From: Candidatus Latescibacterota bacterium
GTDB lineage: Bacteria > Latescibacterota > UBA2968 > UBA8231
Length of the DNA stretch: 64,000 bases
Direction: 5' to 3'
Assembly (NCBI GenBank): GCA_965223905.1
Contig: CBDCXV010000001.1
Coordinates: 800,001-864,000 of the forward strand
Position numbers and translations under genes: made by a program. Each line of letters begins with the position of its first letter. The first letter of the stretch is position 1. Below are positions 1 to 64,000 of this stretch, in pieces. The notes under the pieces were generated by a model. That model was not told the DNA's origin. It worked only from the letters and a program-made list of their open reading frames with translations, and searched no databases.

Positions 1-580
1 GATCGGGGGGGTGATCGGAGAGGGCTTCAACTACTGCAGCGGCGACGGCAACTACTACGCCGGCGACACCCACTGGCATCCCGACGGCAGCTGGGGGCAG
101 CTGTGGGCGACCAAGACCGCCTTCTACCTCGACGAGCTGAGGGCGGACAGCGGCTGTCTTCGGTTGATTCCGGGAAGCCATCGCCCCGACCACTTCGTCC
201 GCAGGGAGGGGATCAACCCGAACGATTCCGAGGAGTTGTTCGGAGTCCCGGGGAGCGAGTTCCCCGGCAACGTCGCCATCGAAACCGATCCGGGAGACGT
301 GGTCATCTTCAACCACGACCTCTACCACGCCTCCTTCGGCGGCGGCGGCCGCAGGCGCATGTTCACCATGAACTGCACCCGCCACGCCCGTACCCCCGAA
401 GAGCACGACCTCGCCCGCAAGTACCTCTCCATCCACTCCCCGGGGAGGAACAAGGTCGACACCGGCGCCGGCATGTTCTATCCCACCATGGTCGACACCG
501 CCGGCGAAAGCCGCATGGTCCATCTGTGTCAGGCGGCGCAAATCCACGACGAGCTGTTCCCGGAGTTCGCGCGCGGGTAG
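1..580 (+). CDS. Phytanoyl-CoA dioxygenase (PhyH) family Fe(II)/2OG dioxygenase, probably 5'-truncated by the window edge
   Basis: WHPD (HxD) motif, SGCLRLIPGSH and GDVVIFNHDLYHAS distal His; frame is open to the window start. Confidence 0.85.
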   Translation, partial: IGGVIGEGFNYCSGDGNYYAGDTHWHPDGSWGQLWATKTAFYLDELRADSGCLRLIPGSHRPDHFVRREGINPNDSEELFGVPGSEFPGNVAIETDPGDVVIFNHDLYHASFGGGGRRRMFTMNCTRHARTPEEHDLARKYLSIHSPGRNKVDTGAGMFYPTMVDTAGESRMVHLCQAAQIHDELFPEFARG

Positions 581-607
581 GGTCCCGGCGCAAATATGTC
601 GCCATAA

Positions 608-705
608 GACGCCGATCCATCCCCGGCTCCCGGCGTTGTTTTCACTCGCCGTACGCTCTCGGTACGACTCGCTCAGGCGCTTTGTCAGCGGGGGGCCTCG
701 GCGTC
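608..705. repeat. REP/MITE-like palindromic intergenic element, copy 1
   Basis: gacgccga (608-615) is the reverse complement of tcggcgtc (698-705); 21-nt core cggtacgactcgctcaggcgc (660-680) recurs exactly at 22627-22647. Confidence 0.6.
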
Positions 706-952
706 AGGTTCGCGGTCGGCCCGTGTCAGGCGGTGGGCACTTACGGGGGCAGGGAGCCGAATCCGGTTCAGAGCCCTGCCTCTCTCCTTCAAATCAAATA
801 GCGGCTTTCGCCAAGGCTCGCGAACCGCAGCTTGGCCGCGCGTCGGCAGCACAGGTTCTAAGGGCAGCCCCCGTGCCGCTCACAGGAATCGGGCAGGGGT
901 CTTTGCGACTGCTCTCCGGCCGGCAGGAGAACGATCCCGCGGGCCGTCAGAC

Positions 953-1918
953 CTACCCGGAGTACGGCGTCAGGTCGAGGCCCGGAAACAGCACCTCGAG
1001 GTTCGCCAGGGTGTCGCCGTCGTAGTACGGGTGGCCCGGAGGCGGCCATCCGAACAAGGTGCGCACCCGCGGTGTGGTGCTTTCCCAGAACGGCTTGATG
1101 TGCTCCCGCTCGGGACCGGTCCAGGGGTTGGCGAGCTTCGTCCAGCGGCTGGTGTCGGCGCGGCACATCGACAGGGTCCAGAAGGCGCGCTGCTTGCGCC
1201 GGTTCCGGAAGGGGACGGCGGCGTGCACGAGATAGGACGAGACGAACAGCGCCGACCCGGCATTGGCGGTGGTCGGCACCGGCGCGGCGAACTCCGGCAC
1301 CTTGCGAATGTCCTCTACGCTGCCGGAGGTGAGGTTGCCCTCCGCAGCCAGTCCCGGGAACAGCTCGACCACCTGATGGTGGGATCCGGGGATCACGTGC
1401 ATCGGCGCGCCGTCCTCCTCGATGTCGTGGAGGTAGACGCCGCAGTTGACGTAGTCGAAGGCGCCGACGCCGCGGCTCGGGGGCAGGAAGCAGTTGGTGT
1501 AGTGATCGATGTGGTATCCCTGCCAGGGGTGCTCGGGGTGGCGCTCGTCGGTGGGGCCGGAGCGCAGGAACAGGTGGGCGTTGCAGTAGCTGGCTTCCGC
1601 TCCCAGGCACTGCTCGAAGACATCGAGGTACTCGTCGTTCTCGATCAGCCTGTCGAGCGCATCTGCCCCGGTCGGGAACTGGGCGCGCCCGTGCTCGGTG
1701 TTGCCGTAATGGGGCACGGCGACGGTCGGGACCGGCTCGACCGAGTCGGCCTTCCCCCCGGAGTCGAGAGCGGCGAGGTGGTCGTCGAAGCTCTTGCCGT
1801 AGAAAATCTTCTCCATCTCGTCGAGAGCGGCCCCGACCTCGGCGGAGGAGAAAAGGCCGGGAACCAGGATGTAGCCGTCGCGCCGGAAGTCGGCGAGTTG
1901 GCTTGCGGTCAGTGGCAT
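953..1918 (-). CDS. PhyH family dioxygenase
   Basis: MPLTASQLADFRRDGY start with GGAGA SD; YHID, GAPMHVIPGSH and LVHAA motifs. Confidence 0.88.
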   Translation of the reverse strand: MPLTASQLADFRRDGYILVPGLFSSAEVGAALDEMEKIFYGKSFDDHLAALDSGGKADSVEPVPTVAVPHYGNTEHGRAQFPTGADALDRLIENDEYLDVFEQCLGAEASYCNAHLFLRSGPTDERHPEHPWQGYHIDHYTNCFLPPSRGVGAFDYVNCGVYLHDIEEDGAPMHVIPGSHHQVVELFPGLAAEGNLTSGSVEDIRKVPEFAAPVPTTANAGSALFVSSYLVHAAVPFRNRRKQRAFWTLSMCRADTSRWTKLANPWTGPEREHIKPFWESTTPRVRTLFGWPPPGHPYYDGDTLANLEVLFPGLDLTPYSG

Positions 1919-2027
1919 GGGGGTTTCTCCCTGGGGAATCCGCGGTAGGGCGGGCGCCCGCGGCAGGACTCGAGTGCTTTCGCCTCTCTTGGGAAACGGC
2001 GGCAAGGTACGGGACCTCGGCAGGACA

Positions 2028-3378
2028 TCAACGCCGGCGCGGCGATGGCCCCCCGCCCCGGTGCCGTGCCCAAGCGCTGCGGCCGCCGCCACCGGCAGCC
2101 TCGGAAGAGCGGTCCGCATCGAGGGTGAACCGTTCGTCCTGCCGCGGCGCGAGCCCGAAGAAGGCGGCCATGATCGCGCCGCTGGCTAACCGCGCTGCCC
2201 CTGCGAGGCCGAAGGCCGCCCAGTACCCGTGCTCGAGGATCAACATTCCTCCGAAGATGCTGCCGGCGAAGCTGAAGATCTGGAACCCGCAGACGCGGAA
2301 CCCCTGGATGCGGGCCCAGTAGCGGCGCGGCAGAACCCGGGTGGAGAAGTGCTGGTCGGAGGGGTTGTCGATCACCTCCCCGGCGCGCACGAGCAGGAAC
2401 ATCGCCACCGCCACGGGCAGGCTGATGACGGCGCCCATGACGGCGACGGCGCCGCCGCCGACCGTGCGGGCGCAGAGGATCGCCGCGGTCGCTCCCAGCC
2501 GGCGCACCAGCGAGGGTGCTCCGAAGGTTACGGGCAGGCTCACGAGCTGGCTGAGAAAGAAAATCGCCCCGATCGCCGCGGGCCCGACCCGCAGCTCCTC
2601 TTCGAAGAAGACGTTGAAGAACGGGTAGGTCAGCCCCATCGAGAAGCCGCGGCTGGCGCTCAGGGAGGCGATGGCGGTGTAGACGCGCCAGGGCGGGTCG
2701 CCTTCGGCGTCCGGTTCTTCAGGCCGCACTTGAGCGGGAAGCGGGGGAGCGGTCCTTCCCGCGACCGCCAGCAGGGGCAGCGCCGCGGCCAGGGAAAAGA
2801 AAGCCCCGAGCAGCAGCGAGTAGCGGAACGGCTCCGGCATCTCCGTGGAAGAGCCGAGGAACCAGGCCAGGGCCCCGGGCATGATGCCCCCCCGCCATGC
2901 TGAGCATCATGCGGATCACTACCTGCAGGGCCGTCCAGATCACCAGGGCCTCGGCGCGCCGCGAGGGGTGGGCGTTGTCGGAGAGAAAGGGGACGTGGTT
3001 GACCCAGATGCAGGCCGAGCCCAGGCCGCCGACGAAAGAGAAGGCCAGCAGGGCTCCGGGGGCGCCGGCGAAGCAGAGCCCCAGCTGCGAAACGGTCAGC
3101 AGCAGACTCGATCCCACCAGGAACGCCTTGCGGCCGAAGCGGTCGCTCAGCATGCCGGCAGGGAGAGCGAGAAGACCGGTGGCCAGCGGCGCCATGCCGG
3201 CGACCTGGCCGATGAAGTCCTCCTGGTATCCCAGGCGCAGCAGGTAGAGGTTGTAGAGCAGCGAGAACAGCGCCATGCCGGCGTTGATCGAGATGCCGTA
3301 GAGAAAGAACAACCGGACGTTGCGGTTGAACTCGCGCAGGTGGAAACCGCTGAGGGTGGCGGCGATGGACAGGGGCAT
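2028..3378 (-). pseudogene. MFS transporter split by one frameshift (pseudogene or sequencing error)
   Basis: N-half 2719..3378 has MFS motif A (GMLSDRFGRK); C-half is in 2028..2882; removing one G from the G7 run (C7 at 2887-2893) joins them as MAGGIMPG. Confidence 0.8.
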
Positions 3379-3754
3379 CGGTTACCGGAGGCAGAGCGCC
3401 GTGGTCATGGCTTTCCACGCTGCGCCGGCAGTGGACGGCCCCGGGGCGCAAGGGAGCAGGGCAGGCCGCGAAGTACCCGGTGCCTGAGGCTCTCTCCGGC
3501 GGCGGCAGGGCCGCGCACCCGGTAACGGTCCGGGTCGAGACGGACGCTCTCGCCGGCGCACCATACCGCAACATCCTCGCCGGTATTGCGGAGTGCGCCG
3601 CCATTCCCGGTGAAAAGGGAGGCGACGCCAACGGCGAACCAGGTGGACCGGCCGCCTCCTAAGGCTGCCGGAACTCCGCGGGAAATCGTCGGGGATGGGA
3701 CAGGCGGGCGGCAGGATGGCCGCCCCGGCTTTCTTCACGGGTCCGAGCCTGCCC

Positions 3755-4717
3755 TCACCCTGTCAGGATCTGGGAGAGCAGGCCCGGCTCGACGTTGCCG
3801 CCGCTGACGACGGCCACCGCGGTTTCGCCGGCGGGCAAGCGGTCGCGGCGGAACATCCACGCCGCCGCGGCGACGGCGCCGCTCGGCTCGGCCACCAGGC
3901 GGGCGTCGAGAACGATGCGCCGCATCGCTTCGGCGATCTCCTCCTCGCTGACGGTGACGACGTCGTCGACGAACGCCGTCATGTGCTCGAAGGGGATGGC
4001 GCCGACGCGGGTGGCGCGCAGGCCGTCGGCCATGGTCCGGCGCGTCTGGGCGAGCTCGAAATGGACGATCTCGCCGCGCTCGAAGCTCGCCCTCGCGTCT
4101 CCTGCCAGCTCCGGCTCGACGCCTACGACCCTGGCGCCCGAGCCGCTGAGCCCGATCGCCGCGGCCACGCCGCTCAGCAGGCCGCCGCCGCCGATGGGGG
4201 CGAGAACGAGATCCGCCTGCGGGAGATCCTCGCAGATCTCGAGGCCCGTTGTGCCCGCCCCGGCGATGATGGTCTCGTCGTCGAAGGGAGGAACCATCGC
4301 GTATCCGTGTTCCGCGGCCATTACCTCGGCCGCCATGCGCCAGTCCTCCTCCGACCCCTCGGCCAGCTCGACGATTTCGGCGCCGAGCCGCCGCGTCTTC
4401 CGCTTCTTGACCTCCGGGGCGATCGCCGGCATGGCGATCGTCGCCTTCACCCCGAGCGCCTGCGCCGCGTAGGCGACCCCCTGGGCGTGATTGCCGCTGG
4501 AGAAGGCGATCACCCCGCGCTTTTTCTCTTCCGCGGTCAGCGAGGCGATCTTGTTGTACGCCCCGCGCAGCTTGAAGGCCCCTACGGGCTGCAGGTTCTC
4601 CGCCTTCAGGTACAGAGGCTCCGACGTCGAGCCGTCATGGAGGGGGACAAGCGGGGTGCGCAGCACCACGCCTTCGATGCGGTTCCTGGCTTCCTGGAGA
4701 TCGGCGAGGGTGATCAT
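3755..4717 (-). CDS. PLP-dependent threonine/serine dehydratase family protein
   Basis: KAENLQPVGAFKLRGA (PLP Lys), SSGNHAQG, PIGGGGL, EPSGA and SGGN motifs. Confidence 0.92.
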   Translation of the reverse strand: MITLADLQEARNRIEGVVLRTPLVPLHDGSTSEPLYLKAENLQPVGAFKLRGAYNKIASLTAEEKKRGVIAFSSGNHAQGVAYAAQALGVKATIAMPAIAPEVKKRKTRRLGAEIVELAEGSEEDWRMAAEVMAAEHGYAMVPPFDDETIIAGAGTTGLEICEDLPQADLVLAPIGGGGLLSGVAAAIGLSGSGARVVGVEPELAGDARASFERGEIVHFELAQTRRTMADGLRATRVGAIPFEHMTAFVDDVVTVSEEEIAEAMRRIVLDARLVAEPSGAVAAAAWMFRRDRLPAGETAVAVVSGGNVEPGLLSQILTG

Positions 4718-4786
4718 CGTTCGGGTGACAGGAGGTTTGTCGCGGCTGCCGAATATCGTAGCATTGGACGCCAAAGGAGAAGGAGA

Positions 4787-5905
4787 ATGCCAGTGACCGC
4801 AATGTCGAAAACATTCAGGATCGCAATCGTCGGCCACACCGGCCGCGGCAACTACGGGCACGGTCTCGACATGGGGTTCGTCGGCGTCGAAGGAGCGCAT
4901 ATAGCAGCTCTCGCCGACCCGGACGAGGAGGGGCGGGCCGCGGCGCTCGCGAAGACCGGCGCCGAAGCGGGCTACCCCGAGTACCGCGAGATGCTCGCCA
5001 GGGAAATGCCCGACATAGCGGTTATCGCCTCGCGCGAGATCGGCGACCATTGCCAGCTCGTGCTCGACGCCGCCGAAGCCGGCTGCAACATCTACCTCGA
5101 AAAGCCGGTGGCCGCCTCTCCCGCCGAGGTCGACCGGATGATGGCCGCCTGCGAAAAGGCGGGGGTGCTCTGCGTCGTCGCCCATCCCTGGCGGGGCCAC
5201 CCGCCGATGCAACGGGTCGCCATTCCGATGATCCGGGCGGGCGACAGGATCGGGGAGCCGCGGCTGTGCCGCGTCTACGGCATGAACGGCAGCCACGGCG
5301 GCGACCAGCTCTTCCTCGACCTATACCCCCACTTCTTCGATTTCCTCTGGCAGCTGTTCGGGGAGCCGCTGTGGTGCCACGCCCATCTGACGGAAGGCGG
5401 GCGGGACGCGGTGCCCGCGGATCTCATGCCGGGCGCCGAGGGCATGGGCCTGGTCGCCGGCGACGGCATCAGGGCCTACTACCAGTTCCCGTCGGGGGTG
5501 GCCGCGGACTTCGAGTCGTACCGCGGCGACTCGGGCGAGATGCCCTACCGCGTCGACGTCCACGGCACCACCGGCACCCTGTCGATCCCGGGGCCGATGT
5601 CGAACCAGCCCGACATCTACTACCACCCGCAGGTCAGCCCGAAGCTGTTCGGCGACGACCGCTGGGAGGTGGTGCCCTCCGAGCCGCCGCCGGACGCGGA
5701 GAAATGGGTGAAGGCCCACCATCGCATGGCGCGCTCGATGATGGACATGCTGGAGGGGAAGGAACCGGAGTGGGAGCTGGTGCAGCTGGGGAATGCGCGC
5801 CTCTATCTCGAGATGGCGATGATGGCCCACGCCTCGCACATGGCGGGGGCGCGGGTGACGCTGCCCCTGGCGACCGCGGACAACCCGTTCGACGACTGGG
5901 AGTGA
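4787..5905 (+). CDS. Gfo/Idh/MocA family oxidoreductase
   Basis: N-terminal Rossmann IAIVGHTGRGNYGH and YLEKP motif; AGGAGA SD; alternative start at 4802. Confidence 0.88.
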   Translation: MPVTAMSKTFRIAIVGHTGRGNYGHGLDMGFVGVEGAHIAALADPDEEGRAAALAKTGAEAGYPEYREMLAREMPDIAVIASREIGDHCQLVLDAAEAGCNIYLEKPVAASPAEVDRMMAACEKAGVLCVVAHPWRGHPPMQRVAIPMIRAGDRIGEPRLCRVYGMNGSHGGDQLFLDLYPHFFDFLWQLFGEPLWCHAHLTEGGRDAVPADLMPGAEGMGLVAGDGIRAYYQFPSGVAADFESYRGDSGEMPYRVDVHGTTGTLSIPGPMSNQPDIYYHPQVSPKLFGDDRWEVVPSEPPPDAEKWVKAHHRMARSMMDMLEGKEPEWELVQLGNARLYLEMAMMAHASHMAGARVTLPLATADNPFDDWE

Positions 5906-6119
5906 CTTGGGAAGCGGGGCGAGGAGTTGACCGGGCCGGAGCCGCTCCTTCAGACCTGGGCAATGTCCGGGTGGCGCGGCAGGTGCGACAGCGGCGCGGG
6001 AAACCCGGCGGGACCGGCCGTCTCCCCGAAATTCCCGGGGCGCGGCCCAAGACGAGCCCAGCCCAGGAGGCGGCAGGGACGGCCGTAGCCGCTTCCCTAT
6101 CCGCTCCGGGAAACCTCAG

Positions 6120-6611
6120 CTACTCGACCTGGGCTCCGTCCTCGACCCAGGCTTCGACCCGGGCGATCTGCTCCGCCTCGAGGGCCCCCGCCGGGGGCAT
6201 ACGGTCGCCGGCGATCCCCTCGTCTCCCCGTATCTTCATCAACAGGTACGAGTTCACCGGGTCGCCCGGTTCGATGAGCCTGAAGTCCGGCTTGCCGGTG
6301 CTGGAGGGGCCGACGATCTGCGCGATATCCTCGGCCTGAAGGGACAGGCCGCCGGCGCGTGTGGTCCCCGAATGGCAGCCGGAGGTGGCGCATCGAGGGG
6401 TGAAGATCTCCTCGCTCAGGCGGGCCAGGGTCACGGCCTGCCCGCGGTCGCCGTCGGGCGACCCACCGCCGGTGGGGCCGTCGGGCGTCTCCCCGCCGGT
6501 GGGGCCGCTCGGACCTACGGAGGAGTCCTCCCCCGAGCATCCCCAGGCCAGCAGTGCGGCGGCGAGTCCGAGGTGCAGGAGAGAAGCTGCGCGCTTTGTT
6601 CCGGATTTCAT
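6120..6611 (-). CDS. Lipoprotein with a planctomycete-type cytochrome c domain
   Basis: Lipobox LAWGC; CATSGCH heme motif; PGDPVNSYLL...RMPP...AWVEDGA signature. Confidence 0.72.
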   Translation of the reverse strand: MKSGTKRAASLLHLGLAAALLAWGCSGEDSSVGPSGPTGGETPDGPTGGGSPDGDRGQAVTLARLSEEIFTPRCATSGCHSGTTRAGGLSLQAEDIAQIVGPSSTGKPDFRLIEPGDPVNSYLLMKIRGDEGIAGDRMPPAGALEAEQIARVEAWVEDGAQVE

Positions 6612-6778
6612 CTGGTACCCCCTTCTGGTGTGGCAGGTCCGTGTCGTCATGGCACCCCCTGGCTGCGAATCAGGGTGGCGGCAGCCGGATAAACGCGGCG
6701 GAAGGCCTCGCCGGCATTCACCGGCGCAGCTTCAGGGAGCAGACGCGAAATCATATCCTGCTTCCATCTTCCGCGGCC

Positions 6779-7735
6779 CTACTTCGGGTTCGCCGACTTC
6801 CACCCCCGCTTGGGACCGCGGGGCCTGTGGGTTTCGTAGCGCTGCCGGATCTCGGTGAACTCCTGCCACTCGCTCACCACCGACTCAGGGTGGGCCTGGC
6901 TCTGGAGAACGAAGTCGGCCTCGGGCGGATAGCAGGCGATCTGCTCGTTCGGCCTGCCGGGATCGAAATCCTCGGGAAGCTCGCCGACGTTGTTGGGCAC
7001 CCTGGCCGACTGGTAGCGGACGTCGATGGCCCAGCGCACGATGTCGACGCTGTGCTGCGTCGAGGAGTGTGGGGTCAGGTTGGTGAGAAACAGGACGCCC
7101 CCAACCGGCACAGGCACGGTCACCGGTTGCGCTGGCGGCAGGTCGGGATGGGTGATGACGAGGTAGCCTCCCGGACCGTTGGTGTGGTGGCGGGACACGC
7201 CGCGGCGGTGGCAGCGCGGCAGCACGCGCAGGCAGCCGTTCTCGGGGGTCGCGTCGACCAGCGGAATCCAGCAGGTGACGATCAGCTCGCCGTCGCAGTG
7301 GGGGCTGAAGTATCCCGAGTCCTGGTGCCAGGGGACGGCCCCCCGGTTCCATTCCGGTATCTTGGGGCGGATCCGGTAGACGGAGGAACCGACGATCTCC
7401 TCTCCGACCAGTGATTCGATCTTCGCCAGGATTTTCGGATTGCGCACGAAATCGAAGAACGCCGGACCGCTGTGGCCGCCGCCCCCCTTGCCCATGATCG
7501 CGCCGATGATTTCCGGCGCCTCCCGGAACACCCGGGTGAGGCGGCGCTCGAACGGCGCTTCCTCGTACAGCCGGCTCAGCTTTCCCTCGCCCTGCAGCTC
7601 CAGCGCCTTGTTGTGGATGACCTCGGTGAGCTCGTCGCGGAGGGGCTGGATGTCCTCCGGGGCGAACACGTCGGGAACCATGACGTACCCTTCGTCGAGG
7701 TACTGCTCGACCTGTATTTTGGTGAGACCTTGCAT
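6779..7735 (-). CDS. PhyH family dioxygenase
   Basis: VPWHQDSGY, TCWIPLVDATPENGCL and TPHSS motifs. Confidence 0.9.
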   Translation of the reverse strand: MQGLTKIQVEQYLDEGYVMVPDVFAPEDIQPLRDELTEVIHNKALELQGEGKLSRLYEEAPFERRLTRVFREAPEIIGAIMGKGGGGHSGPAFFDFVRNPKILAKIESLVGEEIVGSSVYRIRPKIPEWNRGAVPWHQDSGYFSPHCDGELIVTCWIPLVDATPENGCLRVLPRCHRRGVSRHHTNGPGGYLVITHPDLPPAQPVTVPVPVGGVLFLTNLTPHSSTQHSVDIVRWAIDVRYQSARVPNNVGELPEDFDPGRPNEQIACYPPEADFVLQSQAHPESVVSEWQEFTEIRQRYETHRPRGPKRGWKSANPK

Positions 7736-7906
7736 CGGTTTCTCTTTCCGACGGAATGAAAGGTGACTCAAGATAACCGGGGCCGAGAGGTGCCGGCAAC
7801 CGGGAAAACCGCTTGCCCGGGTATCGTATGGAGTTCTCTTTTTAGTCGTCCGGTTCGGCGCGGTGGACCGGCCTGGAGATCAGCAACCCGTACCTCGGCG
7901 AACGAA

Positions 7907-8284
7907 ATGGCGATGAACAGCAGGCAGGCGGCACTGACCGAGACTCTCGTGGACGACCTGAAGAACGGCGCCTTGACCGAAGAGGGTCTGCGCGCCGGAA
8001 TCGCCGCGGCCGCCGCGGCCAACGGAACCCGCCAGGATCTCCTCTACCTGCACTGTCGCTCGACTTCCCCCGGTTCCCCGGTGCAGGGAATGTCCCTTTT
8101 CGAAGGGGGGCGGGAGCAGGAGTTGAGCTCCGACCCGGAGGAGTGGCCGTACGAGTCGGTGCTCGACGCCATCGGCAAAGGCTGGCGGGTGATCTCCTTC
8201 CCCGACATGTCCCTGCTCACCCTGAGCGCCGATGAGCTCCACGGCCTCGGGTTCCTCTTCGTCCTCGAACGGTGGAGTCAGTGA
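7907..8284 (+). CDS. Hypothetical protein coupled to the downstream PhyH gene
   Basis: Coding-like GC3 bias; stop overlaps the next start (TGATG, 8282-8286); C-terminal PYESVLDAIGKGWRVISFP. Confidence 0.65.
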   Translation: MAMNSRQAALTETLVDDLKNGALTEEGLRAGIAAAAAANGTRQDLLYLHCRSTSPGSPVQGMSLFEGGREQELSSDPEEWPYESVLDAIGKGWRVISFPDMSLLTLSADELHGLGFLFVLERWSQ

Positions 8285-9132
8285 TGGCGGCAACCGGCGG
8301 AAAGACCCACGACTGCGAGCCGACCCTGACCGACTCGCAGGTCCTCGAGTTCTGCAAGAACGGGTACCTGCTCCTCGAAGGGGTGGTGCCCGGGGAAGTG
8401 AACCGGATGGTGAGGGAGTACCTCGAAGCCGATACCTACTACGAGCCGACGGGCATTCTCGGCGAGGACTGGTTCCACGAGGGGGTGATCTGCAACCGGG
8501 AGGCGGCCGGTGCGGTGCGTTCCCTGCTCGGCGCCGGCTTCCACGTCCCGGTGCTGATGAGCAACCACAGGGTGACCGGGCCGTATCCGGCAACCAGCGG
8601 CTGGCACGTCGACGGCAACTCCTTCTGGGGCCCGGAGCTCAATTACCTCCAGGTCTTCTACTACCCGCAGGACACCCCGGTCGAGGCGGGGCCGACCGAG
8701 GTGCTGCCCGGCTCCCACCTCATCCACAACAAGGCCCGCTTCATGGGCCACCTGAACGCCATCCGCGGCGCCGTGTCCACCGCGGCCCCGGAGGGCTCGA
8801 TCTTTCTTACCGCGTACCAGATCTGGCACCGCCGCGGCGGCTCGACGACGGAGAGGCTGCGCAACATGCTGAAGTACTTCTACTGGCGCACCGCGTCTCC
8901 GGCGCGAGACTGGATCCAGGAGCCCGGCTTTGACTATTCCAGGGCCGGGTACGGCGGCCCGTCAGGCGAGTTCGTCGAGCAGTTCCGCGGCGACTGCAAG
9001 ACCGCGGAGATGTTTCTGTGGCTGTGCGGCCGCCACGAGTCCTACCGCAACCTCGGCGGCCAGAGCTGGCCGCTGCCGGGAAACCGCAACGAACTGCCGT
9101 ACGGATTTCCGGAAGAGCTGGCGGCGCGCTGA
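8284..9132 (+). CDS. PhyH family dioxygenase
   Basis: LTDSQVLEFCKNGY, WHVDG, GPTEVLPGSH and IWHRR motifs. Confidence 0.88.
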   Translation: MAATGGKTHDCEPTLTDSQVLEFCKNGYLLLEGVVPGEVNRMVREYLEADTYYEPTGILGEDWFHEGVICNREAAGAVRSLLGAGFHVPVLMSNHRVTGPYPATSGWHVDGNSFWGPELNYLQVFYYPQDTPVEAGPTEVLPGSHLIHNKARFMGHLNAIRGAVSTAAPEGSIFLTAYQIWHRRGGSTTERLRNMLKYFYWRTASPARDWIQEPGFDYSRAGYGGPSGEFVEQFRGDCKTAEMFLWLCGRHESYRNLGGQSWPLPGNRNELPYGFPEELAAR

Positions 9133-9150
9133 CGCCGGGGAGACTTCCCG

Positions 9151-10251
9151 ATGAGCGACGTCGCCGGCCACGACCTGCCCTTCGACAGCCGCGGCGCCCC
9201 GGCCCACCGCGGCCGCGCCACAGTCCTCAACACCGCCAACCGCTTCGAGCCGCTGCATGTCGAGCTCGACCCGGTCGAGCCGGACAGCGAGGAGGCCGAA
9301 CGGCCCGCGGCGCGCACCCGGTTCTTCGTCGACAGCAGCCGCTCCGCCCTTTCGGCCAACGACAGTCCCGACCTCGGCTTCCGCTTCAGCATCAACCCCT
9401 ACCGCGGCTGCGAGCACGGCTGCATCTACTGCTACGCCCGCCCGAGCCACGAGTACCTCGGTTTTTCCGCCGGCCTCGACTTCGAGACGAAGATCCTGGT
9501 CAAGCAGAACCTGCCCGAGCTGCTGGCCGCGGAGTTCCGCCGCAAGTCCTGGCAACCCCAGACCGTGGCCCTGTCGGGCAACACCGACTGCTACCAGCCG
9601 GTCGAGCGCAAGCTCGGGATCACGCGCCGCTGCCTGCAGACCTTCCTCGAGTTTCGCAACCCGGTCACCATCATCACCAAGAACCACTTCGTCACCCGCG
9701 ACCTCGACCTCCTCGTCGAGCTGGCGGCCCTCGACCTCGTCCGCGTCACCCTGTCGATAACCAGCCTGCGGCCGGAGCTAACCAACATCATGGAGCCGCG
9801 CACCTCGCGGCCGCAGCGGCGCCTGCGGGCCATCGAGGAACTCGCCTCCGCCGGAGTGCCGGTCGGGGTCAACGTCGCCCCGCTGATACCGGGGCTCACC
9901 GACCACGAGGCGCCGGAAATCCTGAAGGAGGTCGCTGCCTGCGGCGGCCGCTGGGCGGGCTTTCAGATCGTCCGCCTGCCGGGTGCGGTCGCCCCCCTGT
10001 TTCTCGACTGGCTGCAGCGGAACCTTCCCGGGCAGGCGGAAAAGGTGGCCGGCCGGATCGAGAAGATCCGCGGCGGCCGCATCAGCGACTCCCGCTTCGG
10101 CAGCCGCTTCACCGGGGAGGGAGAGCTCGCCGACCTGACCAGGAGCCTGTTCGAGATGGCCCGGCGCAAGCACGGTCTCGACGGCAACGACCACCGGCTG
10201 ACCACCGGCCACTTCCGCCGCGGCGGCGGCGACCAGTTGGAGTTGTTCTGA
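9151..10251 (+). CDS. PA0069/Rv2578c family radical SAM protein (SPL-like)
   Basis: SINPYRGCEHGCIYCYARP (CxxxCxxC), SGNTDCYQP, C-terminal QLELF. Confidence 0.92.
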   Translation: MSDVAGHDLPFDSRGAPAHRGRATVLNTANRFEPLHVELDPVEPDSEEAERPAARTRFFVDSSRSALSANDSPDLGFRFSINPYRGCEHGCIYCYARPSHEYLGFSAGLDFETKILVKQNLPELLAAEFRRKSWQPQTVALSGNTDCYQPVERKLGITRRCLQTFLEFRNPVTIITKNHFVTRDLDLLVELAALDLVRVTLSITSLRPELTNIMEPRTSRPQRRLRAIEELASAGVPVGVNVAPLIPGLTDHEAPEILKEVAACGGRWAGFQIVRLPGAVAPLFLDWLQRNLPGQAEKVAGRIEKIRGGRISDSRFGSRFTGEGELADLTRSLFEMARRKHGLDGNDHRLTTGHFRRGGGDQLELF

Positions 10252-10313
10252 AAGCGGATTTGTTCCGGCGCCATGGGGTGCCGGACAGGGATTTTTCAAG
10301 GGAAGGCACCGAA

Positions 10314-11586
10314 ATGACAAGGAACAGGTTTCGGAAAGCAATGGAGGATGTGCGGGGTATAATCGTGCCATTCCCGCTGAAAGCTATTCTGCTTCTTTGG
10401 ATGGTCTGTGTTAACGGTGCGGCGGCGGATTCCACCGGTGAAATGGAAAATGTTACCGGCCGAGTGATCCTGGAGGCCGGGGAGATCAGCCCTGAAACGG
10501 TGGAAACAGGTGCCTTTGCTGTGGTTATCTACGGGAGGGGAGAACGGGATCCGGTTTCGGGGGAATGGAAACAAATGCATACGGAAAGAGGCTACATTCA
10601 AGCTGTCAATGCCAAAAGTTTGGTCCTTGTCCGCAGAAGTGGTGGGAATCCGAAACAGATTGCGGTGGATCGAATAAAAACCCTGGTCATTGTAGGGTCA
10701 CCCGCCAAGAGGTCGGAGGAACGGGAAAGTACGAGTACGACTAAAGAAATGGGAGGAAGCAAGGCGGAATTACTGGAAGGAGATGTTGCACATACTGAAG
10801 CTGATTCCAATCAGATTTGGATAATTGAGACCAGTGACGGGTCCTCCATTGTAGGGAGCATATTGGAGTTTGGTGATCAGGACATTGTGGTGAGTGCAAC
10901 ATCAGGTTTGATCGAAATCCCGGTTTCAGATATCGTAAAGATGGAAACGATCTCGAAATCCCGGTTTCAGATCTGCCCCCGGGATGAGGGATGGTGAGAT
11001 TTGGTTCAAGAGTCCCAATCCGACCCGTCTCTTTTTTGGACCCACGGCACGCACGCTCAAGCAGGGAGAGGGTTATTTCTCTGATTATTACTTCTTTTTT
11101 CCCGGTCTTACCATGGGATTCACCGATAACTTCACTATGGGGGCCGGTGTCTCTATTTTCCCAAGGGTAGATTTGGAGGATCAGGTGGTTTTTTTCGGAT
11201 CGAAAGCAGGCATTATTCCAGATAGACTTTCCGCTGGCGTGCTTATCCTGCGGGGGTTTTCAAATGATACGACATTGGGAGTTTTGTTTGGTGTAACGAC
11301 TATAGGGCAACCTGATGGCAGCCTGAGCGCAGGACTTGGGTACGGTTTTGTCGACGGAGATTTGGCTGATCGCCCTGCGCTGATGGTTGGGGGAGAGAAA
11401 CGCATGAGTGAACATATCTCTTTGGTTTCTGAAAATTATATCTTACCTGACACGGATCCCCTGGTATCATATGGCATGCGATTCTTTGGCAGGAGATTGA
11501 GCGTCGATCTTGGTTTTTTGAATCAGCTTGGAGACGACGCGCTTGCTCTTGGTGTTCCCTACATTGATTTTGTTTTTGCCTTTTGA
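10314..11586 (+). pseudogene. Putative exported/outer-membrane protein interrupted by a 19-nt duplicated insert
   Basis: ORFs 10314..10997 and 10984..11586 join in frame if 10953-10971 is removed; signal-peptide-like N-terminus; amphipathic beta strands ending YIDFVFAF; lower GC than flanks. Confidence 0.6.
10912..10972. repeat. 20-nt direct repeat tcgaaatcccggtttcagat
   Basis: Exact copies at 10912-10931 and 10953-10972. Confidence 0.9.
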
Positions 11587-11607
11587 TGCCATCCAGTCTC
11601 TGGATAT

Positions 11608-12190
11608 ATGGCCCGGATCCTTGAGTTGCAGCCGACTCATCTGGAACAGGTCCAGTACCTGGTGAACGGCCACCTCGGGGCGGTCGTCCCTGGCTGCACT
11701 TCCTCTCGAGTACATCGCTTTTTCCCTTGTAAGGAACACAAACGAATACGTCACCGATCCCTGGGTCCGGGAGCGCAAATCCCTCGTTGCCCTGAAGGAG
11801 AGCCGCGTGTGCGCGGCAGCCCATCTTCTCCGGTATGGGGACGACTCTCCTGCCGGCGGTGTGGGTGAGATCGATTGGTTTGTCTTTTGGCCGAATGAGA
11901 CCGCAACAGGCGCAGGCGCTGCTGTCTGCGGCGGAGGAGCAGCTCGATGCCTGGGAGTGCAGGGAATTCCGGTTCAACGGGAATCTTCCTGCGCCGCTTG
12001 CCGGCGTCCCCGATTCGTGGCCACACGTGATTGAGCTGATTACAGCCGCGGGATATGCGCCCCGGGACGATCGGGATGAGGCCATGTTCGGAGGGACGTT
12101 TGATCCCGTTTCGCCTCCCGGGAAGCTCCGGTCCGCGACATGAGGATAAAGCGCACGGCCGGCGTATTCGGAATCTGTTTCACAGCCTGC
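11608..12190 (+). pseudogene. Fragmented gene, probably the N-terminal part of a GNAT-family acetyltransferase
   Basis: Protein-like text runs across frameshifts at about 11695, 11905 and 12120: MARILELQPTHLEQVQYLVNGHLGAVVPG / LPLEYIA...VTDPWVRER...RVCAAAHLLRYGDD / ALLSAAEEQLDAW...GVPDSWPHV / EAPVRDMRIKRTAG; family assignment is from recalled similarity. Confidence 0.5.
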
Positions 12191-13147
12191 ATACCCGCCC
12201 TGGCCGTAGCGCCGGACGGGACGGTGCTGGCCTTTTGCGAGGCGCGCCGTCACACCGGGCACGACGACGACGAAATCGACATTCTCCTGCGGCGAAGCAC
12301 TGACGGTGGACGCACCTGGGGTCCCCGGCAACAGGTCGTCGCCGATGGCGACCGCACCTGCGGCAACCCCTGCCCGGTGGTCGACCGCGTCCGCGGCGAG
12401 GTGTTGCTCCCTTTCTGCAAGGACAACCAGCAGGTCTTCCTCACCCGCAGCCGCGACAGCGGGGGTTCCTGGTCCGATCCCGTGGAAATCACAGCCCAGG
12501 TGAAGGCCCCTTCCTGGACCTACCTGGGGTCCGGACCCGGCCACGGCATCCAACTGCGAGGGGGCCGTCTGCTCGTGCCCTCCTGGGTCGACGAGAGCCC
12601 CGGCCCGGCAACCTGGCGCCAACCGCCCCCCATTTGGGGCAAGGTTCAGTCCTCCATCGCTTTTATCAGCGACGACGGCGGGCATACCTGGAAACCGGGC
12701 TCCAAGTTGAGCAACGACGCCTCGGACGAATGCGAGGCGGTGGAAACGGCCGACGGGTCGGTGTACATGACGCTGCGCAGCCGCGGAGACCGCAGGTGCA
12801 GGGGCTGGTCGCGCAGCAGCGACGGGGGCGAGACCTGGTCGGAGGTCGCCTTCGATCCAGCCCTGCCCGAACCATCCTGCCAGGGCAGCGTAGTGGCCCT
12901 CGGAGACGGTCGCCTTCTGCTGGCGCATCCCGGCAGGCCCTACGCGGGCGCCGAGCTGACCCTGCGGCTGAGCCGGGACCAGGGGCGGAGCTGGCCTTCG
13001 GCGGGGGTGCTCGAGCCGGGGGCGGCAGCCTATTCCGATCTGGCGGTGGCTCCGGACGGGCAGGTTCTGTGCCTGTACGAGGCCGGACACTACGGCTGTC
13101 TGCGCCTGGCTTGCTTCGACCCTGCCTGGATTGAGGCGAGTGATTGA
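12140..13147 (+). CDS. Sialidase family (GH33-like, Asp-box beta-propeller) protein with an atypical N-terminus
   Basis: Five Asp-boxes (STDGGRTW, SRDSGGSW, SDDGGHTW, SSDGGETW, SRDQGRSW), GPGHGIQL and AAYSDL; the RIP motif reads CIP. Confidence 0.8.
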   Translation: MRIKRTAGVFGICFTACIPALAVAPDGTVLAFCEARRHTGHDDDEIDILLRRSTDGGRTWGPRQQVVADGDRTCGNPCPVVDRVRGEVLLPFCKDNQQVFLTRSRDSGGSWSDPVEITAQVKAPSWTYLGSGPGHGIQLRGGRLLVPSWVDESPGPATWRQPPPIWGKVQSSIAFISDDGGHTWKPGSKLSNDASDECEAVETADGSVYMTLRSRGDRRCRGWSRSSDGGETWSEVAFDPALPEPSCQGSVVALGDGRLLLAHPGRPYAGAELTLRLSRDQGRSWPSAGVLEPGAAAYSDLAVAPDGQVLCLYEAGHYGCLRLACFDPAWIEASD

Positions 13148-13240
13148 TGGTTGTACGGCGCCGGTCAAGATTCGGAGATTGAATCCGGGACTGTTGCGAA
13201 CAACCGGTGATGGCAGACAAGATGACAGGGAGACTCATTG

Positions 13241-14256
13241 ATGAATGGAAAGAAAAATGATTCCCCCTCGGCGTCTTCAGCGGCATTGGTGCTGCTGCTG
13301 GCGGCGATGGCGACGGCTTCCGAGCCCCGCCGCGGATTCTATTTCGGCACGGACACAGGAGCGTCCATGGCGCCTGGTATCGAATCCACCCGTTCGAACG
13401 TCGGCATTCCGACGAACTGCGATCAGTGGCTGGAGGAGTTCACTTTCGACGATGGAGACACCGTGCCCCTGCCGCTGGAGGACTGCATCCCCAGGGCCTT
13501 GCCGGGAAGCCCGAATCCTTTCGATCTCGGCGGCGGTCTTCTTGCCGGGGCAAAGGTCGGCTATGCCGTGCACAACTTCCGCGTCGAGGCGGAGTTCCTC
13601 CATCGCGAGCAGAGTGGAGACCATTGCCGCTGATCGTGCCCGGAGACGAGAAGCAGCTGGAGTTCGTCGAGCGCAGCGAGAAGATCAGCGACTTCCGCAC
13701 CAACGGGTTCTTCGCAAACCTCCACTATGACTTTAATGGGATGTCCGATAAACTGGTGCCCCACCTTGGCGTCGGCCTGGGCTTTATGCGTACGACAATG
13801 GATTACGCGGCCACGTCCATCAGGACGAACGACAGGGAGGAGCTGATTGGACTGGGGCGGAACCCCGCCGCGGCGGGCACGGCCTCCCTGGCCAACGAGG
13901 TGCTGTCGGACAACCTGCCCGGCTATCAGCTGACCGCAGGTCTGACCTATGCCTTTGGCGAGCGGTTTTTCGCGGGAATCAAACTGCGCTACGGCGGTGC
14001 CCTGGGGGATTTCGAGGCCTGCAGGTCTGACCTATGCGGCTTTGGTGAGCGGTTTTTCGCGGGAATCAAACTGCGCTACGGCGGTGCCCTGGGGGATTTC
14101 GAGGACGGGGACAACCCGTGGAAGCCCTTGCGGGGCCACGCATCGACGGTCGGCCCCCCCGGGGAGCCCGGAGGGGATCTGCCGGTCCGCTACGGGATTA
14201 CCGTCGGCGGGTTGAATTTCTGGGGGGTTTCAGTGGTTCTGAACCACTACCTGTAA
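13241..14256 (+). pseudogene. Outer-membrane beta-barrel (opacity/surface-antigen-like) protein with a frameshift and an internal duplication
   Basis: Signal peptide, GFYFG, FRVEAEF, FANLHYDF and PHLGVGLG strands; adding one T near 13625 gives DHLPLIVPG. Confidence 0.7.
13936..14104. repeat. Imperfect tandem duplication of about 82-84 nt
   Basis: 13936-14017 recurs at 14021-14104 with a 2-nt insertion and one substitution; duplicates FGERFFAGIKLRYGGALGDFE. Confidence 0.9.
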
Positions 14257-14481
14257 CAGCCAGCAAGGCAGGTGGCGGCGGCAGCCGGGTCAGTCGGGTG
14301 TCTTCTGTTTCCCGTCAGTGAGGCCAGGGCTCAAACAGCCCGTTGATTTAGTTGCTAAGGGAACTGCAGCCCGGATGGACTTTGAAAAGGGCTGCATATG
14401 GCCGCCCTTTAAGGGAATGGTGGTCCTGAAAACCCCGGCGCAGGGCCATGTCCCGGCGCATGGTGCTTCCCCGTCGTGCTG

Positions 14482-15231
14482 TCAGGCACTGTCGCGCAGG
14501 TAGCGCGCAACCGCCCCCACCGGCGCCGTCCAGATGGAGTCCCGCCGCTCCCCGAGATAGTCGACCAGGTCCTGATGCACCCCGGGATCGATGTACAGGC
14601 TGTGAGTGCCTTCGCCGACTCCGTGGATCATGTAGATGATCCAGCCGCCTGAAGCGACGGCGGCGTCGATCTCCTGCCGCAGTCGGTCGAAACCGCGGCC
14701 GTCGCCGCTGAAATGCCCCAGGGCGTTGAAGTTGATCGTCGCCGCATCGACGACCCGGTTGTTGCAGGGGCCGCGGCCGGCGACGAACAGTTCATCGATC
14801 AGTGGCTCGAGGCTGTGAAGCGTATCCCCTTCGCCGAGATCGGTGTTGCAGCAGGTGTTTCCGAAGGAACGCTCTTGCCCGCCGTCGAGCGACGACAGGA
14901 TGGCGTTCGCGGCGCGCATTTCGTCGCTCCACCGGCGGGGTGTGTACCTGCGCAGGTCGTACTCGTCGGGGAGCCAGTCGTTGCCCTGGTTCTTTCGGCA
15001 CGGGTGAAAGATGCTGTGGTTGCCGAGCTCGTGGCCCCTGGCGGCGACATCCCGCCAGGCACCGGGGTTGTTGATCAGGTTGGTGATGTGGGTGTAGAAG
15101 GTCGCCCGCAGTCCGTGGGTTTCCCATGCGGGAACGACCGCCTCGTAGTGACAGGGGAGCGCGTCGTCGTAGCTGATGGATACGGCTCCCTGGGCTTCTT
15201 CCGGCCAGGAAAAGGCTGACTGTTCACCCAT
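14482..15231 (-). CDS. Polysaccharide deacetylase (CE4/NodB-like) family protein
   Basis: SISYDDA, GHELGNHSIFHP and WIIYMIHG motifs. Confidence 0.85.
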   Translation of the reverse strand: MGEQSAFSWPEEAQGAVSISYDDALPCHYEAVVPAWETHGLRATFYTHITNLINNPGAWRDVAARGHELGNHSIFHPCRKNQGNDWLPDEYDLRRYTPRRWSDEMRAANAILSSLDGGQERSFGNTCCNTDLGEGDTLHSLEPLIDELFVAGRGPCNNRVVDAATINFNALGHFSGDGRGFDRLRQEIDAAVASGGWIIYMIHGVGEGTHSLYIDPGVHQDLVDYLGERRDSIWTAPVGAVARYLRDSA

Positions 15232-15237
15232 TCGGAA

Positions 15238-17051
15238 CTATTTCCCGCCCAGACGATCCCGCGCGAGGATACCCTCGCCCTGGGCAACGGCGTACCTGAA
15301 ACCGGGGCTCATTCCTTCCCTTATCACCTCTTCGGTCCCGTCGGGCCACCACACCCTCAGGCTGTCGACCGATGCGGCTTCTCCCAGTCCGAAGGTCAGG
15401 ACCAGGCTGCTCTGGCTGAGGTAGGAGGAGCCGGTGCGCACCATCCCCTGCTGCCGCTGCCCCCGGCGGCCAGGGCGACGCGCGCGCCGATGGCCTCGCG
15501 GTTGGGAGGTCGGCCCTGCAGGCGGAGAGCGATCGCCCGGTAGTTGGAGCCTCCCTCGTTGCGCAGCAAACGGACGCCGCCCCCGTTCTCCGTCATCATG
15601 ACGTCCGGTCTGCCGTTGCCGTCGATGTCGCCGATGGCGAGGCCGCGCGCGACCATGGCCTGCTGAAAGATCGCGCCCGACTGCTCCGACACCTCGACCA
15701 GGACCCCCTCGCCGTCGTTCCAGAACAGCTGCGGAGCCTGCGCGTACTCGATCTCCTTCTGCACGGTGTTGATGTCCGGCTCGATGTGGCCGTTGGCGAT
15801 GATGAGATCCTGGAAGCCGTCGAGGTCGTAGTCGAAGAAACGCAGGCCGAAGGTCAGGGTGGGCAGCGTCGGCTGCACCAGGCGACTGCGGCCCGCCACG
15901 TCGAGGAACGCCGAGCTCGTCTGCCGGCGGTAGAGGGACAGGGCCTCGCGGCTGAAGTTGCCGATGCCGATCGTCGCCACGCCGTCGTTGCCCAGCGAGG
16001 CGACGTCGACCCCCATTCCGGCGCGCGCCCGGCCCGATTCGTCGTAGCCGATGCCGACGGCGAGGCCGATCTCCTCGAAACGGCCGCCGATGTTTCTCAG
16101 CAGGAAGTTCGGCTGCGTGTCGTTGGTCACCACGAGGTCGGGAAGGCCGTCCTCCTCGAAGTCGGCCACGGCGACTCCCATCGACTTGGCGTGCGGGAGC
16201 AGCACCCCCGCCTCCGCGGTGATCTCGTCGAAAGCCCCGTCGCCGCGGTTGCGGTAGAGGCGGCAGGTCGAGCCGGGGTACTGCTGCGGCGTCGCGTACG
16301 ACTTGTTCTCGCCGTCGAAGGAGAAGAACAGGTCGGTATCGGGGGACCAGCGCACGTAGTTGGTGACGAACAGGTCGAGCCAGCCGTCGCCGTCGACGTC
16401 CGCCCACACGGCCCCCGTCGACCACTCGGGGTGGCTGCGGCCGGCTTCGTCCTCCCACAGGACTCCCTGCACCCCGGAGGCCGCGGCCCTGTCGGCGAAG
16501 CGGCCGCTACTGTTCTTGAGCAGCAGGTTCGGCCCCAGGGTGGTCAGGTAGATGTCGAGGTCGTCGTCGGCGTCGTAGTCGGCCGCGGCGACCCCCATTC
16601 CGTAGACGGAAAAATCGAGTCCGGCCGCGGCGGTGACTTCGGCGAACGACTCGCTGCCGTCGTTGCGGTAGAGCTCGCTGGTCGGGGAGGCCCCGGCCGC
16701 GGGGGCGCGCCCTTTCCAGTAGGTGCTGTTGACGAGCAGGATGTCGTCGTCGCCGTCGCCGTCGTAGTCGAGGAAGGCGCAGCCGCTGCCCATCGTCTCC
16801 GGCATCCACTTGTCCCCGGCGGCGCCGGTTTCGTGGGCGAACCCGATGCCGGCTTCCGCGGCGATGTCGGTGAAGCGGACGCCGGGCGGCTGCTTCCGCT
16901 CGCCTACGGAGGTGTAGTCGGGCCCCGGAGCGGTCCGGGTGTACGCCGGAGGCGGGGGGGCTTTCTCGACCTTCTCTTCACCGCAGGTTGTCAGCAGGAA
17001 CAGGGCCGCGGCGCCCGCGAGCGCCGGGCGCAGGGTAGGCGGGACGGTCAT
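15238..17051 (-). CDS. CRTAC1 family protein (FG-GAP repeats plus ASPIC/UnbV), probable lipoprotein, one frameshift near the 3' end
   Basis: ETMGSG, repeated DxDxDG motifs, SYLSQS..LTFGLG..V.WPDG C-terminus; frame restored by one extra G in the G5 run (C5 at 15460-15464); LLTTC lipobox-like. Confidence 0.85.
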
Positions 17052-19983
17052 CTCTCCCGGCCCGAAGCGTGAGCCGCAGCCAGCTGGTGAATGTGGATCG
17101 CCTGGACTTCGCGGTTGTCGTCGTCGTGCTGGAGGCGGTAGGCCCGGGTGACGGTCTGGGCCGACTCGTCTATCTGGTGGTACTGGTAGGCCGCTTCCGC
17201 CAGCTGCGCCTCCGCTTCCCGCCCGAGGGCGCGCAGCGACAGCATGCGGTGGTAGTGGGCGACGCGGTCCTCCGGATCGATGGCGAGCACCCGGTCGAGC
17301 GCCTCGAGCGCGGCGTCGAAGCGGCCGTCGAGGTAGAGGACGCGCCCGAGGTTGCGCCAGGAGGCGCGGTCGTCGGGAAAGGAGGCGAGCACGTGGCGAT
17401 AGGCGAGCTCGGCGTCGGCGTAGCGGCCGTTCTTCTGGTGCGCCACTCCCCACACCCAGGCGGTCTGGGGGTCGCCGGACTTCAGCTCCTCGCAGCGCTG
17501 CAGGTGGCGGTAGGCCTTCGTCGAGGTGGCCGTCGCGCAGCGCCGCCTTCGCCATGTTGCGCGGGCCGTCGAGGCGTTGCGGCGCCAGCTCGGCGACGGT
17601 CTCGAAGGCGAGCATGGCGCCCCGGGTGTCCCCCTGCAGCAGCAGGCCGATGCCGTAGTCGTTGAAGCGGACCCAGTCTTCCGGTGACGGCAGAGCCGGA
17701 ACCGGCCGCGTTCCCTTCGGTTGTTACCGCCAGGGCCAGGGTGTCGGCGGCGATTTCGGTCACCGGCAGGTTGGGGACGGCGTCGAACCCGGCGAAACCG
17801 GCGCGGTTGTTGTTGAACGCGAACTCGGTGTAACGGCGGTCGAATTTCCTCCACAGCAGCCGCGCCCGTATGGTGATCCGGGAACCGGACAGGTCCTCGG
17901 GCACCTCGAGCTCGTAGTGGGCGACGTCCGCGGTGCCAGGGCCAATCACCCTGACGTAGACGGGGGCGAAGATGTCCTGGGCGTTGCGCTTGTGGATCGC
18001 CTCGCCGTGGCGGTCGACCAGAAGCGCCTTGTAGAAATGGGCCCCGGGGTCGACGTGCCCGTCCTGCCGCAGGCGGCCGCTGGCGGCCAGCGCGTGCCCC
18101 TCTTCGTCGGCGACGGTCACCTCCAGCCAGCCTTCGTTGGAGTCGTTGGTGCCGCCGGGGAAGGTGTGACCCACTCCCTTGTTGCGGACGACGACGTCGA
18201 ACTGTATCCGCTCACCCGGGGAAACCGCGACCTCCCCGGCCGGCGCGTGGACCTCGCCGCCGTCCTCGCGGCGCACCGCGAACAGGTCGACGCGGAGCTT
18301 CTCGTCCCGCAGGAACTCCTCGATGCGGGCGATGGTCCCGGTGTCTCCGCGCAGGAAGGGGAGGGCGGTGTTGACGGCGAGGAAGCGGTGCGATTTCACC
18401 ATGTCGTCCTTGGCCGCCACGTCGCCGAGAACCGCCTCTTCCAGGGGCATGTGGCAGTCCTGGCAGACCCGCCTGGCCCCCGGCAGGTAGAAGGTGCGCG
18501 CCGCGTTCAGGGACACGCCGCTGTCGTGCCAGTTGTCGTACTCGTCCTGGCCCCGCAGCCAGCGGTAGTTGTTGAGGCGGGTGTCGAGGCTGACCTTGTG
18601 GCAGGTGGCGCAGAACTCCGAGGTGCGGAAGAACGGCTTCAGCATCTGCCGCTTGTGAACCTCGGGGCGGGCTTTCAGCGCGGTGTCGTGCACGAAGTGG
18701 CCGAGGCCGTCCTCCGAGGCGGCGAACAGGTAGGGGTCCTCCTGCTCGTCGGCGATGTTGTAGTTGCCGTTTCCCGTGACCCCGTCTATCTGGTCGATGG
18801 CGTGACAGGCCAGGCAGGTCAGTCCGGCCTGGGCCTGCGGGGTCTCGCGGTCGATCTCCCCGGTCATCTTGCCGGCGAGCATCAGCGCCGGATCGTGGCA
18901 TCCCGAGCACCACTTCGACTTGACCAGGGCCTCCTTGTCTTCGAGGTCCTCGCGCAGGCTTTCGGGAGCCCGTTCCCTGAAATAGGCAATGTGGGCGGCG
19001 ACTTCGGCGTTCCCCCCGGTCGAAACCTCCCTCATGTTTTCGATCGTCGCCTCGTAGAAGGGGTTGTTGAAAGAGGCGAAGCGATGCGCCGATTTCGACC
19101 ACTGCTCGACGATGTCGGCGTGGCAGCCGGCGCACTGGGCGGCACCGATTTGCTCTTCGACGACGAAACCGTGCCTGCGCAGATCGCCCGACAGCTGCTC
19201 GGCGTCCGGAAGGTTGCCGCGCGTGATGATGCGGGACGGAAGGTAGGATCCGGTGGTGGTCGTGGTCGCCGCGGGAAAGAACGGGCTTTCCGCCGGAACG
19301 TAGTTGGCGGGCACGAAAGCGTCCGGGGCGTACTCGGCCACGTCGCGCAGCTTCGATCCGGCGCCGAGATGGGTGCCCTCGGCGAACGCCTTTTCCGCGG
19401 CCTCGGTGTAGGCCTCGCGAACGTAGGTGATTCCGTGGAGGCCGACGGCGACCAGGGCGACCCCGGCGATGGCCGCGGGCACGAGGCGGTAGCTCAGCGG
19501 CGACGGCTTCCAACGCGAGGCGCGCCGGTGCAGGAGGTAGAACAGCGGCAGCAGCGCCGCGGCTCCGACGTGACTCCAGAAAGCCCACCGGTTCTCGCGG
19601 TTGTTGGCGGCGCTCAGGATGAACAGTCCGGTAACCGTCAGGCCGAGTCCCAGGCCGATGGTCACGATGCCGGTGGCGATGGCGCGGCGGCGGCTGCGCC
19701 GCCAGACGACCGGCAGGTGCAGCTCGACGAAGGCGATGGCCAGCACCACCAGCAGCAGGCCGGCGCCGGTGTGGGACAGCACCATCACCTGGTAGAACTT
19801 GGGAAGCGACGTCTCGGTGACGGCGAAGTAGCCGATCTGCAGGCTGTCGGCCAGCCTGTTGACGAGGAGATAGAGGGTGTCGGCGAACATGAAGACGCCG
19901 AGACCCAGAACGACCAGAAGCAGCTTGCGCTGCCGCGGCCCGAGCCGGCTGGAGGACCTTCTTTGTGGACTGGGGTTGCTCAT
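17048..19983 (-). CDS. Membrane-anchored pentaheme cytochrome c with C-terminal TPR repeats (two frameshifts, about 17700 and 17520)
   Basis: About 5 N-terminal TM helices; CAGCH, CSGCH, CLACH, CATCH and CQDCH; RFNDYGIGLL and TPR helices continue in adjacent frames; stop overlaps the CRTAC1 start (ATGA). Confidence 0.8.
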
Positions 19984-20517
19984 GCGAGGGGCTGCAACGG
20001 ACCCGGCGGGGGCCGTAGGAGAGCGGTGGAGCTGCTGGAAGGGGGGCGGTTCCGCCGCTCCTGAAATACTCGTAACTCAAAATAATTCAGATAGTTCGGG
20101 CCGGCAAACCACGCGGGAATGGCTAGCCGCCCCGGGCACTGAGGGAGGGCCCTGGACCGCCTTCGGGAAACCCTTCGCTGCCGGAAACCGCTATCGGAGC
20201 TGCTCGATGGGGTCCTGAAACCCTCGGGGCCGCCCCCGGGCCTTAGGGGTGCAGGACTGACTCTTGAGCAAACCCGTGCGAGGCCGGAACGGACTTCGCG
20301 GTTGCTCCGGGAGCGGGTGAAAACCCGCGTGCGTGCCCGGGGGGAATGTCCCCGCTGGCGAGAGGCCGGGCGCCCGAATCGATCCCGGGAAACATAACGG
20401 CCCAACCGCCGCGGGCAGGCGACAGGATCCGGAGGGGGCGCTTGCAAGCCGGCAGTGGCTTGTCCAGGCCGGGCACCGGGGTTTAGTATTGGCTCCTCTC
20501 CTCGCTGCCGATATTCC

Positions 20518-21330
20518 ATGACAATAACGCAGTCGCTCGTGCTCGGGATCGTTCAGGGATTGACGGAATTCCTGCCGGTCAGCAGCACCGCCCACCTCCT
20601 CATCCTCCCCTACTTTGTGGGATGGCAGGATCCCGGGACCGCGTTTTCCGCGGCCATTCAGCTCGGAACCCTCGCTGCGGTCTTCATCTACTTCGCCGGG
20701 GACATCAAACGCTTGGCGTCCGCCGCCTGGGAGAGCCTGGGACGGCGCGACCTGCGCCACACCCAGGACTCGCTGCTCGCCTGGGCGATCATCCCCGGCA
20801 CCCTGCCGATCGCCGTGTTCGGCCTGGGCTTTCGGGATTTCATCGAAGGTGAGGCGCGCGGAGTGTCGATCGTGGCCTCTGCGCTGATCGGGGGGGCGAT
20901 CCTGCTTCTGGTTGCCGAAAAGGCCGGGAAGCGCGACCGCGGCATGGAATGTCTGGGCTTCTGGCGCATCCAGTTCATCGGGCTCTGCCAGGCCCTGGCC
21001 CTGATCCCCGGAAGCTCCCGTTCGGGAGTGACCATCGCCGGGGGGCTGCTCGCCGGGCTCCGCAGGAAGGAGGCCGCCCGTTTCTCCTTCCTTCTCGGGC
21101 TTCCCGCGATCGCCGCCAGCGGGCTGCTGCAGCTGCTCGAGCTGATGGGCGGGGAGACCGGCGCTCTCCCCGGTCTCGCCGTCGGCATCGCCGCCGCGGG
21201 AATCAGCGGCTACCTGGCGATAGGTTTCCTGCTCCGTTTCCTCGAGCGCCACGGAACCCACGCCTTCGCCTGTTACCGCCTCGCACTGGGGGCTGCGCTC
21301 CTTGTGATGAATTTCGCGTGGCAGGGATGA
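20518..21330 (+). CDS. uppP: Undecaprenyl-diphosphate phosphatase
   Basis: GIVQGLTEFLPVSSTAHL, IQLGT, ALIPGSSRSGVTI and ARFSFLL motifs. Confidence 0.95.
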   Translation: MTITQSLVLGIVQGLTEFLPVSSTAHLLILPYFVGWQDPGTAFSAAIQLGTLAAVFIYFAGDIKRLASAAWESLGRRDLRHTQDSLLAWAIIPGTLPIAVFGLGFRDFIEGEARGVSIVASALIGGAILLLVAEKAGKRDRGMECLGFWRIQFIGLCQALALIPGSSRSGVTIAGGLLAGLRRKEAARFSFLLGLPAIAASGLLQLLELMGGETGALPGLAVGIAAAGISGYLAIGFLLRFLERHGTHAFACYRLALGAALLVMNFAWQG

Positions 21331-21487
21331 GCCGCCGCAATCAGGCGTCGTCCGCGCGCCGATGGGCCCGGACCGGCGCGGATCTTACCATTTGAAAGCT
21401 CAACATGGAAGTGACAGCGAGACCCTGACCGTCACGGGATGGCACGGCCTTGTACGTCAACTTCTCCAACCGCGATGAGAAAGGACC

Positions 21488-22279
21488 ATGTATCCGAATC
21501 CACTGAAGCAGAAACTGCAGGGCGGAGAGCTGGTGCTTGGGACCAGTCTGCCCGCCTTCACGCCGCAGGTCGCCGGAATGATCTGCAACGCCGGCATCGA
21601 CTTCGTCTGGATCTGTACCGAGCACTCTCCGTACTCGTTCGAGCGTCTCGACGTCATCCCCTCGCTGATCCGCCAGCGCGGGGTGGCGCCGATGATTCGC
21701 GTCGCCAACAACGACGCCGGATTGATCAAGAAGGCGTATGACGTAGGGGCCGTGGCGGTGATGGTTCCGCAGGTCGACACCCCCGCAGAGGTCGCCGCGG
21801 CGGTGGAGCACGCCCACTACCCGCCAGAGGGGAAACGCGGCATCACCCCCAACTGGCCCTGGGTAGCCGGCGTCGACTGGACCCACGTCATCCGCACGGC
21901 AAACGAGGAGACCGTCCTGATCCTCCAGCTCGAAAGCCGGGAAGCCTACGACAATCTCGACGCCATCGTCGAAGTCGGCGGTTTCGACGTCCTGCTGGTC
22001 GGGCCGATGGACCTGTCCGCTTCCGTCGGACGCATCACCGAAACCGGCTGCGACGAGGTGCAGAGCATCATGGAGGAGGTGCCCCGCAGAATCGCCGGAT
22101 CCGGCATCGTCGCCGGCACCACCCTCGGCGAGGTCGCCGAAGTCCAGGAGAAGTACCGCTGGGGGTACCGCTTCCTCAACGTCGGCAATCCGCTGGCGTA
22201 CGGCATGCAGGTGCTGAACCGGAACCTCGCGACGTTGCGCTCCGATCCGACGGGGGAAAGGGGCGTACAAGGGGGATGA
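21488..22279 (+). CDS. HpcH/HpaI aldolase family protein
   Basis: DFVWICTEHS, YPPEGKRG, LQLES and VGPMDLS motifs. Confidence 0.9.
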   Translation: MYPNPLKQKLQGGELVLGTSLPAFTPQVAGMICNAGIDFVWICTEHSPYSFERLDVIPSLIRQRGVAPMIRVANNDAGLIKKAYDVGAVAVMVPQVDTPAEVAAAVEHAHYPPEGKRGITPNWPWVAGVDWTHVIRTANEETVLILQLESREAYDNLDAIVEVGGFDVLLVGPMDLSASVGRITETGCDEVQSIMEEVPRRIAGSGIVAGTTLGEVAEVQEKYRWGYRFLNVGNPLAYGMQVLNRNLATLRSDPTGERGVQGG

Positions 22280-22364
22280 CGGGCGGCCCCGGTCCCCGGA
22301 GTTGCGGCTGGCGGGGTTCCCCGGATGCCTGAATAGCGATGAACCTCACCGGTTCAGGGGAAAA

Positions 22365-22415
22365 TGTGGAAAAAATCCCGGTATCCACAGTTGGTGTGGA
22401 TAAGATTGTGGAAAC
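22365..22415. promoter_or_regulatory. Cluster of four DnaA-box-like 9-mers
   Basis: TGTGGAAAA 22365-22373, GTATCCACA 22381-22389, perfect TGTGGATAA 22395-22403 and TGTGGAAAC 22407-22415 in an AT-richer intergenic patch. Confidence 0.65.
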
Positions 22416-22601
22416 AAATGTTGGCAGAGTGGGGTACCCGGGGGGCTCTTTCCGTTTCTACCAGAAGAGGCTGGCCAATGAGACTTCCGGCGGACGTGTT
22501 GCCCCCCTCCCCCCGATTCCAGCCGCTGCCTCGAGGAAAAAATCGCGGTTCAATCCAAACCAGATCATCTGTGCGATTTGACCCCTCGATTCCATCGCCC
22601 A

Positions 22602-22651
22602 GCGTTGCCTGCGCTCCCCGTACACCCGGTACGACTCGCTCAGGCGCCTTG
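22602..22651. repeat. REP/MITE-like element, copy 2
   Basis: gcgttg...cgtac...cggtacgactcgctcaggcgccttg aligns with 633-684. Confidence 0.6.
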
Positions 22652-22728
22652 CGAGCCGTGCGCCTCAGCGCCGGAAGTTTTCAAGTATCCGTGGGAGGCG
22701 ACACTGGCATTGAAAGGAGATTCCGCCG

Positions 22729-24096
22729 ATGACCTGCGCCTGGCATGAGATCGACCGCTACCTGATCGGCGAGGCCTGGGCCGGCTCCCGCATCGGTCCC
22801 CACCTGAAAAAGCTCTGCGACGAGATCGGCCCTCGCTGGGCATCGTCGGCTCAGGAGTGGCAGACGATCGACTACATCCGCGAGCAGTTTGCGGCCTGCG
22901 GCCTCGATGCAGGGGATGTCGAGGAGTACGAGATGGACACCTGGTCCTGGTCGGCCGCCGGGGCGACCCTTGAGGACGGCCGCGAGCTCGATCTGCTGCC
23001 GGTGATATGGTGCCCCTCGTTCGACGTCGAGGCGCCGGTGGTCGACGTCGGTTTCGGGACGGAACGCGAAATCGCTGCGGCCGCGGGTTTGCGCGGAGCC
23101 GCCGCGGTGATGGCACTCGCCCATGCGCCCTTCACGAGGCCGTCTCCCCACGCCTATCGCCTGCGCAACCTAGCCGCGGCGGGGGCGGCCGCGGCGGTCC
23201 TCATCGACGTCAAGGAGGGGGGGCGCAAGGAGTACCATAGCGCCAACGACCTCAAGGATCCTGATTTTCCCAATCCGCCGCTCCCCGCAGTCACCGTCTC
23301 CAGGGAAGAGGGGCGGTTGCTGCGCAGACAGGCCGGCGCGCGTCTGCACCTGCGCGCCGAGACCAACACCTTCCGGGCTCCGTCCGCCAACGTCGTCGGC
23401 GAGCTCGAGGGAGCCGGAGCGGGCGGCGAACATCTCGTCCTCGGCGCCCACCACGATACCGTGTACGGGGCCCCGGGCGGCAACGACAACTCCTCCGGAG
23501 TCATCGCCGTTCTCGAGACGGCGCGGGTGCTGGCCCGGTTGCGCCGCGAAACCGGCGAGGCTCCGGGATGCTCCCTGCGTTTCGTCACCTACAGCGCCGA
23601 GGAGCAGCGCTTTCAGGGATCCTTCGCCTTCGTCAACAGCCACTACGGGCAGGAGAGGCCGCCGCGGCTGGCACTCAACCTCGATGAGCTGAGCACCGGG
23701 CACATGAAGGGGGTCGTCCTCGGCTTCCCCCACCTGCAGCCGCTCCTGCAGCGGCAGCTCGACGACATGGGGGAAGGCCACCAGTGCCACGTCATGTCAC
23801 AGCTCGACGCCACTTCCGACCACTTCCCCTACCTGGCTGCAGGGCTCGATGCGGGGCACCTGTGGCGCTGGCGGTTCGTCGGCCGCCACGGCGATTCCGA
23901 CTTCCATCACGAGCCGGGAGACAGTGCCGACAAGCTGAACGTCCGGGAACTGAAGGAGTACGTCGCCCACCTGGCGCGGCTGCTGCTGCGGCTGTCACGG
24001 GTGCCGGCGTCGGAGTGGCCGCCGAATCCGGTGACCCCGGAGGAAGTCGCGGCCCGTCTCGAGCGCGAGCGCGGGTCGGTGGTCAGGGTGTTCTGA
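22729..24096 (+). CDS. M28 family metallopeptidase with a PA-like insert
   Basis: GAHHDT, GGNDNSSG, SAEEQ, NLDE, SDHFPY and terminal His (FHHEPGD). Confidence 0.88.
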   Translation: MTCAWHEIDRYLIGEAWAGSRIGPHLKKLCDEIGPRWASSAQEWQTIDYIREQFAACGLDAGDVEEYEMDTWSWSAAGATLEDGRELDLLPVIWCPSFDVEAPVVDVGFGTEREIAAAAGLRGAAAVMALAHAPFTRPSPHAYRLRNLAAAGAAAAVLIDVKEGGRKEYHSANDLKDPDFPNPPLPAVTVSREEGRLLRRQAGARLHLRAETNTFRAPSANVVGELEGAGAGGEHLVLGAHHDTVYGAPGGNDNSSGVIAVLETARVLARLRRETGEAPGCSLRFVTYSAEEQRFQGSFAFVNSHYGQERPPRLALNLDELSTGHMKGVVLGFPHLQPLLQRQLDDMGEGHQCHVMSQLDATSDHFPYLAAGLDAGHLWRWRFVGRHGDSDFHHEPGDSADKLNVRELKEYVAHLARLLLRLSRVPASEWPPNPVTPEEVAARLERERGSVVRVF

Positions 24097-24129
24097 AGCC
24101 GGCGGGGCCGACAAAGGTCCCCCGCCCTT

Positions 24130-25590
24130 TCAGCGGGTGCTTTTTCCGGCGAGGACGAACCAGATCGTCCGCAGCATGATCTTGAAATCTAGAGCGAGGG
24201 ACACGTTCTCGATGTAGTACAGATCGTACTCCAGGCGCTCCTGGGCGATTCCGTGCAGATCCTTCGAGTCGAGATCGAACTGGTGCTTCGACTGGGCCCA
24301 TCCGAGCAGGCCCGGCTTGACGTTGAAGCGGCGCATGTAGAACGGGATCTCGCGGGCGAACTGGTCGACGAAGAAGGGCCGCTCCGGGCGCGGGCCGACC
24401 AGGCTCATGTCCCCCTTGAGGAAATTGATGCACTGCGGGATCTCGTCGAGATGCAGAGCCCGCAAAAGGCGGCCGATGGGGGTGCTCCTCGGATCGTCGC
24501 TTCCTGCCCAGACCGGCCCGGTTTTCTCTTCGGCGTCGACCCGCATCGAGCGGAACTTGTACATCGTGAACACCCGGCCGCCGCGGCCTACGCGCTCCTG
24601 ACGGAACAGCACCGGTCCCGGGGAGTTCATCTTGATGGCGACCGCGGTCAGGAGCCAGACCGGCAGCAGGCCGCCAAGTACGATGAGGGCGACAGCGACG
24701 TCGATCAAGCGCTTGGCCGCCTCCTGCCAGGGAGCCATCAGCCGGGGCTTCAGCTCCATCAGAGGCATGCCAAAGATCTGGTTCGTGCGCACGTGCCCGG
24801 TGACGATGTCGTACAGATCCGGGGTGATGCTGAACGACACCGGCTGGTCGCCGGCGGCTTCTACGATCTCGAGGATTTCCTCGTGGGTGTTGGAGCGCAG
24901 AGCGATCAGCACCGCCTGTACGGAGCGTTCGCGCAGGATGCGGTCGAGATCTTCGACCTGACCCAGCACCGGGACGTCTCCGACCGACGAACGCTCCGCG
25001 TCGTTGCGGGCGCGCACGAAGCCGATGACGTCGTGGACGAGCACGGACCGCGAGCGCAGATCCTGCAGAAGCCTCTCGCCGCGCTCGTCGGTGCCGACGA
25101 TCAGCGCCTTCTGGCGGCCGATCCCGGAAATCAGCAGGTGGCGCTGGATAGACCGCAGTGCGAAGCGGCCCCCCCCGACCAGGCAGACCATGGAGAACCA
25201 GTACGACACGAGAAGGAAACGCGTGAAGGAAAAGCCGCTCTCGAGGTCGAAGGTGGCGATCAGCAGCAGCAGGAATCCCGTTGTCACCACCTTGATTACG
25301 GCGAAGGTCTCATCGAGACGGGACAGCGGCTGCTCCAGGCGGTACATCCCGGAGAAGATGAACAGAACCAGCCAGCAGCAGTACACCAGCGGCAGGGCGT
25401 CGTAACTGTAATACTGCAGGGCGAAGGAGAACGGCATCCCCCCGTCGACGCCGGCTTGCTCCTGCCAGGCGGCTGCGGCGCCGGCAAGCTTTCCGCCGGC
25501 GAACCGCAGCCAAAGGAGGGCCACGGTCGCCAGGTTGATGGCGACGAGATCGCAGGCGAGAAGCAGCAGCTTTTCCTGGATTTTCGGCAT
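24130..25590 (-). CDS. Undecaprenyl-phosphate sugar phosphotransferase (WcaJ/WbaP-like)
   Basis: KRLIDV, YKFRSM, LDEIPQ, GDMSLVGPRPE, KPGLLGWAQ and DLYYI motifs; N-terminal TM helices. Confidence 0.93.
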   Translation of the reverse strand: MPKIQEKLLLLACDLVAINLATVALLWLRFAGGKLAGAAAAWQEQAGVDGGMPFSFALQYYSYDALPLVYCCWLVLFIFSGMYRLEQPLSRLDETFAVIKVVTTGFLLLLIATFDLESGFSFTRFLLVSYWFSMVCLVGGGRFALRSIQRHLLISGIGRQKALIVGTDERGERLLQDLRSRSVLVHDVIGFVRARNDAERSSVGDVPVLGQVEDLDRILRERSVQAVLIALRSNTHEEILEIVEAAGDQPVSFSITPDLYDIVTGHVRTNQIFGMPLMELKPRLMAPWQEAAKRLIDVAVALIVLGGLLPVWLLTAVAIKMNSPGPVLFRQERVGRGGRVFTMYKFRSMRVDAEEKTGPVWAGSDDPRSTPIGRLLRALHLDEIPQCINFLKGDMSLVGPRPERPFFVDQFAREIPFYMRRFNVKPGLLGWAQSKHQFDLDSKDLHGIAQERLEYDLYYIENVSLALDFKIMLRTIWFVLAGKSTR

Positions 25591-25636
25591 CGCGGTTACT
25601 GGTTGCTCCGCCCGGGGACGGGCAGCTCCGGAGCGG

Positions 25637-26974
25637 TCAAGAGCGGATTACGCCCAGGACTTCGTCGCGCCTGGCAGTCATCGTCTCCTGCGACCTGCCT
25701 TCCAGGTTCAGCCTCAACAGCGGCTCGGTGTTGGAGGGCCGAACGTTGAAGTGCCAGTCGTCGAAGCTGACCGAGATGCCGTCGATGTACTCGATCTCGC
25801 CTTCGCCGTAGCGTTCGGCCAGCTCGGCGATCTTGGCCTGCGGGTCGGCCACCTCGGAGTTGATCTCCCCTGAGATGAAGTAGCCGGACTCGAAGGGAGC
25901 CAGCAGCCGTGACAGCTTGCCCCGCAGCGACAGGAGCTCGAGCAACAGCAGCGAAGGCAGGAGGCCGGAATCGGCGCCGAAGAAATCGCGGAAGTAGAAA
26001 TGGCCGCTCAACTCGCCGGCGAAGACCGCCCCCTCTTCGAACATGCGCGGCTTGATGAAGGCGTGGCCGACGCGCTCGACGAGGGCCTCCCCGCCGGCGG
26101 CGGAGATGAAGTCCCGTACCGCCCAGGAGCAACGCACGTCGTAGAGGATCCGGGATCCCGGGTGGCGCTCCAGCAGATACCCTCCCATCAGCGCGGTCAG
26201 GAAATCGCCCGGCACGAACTGCCCGCGGTCGTCGATGACGAAGAAGCGGTCGCCGTCGCCGTCGAAGGCAAACCCGACGTCGGCCTGCTCTTCCCGCACC
26301 CGCCGCACCAGGTCGGCGCGGTTCTCCTCCTGCATGGGGTCGAGTCCGTGGTTCGGCAGGCGGCCGTCCGGTTCGAGGTACATCCCGATCAGCTCGACCG
26401 GCAGGGGTTCGTACACCCGCTCGAGGATGGGGCCGACCATGCCGTTTGCCGTATCGGCGACCACCTTCAGCGGCCGCAGCCGGCTGGGATCGATGAGGCC
26501 GAGGAGCTTGTCGACGAACTGGGAGCTGAGGTCGATCCGGCGCACATCACCCCGCCGCGTCGCCGAAGCATAGCTCTCGTTTTCGACGATTCTCCGCAGG
26601 TCCTGAATGCCGGCCTCGCCGCTGAGCAGGTAGGGCATGTCGCGCACCATCTTGAAGCCGGAGTAGGCCGCGGGGTTGTGCGACGCGGTGACCATCATCC
26701 CCGGCCTGCCGAGGGTGGCGCAGGCGAAGTAGTACTGATCGGTGCCGACCATGCCGAGATCGATGACGTCGGCGCCTTGCCGTCTCAGACCATTGACGAC
26801 GGCTTCGAATATCGTTGGACTGGACAGGCGCATGTCGCGGCCTACGACGACCTCATGCGCCTGCAGGAAGGTCGCGAAGGCGCGTCCGATCGCTTCGGCG
26901 GCCTCCTCGTTCAGCTGTTCCGGGTAGATGCCGCGGATGTCGTACGCTTTGAAAATCGACGGGTCAACTTGCAT
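25637..26974 (-). CDS. manB: Phosphomannomutase/phosphoglucomutase
   Basis: FKAYDIRG, TASHNP, FDGDGDR, GELSGH and RPSNTEP motifs. Confidence 0.93.
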   Translation of the reverse strand: MQVDPSIFKAYDIRGIYPEQLNEEAAEAIGRAFATFLQAHEVVVGRDMRLSSPTIFEAVVNGLRRQGADVIDLGMVGTDQYYFACATLGRPGMMVTASHNPAAYSGFKMVRDMPYLLSGEAGIQDLRRIVENESYASATRRGDVRRIDLSSQFVDKLLGLIDPSRLRPLKVVADTANGMVGPILERVYEPLPVELIGMYLEPDGRLPNHGLDPMQEENRADLVRRVREEQADVGFAFDGDGDRFFVIDDRGQFVPGDFLTALMGGYLLERHPGSRILYDVRCSWAVRDFISAAGGEALVERVGHAFIKPRMFEEGAVFAGELSGHFYFRDFFGADSGLLPSLLLLELLSLRGKLSRLLAPFESGYFISGEINSEVADPQAKIAELAERYGEGEIEYIDGISVSFDDWHFNVRPSNTEPLLRLNLEGRSQETMTARRDEVLGVIRS

Positions 26975-27028
26975 GAGACCTGGGGCGGGAAGAAGCGCCT
27001 CGCGCCGGCTCTTCGACGCGCGCAGGCA

Positions 27029-28093
27029 CTAGGCGAATCTGGAGACCGTGACGTCGAGGTGGCGGACGCCGCATTCCGGACGGTGATGCTCAACGAGAAT
27101 GGGGGTCTGGTAGGTGCCTTGGACGATCCGCTGGGGTCCTGTCTCGCTGCTGGAGGAGACCAGCAGGCTGATCGATCTCTTGAGGAGGAGGCGGTAGGCA
27201 GGCGTCGACAGCACGGAAATAATCCGGTCGACAACGGAGCGGCCGGTCGGGAGTATGTCCATGAACTCGTTGTAGAGGCGAATCAGGTCGTAGGTCGCGT
27301 GATCCCGCGTCTTCTCCGGGATGGCGCTCGGTTTCCCGAGCAGCTTGCGGCCTCGCCGCACCATGTAGCGCAGTGGATCGGCAAGTACTGCGGGCAGGTC
27401 CTTGCGGATCAGCAGAGTTTCGTATTCGTTGACGGTGAGGCCGGCGTTCTTTTCCCCTGGCGCCATGTGGATCTCGATCCGGCCTTTGTCGATTCCGAAT
27501 CGGTCGAGCCACTCCTCGAACTGTTGAAACAACCCGTAGCGCGGATCTTTCAGGTTGTGGGATTCGATCGGGTGATCGGCAGCGACGGGCAGCGCCAGGC
27601 GTTCGCGGTGGACGACCTGCTCGTCGTTGTATCCGAGCACCGTGGTGTGACGCCGGCGAACGATTTCCTTGTAGATACCATCGAGCTCGACGAAGTACAC
27701 TGGTTCGTCCGGTTTGTGGAGATAGGTCACGCAGTTCTTGAGGCCGGCGCTCATGAAGGTGAGATGGGAATCGGCGTTTACCGGTTCAGTCTGCTTCTGC
27801 GAATCGCTCAACTCGTCGCGCAGCTGCATGCGGTCGTGGAAATACCCGGCGTCGTGGGGGAATATTCGCTGCAGAATTCGGAAGAAAGGGGCCAGCTGTT
27901 TCCGGCTGTGCCCCAGGCGTGCACAAAATCCCTGCTCGAGATAGCCGGCGGTGGTGTGCAACGAACAGTAGACGGCTTTGCGGAAGGCATCGAGTGCGTC
28001 GCCGGCCTCTTCGCGTACGTGTTCGGATACGTCGATCAGCTGAAAGCGGGAGGTCGGGATTAGATCGAGGTTGATTTCGAGGGGTTGCCCCAT
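27029..28093 (-). CDS. Hypothetical protein with two apparent YjbQ/UPF0047-like domains
   Basis: HTTAG, YFHD, NADSHL and FVELDG in the N-half; AGLTVNE and QGTYQ in the C-half. Confidence 0.65.
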   Translation of the reverse strand: MGQPLEINLDLIPTSRFQLIDVSEHVREEAGDALDAFRKAVYCSLHTTAGYLEQGFCARLGHSRKQLAPFFRILQRIFPHDAGYFHDRMQLRDELSDSQKQTEPVNADSHLTFMSAGLKNCVTYLHKPDEPVYFVELDGIYKEIVRRRHTTVLGYNDEQVVHRERLALPVAADHPIESHNLKDPRYGLFQQFEEWLDRFGIDKGRIEIHMAPGEKNAGLTVNEYETLLIRKDLPAVLADPLRYMVRRGRKLLGKPSAIPEKTRDHATYDLIRLYNEFMDILPTGRSVVDRIISVLSTPAYRLLLKRSISLLVSSSSETGPQRIVQGTYQTPILVEHHRPECGVRHLDVTVSRFA

Positions 28094-28224
28094 GATTCGG
28101 GATGAAAGTGGTGCGATCGGAACAGCAGAAAAACGAGGGCTTGTTCAATGTCTAAACATAATACACGACCACATTTAAGGGACGCAACCAGGAAAGGCCA
28201 GTTGCTCCCGGGGGAGAATTCCGC

Positions 28225-28728
28225 ATGCCTGCCCTGTACGTATTGCGTCATGCCAAGTCCGATTGGGGGGTTCCCGGGACCAGTGATTTCGGGCGGCCAC
28301 TCAACAAGCGGGGAATGAAGGACGTTCCCCGGGTCGGCCGCGCCCTGCAGAGAACAGGGCTCCTTCCGCAGCGGGTGATCACATCCCCGGCGGCGCGGGC
28401 GCTGGCGACAGCCGAAGGAATCGCCGCCGGGCTGACCCCGGCGCCCGAGGTGGTTCCCGATGAGCGTCTCTACCACGCCGGTCCGCACGCCTCGAGCGCC
28501 GTGGTAGCCGAACTCGGCGCCGGCGCCTTGTGTATCATGGCGGTGGCACACAACCCCGGCATGGAGGAGTGGATCGAAATGCTGTGTGGAGCCTCGGTGC
28601 GGCTGCCGACCGGCGGCCTTGCCCGGATCGAGCTGGAGGTCGGCGACTGGTCGGAACTGAAGGGAGCGCGAGGGGAGCTTGAGTGGCTGGTAACCCCCCG
28701 GTTGCTGAAGGGGATGGGAGTCAGGTAG
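28225..28728 (+). CDS. sixA: SixA-like histidine phosphatase
   Basis: LRHAKS, RPLNKRG, SPAARA and AHNPG motifs. Confidence 0.85.
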   Translation: MPALYVLRHAKSDWGVPGTSDFGRPLNKRGMKDVPRVGRALQRTGLLPQRVITSPAARALATAEGIAAGLTPAPEVVPDERLYHAGPHASSAVVAELGAGALCIMAVAHNPGMEEWIEMLCGASVRLPTGGLARIELEVGDWSELKGARGELEWLVTPRLLKGMGVR

Positions 28729-28745
28729 GCCGGTGCGGCCTGGGA

Positions 28746-29711
28746 CTAGCGCTTGTAGTCCTCGATTATTCGCCCCAGTGCCTCATCCAGGTCGACCTTG
28801 GGATCGTACCCGACGAGGGAGCGGATTTTCTCCAGGTCCGGGGCGCGGTACGACAGGTCCTCGTAGCGCCCGTTACGGCGGGTCTGGTCGTAGGGAGTGA
28901 ACTGGATCTCCGATTCGCTTCCGGTGAGATCTTTGATCTTGAAAGCGAGATCCTTGATGCTGCTCTCGAAATTCGATCCCAGGTTGACGATCTCGCCGAT
29001 AGCATTGGCGCTGAGGGCGAGCCCGACGAACCCGTCGATGGCGTCATCGATGTAGGTCCAGCAGCGGCGCTGCTCACCGCTGTCGTACACAGTGATCGGG
29101 TGACCGAGAACCGCCTGCTTGATCAGGCGCGGAACTACCATGCCGAAATGCCCCGTCTGGCGCGGGCCGATCACGTTGAAGGGCCGTACGATGACTATCG
29201 GCAACCGCTTTTCCTTCCAGTATGCCAGAGCCAGAAGCTCGTCGACCGCCTTGGTCGTCGAATAGCTCCAACGCACGACCGTTGTAGGTCCCAGAATGCG
29301 GTCGCTGTCCTCCCGGAACGGAACGTTGCCGTTTTTCTTGCCGTAGATCTCCGAAGTCGAGGCGAGGATGACCTTTTTCTTCTTCTCGTTTGCGAGCTCA
29401 AGGACGTGTTCGGTACCGCGGATGTTGGTAGCGAGCGTTTGCAGCGGATTCTCGAGCACGTATTCCACCCCGACGGCCGCGGCGAGGTGGTAGATCATGT
29501 CGCAGCTGTCCACCAGGGGGCGCAACGACTCGAAATTGAGAATGTCGTCAATTTTGCAGGTGAATCTGTCGTGGCCCTCGAGATGCTGAACGTTGGTGAT
29601 GTCGCTGGTGGAGAGATTGTCGATGACCGCCACCTCATCTCCCATCTGCAGATGTCGCTCTGCGAGATGGGAGCCGATGAATCCGGCCCCTCCCGTTATC
29701 AGTATTCTCAT
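28746..29711 (-). CDS. NAD-dependent nucleotide-sugar epimerase/dehydratase
   Basis: GGAGFIGSHL, HLAAAVGV, STSEIYG and YSTTK (YxxxK). Confidence 0.92.
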   Translation of the reverse strand: MRILITGGAGFIGSHLAERHLQMGDEVAVIDNLSTSDITNVQHLEGHDRFTCKIDDILNFESLRPLVDSCDMIYHLAAAVGVEYVLENPLQTLATNIRGTEHVLELANEKKKKVILASTSEIYGKKNGNVPFREDSDRILGPTTVVRWSYSTTKAVDELLALAYWKEKRLPIVIVRPFNVIGPRQTGHFGMVVPRLIKQAVLGHPITVYDSGEQRRCWTYIDDAIDGFVGLALSANAIGEIVNLGSNFESSIKDLAFKIKDLTGSESEIQFTPYDQTRRNGRYEDLSYRAPDLEKIRSLVGYDPKVDLDEALGRIIEDYKR

Positions 29712-29716
29712 ATGCG

Positions 29717-30370
29717 TCAGCGCGCCGTCGCGTGAACGAAGTAATCCCGACTCAGCCGGGTAACGGCGATGTCGGTCCAGCCGGCGGCCATCATCGTTTC
29801 CATCACTTGTTTCTCGTCGTAAAAGTAGACGGGACAGCGCCTCGAGGTCAGTCGCAGCCACCGCGGCAGCGAGCGCAATGTCCAGCGAATCGGGAAGCTG
29901 AAAACCCCTTGCCCGGTCGTCACCCCGCGCATTTTGGCAAGTACGTCATGAGGATCTGAAATGTAATCAAATAAGCCGATACCGAGGGAAATATCGAATC
30001 GGTCCGGTGCCTGCCAATCTGTGAAGTCGGCCGTTTCCAGCCGGGTCCGCCCGCTGACGCCGGCTTCGACGGCGGCGGCGCGGGCGATTTCTATCATGGC
30101 CGGTGCGAGGTCGAGGCCCACGACCTCTGCTCCCCGCCGCGCAAATTCGACAACGTAACGTCCGGAGCCGCAACCCACCTCGAGAACCCGTTTACCCGCC
30201 ACGGCCCCGCAATATTCGAAAGTCAAGGCAAATCGTCTGTGGATGACGCGGTGAAAGAGCAGGTCGACGATTTGCTGGGGAAATTTCTTCCGATCCTCGT
30301 AGATCGCGTCGAAACGCTTCGCTTCGCCGTCGAAGTAGCGCCGAACCAGGTCTGCAGAGGTGAACTCCAT
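29717..30370 (-). CDS. Class I SAM-dependent methyltransferase
   Basis: VLEVGCGSG motif I; acidic GLD motif. Confidence 0.88.
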   Translation of the reverse strand: MEFTSADLVRRYFDGEAKRFDAIYEDRKKFPQQIVDLLFHRVIHRRFALTFEYCGAVAGKRVLEVGCGSGRYVVEFARRGAEVVGLDLAPAMIEIARAAAVEAGVSGRTRLETADFTDWQAPDRFDISLGIGLFDYISDPHDVLAKMRGVTTGQGVFSFPIRWTLRSLPRWLRLTSRRCPVYFYDEKQVMETMMAAGWTDIAVTRLSRDYFVHATAR

Positions 30371-30381
30371 GGTCGGGTCTT

Positions 30382-31233
30382 TCACACCGCCTCCTGTGGC
30401 CTCTGCGGACTTTCCCGGATATCCGTTACTCCGAGAACTTGGCTCACCGTGCCGAACCGGAAGTCCTGCAGCAGGTTCCGCAGGCGAGAGACTGTCTGGC
30501 TCAGGCCCCGGTAATGGGGAACGCGGATACGGGCGGCCAAGTTCAAACGCGGATGATCGGGATCGAGTTCCCACGGATGGATGTAAAACACGGCAGCCTG
30601 CCCGGATCGATTGATCCGCCGCAGGCCGAACCTCGTCAAAGTATAAGGAAATAACCTGAAATAGGCACCTCCGGCGATCGGTATGTTGCGCCCTCCGAGG
30701 CGGTAGGTGGAGAGGGGAAACTCGATCAATCCGGGGCGAATCCGATGGATTTCTCTCGGGGCTCCGGGGAAGCCGTAGCGGTAGTTGGCAACCGGAAAGA
30801 GGCTGGAATCGAAACGGATGCCGCATTCGCAAAGAACCTCGAGGGCCCACTCCGATTGCGGGGTTATCGAGAAATAGGGGGCTCGGTGGCCGACGACCGG
30901 GGCCGCGGCGAGAGGTTCGAGGATGGCGATCGATCGCTTCAGATCCTCCCGGAAGCTGTCCGGGGTCAGCTTGTATACGAACTGGTGGCCGTACCCATGG
31001 GTGGCGATCTCGTGGCCGAGGCCCGTGATCTCGCGAATCAGCCCGGGAGCCCGCTCTGCGGCGTATCCGAGGACGAAAAAGGTGGCCCGGACCTCGGCTT
31101 CGTCGAGCAGACCGAGGAGCCGCCGGGTGCCGATCTCGATGCGGTCCTCGTACCCTTCCCACTGGTCGCAGTCGATCTCGAGCCCCTGGTACCAGTCCTC
31201 GAGATCGACGGTGAATGCGTTGAGCACGGTCAC
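30382..31233 (-). CDS. Polysaccharide deacetylase with DUF3473 (XrtA-system type)
   Basis: TVDLEDW, ATFFVLG, HEIATHGYGH, GGAYFR and YIHPWELD motifs. Confidence 0.9.
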   Translation of the reverse strand: MTVLNAFTVDLEDWYQGLEIDCDQWEGYEDRIEIGTRRLLGLLDEAEVRATFFVLGYAAERAPGLIREITGLGHEIATHGYGHQFVYKLTPDSFREDLKRSIAILEPLAAAPVVGHRAPYFSITPQSEWALEVLCECGIRFDSSLFPVANYRYGFPGAPREIHRIRPGLIEFPLSTYRLGGRNIPIAGGAYFRLFPYTLTRFGLRRINRSGQAAVFYIHPWELDPDHPRLNLAARIRVPHYRGLSQTVSRLRNLLQDFRFGTVSQVLGVTDIRESPQRPQEAV

Positions 31234-31450
31234 CTTCCGCGGCCGGTGGGATGATCCGATTTCCCGTCAGGTTCCTGTGCCGAGGGGGTCGAATGCGGGG
31301 ATGGCGCGGTCGGATGGGGATGTGATGATTTGCCGCTGCTTCCCCGGGGTTCGCGTTCCGGAAGGTACCGGGATACCCTGGAACAGCTGTTTGCCGCCGG
31401 GAATCCGTGCCGGGAGACGGAGAGAACGGACATCGGGGGCGCCGCCGGTT

Positions 31451-32614
31451 TTACTTACGGCGCCTGGAGACGAAGCTGCGCACCGCCGCGATCACGCGGT
31501 CCTGTTGCTCTTCGCTCAGCTCGGGGTGCAGCGGCAGCACCAGAATGCGTTCCCATTCGCTTTCGGTCACCGGGAGACGCGTGGTGTAGGGTTTGAAAAT
31601 GCCCATCAGGTGATTCGGGTAGAAATGGACGTTGGAATCGATGCCCTGTTCGTCGAGGTAGCGGTAGAGTTCGTCGCGATCCTCGACCTTGACTACGGCA
31701 TTGTAGCAGGCGCTTAGGGCGTAATCCCGGTTCGGCAGCACCTCGACCCCATCGACCCCGGCGAACCCTTTGCGGTACCGCTGAAGGAGGTTTCGGCGTC
31801 GCTCGTTCAGGGCTTCGAGCTTGTCGAGCTGTACCAGCCCTATCGCAGCGGCGAGGTCGTTCATCTCGTACTTGTACCCGATTTCCTCGACTTCGTAGAT
31901 CCAGGAACGATGCGGTTCTCCTGAACGGAAGCGCTCCCAGGTCGGCTTGGAGATGCCGGCCCAGCGCAGCTTGCGGACCCGGTCGGCAACCGCGGGGTCG
32001 TCGGTCACGAGCATGCCGCCGTCGCCTGTGGTCAGGTTTTTCGTCGCCTGAAAGCTGAAACAGCCGATGTCCCCGAGAGCGCCGAGCATGCGCCCCTTGT
32101 AGCGGCCGCCGCAACCGTGGGCGGAGTCCTCGACAACCGTGAGGCCGTGCTGGCCCGCAAGCGCCAGGATCGGGTCCATGTCGCAGGCGTGTCCGCCGTA
32201 GTGGACGACCATGATCGCCCGCGTGGTCGGTGTGATCTTCTTGCGCAGCTCGTCGGCAGTGACGTTGAGGGTGCCGGGATCGATGTCGCAGAACACCGGA
32301 CGCCCTCCGGCGTGGACGATCGCCTGGGTCGCGGAGACGAAGGTCATCGAGCTGGTCAGCACTTCCTGCCCCTCGACCTCCGCCGCGATCATGGCCAGGT
32401 GCAGGGCCGCGGTAGCGGAGTTGAGGGAAACGGCGTGGCGGACACCGATGTAATCGGCAAAACGTTCCTCGAACGCGAGCGTTCGGGGACCGCGTCCGAT
32501 CCAGCCCCCGGCCAGAACCTCGGATACGGCGCGGAATTCCTCCTCACCGAATGACGGCTTGAACAGCCGCAGGCGTTCGTCGTACGCGGCACTCGAAGCT
32601 TCCGATTCCGTCAT
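31451..32614 (-). CDS. DegT/DnrJ/EryC1/StrS sugar aminotransferase
   Basis: NSATAALHLA, EDSAHG and FSFQATKNLTTGDGG (PLP Lys). Confidence 0.93.
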   Translation of the reverse strand: MTESEASSAAYDERLRLFKPSFGEEEFRAVSEVLAGGWIGRGPRTLAFEERFADYIGVRHAVSLNSATAALHLAMIAAEVEGQEVLTSSMTFVSATQAIVHAGGRPVFCDIDPGTLNVTADELRKKITPTTRAIMVVHYGGHACDMDPILALAGQHGLTVVEDSAHGCGGRYKGRMLGALGDIGCFSFQATKNLTTGDGGMLVTDDPAVADRVRKLRWAGISKPTWERFRSGEPHRSWIYEVEEIGYKYEMNDLAAAIGLVQLDKLEALNERRRNLLQRYRKGFAGVDGVEVLPNRDYALSACYNAVVKVEDRDELYRYLDEQGIDSNVHFYPNHLMGIFKPYTTRLPVTESEWERILVLPLHPELSEEQQDRVIAAVRSFVSRRRK

Positions 32615-33600
32615 CTAACCGTCCTTTCCGGCCAATGCCGGCGGGTCCCCGGTGATAGCGGCGCCCAGTAGGATCGGTCCGTCACCGTGCGCCGCAGGAT
32701 CCTCCAGTACGCCCGGAGCCGCTGTGCTCCCTCGTTCCTACTGGGGGACGGCAACAAGGCGGGAACCATCCACAAGGCGGATCGCAACAGCATCTCGACC
32801 ACCGTGAGCAGCCTCAGCGCGTGCAGGCGGCCCTTTCCGAAGTGTTTCTCGAACAGGTAGAACAGACTTTGCTGACTGACGACCAGCATCTCATCGAGGT
32901 TTTTGCGGATGCTTTGGCCGTCGTGATGGACGACGCGGCTCGACGGCAGGTATACCACCGACCAACCTTTTTTCCGAAGACGCATGCACCAGTCGAGATC
33001 CTCGAAGCACATGAAAATGTTGGGATCGAGGAATCCCGTTTCGGCGGCTGCCTCTCGGCGCACCATCAAGCACGCCCCCGTCACCCATCCGACGAGGCGG
33101 CGCTCTCCATGATGCCAGCGGCCCAATCTAAAGAACGGGAACATTCTGTGCAATAACAGCTTATGCACGATTTCGGAGTGCAGGCCGGGGGTCCTTCCGC
33201 ACGACATTTGCAGGGATCCGTCGGGGTATTCCAGCCGGGGGCCGACGGCCCCTGCGTCCGGATCGGAGTCGAGGTAGTCGACGAGTTCTCCGAGGGCTCC
33301 GACCTCGACCGCGGTGTCCGAATTGAGCAACAGGAGGCAGCGGCCGTCGGCGCGTTCCAGAGCGAGGTTGTTGCCGCGGCTGAAGCCGAGATTCTCCGGG
33401 CAGCGTATCAGCTCGACTTGGGGAAACCGGTCGGCGACCATGTCCGCGCTGCCGTCGCTCGAGGCGTTGTCGACCACCAGGACCTGCCAGCCGGCGCTGT
33501 CGGGGTCCGCGTAGACGGAACGCAGGCAGTCCTCGAGAAGGTCTCGCGTGTTCCAGCTGACGATGCAGATGGACAGCGAAACCTCGCCTGTTCCTGTCAC
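32611..33600 (-). CDS. Glycosyltransferase family 2 (WbbL-like)
   Basis: VVDNASSDGS, NLGFSRGNN, LLNSD, GACLMVR and FEDLDWC motifs. Confidence 0.9.
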   Translation of the reverse strand: MTGTGEVSLSICIVSWNTRDLLEDCLRSVYADPDSAGWQVLVVDNASSDGSADMVADRFPQVELIRCPENLGFSRGNNLALERADGRCLLLLNSDTAVEVGALGELVDYLDSDPDAGAVGPRLEYPDGSLQMSCGRTPGLHSEIVHKLLLHRMFPFFRLGRWHHGERRLVGWVTGACLMVRREAAAETGFLDPNIFMCFEDLDWCMRLRKKGWSVVYLPSSRVVHHDGQSIRKNLDEMLVVSQQSLFYLFEKHFGKGRLHALRLLTVVEMLLRSALWMVPALLPSPSRNEGAQRLRAYWRILRRTVTDRSYWAPLSPGTRRHWPERTVR

Positions 33601-34919
33601 TTGAGTCCCCCCGCTTCCAGGAGGCCGAGCAGCGCGGTGCGGGCCCGGTCTTCCCACAACCAGACGAAACCGTTGGCGGCAACCAGGCCAGCCAGCAAGG
33701 CCGCGGTTCGCGCGGCCCCCCAGCGCTGCCAGGCGAAGTGTGCGAAGGCGGCGGCAAACAGGATGAACAACGGCTCCAGGGGCAGGCGGAAACGCGCCGA
33801 CCCGTAGAGGATGGTAGAAAAGGTGAAGACGAAAGCGACGATGACGGCGGCCAGCAGATCGAAGCCCCTGCGTCTCCAGAATAGGAGAAGACCCGCGGCG
33901 AACAGGGGCAGGATCACCATGAAGGAGAGGTTGTACCCGGGCTGGAAAAAGTACCAGAAACGCAGGAAGCGCTCCCCCACCGAGCGCAGGTAGAGGGCGG
34001 GATCCCCTGATACGAGCCGTATCCCCTGGGCGAGCCAGTAGCGGTCGCGCTCGACTTCGCCAGGCATGCGCTCGAAGGTGCGTTTCTCGATTCGCCAGCC
34101 ATCCGCCTGTTTCCAGTCCGGACTCGGTCCGTTGCTGCGGGCGAACACGAAGCCGCCATGCGTCGATATCGGCACAAAGGCGGAGTGCACCTGGAAGTTG
34201 CGCGCCGTCCAGGGGACCACAGTGGCGGCGACACCGAGGGTTATCCACAGGCACCGGCGCCAGCGGCCCCCGCCGGTGAACTGCGAGTGCAGCATTTCGA
34301 CCGGCCACAGCACGAGCGCCACCGGTCTGGTAAGGGCCGCAAAGCCGATCGCCACTCCGACGGCCATCAGCCGCGGGCCGCCGGCCTCGGCCGTGAGACG
34401 GGTGGAGATCGACAGGTAGAGGGCCAACACCAGCAGGAACGCGAACAGCGTCTCCGTCATTACCTCGCTGGCACTCGCCACCAGCGGCATGTAGAGGGAG
34501 GCTGCCACTCCCGCTATCAGCGCCGCCTGCGGGCAGATGGCCCTGGCGGTCGCGTACACGGTTACCGCCGTGGCTGCCCCGAGGAATGACTGAGCGATTT
34601 TGACGGCGCCGTGGGAAAAACCGAAAAGACCGTACACCCCCGCCAGAAAGCCGGGGTACAGCGGGGCCCTCCATGATCTCATGTCGTAGCCGAACCAGTT
34701 TTCCCGCGCCACGAAACCTTCCCCGGCGAGCAGGTTGGCGGCGATCTCGTCGTAGTCGGGGGTGTCCTGGGCGGGCACCTCCATGCCGAGGGAGGCGCAT
34801 CCCAGCCGCATGGCCGCGGCCAGGGCGAAGAGCGCGATTCCCCATTGGCGCGGGATAAGGACCCGGTCCCTTTTCCGGGACACCGCAGGCTGTCCGGGGA
34901 GCGTACCGGCGCCGTTCAC
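33597..34919 (-). CDS. GT-C fold membrane glycosyltransferase (ArnT/GT39-like)
   Basis: DTPDYDEIA, RAPLYP, MTETL, PWTARN and RFRLP motifs; many TM helices; GTGA overlaps at both ends. Confidence 0.82.
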   Translation of the reverse strand: MNGAGTLPGQPAVSRKRDRVLIPRQWGIALFALAAAMRLGCASLGMEVPAQDTPDYDEIAANLLAGEGFVARENWFGYDMRSWRAPLYPGFLAGVYGLFGFSHGAVKIAQSFLGAATAVTVYATARAICPQAALIAGVAASLYMPLVASASEVMTETLFAFLLVLALYLSISTRLTAEAGGPRLMAVGVAIGFAALTRPVALVLWPVEMLHSQFTGGGRWRRCLWITLGVAATVVPWTARNFQVHSAFVPISTHGGFVFARSNGPSPDWKQADGWRIEKRTFERMPGEVERDRYWLAQGIRLVSGDPALYLRSVGERFLRFWYFFQPGYNLSFMVILPLFAAGLLLFWRRRGFDLLAAVIVAFVFTFSTILYGSARFRLPLEPLFILFAAAFAHFAWQRWGAARTAALLAGLVAANGFVWLWEDRARTALLGLLEAGGLK

Positions 34920-36292
34920 CGGACTCCTGCGACGCGGTCGAAACAGGCAGCGAGCCGTCGCGTCAACTCGCGCCGGTGAAAGGGCCTGAGCGCCGCCGGG
35001 TCGGCGCCGTGGGCCGCGCCCTCGCAGCACTCGCGGTAAAGCCGCACCAGGGCGCCGCGGATAGCCTCTACGTCGTCCGGGGGGACGCAGATACCGGCAT
35101 GCAGTGCGGCCATCATGCGCGCCACCATACCCTCCCCGCACAGGGCGAGAATGGGGCGTCCCGTCGCCGCGTACTCGAAGAACTTGCCGGGAACGTTAGA
35201 GGACGGCCACGGACGCGGGTGATCGACGAGAAGGAGGACATCCGCCCGGCGCTGAAGCTCTAGCGCTGACTCCCGGTCCACTTCACCGGGGATCGCGGCC
35301 ATCCCGGCGCGCAGCAGCGGCCCTGCCGCTTCCCGCTCCGGCGTGCTAAGGCTGCCGACCAGCTCGAGCCGGATGCGCCTGCGCCATTCCGCGTCCTGAT
35401 GAAGCAGGGACTCCAGGGCGGCGAACAACGCCAGCGGCGATCGCTGCGGATGGCTCCCGGAAAAACTGCCGGTGTGAAGGACACGCATCGGACCTGGGAC
35501 GCACTCGTCCGGCGGGTTCGACCCCGGATCCTGGGTGCCCCGGGCTCCCTGGAACAGGGGCCCTGCAGGCCCGGGGCTGTCCTCTTGAGTCTCCTGGGGA
35601 TCGAAACCGTTGGTGATCACCTCGATTTTGCCTCCACTGTCCGGATACGCGGCGCCCAAATACTCGGCGCTGATCTCCGTCGTCGCTATTACCGCGTCCG
35701 CGGCGCTGACGACCCGTTCCTCGAGACGGCGTTCGAGCTCGCGGCGGAACGGCATGTCGTCGAGCCCCGGGTCGAGAGGGTCGTATATCCAGCTGTCGCG
35801 GAAATCGGCTACCCAGGGCAGGGCTGTCCACCGTTGAAGAAACAGGCCGGCCAGGTGGGCGCTTGCCGGCGGGGACGTCGTGTAGATCAGGTCGACCTCG
35901 TGCCGGCGCAGGTAGCGGAGTGCCTTGACGGCCGCCGCCGGAGCCCAGGTGATCTGGCCATCGGGAACAAGCAGCCGGCGTCCCAGCAGCCGAATGGCGT
36001 CTGTCAGGGGGGAACGGGTCCTCGCCGTCGAGGGCCGTGGTTGGCCGCCGGTGCCGCGGTTGAAAAGAAACCGGTAGGCGTGGAGGGGTTCCCAGGCCCG
36101 CAACGCCCCGTCTTCCTTTTTCGGGCGGCCGAAAGCGGTCGTCGTGAGCACCACCGGCCGGTACCCGAATTCCGGCAGGTATCGGGTGAATTTGAGGGTG
36201 CGTTCGACGCCCCCCGACCTGATCGGAGGATAGTGGTAGGCGACAAAGAGAGCGGTTCTCGCGGCGGGAACTCTCTCCTGCTGATCGCTCAT
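34916..36292 (-). CDS. Glycosyltransferase family 4
   Basis: YHYPP..SGGV.R, ADFRDSW, ITNGFD and PGKFFEY motifs. Confidence 0.88.
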   Translation of the reverse strand: MSDQQERVPAARTALFVAYHYPPIRSGGVERTLKFTRYLPEFGYRPVVLTTTAFGRPKKEDGALRAWEPLHAYRFLFNRGTGGQPRPSTARTRSPLTDAIRLLGRRLLVPDGQITWAPAAAVKALRYLRRHEVDLIYTTSPPASAHLAGLFLQRWTALPWVADFRDSWIYDPLDPGLDDMPFRRELERRLEERVVSAADAVIATTEISAEYLGAAYPDSGGKIEVITNGFDPQETQEDSPGPAGPLFQGARGTQDPGSNPPDECVPGPMRVLHTGSFSGSHPQRSPLALFAALESLLHQDAEWRRRIRLELVGSLSTPEREAAGPLLRAGMAAIPGEVDRESALELQRRADVLLLVDHPRPWPSSNVPGKFFEYAATGRPILALCGEGMVARMMAALHAGICVPPDDVEAIRGALVRLYRECCEGAAHGADPAALRPFHRRELTRRLAACFDRVAGVR

Positions 36293-36461
36293 GAATTGCT
36301 CGATCTCGAAGGGGGACCTGCGCGAACTCCCGGGAAAAGAAGAGGAGGAAAAATAAGCGGCTGAGACTTTCCGACCTCAAGGAATCGGCGCGAAGGCCGA
36401 TGGCCGCCCGCCGGTGATTGGGTTATATTGGTGACCTCGTTTTGCAGGAGTCGAGCCGAAA

Positions 36462-36935
36462 ATGACCTTGCTGGAAATCCTGTCTTCCGAGACCACGATC
36501 GTCGGTCTCAAAGGCAACAGCAAAGAAGAAATCATCGAGGAACTGGTCGATTGTCTCGATGCCGGTGACGCGATCTCAGATCGCGACAAGGTGTTGCAGG
36601 CCGTAGTCGAGCGCGAAAAAATCATGAGTACGGGGATAGGCGACGGCATCGCCATTCCCCACGGGAAATCCGATGCCGTTCAATGGCTCGTCGCTGCTCT
36701 GGGAACCCACCGGCGTGGCGTCGATTTCGAGGCCCTCGACGGCGAGCCGGCGTTCGTGTTCTTCCTGCTGGTCTCACCCGCCAACGTCTCCGGTCCGCAC
36801 ATCAAGGCGCTGGCGCGCATCTCCCGGCTGCTGAAAAACGATGAGTTCAAGAAGAGCCTGATCGAGGCTTCGACACCCGCAGAGGTGCTCGAAGCGATTG
36901 CGGAGGAAGAGAAGCAGTACCCTGCTTCCGGATAG
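36462..36935 (+). CDS. PTS IIA component (PtsN/fructose-type)
   Basis: REKIMSTGIGDGIAIPHG phospho-His motif; HIKALARISR. Confidence 0.92.
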   Translation: MTLLEILSSETTIVGLKGNSKEEIIEELVDCLDAGDAISDRDKVLQAVVEREKIMSTGIGDGIAIPHGKSDAVQWLVAALGTHRRGVDFEALDGEPAFVFFLLVSPANVSGPHIKALARISRLLKNDEFKKSLIEASTPAEVLEAIAEEEKQYPASG

Positions 36936-37025
36936 CTCCGCCCGGGAGACCGCCGCCCGCCGCGGCCCCGGATCTCATCCCTTTCCCGCTTCCAGCAGTA
37001 CAAGGACCCCCGCCGGTCGGGTGCC

Positions 37026-39137
37026 GTGCAGTTCCTCAACCCCGCGGCGCTGATCGCCCTGGCGGCCGCGGCAGTTCCCCTGGCCGTTCACCTGCTGCAT
37101 CGCGGCAGTTCCCAGCCCCTTCCGTTCAGCAACCTCCGTTTCCTGCGCCGCCTGCACCAGAGCCGCATGCGCAGCATCCGCCTGCGCCAGTGGCTGGTTC
37201 TGCTGCTGCGCACTCTCGCTGTGGCCGCACTCGTCCTCGCCTTCGCGCGTCCTGCCTTGCGCGGCGGAGAGGGGGGATGGTTCGGCCGGCCGGCCCCGGT
37301 GGCTGCGGCGATCCTGCTCGACGCCTCGTACAGCACGGGATACCGGCCGGGGTCGGTGCGCATCTTCGAGCTCTTGCGGTCCCAGGCGATCGACCTGCTG
37401 GAGCTGTTTACCCCCGGGGACGAGGTTCGCGTCATCCCCTTTGCCTCCGCTGCGGTCCCGATCGACGGGAAGCTGCCGCAGGAGCTGCGGGAGCTCGCGG
37501 TGCGCCAGGAAGGGACCGACGTCGAGGCGGCACTTCGCGCCGCCGAGCGCCACTTCGAGGAGGCCGGCCTGCGGCGAGAGCTCTTCATCTGTTCCGATCT
37601 CGCAGCCCCGGGCTGGGTGAAGGTCGTCGCCAGACGCTCCCCAGAGTGGTCGCAAACGGCGATCTACACCACCGATCTCCAGCTTTCCGGCCGCGGCAAT
37701 CGCTATCTCTCGGCCGTGGACGCCGGCAGCTGGATGGCCGCTCCGGGCGGCAGATGGCGGATCCGGGCCGAGGTGGTCAACTCCTCGGAAATCCGCTCGG
37801 AGAAGTTCGCCGCCGATCTGTTCATCGACGGGGAGAGGATGCAACGGCGCACGGTCGAGCTTCAACCCGGGGAGCGCTCCGAGCTGGGGTTTGCCACCAC
37901 TCCCCGCCGCGACGGTTTCACCAGCGGATACGTAGAGATCGAAGAGGATGCCTTGACGCTCGACGACAGGCGCTACTTCACCGCTTTCATTCCGCGGCAG
38001 GTTCGCGTGGTGATGGCTGGCGATTCCGGGGATCTCTACTTCGCGCAGCAGGCGCTGGCAGCAGCCGCCTCTGGCGATCCCAGCCTGGAGCTCGACAGCA
38101 GTTCCCCGGGTTCTCTCGGTTCCGGGGTTCTTGACGAGGCCGGGGTGCTGATCCTGTGCAACGTCTCGCAGCTCGGCAGCGAGCAGATCGGGGCCGTCCG
38201 CGATTTCGCGGCGCGGGGAGGGGGGGTCGTTGTATTTCCCGGCCCGGACGCCGACATCAGCTACCTCAACCGCCATCTCCTTTCCACCTTGATTCCGGCC
38301 TCGATCGTGAAAGCGGTCGGGCGCCCGGGGCCCGCGGGCCGGAGACCGGCTTCCTTCCTCCGCCTCGATCCCGCGGCCTCGGACGAGGTCCTGCTCGAGG
38401 GTCTGACCGAGGCTGCTGCCAGGCCTCGTTTCTTCGCCGCCTTCTCCCTGATGACCAACCCCGGCGTTTCGGCGCTGCTCTCTTTCGGGGATGGCTCCCC
38501 GGCCGCGGCCATGGCCTGGCGCCGGATGGGGCGCGTCGTCCTGTTCGCGGTCCCGCTGTCGCTCGAGTGGAGCGAGCTGCCGTCGAGCGCGCTGTTCGCC
38601 CCGTTGCTTCAGCGTCTCTGCCGGCTGCTGGGCACTCCCTCGCAGGGCGGGGGTGGCTACCTGGTCGGTCAGACGGTTCGCCGCCTTCTCCTCGGGGTAG
38701 TTCCAGGCGACCGTGTCGAGGTCCGGACTCCGAGCGGCCGGCGCTACTTCCAGTCGGCCGAGGCGAACTCCGAGGGGACCTTCTGGACCGGGCGTCCTGC
38801 CGAAGCGGGGGTGTGGCGTCTCGAAAAAGGGGGCGAGGTCGTCGACCGCTTCGCCGTCAATGTCGACACCCGCGAGTCGAATCTGGAGGAGGTCTCTCCC
38901 GGCCAGCTCGAGCGCATCTTCGGCCCGGCGCGGGTCGTGCCGCTGGCGTCGGACGCGGACCTGCGCGAACAGGTTCTTGTTCGGCGTTATGGCCGCGAAC
39001 TGTGGCGGGAGTTCCTGCTCGCCGCCCTGGCGCTCCTGCTTGCGGAATCCTGGCTCGCGCGAGCGCCCCGATCGGCAAGCCAGACGGCTGAGGAGGAGCC
39101 GGTTCAGCCGGCCTCCCGCAGCGCCTCGAAGGTGTAG
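37026..39137 (+). CDS. BatA/vWA domain membrane protein
   Basis: N-terminal FLNP...PLAVHL...FSNLRFL...LAFARP; LLDASYST MIDAS-like; AVNVDTRES and C-terminal TM helix. Confidence 0.85.
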   Translation: MQFLNPAALIALAAAAVPLAVHLLHRGSSQPLPFSNLRFLRRLHQSRMRSIRLRQWLVLLLRTLAVAALVLAFARPALRGGEGGWFGRPAPVAAAILLDASYSTGYRPGSVRIFELLRSQAIDLLELFTPGDEVRVIPFASAAVPIDGKLPQELRELAVRQEGTDVEAALRAAERHFEEAGLRRELFICSDLAAPGWVKVVARRSPEWSQTAIYTTDLQLSGRGNRYLSAVDAGSWMAAPGGRWRIRAEVVNSSEIRSEKFAADLFIDGERMQRRTVELQPGERSELGFATTPRRDGFTSGYVEIEEDALTLDDRRYFTAFIPRQVRVVMAGDSGDLYFAQQALAAAASGDPSLELDSSSPGSLGSGVLDEAGVLILCNVSQLGSEQIGAVRDFAARGGGVVVFPGPDADISYLNRHLLSTLIPASIVKAVGRPGPAGRRPASFLRLDPAASDEVLLEGLTEAAARPRFFAAFSLMTNPGVSALLSFGDGSPAAAMAWRRMGRVVLFAVPLSLEWSELPSSALFAPLLQRLCRLLGTPSQGGGGYLVGQTVRRLLLGVVPGDRVEVRTPSGRRYFQSAEANSEGTFWTGRPAEAGVWRLEKGGEVVDRFAVNVDTRESNLEEVSPGQLERIFGPARVVPLASDADLREQVLVRRYGRELWREFLLAALALLLAESWLARAPRSASQTAEEEPVQPASRSASKV

Positions 39138-39427
39138 ATCCCGGTGTCGTGGCCGTCGGCCCAGGTGATGCGGATGCCGTAGCGGCCGACGTGCTCGAAC
39201 CTCAATGCCTCGGCGGTCGCGGTCTCCGCCTCTCCCTCCAGCACCGGCAGCTCCCCGGTTGCCGACGGCTCGCTGGCCCGGCGCGCCTCCCGGCACATCG
39301 CGCAGGGACAGCTGCGGCGCAGCTCGCTCAGGAGGGCCTGCGAGCTGGTTCCGTCGCTCCAGGCGATTTCCATGTGCTCCCCTGTCAGGGTGATGGCGGT
39401 GGGTCGCGTCCTCCTCTGCCTGGCCAC
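39104..39427 (-). CDS. DUF971 family protein
   Basis: LRRSCPCAMC and VGRYGIRITWADGHDTGIYTF; GTG start with GAGG SD. Confidence 0.85.
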   Translation of the reverse strand: MARQRRTRPTAITLTGEHMEIAWSDGTSSQALLSELRRSCPCAMCREARRASEPSATGELPVLEGEAETATAEALRFEHVGRYGIRITWADGHDTGIYTFEALREAG

Positions 39428-39435
39428 GGGCAACC

Positions 39436-40767
39436 TCACCACACAGGGCCGAGGGCGCGCGCCGTCAGCTCGTACGGGTAGGCCCCTACGATCTCGACTT
39501 CGGCGAAATTCCCCGGTTGCAGCCCTGCTTGGCCGGCGTCGATGGCGACGCTGCCGTCGATCTCGGGGGCGTCGCGCTGCAGGCGGCCGCGGAAATGGCC
39601 ACCTGCCTCGGTATCCCGCTCGTCGACCAGCGCGGTGTGACGGGTGCCGACGTGGCCGAGGTTGACCTCCGCGGAGATGCGGTCCTGAAGTTCGGTCAGG
39701 CGCCGGTAGCGCTCCTCTTTCACCTCCTCGGCGACCGGCTGGTCGAGATCCGCGGCCGCGGTTCCCTCTTCCGGCGAGTAGATGAAACAGGTCGCATTGT
39801 CGAAGCGGCTGTCCTCGATGAATTGGAGCAGCTCCTCGAACTGGGCCTCGGTTTCGCCGGGAAAGCCGACGATGAACGACGAGCGCAGTCCGACTCCGGG
39901 CATGCGGGTGCGCAGCTTTTCGAGCAACTCGAGGGTCTTGCGCCGGGTGGTCGCCCGCTTCATGCGCGCCAGCACCGGGTCCGAGATATGCTGCAACGGC
40001 ATGTCGATGTAGTTGCACATGACCGGCGTGGCGGCGAAAAAATCGATCAGCTCATCGCTCCAGAACGCCGGGTAGGTGTACATCAGGCGCATCCACCCGA
40101 GGCCCTCGACAGCGGCCAGCTTGCGCAGCAGGGGCAGCAGCTCGAAGCGGCCGTAGAGGTCCTTGCCGTAGCGCACCGAGTCCTGGGAGACGAGGACCAG
40201 CTCGCGCGCGCCAGCGGCGGTCAGTCGCTCAGCCTCGGCCACGAGGGCTTCCACCGGCTCGCTGCGGTGCCTGCCCTTGATCAGCGGGATCGCACAGAAG
40301 GCGCACTGATGGTCGCAGCCGTCGGAGATGCGGAGATAGGCCCAGTGGCGGGGGGTCGTCTGCAGCCGCGGGGCGCTGTCGATGTAACGCTCCCGCGCCC
40401 GCCCGAGCAGGCGGTCGACGTAGCGGGCGATCTCCTTCTCCTGACTGAGTGTCAGGATTTCGTCCGCTTCCTCGGCGAGCTCCCTGCGCAAGTCGGGGCG
40501 GTAGCGCTCGGCGAGGCAGCCGGTGACGATGACCCCCTTGCAGACCCCGGTTTCCCTGAGCTCGTGAGCGGCGAGGATGGCATCAATCGACTCCTCCTTG
40601 GCGGGGCCGATGAAGCCGCAGGTGTTGACGATGACGACGTCGGCAGCCTGCGGGTCGGAGGTCGTTTCGTAGCCGTTGCCGTCGAGCAGTCCCAGCATGC
40701 GCTCCGAATCGACGGTGTTCTTGGGGCACCCGAGGCTGACGAGGTGGATTTTGGCTCTGGCGGTCAT
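39436..40767 (-). CDS. rimO: Ribosomal protein S12 methylthiotransferase
   Basis: SLGCPKNTVDSE, NTCGFI, GCDHQCAFCAIP and DAPEIDG (TRAM). Confidence 0.95.
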   Translation of the reverse strand: MTARAKIHLVSLGCPKNTVDSERMLGLLDGNGYETTSDPQAADVVIVNTCGFIGPAKEESIDAILAAHELRETGVCKGVIVTGCLAERYRPDLRRELAEEADEILTLSQEKEIARYVDRLLGRARERYIDSAPRLQTTPRHWAYLRISDGCDHQCAFCAIPLIKGRHRSEPVEALVAEAERLTAAGARELVLVSQDSVRYGKDLYGRFELLPLLRKLAAVEGLGWMRLMYTYPAFWSDELIDFFAATPVMCNYIDMPLQHISDPVLARMKRATTRRKTLELLEKLRTRMPGVGLRSSFIVGFPGETEAQFEELLQFIEDSRFDNATCFIYSPEEGTAAADLDQPVAEEVKEERYRRLTELQDRISAEVNLGHVGTRHTALVDERDTEAGGHFRGRLQRDAPEIDGSVAIDAGQAGLQPGNFAEVEIVGAYPYELTARALGPVW

Positions 40768-40777
40768 GTCGTGGGAA

Positions 40778-41878
40778 TCAGGGATATGCCTCCTGAATGT
40801 ACTCGACCCCGGCGCTTACCACTCTCTCGTCGACGTCTTCGATCAGGCTCACCTCGCCGATGCGGCGGCCGAGAACGAAGCGCAGCCTGCCGTCGCGGCG
40901 CTTCTTGTCGGCATGGGTGCGCTCGACGATGCTCGCCGCCCGAACCCGGCTGATCCCGGGCGGTACTCCCAGGCGCTCGAGCAGCGCATCCTGGCGCCGC
41001 TGTTCCGCTGCCGGCCAGGTGCCGAGCAGCCTGGCGATCTGTCCGGCCGCGGCCATGCCGAGAATCACGGCCTCGCCGTGACGGTACCCCTGGTAGCCGG
41101 TCGCCGCTTCGATCGCGTGGCCGATGGTGTGGCCGTAGTTGAGAATGGCACGCAGGCCGCCCTCCTTCTCGTCGCCCGAGACCACGGAAGCCTTGATGGC
41201 GGCGTTGCGGGCGATCAGCCAGTCGAGCTCCCCTGAATCGATCTCCAGGGCGACGACCTTTTCGATGTCTCGTTCGAGATACTCGAAGAGCTCGGCGTCG
41301 CCAATGACCGCGTGCTTGACGACCTCCGACATTCCGGCGACGCGCTCGGAAACCGGCAGAGTCCGCAGCGTGGCGGGGTCGGCCAGCACCAGGCGCGGCT
41401 GGTGGAAGGCGCCGATCGTGTTCTTGCCGAGGGCGTGGTTGACCGCGGTCTTGCCCCCGATGCTGGCGTCGACCTGGGCGACGATCGTCGTCGGCACCTG
41501 CACGAAGTCGACGCCGCGCAGAAAGGTCGCCGCGACAAACCCGGCGAGGTCCCCGACGACACCGCCGCCGACAGCGGCGATCCAGCAGCCGCGGTCCATG
41601 CGCGCTTCGATCAGCCGCCCGAAGATGCGCTCGGCAGCAGCGAGGTTCTTTTCCGAGTCGCCCCCGGAGAAGAGGATTTCGGTCACTCGAAAGCCGGCGC
41701 CGCGCAGACTCTCGGAAAGAAGTGGAACGCAGCTGTCCGCAAGGGCGGTGTCGGCGATCACCACCGCCCGGTTGCCGAGGCCGAGCTCCCGGCAGCGCCG
41801 CCCGATCTCCGGGAGGATGCCGCTGCCGACCACGACCTCGTAGCCGCGATCCCCCAGCTCGACGGCTACGGACGGCAT
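40778..41878 (-). CDS. aroB: 3-dehydroquinate synthase
   Basis: GGGVVGDLAGF, PTTIVAQVDASIGGKT, EVVKH, LNYGHTIGHAIE and HGEAV motifs. Confidence 0.96.
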   Translation of the reverse strand: MPSVAVELGDRGYEVVVGSGILPEIGRRCRELGLGNRAVVIADTALADSCVPLLSESLRGAGFRVTEILFSGGDSEKNLAAAERIFGRLIEARMDRGCWIAAVGGGVVGDLAGFVAATFLRGVDFVQVPTTIVAQVDASIGGKTAVNHALGKNTIGAFHQPRLVLADPATLRTLPVSERVAGMSEVVKHAVIGDAELFEYLERDIEKVVALEIDSGELDWLIARNAAIKASVVSGDEKEGGLRAILNYGHTIGHAIEAATGYQGYRHGEAVILGMAAAGQIARLLGTWPAAEQRRQDALLERLGVPPGISRVRAASIVERTHADKKRRDGRLRFVLGRRIGEVSLIEDVDERVVSAGVEYIQEAYP

Positions 41879-42405
41879 GGCGGCATCCGCTCGAGAAATC
41901 GGTGAATTTCCTCCGCGGCCTCTTCGGGGGTCCGTTCCCGGCACGACTGCACCGTCATGTCGGCGGCGGCGTAGAACGGGGCCCGCTCGATCAGCATGCG
42001 CTCGATTTTTTCCCGTTTCTGTTCCATGGTCAGCCCGGCGAGCAAGGGGCGGGTCTCCTTGCGGCCGACCCGCTCCAGTATCGTGTCCGCGTCCGCTTGA
42101 AGACAGACGAGCAGGCCCGGCGATTGGCGGACGGCGTCGCGGTTGCGCTCCTGGGTGATGGCGCCGCCGCCGAGGGCGACGACGACGTCGCGGCGCCGAG
42201 CGACCTCGACTACGCAGCCGTGCTCGAGATCCCGGAACCAGTCCTCGCCTTTGTCCGCAAAAATATCCGCGATCGCCATGCCGGCGCGCTCCTCCACCAT
42301 GTCGTCGGTATCGATGAACCTGCGTCCCATGCGCCGGGCCAGCAGGCGCCCCACCTTGCTTTTGCCGGTCGCCATGAACCCGGTGAGGAAAACCGGGCCG
42401 TTCAC
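41866..42405 (-). CDS. aroK: Shikimate kinase
   Basis: GFMATGKS P-loop, DTD, GEDWFR, LGGG and RPLL motifs; start could be up to 42456. Confidence 0.94.
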   Translation of the reverse strand: MNGPVFLTGFMATGKSKVGRLLARRMGRRFIDTDDMVEERAGMAIADIFADKGEDWFRDLEHGCVVEVARRRDVVVALGGGAITQERNRDAVRQSPGLLVCLQADADTILERVGRKETRPLLAGLTMEQKREKIERMLIERAPFYAAADMTVQSCRERTPEEAAEEIHRFLERMPPCRP

Positions 42406-42559
42406 GGGTCGCACCGGCCCCCGGCCGGCAGAAGCCGGGCCCGGGCACACTCCCACCGGCGTGTACTGGGAAGGACACTGCTGTGTGAGCCGAAGCCGGG
42501 CTCGAACGGCTTCGGCCGCGGCCTGCAGGCACCGATGGTCAGCTGCGCGAAGCCCATAA

Positions 42560-44263
42560 TCACATCTCCTCCGGGGCTTTCATCCCAACCAGCTCCAGCC
42601 CCGTGCGCAGCACCGCGCGCACCGCGTCGACCAGCCTGACCCGGGCCTCGGCGAGCTCGGGGTCGCCGGGTACCAGCACCTGCAGTTCGTTGTACATCTT
42701 GTTGGCGACCGCGGCCAGGTCGAGCAGATAGGCGGTGATACAGGAGGGTTCGTTCTCGTCCGCGGCCTGTGCTACCTGTACGGGAAACTCTGCGAGCTTC
42801 CGGGCGACCCGCATCTCGGCGGGTTCCCCCAGCCTGGCCGCGTCGCCGTGGTCCGGCGGTCTTCCGAATCGACTCAGGATGCTGCAGAAGCGCGCATGAG
42901 TGTACTGCAGGTAGGGCCCGGTCTCGCCGTCGAAGTTGAGCACCTCGGCCAGGGAAAAGCTCACGTCGCGGGTGCGACGGTTGCTGACGTCGGCGAACAC
43001 CACAGCCCCTATGCCAACCTGCCGCGCCACTTCCTCCCTGCCGGCGAGCTGTGGGTTCTTCTCAGAGATGATCCGCTGCGCCAGCTCGACGGCGCGCTCG
43101 AGCACGTCTTCGAGCAACAGCGCGTTCCCCTTGCGGCTTCCCATCGCTTCCCCCTTGAACGAGAGCAACCCGAAGGGGGCGTGCACGCAGCGGTTGATCC
43201 AGTCGGCGCCCGCCCGTTCCAGGGAGCCGAAAACCTGGCGGAAGTGCAGCTGCTGCCGGATGTCGGTGACGTAGACCATCTTGTCGAACCGGTAGCGCTC
43301 CCAGCGGTAGCGCAGCGCGGCGAGGTCGCGGCTGTGGTAGGTGCTCGTACCGGCGCTGGTTCGCAGCATGCAGGGGGGGATGTCCTCCCCGAGGCGGACG
43401 ATCAGCGCCCCCTCGCTCTCTTCGGCGAGCCCCTTTTCCGCGAAGAAGGCGATCGTCTCGTCGAGCCGGTCGGCGAAGTGGCTCTCGCCGAGGTAGTCGT
43501 CGAACTCCACCTGGAGAATGCGGTACATGCGCTCCGCTTCACGGCGTCCTTCCTCTACGAAGTACCGCCACAGGGAGACCATCTCCTCGTCGCCTGCTGC
43601 TAGGCGGACGAGACGTGCCCGAGCTTCCTGGGCGAGCTCGGGATGGCTTTTCTGCTCGTCGTTGAAGCGCACGTACAGGTTGGACAGCTCCGCCACCGGA
43701 TTGGTTCTGACCTTGTCGGGATCTGCCCACAAGGTGTAGGCGGCGAGGAGTTGCCCGAAGTTGGCGCCGTAGTCGCCGTAGTAGTTGATGCCAACGCATT
43801 TCCAGCCGAGGAAGGCGTGGATGCGGCGGATGGCGTTGCCGATGGCGGTGGAGCGCAGGTGCTGGATGCCGAACGGCTTGGCGAGATTCGGAGCGCCGAA
43901 GTCGATGGCGAGGGTCTTGCCACGCCCCTGATTCCCGGACCCGTACTGGCTGTCCTTGGCGGCGATTTCCTCGAGGGTGTGGCGAATGAAGGCAGTGCGG
44001 TTCAGCCTGAAGTTGACGTACCCTCCCGCGGCCTCGACGGCGTCGATCCGGTCGCTTGCGGCGCCGCTGAGCCGGGAGGCCACCTCGCCGGCGATCTGGG
44101 CAGGGTTCCGGCGCAGCTGCTTGGCCAGCGTGAAGCAGGGGAGCGCGTAGTCCCCCAATTCCTCCGCCGGCGGTACGGAAAGCAGTTCCCGCAAGGTCTC
44201 GGAATCGAGCCCGGTCGCCGACGCGGCACCTTCGAGTATTTCCTCTACGAACGGATTGGTCAC
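42560..44263 (-). CDS. argS: Arginine--tRNA ligase
   Basis: PNLAKPFGIQHLRSTAIG (HIGH variant), MGSRKG and GETGPYLQYTHAR. Confidence 0.95.
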   Translation of the reverse strand: MTNPFVEEILEGAASATGLDSETLRELLSVPPAEELGDYALPCFTLAKQLRRNPAQIAGEVASRLSGAASDRIDAVEAAGGYVNFRLNRTAFIRHTLEEIAAKDSQYGSGNQGRGKTLAIDFGAPNLAKPFGIQHLRSTAIGNAIRRIHAFLGWKCVGINYYGDYGANFGQLLAAYTLWADPDKVRTNPVAELSNLYVRFNDEQKSHPELAQEARARLVRLAAGDEEMVSLWRYFVEEGRREAERMYRILQVEFDDYLGESHFADRLDETIAFFAEKGLAEESEGALIVRLGEDIPPCMLRTSAGTSTYHSRDLAALRYRWERYRFDKMVYVTDIRQQLHFRQVFGSLERAGADWINRCVHAPFGLLSFKGEAMGSRKGNALLLEDVLERAVELAQRIISEKNPQLAGREEVARQVGIGAVVFADVSNRRTRDVSFSLAEVLNFDGETGPYLQYTHARFCSILSRFGRPPDHGDAARLGEPAEMRVARKLAEFPVQVAQAADENEPSCITAYLLDLAAVANKMYNELQVLVPGDPELAEARVRLVDAVRAVLRTGLELVGMKAPEEM

Positions 44264-45111
44264 GGTTCCACCTGGCCGACCAGGGCCTGTTTCATTACCT
44301 CCACGGGCGCGGCCACACCGGTCCAGATCTCGAAGGCGCGCGCCCCCTGGTGAACGAGCATCCCGAGCCCGTCGATGGTGCGCGCTCCGGCCTTCTCGGC
44401 CTGCGCCAGCAGGCGCGTGCGCCGCGGTTTGTAGACGATGTCGAGAACGGTGAGGTGGTCGTGCAATACCGACGGATCCGGCAGCGGGGAAGCGTCCGGC
44501 CGCGGATGCATTCCGACCGAAGTCGCGTTGATCAGCAGGCCCGCTGCGCCAATGGCGTCCCCCCCGCCAAGAGTTCCGACGTGCACGCGGCGGGACTCCG
44601 GGTCGAGATCGGCAGCCAGGGCTTCGGCTTTTTCCACGGTGCGGTTGAGGAGCGCCACCTCTTCCACTTCTTCCGCCTGCAGCAAGGCGTAGAGAATGGC
44701 CCGGGCGGCGCCCCCTGCGCCGAGCAGCGCCACCGCCCCCGGCAGGGAATCGAGTCCGCCGTCGGCGCGAAGGCTGGCGATGACGCCTTCCGCATCGGTG
44801 TTGTACCCGGTCAGGCGCCCATCCTGGTTGGCGATCGTGTTCACCGCCCCGATGACCCGGGCTTCTTCCGAGATCTCGTCCAGTCCCTCCATCACCGCCA
44901 CTTTGTGCGGCACCGTTACGTTCAGGCCGCGGATGCCGAGGGTCCGCATCGCCACCGGGACTTCGGCGACGCGGTCCGGGGGTACGGCGAACGGCAGGTA
45001 GGCGAAATCGAGTTCCGTCCTGGCGAGCGCGGCGTTGTGCATCGCCGGAGAGGAGCTGTGCTCGACGGGGTACCCGATCACCCCGAGCAGGCCGGTTCTC
45101 GAGGTGATCAA
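44260..45111 (-). CDS. aroE: Shikimate dehydrogenase
   Basis: HSSSPAMHN, NVTVPHK, GAVNT, GYNTD, GAGGAARA and GLGMLVHQG; TTG start at 45111 overlaps the upstream small ORF stop. Confidence 0.94.
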   Translation of the reverse strand: MITSRTGLLGVIGYPVEHSSSPAMHNAALARTELDFAYLPFAVPPDRVAEVPVAMRTLGIRGLNVTVPHKVAVMEGLDEISEEARVIGAVNTIANQDGRLTGYNTDAEGVIASLRADGGLDSLPGAVALLGAGGAARAILYALLQAEEVEEVALLNRTVEKAEALAADLDPESRRVHVGTLGGGDAIGAAGLLINATSVGMHPRPDASPLPDPSVLHDHLTVLDIVYKPRRTRLLAQAEKAGARTIDGLGMLVHQGARAFEIWTGVAAPVEVMKQALVGQVEP

Positions 45112-45248
45112 CCGAGGAGATCCTCGATGAACTGGTCGGCTATCTCCAGACTCTCGCTCCAACTCGCACCGTAGAGCAGCTTGATCAACAACACGCCGCC
45201 GCCGAACAGCAGGGCGAGCAGCGCGAACAAGCGAATGAACCCACTCAT
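45108..45248 (-). CDS. Unannotated 46-aa single-pass membrane protein
   Basis: MSGFIRLFALLALLFGGGVLLIKLLYGASWSESLEIADQFIEDLLG; begins 1 nt after the aroA-like stop and its stop overlaps the aroE start. Confidence 0.65.
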   Translation of the reverse strand: MSGFIRLFALLALLFGGGVLLIKLLYGASWSESLEIADQFIEDLLG

Positions 45249-45249
45249 G

Positions 45250-46533
45250 TCATCTCTCTTTCTTCTTGTCTTGCAAAGCCTGCAACAGATCGCAGAAGCC
45301 GGGAAAAACCTCTTGCAGACAGCCGCTGTCTGCGAGAACCGTCTCCCCGTCGGCGAGCAGTCCCGCCACCGCGAACGCCATCGCGAGTCCGGAATCGTTT
45401 CTGCAGTCGATCTCGCTCCCGGTCAGGGGCCTGCCCCCTTCTATGACGATCCCCTCGGGATACTCGCCGACTTTCGCCCCGATCCTGCGCAGAGCGGAAA
45501 CCAGGTGAGCGACCAGGTCGTAGCTCCCCTGCCGCAGGGGGGCGATGTCGCGGATGATGAATTCACCCTCCACCTGGGTCGCCAGTACCGCCAGCATCGC
45601 CATCTGATCGAGGAGGCGTTCGGTCCGCCCCCCGGCGACGCGCGTTCCCTTGAGCCTTGCGGCTTCGACAACCAGGTCCGCGGCCTCGTCCTCCCGCTCT
45701 TCGACCGCGGCCTCGCCTCCGATCTGCCTGAGGAGTTCGAGGAACGGGCGCTGTGGCGAGCGCAGCTCGACGTTGCGGATGCGGACCTTCGAGCTCATCA
45801 GGCTCGAAGCGGCCACCACAAGCGGCAGTGCCAACCGCAGCTCACCCGGCACGGAGACCCGAACTGCCCGCAGGTGCGTTCCCCCCTCCACGGTCATCGC
45901 GCGCGCGCCCTCCCGCCGGTTCCGTGAAATTCCGGCGCCGCGGCGCTCCAACAGCTCGGCGACGCGATCCCTGGATGAAAGTGGTTCCCTGACCTCTGTG
46001 GCCCCCTTGCCGTACAGGCCGGCGATCAGGAGCGCCAGCTTTTCCGGTGCCTCGAGGTCGGTCTCGGGATGTGAGGCCCCCTTCATGCCGTCGCCGCGGT
46101 CGAAGATGACTTCATTGCCGGCTTCGAGACGGCCTGCCGCTCCCATCCTGGCGAGGAGCTCGAGGAGCCGGGTGCAGGACTCCTGCTGCGCCGCGGGAAT
46201 CCGGGCCCTAAAGGGGATGCCCTGCCCGGCGAGCACGGCCAGTGCGGGCAGAGCCGCTGCCCCGGTGTCCGTCAGATCGACGAGGCCTTCGACGCCTCCC
46301 AGGGCATGCGGGCCTGCCCCTCGAATCGCCAGGGTGGAGTTTTCCCGCTTGGTTCCGATGCCGGCCGACTGCAGCCAGGAGACCAGGCGCTCCGAGCCCG
46401 GAGGGAGGTTGTCGACTTCCGAGTCCCCCTCGGCAACTGCGGCCAGCAGCAGAGCCAGGGCGGCTCCGTCCCGATCGCCCGGGACGCGCGCCTCCCCCTC
46501 GAGCCTGCGCGCGGCGGCTACTCGCTGCCTCAT
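45250..46533 (-). CDS. EPSP synthase (AroA) fold protein with a degenerate active site
   Basis: Colinear with AroA (L.GE.RVPGD, LLIAGL, EP..SRD, VPG, LATQVEG, AMAFAVAGL, FPGF) and in the aroA position after tyrA, but catalytic motifs are replaced. Confidence 0.8.
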   Translation of the reverse strand: MRQRVAAARRLEGEARVPGDRDGAALALLLAAVAEGDSEVDNLPPGSERLVSWLQSAGIGTKRENSTLAIRGAGPHALGGVEGLVDLTDTGAAALPALAVLAGQGIPFRARIPAAQQESCTRLLELLARMGAAGRLEAGNEVIFDRGDGMKGASHPETDLEAPEKLALLIAGLYGKGATEVREPLSSRDRVAELLERRGAGISRNRREGARAMTVEGGTHLRAVRVSVPGELRLALPLVVAASSLMSSKVRIRNVELRSPQRPFLELLRQIGGEAAVEEREDEAADLVVEAARLKGTRVAGGRTERLLDQMAMLAVLATQVEGEFIIRDIAPLRQGSYDLVAHLVSALRRIGAKVGEYPEGIVIEGGRPLTGSEIDCRNDSGLAMAFAVAGLLADGETVLADSGCLQEVFPGFCDLLQALQDKKKER

Positions 46534-46561
46534 CTGCCAATCGGTTGGCGGGAAGTGCGGA

Positions 46562-47692
46562 TCACGGCAATCGAGCCTGGTAGCCGAGGGAGTTGAGCAC
46601 CACCAGCGACTGCTCGGCTGCCTCGGGGCTGTCGAACCCCAGGCGGATGGTGCCGCCTTCACCCTCGCGCACCTTCATCACCTCGATGTCGTTGATGTTG
46701 AGATTCGCCGCGGCCAGACCGCCGGCGATTTCCGCAATCACTCCCGGTTTGTCCTCGGCGACGACGAGAATCTCGTGCAGGCGGTGCAGAAACCCCTTGG
46801 CGTCGCGCGGAATCGACGCCCGCATTTCATTGGCGAAATCGAAGTCCCGTTGCAGGCTCTCGTTGCCAACGCGTGCGCGGACATCGCCCAGCATTGCCGA
46901 GAAACGGTCGATCAGCTCGCGAATGCTGTCGCCGTTGGTCCTGCATATGTCCTCCCACACAGGGGCGAAGGGACTGGAGGCGATGCGCGTCAGGTCGCGG
47001 AAACCTCCCGCAGCCAGCGGCAGATACAGGCCTCCTTCTTCCTCGTTCATGCGTCCCACCATCTCGACGAGGGAGGTCGCCAGCATCTGCGGCAAGTGCG
47101 AGATCGCGGCGACGACGCGGTCGTGCATCTCGGCGGACAACTCGACGACCCTGGCGCCGATGCGTCCCAGCAGCAGCTGCAGGTCGGCATAGAGCCGTTC
47201 CGGGACGCGCTCATCCGGTACCAGGATGTAGATCGCATTCTGAAACAGGAACGGATCGGCGGCGCTGACTCCCGATCGTTCGGAGCCGGCCATCGGGTGC
47301 CCGCCTATGAAATAGGCCTTCTCTCTGCCTGCGGTGAGCGCGGTTTGCGCGATCACCCGCTTGGTGCTGCCTACATCCGTGATGAGGGCATTGTCGCGGG
47401 AGAGGCGCATCACCTCGGGGAGGAGTTCCACGATGCGCCGGATCGGGGTGCACAGCAGGATCAGATCGGCATCGGCGATCCCCCTGTCGAGCTCTTCGTA
47501 GGAATACCCTTCGTCGAGCACTCCCAGTTCCAAGGCCTTGGCGATGGTCTCGTTGCGGCTGATGCCGGCAACGCGCGTCGAGGGGGCGGCCTGCCTGACT
47601 GCGAGTCCAAGGGAGCCGCCGATCAGGCCGACGCCGACTATGGCGATACGCTCGAAGACGTCAGCTCTCCTTGCGTCCTGGCTGCGGGCCAT
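46562..47692 (-). CDS. tyrA: Prephenate/arogenate dehydrogenase with C-terminal ACT domain
   Basis: GVGLIGGS, DVGSTK, GGHPMAGSE, HD...SHLP, GFRDLTRIA and DKPGVIA (ACT). Confidence 0.93.
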   Translation of the reverse strand: MARSQDARRADVFERIAIVGVGLIGGSLGLAVRQAAPSTRVAGISRNETIAKALELGVLDEGYSYEELDRGIADADLILLCTPIRRIVELLPEVMRLSRDNALITDVGSTKRVIAQTALTAGREKAYFIGGHPMAGSERSGVSAADPFLFQNAIYILVPDERVPERLYADLQLLLGRIGARVVELSAEMHDRVVAAISHLPQMLATSLVEMVGRMNEEEGGLYLPLAAGGFRDLTRIASSPFAPVWEDICRTNGDSIRELIDRFSAMLGDVRARVGNESLQRDFDFANEMRASIPRDAKGFLHRLHEILVVAEDKPGVIAEIAGGLAAANLNINDIEVMKVREGEGGTIRLGFDSPEAAEQSLVVLNSLGYQARLP

Positions 47693-47704
47693 TCGGCATT
47701 CCGG

Positions 47705-47968
47705 TCACTGCTCCTCGAGGCCTCGAGCTTCGGCGATAATGCGCGTGAAAACGTCGACCAATGCCCTGTCTCCCAGCGGTCCCTGGTTGTATTGCTGCAG
47801 GCGTTGCAACAGGTCGCGTTCCCGTTGCGGGTCGCGGACCTCCAGCCCTTCGGCGCGCTTGATCCTGCCGATCTCCTCGGCGTACTCGAGCCGTTTGTTG
47901 ATGAGATCGACCAGCTCTTCGTCGACCTCGTCGATGCGGGCCCGCCACTCACTGAGGTCCATTCGCAA
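47705..47968 (-). CDS. Chorismate mutase (AroQ class)
   Basis: R.RIDEVD...R...IGRIK...RDPQRE; AGGAG SD before TTG. Confidence 0.9.
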   Translation of the reverse strand: MRMDLSEWRARIDEVDEELVDLINKRLEYAEEIGRIKRAEGLEVRDPQRERDLLQRLQQYNQGPLGDRALVDVFTRIIAEARGLEEQ

Positions 47969-48014
47969 CGGCGCTCCTGTTCGGGATTACCCGCTCCCCG
48001 GCCGCGATTCCGGA

Positions 48015-49001
48015 CTAGCGAAAACCCATGACCGCGCGCACGCGATCCATCGTCCGCTCGACGACAGGGCTCGCCTTTCCCGCCCCCTGTTCCAGAATCC
48101 CGTCCAGGTAGTGCGGATCTGCGGTTATCTCGCGGTACTTCTCCTGCAGCGGCGCCAACGACTCGATCACGAGGTCGGCGAGCTCCCCCTTGAGGTCTCC
48201 GTACCCCTTGCCTTGGAATCGGGCTTCGATCTCCTCCTCGCTGCGTCCGGACAGCGCCTGGTATATCGTCAGCAGGTTGAAAAGCCCGGGGCGCTGGGGG
48301 TTGAAAACGATATCCCGCTCCGAGTCGGTGACCGCCCGCGCCAGCTTCCTGCGTATCACCTTCGGGTCGTCGAGAAGGCCGATGGCGTGGTACTTGCCCG
48401 TCTCGGATTTCGACATCTTCCTGGTGGGGTCATCCAGACCCATGACGCGCGCCCCGACGGGCCGAATCAGCGGCTCGGGCGCGGTGAACACCTTTCCGAA
48501 GCGATTGTTGAAGCGGTTGGCGATGTCGCGCGCCAGCTCGACGTGCTGCTTCTGATCCTCGCCGACAGGGACCGCGTCCGCCTGGTAGATGAGGATGTCG
48601 GCAGCCATGAGCACGGGGTAGGCGAAGAGCCCGGTGCCGATCGCTTCGTCGCGTCCGCCTGCCTTGTCCTTGAACTGCGTCATCCGCTGCAGCCAGCCCA
48701 TCGGCGTCACGCAGGTGAGCAGCCAGGTGAGCTCGGTGTGTTCGGGGACGTGCGACTGCACGAACAGGACGCTGCGTTCCGGGTCGATGCCGGCAGCCAG
48801 GAGAACGGCGGCCATCAGCCGGGTGTTCGCCCTGAGCACTTCGGGATCGTAGTCGACGGTGATGGCGTGCTGATCGACGATGCAGAAGTAGTTCTCGTAC
48901 TTCTCCTGGTCGGCCACCCAGTGAGCGATGGCACCGATGAGGTTGCCGATGTGGGGCTCGCCGCTCGGCTGGATGCCGGAAAGGACTCTTTTTCTGGCCA
49001 C
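48015..49001 (-). CDS. trpS: Tryptophan--tRNA ligase
   Basis: SGIQPSG.PHIGN, YPVLMAADIL, VGEDQKQH and KMSKS. Confidence 0.97.
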   Translation of the reverse strand: MARKRVLSGIQPSGEPHIGNLIGAIAHWVADQEKYENYFCIVDQHAITVDYDPEVLRANTRLMAAVLLAAGIDPERSVLFVQSHVPEHTELTWLLTCVTPMGWLQRMTQFKDKAGGRDEAIGTGLFAYPVLMAADILIYQADAVPVGEDQKQHVELARDIANRFNNRFGKVFTAPEPLIRPVGARVMGLDDPTRKMSKSETGKYHAIGLLDDPKVIRRKLARAVTDSERDIVFNPQRPGLFNLLTIYQALSGRSEEEIEARFQGKGYGDLKGELADLVIESLAPLQEKYREITADPHYLDGILEQGAGKASPVVERTMDRVRAVMGFR

Positions 49002-49009
49002 CTCGATTC

Positions 49010-49804
49010 CTACCTGGCGAGCAATTCCCCGACTTTGGCGCCGATGTCCGGCTCGCGCATCAGGGCTTCGCCGACGAGCACCGCGTCGGCGCCGGCTTCT
49101 CCGACCGCCTCGACGTCGGCGCGTGTATTGATGCCGCTCTCGCTGACCGTGACCGCATTGCCTCCGATCTGCGGCAGCAGCTCGAATGTCGTTTCCAGAG
49201 TGGTGGTGAAGGTCTTGAGATCGCGGTTGTTGACGCCGATCGGATCGGCGCCGGCCGCCAGCGCGCGCTGCACCTCCTCCAGGCAGTGCACTTCAACGAG
49301 CACCGCGAGTCCGAGTTCGCGCCCGATCCCGAGGAAGTCCTCCAGCTGCCCGCCGTCCATAAGGGCGACGATCAGGAGCACGGCATCGGCGCCGATGACG
49401 CGCGCCTCGTGCAGTTGGTACTGATCGACGGTGAAATCCTTGCGCAATACCGGCAGCCCTGCCGCGGCGCGCGCCGACTGCAGATGGTCGTCGCATCCCT
49501 GAAAGTACCCCTCGTCGGTAAGCACCGACAACGCGCTTGCACCGCTCCCTGCGTAGATGGCGGCGATATCCGAGGGATTGAAATCGGCGCGAATCACACC
49601 CTTGGATGGAGAGGCTTTTTTGATTTCCGCGATTAGGGCGACACCTTCCCCGGTCAGGGCGCCGCGAAAATCGAGAGGCTGCGGGCAGTCCCGTGCATGC
49701 GCGCGCACGTCCGCAAGCGAGCGGGCCGCCATGGCGCGCGCCACGAAGTCGCGCTTGTAGGCGGCGATCTCCCGCAGGATATCGGTCTCTTTTGCGACCG
49801 TCAT
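49010..49804 (-). CDS. trpC: Indole-3-glycerol phosphate synthase
   Basis: IAEIKKASPSKG, LRKDF, GVNNRDL, SESGI and LVGEALM. Confidence 0.96.
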   Translation of the reverse strand: MTVAKETDILREIAAYKRDFVARAMAARSLADVRAHARDCPQPLDFRGALTGEGVALIAEIKKASPSKGVIRADFNPSDIAAIYAGSGASALSVLTDEGYFQGCDDHLQSARAAAGLPVLRKDFTVDQYQLHEARVIGADAVLLIVALMDGGQLEDFLGIGRELGLAVLVEVHCLEEVQRALAAGADPIGVNNRDLKTFTTTLETTFELLPQIGGNAVTVSESGINTRADVEAVGEAGADAVLVGEALMREPDIGAKVGELLAR

Positions 49805-49961
49805 GTTCCCTGGAGCAATTCCGGCAACCGCGCCCGGCGTCCACTCCCGGAGATGGACCGCGGCGATTCGGCCGGGGAAGGGCCTGGCTCCAAAGGCGCC
49901 TGAGCGAGTCGCACCCGGGCGGTGCGGCGAGCGAGCGGCCGGATATCGAGGGAATAGGACA

Positions 49962-50972
49962 TTATGAGTTGCTGACTTCGACCAGCTTTTCCAGGGCCGC
50001 GAGCCCCGCGCCCGAGGCGATGCCCTCCTCGGCAACGGCGGCCCCGGAAGGCAGATCCTCCGCGAGGTCTCCGGCGGCAACGGCGGCGGCGGCGTTCATC
50101 ACGACGATATCCTTCGCCGGCCCCGGCTTGCCTTCGAGCACCGACCGCAGGATGGCGGCGTTGTCGGCAGCCGTTCCCCCCTGGAGATCGGCGGCTGTCG
50201 CCGTCTCGAAGCCGAAACTGCCCGGGGTGACCTCGAAGGTTCTCAGGGCTCCGTTTTTCAGCTCGGTGACCTGCGAAGGCCCGGTCGACGTGATCTCGTC
50301 GAGGCCGTCGCTGCCGTGCACTACGTAGGCGCGTTCAGAGCCGAGCATCTTCAGCACCCCGGCGAGCTTCCCTGTGAGGCTGGCGTCGAAAACGCCGAGC
50401 AACTGCCGCTTCGCCCCGGCCGGATTGGTCAGGGGTCCGAGGATGTTGAAAACGGTGCGGGTGCCGATCTCCCTGCGAGGGCCGATGGCGTGCTTCATCG
50501 CCCGGTGCAACAGCGGCGCGAACAGGAAGCCGATGCCTGCTTCATCGAGGCACTCGGCGACCTTCCCCGGACCCGCCTCGACGTTGACCCCCAGTTCCTG
50601 CAGCACGTCGGCGGAGCCGCACCGGCTCGACATGGCGCGGTTGCCGTGCTTGGCGACGCAGAGCCCGGCACCGGCGGCGACGAAGGCGACAGCCGTAGAG
50701 ATGTTGAAGGTCCCCGAACCGTCCCCTCCGGTTCCGCAGGTGTCGATTTTCGTTCCCCTGCCGCCGCCGATGCGCGTCGCCTTCTCCCGCATCACCTCGG
50801 CGAAACCCGCCACCTCGGTCACGGTTTCACCCTTGCAGCGCAGGGCGATCAGGAAGGCCCCTGTCTGGGCGTCGGTCGCCTGTCCGCTCATGATCTGGTC
50901 CATCGCCCCGCGGGCGCTGTCGCGGTCGAGGTCCTCGCCGTCGAGAAGCTGTTGAATTACGGTCTGCATCAC
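49962..50972 (-). CDS. trpD: Anthranilate phosphoribosyltransferase
   Basis: DTCGTGGD, FNIST, KHGNR, GSADVL and DGLDE. Confidence 0.96.
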   Translation of the reverse strand: MMQTVIQQLLDGEDLDRDSARGAMDQIMSGQATDAQTGAFLIALRCKGETVTEVAGFAEVMREKATRIGGGRGTKIDTCGTGGDGSGTFNISTAVAFVAAGAGLCVAKHGNRAMSSRCGSADVLQELGVNVEAGPGKVAECLDEAGIGFLFAPLLHRAMKHAIGPRREIGTRTVFNILGPLTNPAGAKRQLLGVFDASLTGKLAGVLKMLGSERAYVVHGSDGLDEITSTGPSQVTELKNGALRTFEVTPGSFGFETATAADLQGGTAADNAAILRSVLEGKPGPAKDIVVMNAAAAVAAGDLAEDLPSGAAVAEEGIASGAGLAALEKLVEVSNS

Positions 50973-51000
50973 TCGCGCCCCTTCTCCTGGTCGGTGAGGG

Positions 51001-51550
51001 TCAGTTCTGGTTGAGGAAATTGGCGAGCAGCCGCTTGCCGGCCCCGGTCAGGATCGATTCGGGATGGAACTGGACTCCCTGAACCGGGAAGTCGCGGTGG
51101 CGGATGCCCATGATGACGCCGTCGCCGGTTTCGGCCACTACCTCGAGGCAGTCGGGCAGGGTTTCGCGCTCGACGACGAGCGAGTGGTAACGCGTAGCGG
51201 TGAAGGGGTTGGGCAAGTCGGCGAAGAGGCGCTGACCGTCGTGGTGGATTTCCGACGTCTTTCCGTGCATGATGCAGGGGGCGCGCAGGACGATTCCGCC
51301 GAAGGCCTGGCCGATCGCCTGGTGCCCGAGACAGACGCCGAGCAGGGGTATTGTCGGGCCGAGTCGAAGCGCCAGTTCCATCGAGATGCCGGCCTCGTTC
51401 GGCGTACAGGGGCCAGGCGAGATGACGATCTTCTCAGGCTGGAGAGCGGCCACTTCATCGACGGTGATCTTGTCGTTCCGGTGCACCTGCAACTCGGCGC
51501 CGAGCTCTCCCAGGTACTGAACGAGATTGTATGTAAAGGAATCGTAGTTA

Positions 51551-51567
<17 letters not shown>
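51001..51567 (-). CDS. trpG: Anthranilate synthase component II (glutamine amidotransferase)
   Basis: [26 protein letters not shown] and QFHPES. Confidence 0.95.
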
Positions 51568-53137
<1,570 letters not shown>

Positions 53138-53220
53138 CGAAGTGCTCTTTGTGGTGGTCTTCGCGTCCGGTCCGTTTGTTCGGTTATGCTAACCCGGGAA
53201 GCTCAGGTTGAGCTCCCGGC

Positions 53221-53253
53221 AAAAAAAAACCGCGAACGCTGATGCGTCCGCGG
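53221..53253 (-). terminator. Intrinsic terminator of the trp attenuator
   Basis: CCGCGGACGC-ATCA-GCGTTCGCGG hairpin followed by T9 on the minus strand. Confidence 0.9.
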
Positions 53254-53274
53254 CGACTTTCGGTATTCGTTGTT

Positions 53275-53382
53275 TCAGGCCCCGGCAGGCAATCGGGTGG
53301 ACGCATCCATTTCGCGTTTGTGATAACGACGCCACCAGTATCGGCGGCCTGCGATCGAACCTGCGTCCATGAGTCTCGTCAT
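53275..53382 (-). CDS. trpL: trp operon leader peptide
   Basis: MTRLMDAGSIAGRRYWWRRYHKREMDASTRLPAGA with tandem TGG TGG (53332-53337); AGGTG SD-like; alternative start at 53370. Confidence 0.82.
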   Translation of the reverse strand: MTRLMDAGSIAGRRYWWRRYHKREMDASTRLPAGA

Positions 53383-53403
53383 TTCGTCACCTGCAACGGA
53401 AGT

Positions 53404-53432
53404 ATTCTAGAGGGCGGTTCGGCCACTGTCAA
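53404..53432 (-). promoter_or_regulatory. Sigma70-type promoter of the trp/aro operon
   Basis: TTGACA (53432-53427), 17-bp spacer, TAGAAT (53409-53404). Confidence 0.82.
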
Positions 53433-53459
53433 CAGCCGCGCGGCAGTCAGGTGCCGCCG

Positions 53460-54248
53460 CTATTGCTCTTCATCGCCGACCGAAACCGTCTCGATCTCGA
53501 GATCCTCCCGCAGGGCGATGCGGTCGACCTGGCCGTCGGAGATCCAGACGACGCGGTCCGATACGCTGAGCATCTTGTGATCGTGGGTCGCCGAAATCAC
53601 GGTAACTCCCGATGTCTGGTTCATGGAGCGCAGCAGCTCGATGATTTCGGTGCCGGTCTTCAGATCGAGGTTGGCTGTCGGCTCGTCGGCGAGCACGACG
53701 GCAGGATCGTTGGCCAAAGCGCGGGCGACGGCGACGCGCTGCTGCTGGCCGCCGGACAGCTCGAAGGGTTTGTGCGAATGCCGGTCCCCCAGGCCCACTT
53801 TGCCGAGCAGGTCCATACCCTTGTCGCGGGATTCGTCGCTGGTGAGGCCGGCGAAGACCATGGGAAGAGTGACGTTTTCGAGCGCCGTCATCACCGGAAT
53901 CAGGTTGAAGGACTGGAAAATGTAGCCGATCTTGCGGCAGCGCAGCCAGGCGAGCTCATATGCATCGAGCTGGGCGACGTCCACTTCGTCGATGTAGACC
54001 TTGCCTTCCGACGGTTTGTCGAGTCCGCCGACCATGTTGAAAAGAGTGCTCTTTCCGGAACCGGAAGGCCCCATGATCGACATGTACTCGCCGGAGTAGA
54101 TCTCGAGATCCACACCCCGCAAGGCGTGCACCTCCGTCGCGCCCATCTGGTACACCTTCTTGACCTTCTGAGTGCGCACGACGGTGCGCTGCTCTTCGGC
54201 GGTCGCCGGGCGGGGGTCGACAGCCGTCTGGGTATCTTCGCTTGCCAT
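53460..54248 (-). CDS. ABC transporter ATP-binding protein (LolD/MacB type)
   Basis: GPSGSGKST, LSGGQQQRVAVAR, LADEPTANLD and ATHD. Confidence 0.93.
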   Translation of the reverse strand: MASEDTQTAVDPRPATAEEQRTVVRTQKVKKVYQMGATEVHALRGVDLEIYSGEYMSIMGPSGSGKSTLFNMVGGLDKPSEGKVYIDEVDVAQLDAYELAWLRCRKIGYIFQSFNLIPVMTALENVTLPMVFAGLTSDESRDKGMDLLGKVGLGDRHSHKPFELSGGQQQRVAVARALANDPAVVLADEPTANLDLKTGTEIIELLRSMNQTSGVTVISATHDHKMLSVSDRVVWISDGQVDRIALREDLEIETVSVGDEEQ

Positions 54249-54278
54249 GGATTTCTCGTCGGTGAAGAAGTCAGGGAT

Positions 54279-54992
54279 TCAAGTGTCGGAGCGCATCGCC
54301 TCGACAGGCTCCATCTTCGCCGCCTTGTAGGCCGGCAACATGGCGCCGATGAGAGACAGCAGCGTTCCGGAGACGATCGCTGCGCCGGCGGATCGCACGA
54401 CGTCGATCGTGGGAAAATAATCGAAGACGAATTCGCCGTAGTCGAAGAGGCCGAGAAGAACGGTCAACAGGAGGCCGATGAGGATACCGGCGACCGTGCC
54501 CGCGACTCCCTGAAACGTCGATTCGAGCAGGAACAGCTTGATGATGAAGGAGTCGAGAGCTCCGAGACACTTCATCGTGCCGATCTCGCGGAAGCGCTCG
54601 GTAACCGACATCAGCATGGCGTTGGCGATGCCGACGACGCAGACCAGGAGCGACAGACTTACCAGCCAGGTCTGCTTGGAGCGCTCTTCCTCTATTCGCG
54701 CCTGGGCTTCGCTGGAGGTTCCGGCCATCTCCGCGGTCACCGTTTCGATCCCGTTCTTTTGCAGCAACAGGTTCAGTTCGCTCTTGTTGGCATCGCGCAT
54801 GCTGGCGACAAGGTCGTTGCTGCTCCACACCGACATCAGGAATGCAATGGCCAGGACGATGCCGCTGGTGGTTATCAGCGAGCGGCCGAAGCGAATCTTG
54901 AGACTGCGCAGGCTGATCTCGATCGCCTTGGTGAAGGGAAGGACGATCTCGCGTCCACCTGCTATCTGGATGCTCTGTATGCTCTGTGTCAT
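54279..54992 (-). CDS. FtsX/MacB-type ABC permease (short)
   Basis: MSVTERFREIGTMKCLGA and PAYKAAKMEPVEAMR; four TM helices. Confidence 0.88.
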   Translation of the reverse strand: MTQSIQSIQIAGGREIVLPFTKAIEISLRSLKIRFGRSLITTSGIVLAIAFLMSVWSSNDLVASMRDANKSELNLLLQKNGIETVTAEMAGTSSEAQARIEEERSKQTWLVSLSLLVCVVGIANAMLMSVTERFREIGTMKCLGALDSFIIKLFLLESTFQGVAGTVAGILIGLLLTVLLGLFDYGEFVFDYFPTIDVVRSAGAAIVSGTLLSLIGAMLPAYKAAKMEPVEAMRSDT

Positions 54993-55210
54993 TTCAGGGC
55001 CATGTTCGCGACAAGCGGGTAGCTTCTCCTCGACATCTTCCGGACTAATTGACTATCGGACGGTGGACTCGTCAAGTCAATCCGGAGCCCGGCACGGATC
55101 AGGCAGTTCCCGGGACCCGGAGTTTTTCCGGGTGTACTGGCGGCGGAAGCGCGATTCACGGCTCGGAGCGACATGCCGCCCCCAGCCCGGATGGCCCTTC
55201 CTACGGGCTG

Positions 55211-56950
55211 CTAACTCCTGGAGCGTATTTCGACCAGCGGCAGGTCCTTCATCGATTGCGGTTCGATTTCCTCGACAAGGCGGGGGAATGACGCCGGCAC
55301 CATGCGCACGTGAACGGAGTGCATCCCGCGGCCCCCCAGGGGTTTGAGCGAGTGGGATATGGTCGCCGACGTGAAGATGACTTCGTCGACCGAGTACTCG
55401 GCGACGAGCTCCTCCAACTGGTCGATTGAGCCGACGATCTGGATAGCTTCGAGGACGCGGCCGGCACTGTCTCTGTCCGGACCGACGACGCCGATCAGTT
55501 CGCAGTCGAGGTAGTTCGTCTTGCGGAGGTAGTCGAGCAGTTCCCGGGCGCTTTCGTCCACTCCCACCACCAGTGTGCGCCTGCCCTCGCGGACGTGGCG
55601 CGACTGGAGCAGCCGGCGCCAACCGATACGCCAGCCGGCTACCAGAATCGTGTTGAAGACCCACGCCGCTCCCACTGCCAGCCGTGAAAAATTGTAGGCC
55701 TTGAAGAAAAAGACGCTGGTCACGATGACGGCGAACCCGAGGGCGACCCCGGCGACCGCCCAGGCTGCGGAGAGGCGGCGGCGGTCGTACAGCCCAACGA
55801 GAAAAAACGAGGATACCCAGATGAAGGTTGGAAGCGCGTGAAGCACCTGCCATTCCATGTCGCTGTACGGAGGCGGAGTCAGCCAGCGCGTCGGATTGAC
55901 GTCGAGGGCCATGCGATTGGCGATCGCTTCGAGGTCGCCGATCAGCGGCATCGCCTCGGGATGGTAACGTACGGCCAGCCCCAGTTTCAGGCCGAGGAGA
56001 ACCAGTAGCGCATCGAGTGCCGGCACGGTCAGGCGGCGGGCCAGGGGGCCGAGGAAGGAGAACAGTCCGTACAGGAGGATGCCGAGGTTCAGCAGCAGCA
56101 GGGGTGAGAAGCGGTAGCGCTGCTTCAGGTGCTTGCGCACGAAAATGGCCATCGCCTCGTTTTTCCGGTACTGGGTGCGCATCTCGACCTTCTTGCCGCT
56201 CTCCCCCCTGAAATGGATGATCTCGGTGTCCGGCACGTAGTAGATCTTCCACCCTGCCTGCTGCATGCGGTAGCACCAGTCGATGTCCTCTCCATACATG
56301 AAGTAGTCTTCGTCGAGGGGGCCGACCTCGTCGATGACGCGGCGGCGCACCATCATGCAGGAGCCGGAGAGGGCGTCGACTTCGCTCACCTGCTCTTCGT
56401 CGAGGTAGGTGAGGTTGTAGCGGCCGAACCGGCGGCTGTGGGGAAACAACCGGCTCAGGCCGCTGAGCTTGTAGAAGGCCGCCATCGGCGTCGGGAAGCT
56501 TCGCCGCGATTCCAGCTGCAGGGTGCCGTCGGGGTTGAGGATCTTGCAGCCCGCGGCCGCCGCTTCGGGATGGTCGTCGAGAAACTGCACCAGGCAGCGG
56601 AGGGTGTCGGGGCGCACGATGGTATCGGAGTTCAGGAGCAGGGCGTAGCGCCCGCGCGAGCGCCGGAAGGCGATGTTGTTGGCCGCGGCGAAGCCGAGGT
56701 TTCGCTCGTTCCGGATCAGCTCGACCTCGGGGAATTTTTGCTCCACCATCTCGGCGCTGCCGTCGCGGGAGGCGTTGTCGACCACGACCACCTCCACCTC
56801 CAGCCCGGCGGAGGCCTCCAGTACCGTGCGCAGCGTCTGCTCCATCAGGTCGCGCGTGTTGTAGCTCGGCACGACCACGGTGAGATCGATCTCCGGGGCC
56901 TGGACGCCCCGCCCGCCGCGAGCGGCTTCCCTGCCGACGGTACCGGTCAT
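55211..56950 (-). CDS. GT2 glycosyltransferase fused to a membrane/Rossmann-like domain
   Basis: VDNASRDGS, LLNSD and YGEDIDW; C-terminal TM helices plus RRTLVVG...VDEVIF. Confidence 0.85.
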   Translation of the reverse strand: MTGTVGREAARGGRGVQAPEIDLTVVVPSYNTRDLMEQTLRTVLEASAGLEVEVVVVDNASRDGSAEMVEQKFPEVELIRNERNLGFAAANNIAFRRSRGRYALLLNSDTIVRPDTLRCLVQFLDDHPEAAAAGCKILNPDGTLQLESRRSFPTPMAAFYKLSGLSRLFPHSRRFGRYNLTYLDEEQVSEVDALSGSCMMVRRRVIDEVGPLDEDYFMYGEDIDWCYRMQQAGWKIYYVPDTEIIHFRGESGKKVEMRTQYRKNEAMAIFVRKHLKQRYRFSPLLLLNLGILLYGLFSFLGPLARRLTVPALDALLVLLGLKLGLAVRYHPEAMPLIGDLEAIANRMALDVNPTRWLTPPPYSDMEWQVLHALPTFIWVSSFFLVGLYDRRRLSAAWAVAGVALGFAVIVTSVFFFKAYNFSRLAVGAAWVFNTILVAGWRIGWRRLLQSRHVREGRRTLVVGVDESARELLDYLRKTNYLDCELIGVVGPDRDSAGRVLEAIQIVGSIDQLEELVAEYSVDEVIFTSATISHSLKPLGGRGMHSVHVRMVPASFPRLVEEIEPQSMKDLPLVEIRSRS

Positions 56951-57678
56951 GCTCCGCCCTTTCCGGGCCGCCTTCCGAACATCCGGGAAAGCCCGAAGAC
57001 CAGTATCTGCTTCGCGAACAGCAGGTACTCGCGAAAGTCGAGCTTGCTGGCGCTGAATTGGCGGTTGCGGAACACGAACGGTGTCGATCGATGCGAGGCG
57101 TACCTGCCCTTCATCAGGATCTCCAGCAGGATCTTGTAGCCTCCGGAGGTCAGCTCGAACTCCCCGTCGATAACCTCGCGGTGCAGGAAGAAGTATCCCG
57201 ACAGGGGGTCCTCGACTCCGGTGATCAACCGCGCCGCGCCCACCCCCACCATGGAGATCATCTTCCGGTGCAGCGCCCACCTCTCGACCTCGCTGGTTTC
57301 GCCGAAACGGCTGCCCATGGTCAGGTCGTGTTCGCGCAGGCCGCGGATCAATTCCGGCAGGATCCCCGGATCGTGGCTGAGGTCGGCGTCGATTACGCCT
57401 ATGAAGGGGCGCTCGCTCCGGGCGAATCCCGCCATTACCGCCGAGCCGAGACCGAGCTTGCCGCTCCGGTGCACGACTTTGACCGGGTAATGGTCCCTGA
57501 GCGCCTCGGCCGCCTCACCGGTGCCGTCTGGGGAGTTGTCGTCCACGACGATAAGCTCGAGATCGATGTCGTCAGCTCCGGCGAGCACCGCGAACAACTC
57601 CTCGGCGAGCAGGGCGATGTTCTCGCGCTCGTTGTAGGTCGGGGTGATCAGCGAAACGCTGAATTCAGCTTGCGACAT
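56947..57678 (-). CDS. Polyprenol monophosphomannose synthase (DPM1-like GT2)
   Basis: PTYNERENI, DDNSPDGT, GKLGLGSA, DADLSH and YKILLE. Confidence 0.9.
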   Translation of the reverse strand: MSQAEFSVSLITPTYNERENIALLAEELFAVLAGADDIDLELIVVDDNSPDGTGEAAEALRDHYPVKVVHRSGKLGLGSAVMAGFARSERPFIGVIDADLSHDPGILPELIRGLREHDLTMGSRFGETSEVERWALHRKMISMVGVGAARLITGVEDPLSGYFFLHREVIDGEFELTSGGYKILLEILMKGRYASHRSTPFVFRNRQFSASKLDFREYLLFAKQILVFGLSRMFGRRPGKGGA

Positions 57679-58579
57679 CGGAGAAGATATCCTCGAATTC
57701 GGCGCGGAAGCAGGGTTCGGCTCTCATCTCGTCCAGTCCGGCGCACAGGCCCAGCATCGGGCGTTCCAGCTCGGCCTCTGTCTTCCCGGTCTTCAGGCCG
57801 GAGCGCAGCGGCCGCTCCGCGAGCTGGCCGATTTCCGCTGTGGGAGCGGAGACAATCCCCCCGGTATCGAACCCGAAGGTGGATGCGAGCTTCTCGACCA
57901 GTTCGAGGCGGGTCATGAAGTCGGCCCCCCCCACGTGGTAGAGTCCGCGGCAATCCTTTCTGCACAGGTCGAGAATGGCGCGCGCAAGGTCGGGTGCGAA
58001 CGTCGGGTTGCCCCATTGGTCGTCGGCGATTCTGAGGGTGGCCCCGCGGGCGAAGGCGCCCAATGGCCAGGTGACGAGATTGCGGCGTACCCCGGGGGCG
58101 TGGCCGTAGAGCCACAAGGTGCGCACGACCAGACCCGCGGGATCCCCCGCGAGGGCGACCCGCTCGCTCTCGAGCTTGACGCGTCCGTAGTGGGACAGCG
58201 GGTTGGGCTCGTCCGCCTCGGAGTAGGGCCCGCCGCGGCCGTCGAAGACGTAATCGGTCGACAGCTGCACGAGCCTGGTCCCCGCAGCCGAACAGACCCC
58301 GGCAAGGATTCTGACGAGCTCGAGGTTGATCCGGCGGGCGCGGTCGGGGTCCGCTTCGCAGCCGTCGACATCGGTCCAGGCCGCGGTGTGGATCACCCAG
58401 TCCGGTGACGTGCCGGCGATCAGGCTCTCTACCGCGGCGTCGTCGGCGAGGTCGATCCGGTGATATGCCGGGCCGACCGGCTCATCCCGGCGACCGCAGG
58501 TAATCAGCTCGACGCCCCCGGCCGCCTGCAACAGCGACTTGCCGAGCAGGCCGTGGGCGCCTGTGACAAGAGCCTTCAC
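57665..58579 (-). CDS. rmlD: dTDP-4-dehydrorhamnose reductase
   Basis: TGAHGLLG, AAWTDVDGCE, STDYVFDG, YGRVK and DQWGNPT. Confidence 0.88.
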   Translation of the reverse strand: MKALVTGAHGLLGKSLLQAAGGVELITCGRRDEPVGPAYHRIDLADDAAVESLIAGTSPDWVIHTAAWTDVDGCEADPDRARRINLELVRILAGVCSAAGTRLVQLSTDYVFDGRGGPYSEADEPNPLSHYGRVKLESERVALAGDPAGLVVRTLWLYGHAPGVRRNLVTWPLGAFARGATLRIADDQWGNPTFAPDLARAILDLCRKDCRGLYHVGGADFMTRLELVEKLASTFGFDTGGIVSAPTAEIGQLAERPLRSGLKTGKTEAELERPMLGLCAGLDEMRAEPCFRAEFEDIFSDVAS

Positions 58580-60114
58580 GGCTCACCCCGTCTGATCTGT
58601 TCCCGGCGCATCATGGCCGCGGCGATCCCTGCGTGGGCGCGGGAGGCGGAGCCGGCGATTCGCGGAGCCGCGGCGATCACTGCGGCTTCGTCCAGTCTGC
58701 CGCGGTCGAGGTAGATCTCGACGGCGATGGCGTTCCCGGAAGGGTGGGTGTCATCCTCGAAGGGAATCTGCTCCTCCCATACGGGCAGTGGGGCGCCGGC
58801 GGGCAAGGCGTCCCTGAAGCCGCCGGCCCGGGAATCGTAGAGGTTTTCCTCGGTCCATCTCAACGTGCGTTCCGCTGCTTGAAGGAAACGGTCCTCCCCG
58901 TTCCACCGGTGGGCCCGCCACATGGCGCGGCTCACCAGGAGCTGATCCGTAAGCAGGCCGGAGGCGCAGCCGGCGAGCCGGCAGTGAGCCACCCGGCCGT
59001 CCTCGTCGACCAGCGCCGCCAGCAGCGCCGCCGCCGCGCTTGCCGCCAGCTCCCCCCATCCCCGCTGCTCGAGCTGCTCGGCCGCATCGAGCAGGGCGAG
59101 GACGAGCCGGGCATTGCGGCCGGCGTATGCCGTCCGGTCCGCCCACCAGGCCGCTTTTCCGGTGCCGGTCTCCACGCGTACCTGGCGCCCGTGGAACAGG
59201 CGGCGTTCGCCGTCGTAGAGCGCCCGGCGCACGAAGGCGAGCTGCCTGTCCAGCAGGGGGGTGAAGACCTCCGGGTCCGCCTCGCGGGCGGCGAGCAACA
59301 GCTGCAGCATGCCCGCCTGGTCGGCGGCGTCCCTGGCTCCCGACGGCGTCGTCCAGTCCGGGGTGTGGGAAAACGAGTGTATGCCACCGGCTTCGGCATC
59401 CCACATCGGCGACCGCAGCATGGTTTTTACCGTCGACAGCCACATCTCGCGGGCCGTCTCGTCCCCGGTGAATCTATTGTAGTTCAACAGGAAGTGGAGA
59501 ACCAACAGGCCGGGGAACTTCCCGGAGCCGCCGAAACCCCCGTGCACCGGGTCGTAGTCGGCGGCGACCGCGGCGAACACGTCCGCCGGGGACAGCCGGG
59601 TGCGGCCAGGATCCATCTTCGCCTCGGCTGCCTTTTCAACCAGGACATCGCGCCGTTTTTCGAAGTGGTCGGCCATGTGCATCAGCCAGGTGCGCGCGTT
59701 CCGCGACGGCAGATCGGTGGCCGTCGCTACGGCGCTGCCGTCGGGAAGAAGGAGGGCGAGGGCCGGCCAGCCCCGGGGAGCGAAGCGGCGCGCCAGGTCG
59801 GGGCGCTGGAAGGGATTCACCCGGAAGGCGGTGAATTTCTGCTCGATTAGATAGCGCACCGAGGGGTCGTCGTTGGCGAAAACCCCGTCGGCTCCCTCGG
59901 CGGCGAAGTAGAGCAGCAGGGGCAGATCCCGGTCCTGCGCCCGCTGAAGGGTCTGCCGGTCCCAGGAGTTCCAGGGGATGGCGGCGGAATCCCCTGCCGG
60001 AGCGGCGGCCGCATCCGGCGCCCGTCCGTCCGTTGTGGCGGTGTCTTCGCCGGACTGCCCGCCGCAGGCCAGCATCAGCGCCGGCAGGAGCCACCAGCCC
60101 TGCCGCAGGTTCAT
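58576..60114 (-). CDS. YyaL/SSP411-like (DUF255 plus alpha/alpha barrel) lipoprotein
   Basis: Lipobox LMLAC; RPDLA...GWP, YDPVHGGFGGSGKFP and PSGNA motifs. Confidence 0.75.
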   Translation of the reverse strand: MNLRQGWWLLPALMLACGGQSGEDTATTDGRAPDAAAAPAGDSAAIPWNSWDRQTLQRAQDRDLPLLLYFAAEGADGVFANDDPSVRYLIEQKFTAFRVNPFQRPDLARRFAPRGWPALALLLPDGSAVATATDLPSRNARTWLMHMADHFEKRRDVLVEKAAEAKMDPGRTRLSPADVFAAVAADYDPVHGGFGGSGKFPGLLVLHFLLNYNRFTGDETAREMWLSTVKTMLRSPMWDAEAGGIHSFSHTPDWTTPSGARDAADQAGMLQLLLAAREADPEVFTPLLDRQLAFVRRALYDGERRLFHGRQVRVETGTGKAAWWADRTAYAGRNARLVLALLDAAEQLEQRGWGELAASAAAALLAALVDEDGRVAHCRLAGCASGLLTDQLLVSRAMWRAHRWNGEDRFLQAAERTLRWTEENLYDSRAGGFRDALPAGAPLPVWEEQIPFEDDTHPSGNAIAVEIYLDRGRLDEAAVIAAAPRIAGSASRAHAGIAAAMMRREQIRRGEP

Positions 60115-60268
60115 GGCGTCGGATTCCCCTGGGGTTCCGTCCCGGCAGCAGATCCGCACCATTCAAACTCCACGGGGAACCTGAGCGGGTCGGGGGAAGA
60201 AACGGCCCTTGGGGCCGGGGAGGTATCGGTGGGACGGAACCCCGACTGCGATGGCGTGAATCTGCCGC

Positions 60269-61850
60269 TCACCCCTGAAATTCAAGGACGTAGGTGTCGG
60301 GGTTCTTCCGGTGCCAGACGATGCGGAAGAGGTCGGGGTATTTCCCGATCGCCGGCACCAGGTAGCGCGACGTCGAGGGGAAGGGAAGCTGGTCGACGAC
60401 GACGAAATCCGCCCTTCTGCTGCGCAGGTCGGCGAGCACGGCGTCGGGATCCTTGAACTTGTAGACGATCGTCCGCCGGCCGGACACTACGTGCATCCAG
60501 AACCCCTTGCGGCAGGAAATCACCGAGTCGGAGGGCAGGTTGTTGCGGATCCACAGGCCGGCGTCGTAGTAGCGCTGCCATCCCGGCTGATACGGCCCGC
60601 GGGCGTACCGGGCCTGGCTCTGCAGTCCGTCGAGCTGCGAGTTGAGCAGGAGCAGCAGGGCGGTGGCCCCCAGAACCGTGGAAAGCGGCCGCCCGGCGAT
60701 GGCGCTGAGCCTCGCGAGGAGGTCGCCGGCGACCCGCACGGCAAAGAACAGCAGCACCGGAATGGCGGGCAGGAGGAAGCGGTCCCCAATCCAGGGCCAC
60801 AGGAACATCAGGCCCAGGAACAGCACCCCGTAAATCCAGATCAGCAGGTTTTCGCGCCTGCGGATGCAGAGGAAGCTGGCGTACAGGGCCAGGGCGACGA
60901 TTGCGAGGGTCACCGGGTTGAAGAGCGACTGGGCTCCAGGAAAGGAGGGCCACAGCGTCTTGGGCATAATGTGGACGAGATAGGCCTGGAGGTTGCCGCC
61001 GAGGCGTTCGATAAAGCCGGCGGCGTCGAGATAGCCGCGGTCGGGATGGTAGGGGTTCACCTGCAGGAACTGGGTCACGTAGACGCCGCCGCGGCCGCTG
61101 AAATGGTTGCGCAGCGACCAGGGCAGCGCCGCAGCGAATGCCCCCGCGGCCAAAACGAGGGCGCGCCGGTACTGCCGGTCGAAGGCGAGGAAAAGCAGGA
61201 CCGCGGCCACCAGCAGGACGCCGACGCTGCGGACGTAGTACGCCCACATCATGCAGATGAACCCCGCGGTCAACCAGGGATTCGTCAGTCCCTCGCGGCT
61301 ACGGGCGCCGCGCTGCACCAGGAACAGGGTTGCCAGCGAAAACAGGGTGTAGGGGATTTCCGACATCACCTGGCTGCCGTACTCGACCAGCTTGGGCTGG
61401 GCCGCGCACAGCAGGGCGGCGGCCCAGGCGGACGCCTCCCCCAGGCAGTCCCTGGCGAGCAGGTAGGCGGCGACAGGGACGCCGGCGAAGAGCACGGCAA
61501 CCAGCCACTTCATCAAGATGAAGTCCCGCACCGGTTCCCCGCCGCCAGCGGCATCCTGTTCAGCGCCGGGGCCGAAGATCCAGGCAAGCGGCGACAGCAT
61601 CAGCGGGACACCCGAAGGGGTACTTCGTCGCCGGCTTCAGGTCCGGGTCGTTGACGTAGTGCAGTCCCTCCCCCTGCGCCAGCGAACGGGCGAGGATGAC
61701 GAACTCGGTATTGTCGCCGCTGAGAGAGAGCTTTTCGTCGAAGCACCAGGCCGCGGCAATGAACCCGACGATCCCCCAGACCGCCGCAACCGCGATGCGG
61801 CCGCGCCGCGAGCCGATCAGCGCCGCGACCTTCGAGATTCCCCCCGCTCT
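60269..61850 (-). CDS. GT-C fold membrane glycosyltransferase (ArnT/GT39-like), frameshift near 61610; start uncertain
   Basis: SGDNTEFVILARSLAQGEG...KYPFG in one frame, then MSEIPY, PWSLRN and DRFLLP with many TM helices in 60269..61600. Confidence 0.75.
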
Positions 61851-62596
61851 CAGAAGTCGGCCTCCGCGTTGTCCCGGGGCAGGAAGCCGAGTCCGGCGAT
61901 GGTGTCGCCGAGATCGAAGACGCGGCGGTCGTTGGCGCTGATCGCGTAGGCGAGCAGAAACCGCGCGTCGACGTCGAGGGCGCGGCGGAAGGCCTGCACG
62001 CAGTCGCGGTGACTGAGGTGCATGGCGCGCATGTAGTCCTCGGCGGCGGTGCCCCGCATCATGGCGGCGTCGTTCTGCTTCGTGATCCAGCCGATACGCA
62101 GGCCGATGAAGCGGAGCCCGTGCCGCTCGCTGAAGTACTTGCCGAGGTTTTCGCCGAACAGCTTCGAAACGGCGTAGAGGGAGTCGGGGTTCGGGGGGTC
62201 GGTCAGGCGCAGGTGCCGTCTCCTGGCCGGGTCGAGGGTTTCCGGGGTAGTGGCGAGGGTGTCGCCGTGCTGGGTGTGGTTGGTGGTCGCGAAAACGATG
62301 CGCTCGACGCCGCTGTTGCGGCACTCTTCGAATACCTGGTAGGTCGCTTCGATGTTGTTGTCGCGGACCGAATCCCAGATGGCGTCAGGATTGGGATCGG
62401 CGGCTAGGTGGATGACTGCGTCCAATCCCTGAAAGATGCCCCGCACCTGGCCGCCTTCGGTCAGGTCGACCACGAACGCGGTGCGCGCACCCTCTTCGCG
62501 ATCGAAGCCGATGATCTCGTAGTCGTCGCCGAGGCCGGAGGCGAGGACGCCGCCAATGGTGCCGTTGGCACCGGTAATTCCAATCCGTTTGGCCAA
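61850..62596 (-). CDS. NAD-dependent epimerase/dehydratase (uronate dehydrogenase-like)
   Basis: ITGANGTIG, IHLAAD, PDSLYAVSK, LRIG and LSHRD. Confidence 0.85.
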   Translation of the reverse strand: MAKRIGITGANGTIGGVLASGLGDDYEIIGFDREEGARTAFVVDLTEGGQVRGIFQGLDAVIHLAADPNPDAIWDSVRDNNIEATYQVFEECRNSGVERIVFATTNHTQHGDTLATTPETLDPARRRHLRLTDPPNPDSLYAVSKLFGENLGKYFSERHGLRFIGLRIGWITKQNDAAMMRGTAAEDYMRAMHLSHRDCVQAFRRALDVDARFLLAYAISANDRRVFDLGDTIAGLGFLPRDNAEADF

Positions 62597-62906
62597 ACCA
62601 CGTGCCTTTCCGAGCCGGTAGGAGAGTTGTTGCGACGGGTGTGCCAATGTAGCGATTCGCCCCCCGGCCGCAACGAATCAGCCCCGGGGTGCGCAGGCGG
62701 CCGGCTTGTTTGCGAGGGGTGGGGAATTGCCCAACCTTACGAGCGTTTCCCTGACCACGCCCATGTTTGAGCGTGCTGATCTTCTCCGTATCCGGTTGCA
62801 CTATCCCTTCGTACGTCTGTCCTCGGGACGGGGCGCCGGGATTATCTTTGCTGCCTGTTGATTCCGTCCTCACTCTTGCCTCTGCTTCGAACCACAGGAG
62901 GTCTAG

Positions 62907-63482
62907 ATGACCGTTCACGCACCGCGTTCACACATGACCGCCGAAGAGCTGTTCGATCTGGCGGACGACGACGGTCGATTTGAGCTGGTAGAAGGAGAGC
63001 TTGTCCACATGACCCCGACAGGCGGCACACATGGCGCACTGACGGTTCGCATAGGGCGCCTGCTCGACGAGTATATTGAAGCGCACGACCTCGGCGTCTG
63101 CTGCGGCGCTGAGACTGGGTTCATTCTCCAGCGGGACCCCGACACGGTGCGCGCCCCGGACGCCGCCGTCGTGGTGAAGTCCCGCATTCCCCCCACCGGC
63201 ATCCCCAGCACCTACTGGACGTTTGCTCCCGACCTCGCCGTCGAAGTCGTCTCACCGTCGGACCGCCTCGCCGACGTCCACGTCAAGATCGCCGAGTACT
63301 TCGCCGCCGGGACCCGCCTGGTCTGGCTCGTGGAACCCGAAACCCGGATGGTCCACGTATACCGGTCTCTGCTGCAGGTCGAGGTGGTGGGAACGGAGGA
63401 TGACCTCGAGGGAGGCGATGTGCTGCCTGGGTTCAGCTGTCCGGTGCGGCGGCTCTTCGCCTCGGTTCCTTCAAAGCAATGA
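62907..63482 (+). CDS. Uma2 family (PD-(D/E)XK) putative endonuclease
   Basis: ELVEGEL, ETGF, RAPDAA, APDLAVEVVSPSD, K..EYF.AG and LPGF; AGGAGG SD. Confidence 0.92.
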   Translation: MTVHAPRSHMTAEELFDLADDDGRFELVEGELVHMTPTGGTHGALTVRIGRLLDEYIEAHDLGVCCGAETGFILQRDPDTVRAPDAAVVVKSRIPPTGIPSTYWTFAPDLAVEVVSPSDRLADVHVKIAEYFAAGTRLVWLVEPETRMVHVYRSLLQVEVVGTEDDLEGGDVLPGFSCPVRRLFASVPSKQ

Positions 63483-64000
63483 CCCTCGACCTCAGCCTCG
63501 ACTTCGCCCTCACGGAGGATTTCGTCCGGTGGTACTGCGCGGTAATCGGCGCATTCTGGCTTCTTTCTGTCGGGTGGCTGTTCCGCCAAGTTGGTCCCCT
63601 GTGGCTCAAGTTACGCAGGATGAGTAGAGACCTGAAGGATCTGCATGGAGAGGAAGGATTCACTAGCGGATTCGAAGACTACGATCGCAAGGTCAAAGAG
63701 ATCCTTGGCCTGCCGTGGACGGAATTCGTGGAGACTTTGATTCTACCTGAATCTGAGTCTGATGATCCGATTCGCAACACCAGTGAGGTTTCTCGGTACC
63801 TGAACGACGCCACCATCGTTTCTCCCAAGATTTCTTCAGGTTTCTACCAAGCTGTACCAAATCTGCTGACCGGCGTCGGCATCCTCGGTACGTTCCTCGG
63901 TCTGGCCGCCGGGGTCGGTGCGGCAAGTTCCGGTCTTTCTTCCAGCAAACCCGCTGAGATCACCGGGGCTCTACAGCAGCTTCTGGGTGGGGCATCCTTG
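63479..64000 (+). CDS. zorA: Zorya ZorA-like (MotA-family) anti-phage protein, 3'-truncated by the window edge
   Basis: 174 open codons not in the ORF track: N-terminal TM helix, PWTEFVETL...IRNTSEVSRYLN...FYQAVPNLLTGVGILGTFLGLAAG...LQQLLGGASL; ATGA overlap with the Uma2 stop. Confidence 0.75.
   Translation, partial: MTLDLSLDFALTEDFVRWYCAVIGAFWLLSVGWLFRQVGPLWLKLRRMSRDLKDLHGEEGFTSGFEDYDRKVKEILGLPWTEFVETLILPESESDDPIRNTSEVSRYLNDATIVSPKISSGFYQAVPNLLTGVGILGTFLGLAAGVGAASSGLSSSKPAEITGALQQLLGGASL

Follow-up and report, generated by a model that had tools for sequence, protein, structure and literature searches.

Can a gene that has the fold and the operon position of an EPSP synthase, and that has lost nearly all of the residues with which this enzyme binds its substrates, be kept by selection for something else? 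The question is raised by aroA*, as we call a 427-aa ORF on the minus strand (45250..46533; stop codon at 45250–45252) of a 64,000-nt stretch of contig CBDCXV010000001.1, from Candidatus Latescibacterota bacterium GCA_965223905.1. This whole stretch is referred to as the window, and all coordinates are positions within it. A preliminary description had noted an uninterrupted frame at the aroA position in which the scaffold was kept and the ligand-binding motifs replaced, and had suggested a pseudoenzyme.

The aroA* locus and its EPSP-synthase fold

The gene lies in an aromatic supraoperon, all of it on the minus strand, with the order trpEGDC-trpS-CM-tyrA-aroA*-aroE-argS-aroK/aroB. The upstream part is made up of trpS, trpC, trpD, trpG and trpE (48015..53137), after which come the genes for an 87-aa AroQ-type chorismate mutase (CM; 47705..47968) and for a prephenate dehydrogenase with a C-terminal ACT domain (tyrA; 46562..47692), the latter ending with a stop codon 28 nt before aroA* begins. 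Downstream, a conserved 46-aa small ORF (45108..45248), specifying a hydrophobic helix and, after it, an acidic tail, has its ATG 1 nt past the aroA* stop. The start of aroE (shikimate dehydrogenase; 44260..45162) is uncertain because the listed TTG overlaps this small ORF. The block ends with argS (42560..44263), named from sequence motifs and synteny, and an aroK-aroB open frame (40778..42532) that contains a shikimate kinase match at 41893–42375 and a 3-dehydroquinate synthase match in its C-terminal 300 aa. The order CM-tyrA-aroA*-aroE was found in 20 of 20 loci of the family, and tyrA-aroA*-aroE in six of six class-level loci. Frames of 656–837 aa in some relatives, which were considered as candidate TyrA-aroA* fusions, proved to be the aroA* frame crossing tyrA out of frame in high-GC DNA; TyrA had its own stop codon in all six of the loci inspected.

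The aroA* frame contains no internal stops. Its start was placed at the ATG at 46533, which is backed by the alignment of orthologues; an alternative, longer start (GTG at 46662) would run into tyrA. The Pfam EPSP_synthase profile (PF00275) matched with 150.3 bits, residues 7–416 falling on profile positions 3–416 of 417. The AF2 model (pLDDT 92.7, pTM 0.88) gave top Foldseek matches that were all EPSP synthases, the best being the open form of Coxiella AroA (3roi_B; TM 0.81). All three approaches thus assign the protein a full-length, two-domain enolpyruvyl-transferase fold, as expected from the preliminary description. In a sequence comparison, Coxiella AroA (PDB 3tr1) was matched with an E value of 1.9e-49. 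When the ESM Atlas was queried with aroA*, only clusters named EPSPS were recovered (own Latescibacterota 0.96, Pseudomonadota 0.93, Fibrobacterota 0.92), and no functional lead was found among them. MurA, which shares superfamily and fold with aroA*, was matched weakly (PDB MurA, E ∼1e-6; TIGR01072, 67.8 bits over residues 191–408 only, the cut-off being 392.7 bits and the score of the genome's own MurA 439.7 bits). On the NCBIfam aroA model TIGR01356, aroA* scored 157.9 bits, below the equivalog cut-off of 287.25 bits; its best NCBIfam match was the AroA half of PRK14806 (164.8 bits).

The substrate-binding site and the second EPSP synthase

Alignment of aroA* to Coxiella AroA with HMMER made every motif replacement that had been listed beforehand visible: PGDKSISHR was replaced by PGDRDGAAL, GNSGTAIR by TDTGAAAL, RRPM by QESC, SAQVKS by EAPEKL, KETDR by QGSYDL and DHR by DSG. 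Relative to the E. coli K-12 protein (AroA of NC_000913.3), the individual positions read K22R, S23D, R27L, N94D, G96G, T97A, R100L, R124E, S169E, S170A, Q171P, S197S, D313D, N336P, K340G, E341S, R344L, H385S, R386G and K411E. Thirteen of the E. coli positions, which we take to be functionally important S3P/PEP-binding and catalytic residues, were used as a panel (K22, R27, N94, G96, R100, R124, Q171, D313, K340, E341, R344, H385 and R386). Only two of the 13, G96 and D313, are retained in aroA*, which therefore lacks the S3P/PEP-binding residues of an EPSP synthase. The panel is unchanged in E. coli and in eight of nine canonical relatives, the ninth (P0155) having 12 of 13; among the 150 nearest representatives, 22 retain five or fewer of these residues and 120 retain at least 11 (the panel was checked on these 120 intact sequences).

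The loss is shared by the family. K22, R124, Q171, K340, H385 and R386, all of them retained by the nine canonical relatives and E. coli, are found in none of 20 family orthologues, although these orthologues are approximately full length and each lies in one stop-free frame, in agreement with the earlier claim that the active site disappeared without stops or frameshifts. The position of K340 is occupied by Gly in 15 of the 20. The preliminary description had also noted that the catalytic Asp region seems to remain, which is correct for the genus of aroA*, where the equivalent of Asp313 is present, and does not extend to the family: this position is D in 10 of the 20 orthologues, E in six and V, A, A or G in the remaining four. 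Given this variation, the Asp cannot be considered a conserved remnant.

An organism bearing such a gene was predicted to need another EPSP synthase, and a genome search for canonical aroA and aroC had been proposed; both were found. The genome contains three PF00275 genes, namely those for MurA, aroA* and a canonical AroA, the last of these on contig 10, exceeding the TIGR01356 cut-off with 364.5 bits and having 13 of 13 panel residues. AroC, AroK, PheA and the remaining pathway are present as well. Within the family, an AroA above the TIGR01356 cut-off accompanies the degenerate copy in 54 of 61 genomes, the other seven being drafts of 110–980 contigs. The degenerate copies in these 61 genomes score 105–176 bits, with five fragmentary or partial matches at 101–115 bits.

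Distribution, selection and domain loss

The degenerate gene was retained in most of the genomes sampled: 61 of 63 in family f1, 30 of 30 in f2, 18 of 19 in f4, two of two in f3 and 13 of 13 in f10. It thus occurs in no fewer than four families within its class and in f10, which lies outside this class in the same phylum. In families f5, f6, f9, f11, f12 and f13, AroA scores 393–417 bits and carries PGDKSISHR, NSGT, RRPM, SAQVKS, KKETDR and DHR. Wherever flanks were available, this intact AroA occupies the slot between tyrA and aroE, and it is the only above-cut-off AroA in the five genomes of sister classes that were checked (5/5). Families f2, f4 and f10 combine a degenerate slot copy with a canonical AroA elsewhere (five of five genomes). 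In the tree, the 26 degenerate sequences form a single clade (SH-aLRT 97) within the class II group, while the working AroAs of the same genomes group with E. coli (95). The copy in the window is therefore orthologous and syntenic to the intact class II AroA of sister classes, and these slot-encoded proteins are its nearest active relatives. Close relatives with an intact aroA at this site, and neutral decay in this lineage alone, would have argued against a pseudoenzyme; all the intact slot copies seen belong to other classes of this phylum, and the degeneration is not lineage-specific decay.

Class II EPSP synthases such as Coxiella burnetii AroA (PDB 3roi, 3slh and 3tr1) and that of Bacillus halodurans (3rmt) have the same two-domain, inside-out alpha/beta fold as aroA*. 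They differ in carrying 13 of 13 key residues, whereas aroA* carries two, scores below the cut-off, evolves faster and is not the only AroA of its genome. An ancestral, operon-encoded class II EPSP synthase would be the origin of aroA*; once a second, class-I-like AroA encoded elsewhere supplied the activity, the operon copy may have stopped making EPSP, and purifying selection would then have kept the folded protein for a non-catalytic job. The locus would offer a clean natural case of an enzyme displaced and the displaced copy long retained, with the active orthologue persisting in sister classes.

The protein can be divided into three segments. Residues 1–16 (46486..46533), which form N-terminal strands, belong structurally to domain 1 and, as judged by alignment and secondary structure, are retained in short forms of the protein (∼216 aa; mini forms) found in two sister lineages, genus g19 and family f3. 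Residues 17–228 (45850..46485) make up domain 2, where conservation is lowest (mean pairwise identity between genera, 39%; dN/dS 0.27–0.42), and are wholly deleted in g19 and f3. Residues 229–427 (45253..45849) are the C-terminal part of domain 1 and the conserved core (52% identity; dN/dS 0.18–0.22), in which most of the invariant residues lie (R262, T297, R298, R303, T319, Q320, G323, R328, D329, G356, G361 and G366). The framework motifs LAV.ATQ..GE..IRD, AKVGE..DG and FPGFFD are common to aroA* and its active class II relatives. The mini form thus joins the N-terminal strand to the C-terminal domain. All 13 of the additional g19 genomes carry it at full length (74–83% identity), and its best model folds as one EPSPS domain with a pLDDT of 87.8, three of the five models reaching only 52–55. 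Since domain 2 has been deleted in two lineages that still strongly conserve the remainder, it is dispensable.

Could aroA* be a functionless relic in slow decay since the class-I-like AroA took over, which persists only because its deletion would disturb expression of the packed tyrA, small ORF and aroE, and which is at a more advanced stage of erosion in the mini forms? Within the block it evolves fastest, with 45% mean pairwise identity between genera compared with 66% for TyrA, and its within-genus dN/dS (0.22–0.28) lies at the upper end of the operon range (0.09–0.27 for eight neighbouring genes). Positions of the former active site vary freely, few polar residues are conserved specifically in the clade, and the series from ∼440 aa through ∼216 aa to the open frame, no longer than 174 aa, that remains in G116, all among sister lineages, is readable as stepwise decay. 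Neutral evolution, however, would give a dN/dS of ∼1, and the values for the full-length gene, like the median of 0.139 for the mini form (103 of 105 pairs), indicate selection on the protein, as the preliminary description had supposed when it called for a phylogeny and dN/dS of the degenerate clade. Internal stops are absent from 20 of 20 family loci; the TAA flagged in G055, once a pseudogene candidate, lies outside the coding alignment, tblastn giving one uninterrupted HSP over query residues 5–420, and the '1 TGA' flags refer to stops at the end of the gene, since stop-free frames span the alignment. Thirty-one columns are invariant across 36 sequences with identity down to 40%, the gene is retained from f1 to f10, and the removal of domain 2 is precise, the N-terminal strand and all of domain 1 being kept, unlike the outcome of random erosion. 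We therefore consider a decaying relic unlikely.

With homology to an active enzyme, loss of the catalytic residues, purifying selection (dN/dS 0.14–0.28) and retention across families, aroA* is, as judged from sequence, a pseudoenzyme. We consider it very likely that the protein has no EPSP-synthesising activity left and that selection preserves the gene.

Contigs from metatranscriptome libraries match aroA* at 45453–45672 (3 differences) and 45732–45917 (0 differences) with a depth of 2.5–4, DNA carry-over being possible; contigs from two runs of one study also match tyrA, CM and the small ORF (overall depth, 2.5–5). These are short contigs rather than reads, and were not counted as proof of expression; stretches lacking coverage carry no information. 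All organisms in the comparison are uncultured.

Possible roles of aroA*

A dead EPSP synthase under selection might have acquired another activity, the full-length form binding or perhaps converting some other small molecule, for instance as a sensor for a metabolite of the aromatic pathway or as a new transferase that uses the replaced residues. The invariant T297, R298, R303, R328, D329, R334 and D339 lie near the helix that bore Asp313, the acidic residue (Glu or Asp) that replaces R124 in 16 of 20 orthologues is a directional rather than a random change, and domain 2 is still somewhat constrained in f1 (at the dN/dS given above). Yet R328, D329, R334 and D339 are no novelties but an inheritance from active relatives, and the residues of the former interdomain cleft change from genus to genus; because most of the 21 cleft positions differ, no new conserved pocket is evident. 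A two-domain cleft is also impossible in the 216-aa forms, and it is these that show the strongest conservation. Such neofunctionalization is improbable. That aroA* is still an EPSP synthase, of a new glyphosate-insensitive class with an unconventional active site, can be given almost no credence despite its full-length fold, its operon position and the name 3-phosphoshikimate 1-carboxyvinyltransferase that some databases give to clade members, since the replacements of its key residues are not conserved among orthologues, its TIGR01356 score falls well short of the cut-off, a canonical AroA is encoded in the same genome and in most others of the family, and the single-domain orthologues are unable to form an interdomain site.

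The best overall explanation is thus that aroA* is an ancient, EPSPS-derived pseudoenzyme with a selected, non-catalytic role, which we regard as probable. Since the substrate-binding site has been lost and the gene kept by selection, the protein is probably a non-enzymatic helper. The selected function would reside in domain 1 (residues 229–427 together with the N-terminal strand), and would most likely be a protein-protein contact by which aroA* stabilises, scaffolds or regulates an enzyme of the aromatic pathway encoded in the same operon. The conserved residues of the dead clade are mostly glycines, hydrophobic residues or residues common to active relatives; as only R262 and G336 are clade-specific, the sequence points to no particular interface.

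TyrA is the first candidate for a partner because aroA* always closely follows tyrA, and because class II AroA-TyrA fusions exist in other bacteria. The bifunctional prephenate dehydrogenase/EPSP synthase PRK14806 has the same TyrA-then-AroA order, and a 726-aa fusion (P0099) combines PDH_N, PDH_C and EPSP_synthase. Unlike in PRK14806, tyrA and aroA* are separate genes, TyrA here has an ACT domain, and the aroA* part is, going by its residues, catalytically dead. A prediction of the TyrA-aroA* complex, run without controls, scored 0.00 in both runs (mark, 0.32) and speaks neither for nor against binding. Any specific partner or regulatory mechanism is for now tentative. More speculative still is the idea that domain 1 is a dedicated non-catalytic subunit of the Latescibacterota aromatic machinery, which might dock onto TyrA, or form a non-covalent, AROM-like scaffold with AroE/AroK-AroB, and thereby control stability, channelling or feedback. 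There is an analogy for such a mode of action. HisZ, a catalytically inactive paralogue of histidyl-tRNA synthetase, is the regulatory subunit of ATP phosphoribosyltransferase; by analogy, aroA* may be a dead enzyme paralogue serving as a non-catalytic subunit in amino-acid biosynthesis. HisZ differs in fold and pathway, and for aroA* both a partner and a regulatory effect are hypothetical.

A search of full-text literature turned up no report of an EPSPS paralogue without catalytic activity. A preprint on EPSPS classification (10.1101/2020.05.27.118265) reports many unclassified EPSPS sequences; dead EPSPSs are not mentioned in the parts of its text around 'unclassified', and its supplementary tables might list such sequences. 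If domain 1 does act as a subunit, aroA* would be the first EPSPS-derived pseudoenzyme described, and the 216-aa natural minimal form would pinpoint the functional module. The identification of a partner would add a level of regulation or scaffolding to the shikimate/tyrosine pathway, for which decades of study have yielded no report of a subunit of this kind. With an active orthologue and a naturally minimised single-domain form both at hand, the role of the dead EPSPS is directly testable.

Members of the clade are named '3-phosphoshikimate 1-carboxyvinyltransferase' in one source and 'hypothetical protein' in another; because these labels conflict, metabolic reconstructions and EPSPS-based classes of glyphosate sensitivity could choose the wrong gene.

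Loss of the EPSP synthase active site in aroA*

The gene in the aroA position of the aromatic operon, here called aroA* (45250-46533, minus strand), is an uninterrupted frame of 427 aa. Pfam EPSP_synthase spans its product from end to end (residues 7-416 matching profile positions 3-416 of 417; 150.3 bits); on TIGR01356, the curated aroA equivalog, it scored 157.9 bits, below the cut-off of 287.25, and on MurA models 50-68 bits. Its best solved relatives were the class-II EPSP synthases of Coxiella burnetii (3tr1/3roi, E = 1.9e-49) and Bacillus halodurans (3rmt). AlphaFold2, run on an alignment of 36 clade members, returned a confident model (pLDDT 92.7, pTM 0.88), in which the protein is predicted to be folded; Foldseek matched this model to EPSPS, then to MurA, and to no other structures, the top TM-score (0.81) being that of the open form 3roi_B.

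To compare residues, E. coli K-12 AroA (NC_000913.3) was aligned with the aroA* product, 19 further orthologues from the family, the canonical AroA of the same genome and 8 canonical relatives. The aroA* product carries the changes K22R, S23D, R27L, N94D, R100L, R124E, S169E, Q171P, N336P, K340G, E341S, R344L, H385S, R386G and K411E. K22, R124, Q171, K340, H385 and R386 were found in none of the 20 family orthologues; the R124 position is Glu or Asp in 16, and the K340 position Gly in 15. Given this absence and the variable replacements, the former cleft positions are both changed and free to vary. The preliminary description of a full-length AroA homologue that had lost its active site without acquiring stops was confirmed by the Pfam match, the residue losses and the open frame, and every motif replacement it listed was visible in a residue-by-residue alignment to the solved class-II relatives. 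Its statement that the catalytic Asp region alone remains held only in part: D313 is kept, as are G96 and S197 (alone among the E. coli positions compared), and the D313 position varies among the 20 orthologues (D in 10, E in 6, and V, A, A and G in four).

Thirteen E. coli positions (K22, R27, N94, G96, R100, R124, Q171, D313, K340, E341, R344, H385 and R386) were used as a panel of what we take to be the functionally important sites. At least 11 were retained by 120 of the 150 nearest 50%-identity representatives, drawn from 1.84 billion proteins and scored as intact; the others were 22 degenerate sequences (≤5/13), 3 intermediates (7/13) and 5 fragments. From its sequence, the aroA* product is predicted to be catalytically disabled for EPSP synthesis.

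Working AroA enzymes and selection on aroA*

It had been proposed that the organism would need another EPSP synthase, and a search of its 7.9 Mb genome for canonical aroA and aroC recovered both. Three PF00275 genes are present: murA (439.7 bits on TIGR01072), aroA*, and, on contig 10, a gene for a 468-aa AroA (364.5 bits on TIGR01356) in which none of the 13 panel residues is changed. The genome further encodes chorismate synthase, two shikimate kinases and prephenate dehydratase. aroA* is redundant for the pathway. An AroA above the TIGR01356 cut-off was found in 54 of the 61 genomes of the window's family (f1), nearly all of which also bear the degenerate copy (105-176 bits); the other seven are drafts of 110-980 contigs, several with canonical fragments. 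In all five genomes checked from families f2, f4 and f10, a canonical AroA (401-454 bits) lies away from the degenerate slot gene.

Two types of working enzyme occur: f2, f3, f4 and some genera of f1 use a class-I-like AroA (VPGSKSYTNR); most f1 genera, and with them the window's genome, use a divergent one (PPSSKNYTTR). The presence of two types in one family suggests that the active enzyme may have been replaced a second time within f1. Scores in f1 were 338-373 bits for the divergent type and 413-435 bits for the class-I-like type (genera g2, g14 and g17). The working loci are L002 (contig 10 of the window's genome, 625507-626754) and L132-L144; on contig 10, enolase-superfamily and epimerase-like genes flank the working aroA.

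Orthologues of aroA* occur in 23 of the 24 other genomes of its family, with 84-92% identity within the window's genus and 38-50% between genera, and in all 20 loci examined the gene is a single stop-free frame of essentially full length. The close relatives, of Candidatus Latescibacterota, are all represented by metagenome-assembled genomes. Within the genus, aroA* gave dN/dS values of 0.22-0.28; eight neighbouring genes gave 0.09-0.27. Its rate of evolution exceeds that of the neighbours: pairwise identity between genera averages 45% for aroA* and 66% for TyrA. The claim that selection acts on a non-catalytic protein is supported by these values and by the stop-free frames. Neutral decay in this lineage alone, with an intact aroA in close relatives, was not borne out: the slot gene was degenerate across f1-f4, and intact slot copies occurred only in other classes of the phylum. 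aroA* has been retained under purifying selection across class-level divergence. Constraint along the protein is uneven, since domain 2 (residues 17-228) showed 39% identity and dN/dS of 0.27-0.42, and domain 1 (residues 229-427) 52% and 0.18-0.22. Most invariant residues of the dead clade are common to active relatives; because clade-specific conserved polar residues are few (R262 and the Gly at the K340 position), the pattern is more in keeping with a structural or binding function than with newly gained catalysis.

Origin of the degenerate clade

A clade profile was run against 151 genomes from the phylum and the fetched loci were inspected; the results concerned intact slot genes, degenerate slot genes and the two types of working AroA described above. 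Families f5, f6, f9, f11, f12 and f13 represent other classes; their best match was a protein of 438-490 aa with intact motifs (PGDKSISHR, NSGT, RRPM, SAQVKS, SRDHTER, KKETDR and DHR). Where flanks exist (f5, f6, f9, f12) its gene adjoins tyrA and/or aroE, and in five of five such genomes it was the sole AroA above the cut-off (393-417 bits). In the window's own class (f1-f4), and also in f10, a degenerate gene occupies the slot. aroA* is orthologous to an active enzyme.

Sixty-three sequences were placed in a maximum-likelihood tree by a quick search, with SH-aLRT as the only support measure. All 26 degenerate sequences formed one clade (97), lying with the intact slot AroAs inside a class-II group (99) with no resolved order between them; both types of working AroA grouped with E. 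coli (95). A single origin of the degenerate clade is likely, short of proof because the f10 branch is very long. The simplest history would start from a class-II aroA in the ancestral operon, with a class-I-like aroA then arriving or already present beside it and the operon copy losing catalysis before f1-f4 split.

Three 456-457-aa representatives (P0139, P0149 and P0156) retain 7 of the 13 sites, mostly keeping K340, E341 and R344 of domain 1 and having lost N-terminal and domain-2 residues. Some members of the P0139 cluster are named Candidatus Zixiibacteriota; all three proteins are possibly EPSPS copies, degenerate in part, from a neighbouring phylum.

Halved forms, operon context and proposed role

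In genus g19 (f2) and in f3, tyrA and aroE enclose a gene for a single domain of only about 214-227 aa, in the aroA slot (L045:5995-6642, plus strand; L046:5918-6562; L047:5961-6641; L048:5978-6634, minus strand; L049:5970-6611). By alignment, residues 229-427 follow straight on from the N-terminal strand or strands after a clean excision of domain 2, and only the second half of Pfam EPSP_synthase is matched. All 13 further g19 genomes carried this mini form at full length (74-83% identity); its median dN/dS of 0.139 (103 of 105 pairs) indicates strong purifying selection. It was modelled as one EPSPS domain (best pLDDT 87.8; three of the five models reached only 52-55), with TM ~0.8 to half of EPSPS chains. 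The remaining f2 and f4 genera have the full-length degenerate form; in one f4 genome (G116, locus L155) the slot frame is ≤174 aa. Since a single-domain protein cannot hold an interdomain active site, the selected feature of the mini forms would reside in domain 1. Domain 2 and the cleft residues are dispensable.

aroA* lies in a minus-strand aromatic supraoperon: trpE (51551-53137), trpG (51001-52011), trpD (49962-50972), trpC (49010-50080), trpS (48015-49001), chorismate mutase (47705-47968), tyrA with an ACT domain (46562-47692), aroA*, a 46-aa ORF (45108-45248), aroE (44260-45162), argS (42560-44263) and an aroK-aroB frame (40778-42532). The order chorismate mutase-tyrA-aroA*-aroE is kept in 20 of 20 family loci, and the whole trp...miaB block in most. 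The tyrA-aroA* gap is 28 nt in the window and ranges from overlap to ~65 nt in 17 of 19 relatives' loci (HSP coordinates).

We infer that aroA* would act through domain 1, by its binding another macromolecule. The most economical candidate partner is a co-operonic enzyme, with TyrA as first guess because aroA* always follows tyrA, because this arrangement persists even with the halved gene, and because class-II AroA is fused to TyrA elsewhere (PRK14806, P0099). Other candidates are AroE, the canonical AroA, and AroK-AroB, the last in an AROM-like assembly. aroA* is most probably a conserved EPSPS-derived pseudoenzyme, dead paralogues of metabolic enzymes being a known kind of protein. No account of an inactive EPSPS paralogue came up in full-text literature searches; an EPSPS classification preprint (10.1101/2020.05.27.118265) mentions many 'unclassified' sequences, and its passages on these make no mention of dead ones. 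Databases name clade members 'hypothetical protein' or '3-phosphoshikimate 1-carboxyvinyltransferase', depending on the source.

The conserved 46-aa ORF begins with an ATG 1 nt past the aroA* stop and encodes one hydrophobic helix and an acidic tail (motif SW.ES..IA..F..DLL), with no Pfam match at E ≤ 1. By motif scan it lies directly 3′ of aroA or aroA* in the window and in 19 of 41 other loci, with f1, f2, f3 and f4 represented. It also occurs in f6 beside an intact AroA, and so is independent of the dead state of aroA*. Contigs from metatranscriptome libraries (two runs, one study) match 45453-45672, 45732-45917 and 45046-45201 at a depth of 2.5-5, a weak hint, DNA carry-over being possible, that aroA* and the small ORF are transcribed.

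The frame at 40778-42532 (584 aa) holds both a shikimate kinase match (41893-42375) and 3-dehydroquinate synthase, and is possibly an AroK-AroB fusion; its N-terminal part varies, since relatives' matches begin anywhere from residue 16 to 221. Several relatives (upstream ends of L026, L028, L031, L035, L036, L040, L041 and L043) carry, just upstream of trpG-trpD, a second and more distant TrpE-like/TrpG-like pair, 38-47% identical to the proteins of the window. At 10001-12000 the GC content is 0.54, against 0.60-0.70 in the rest of the window.
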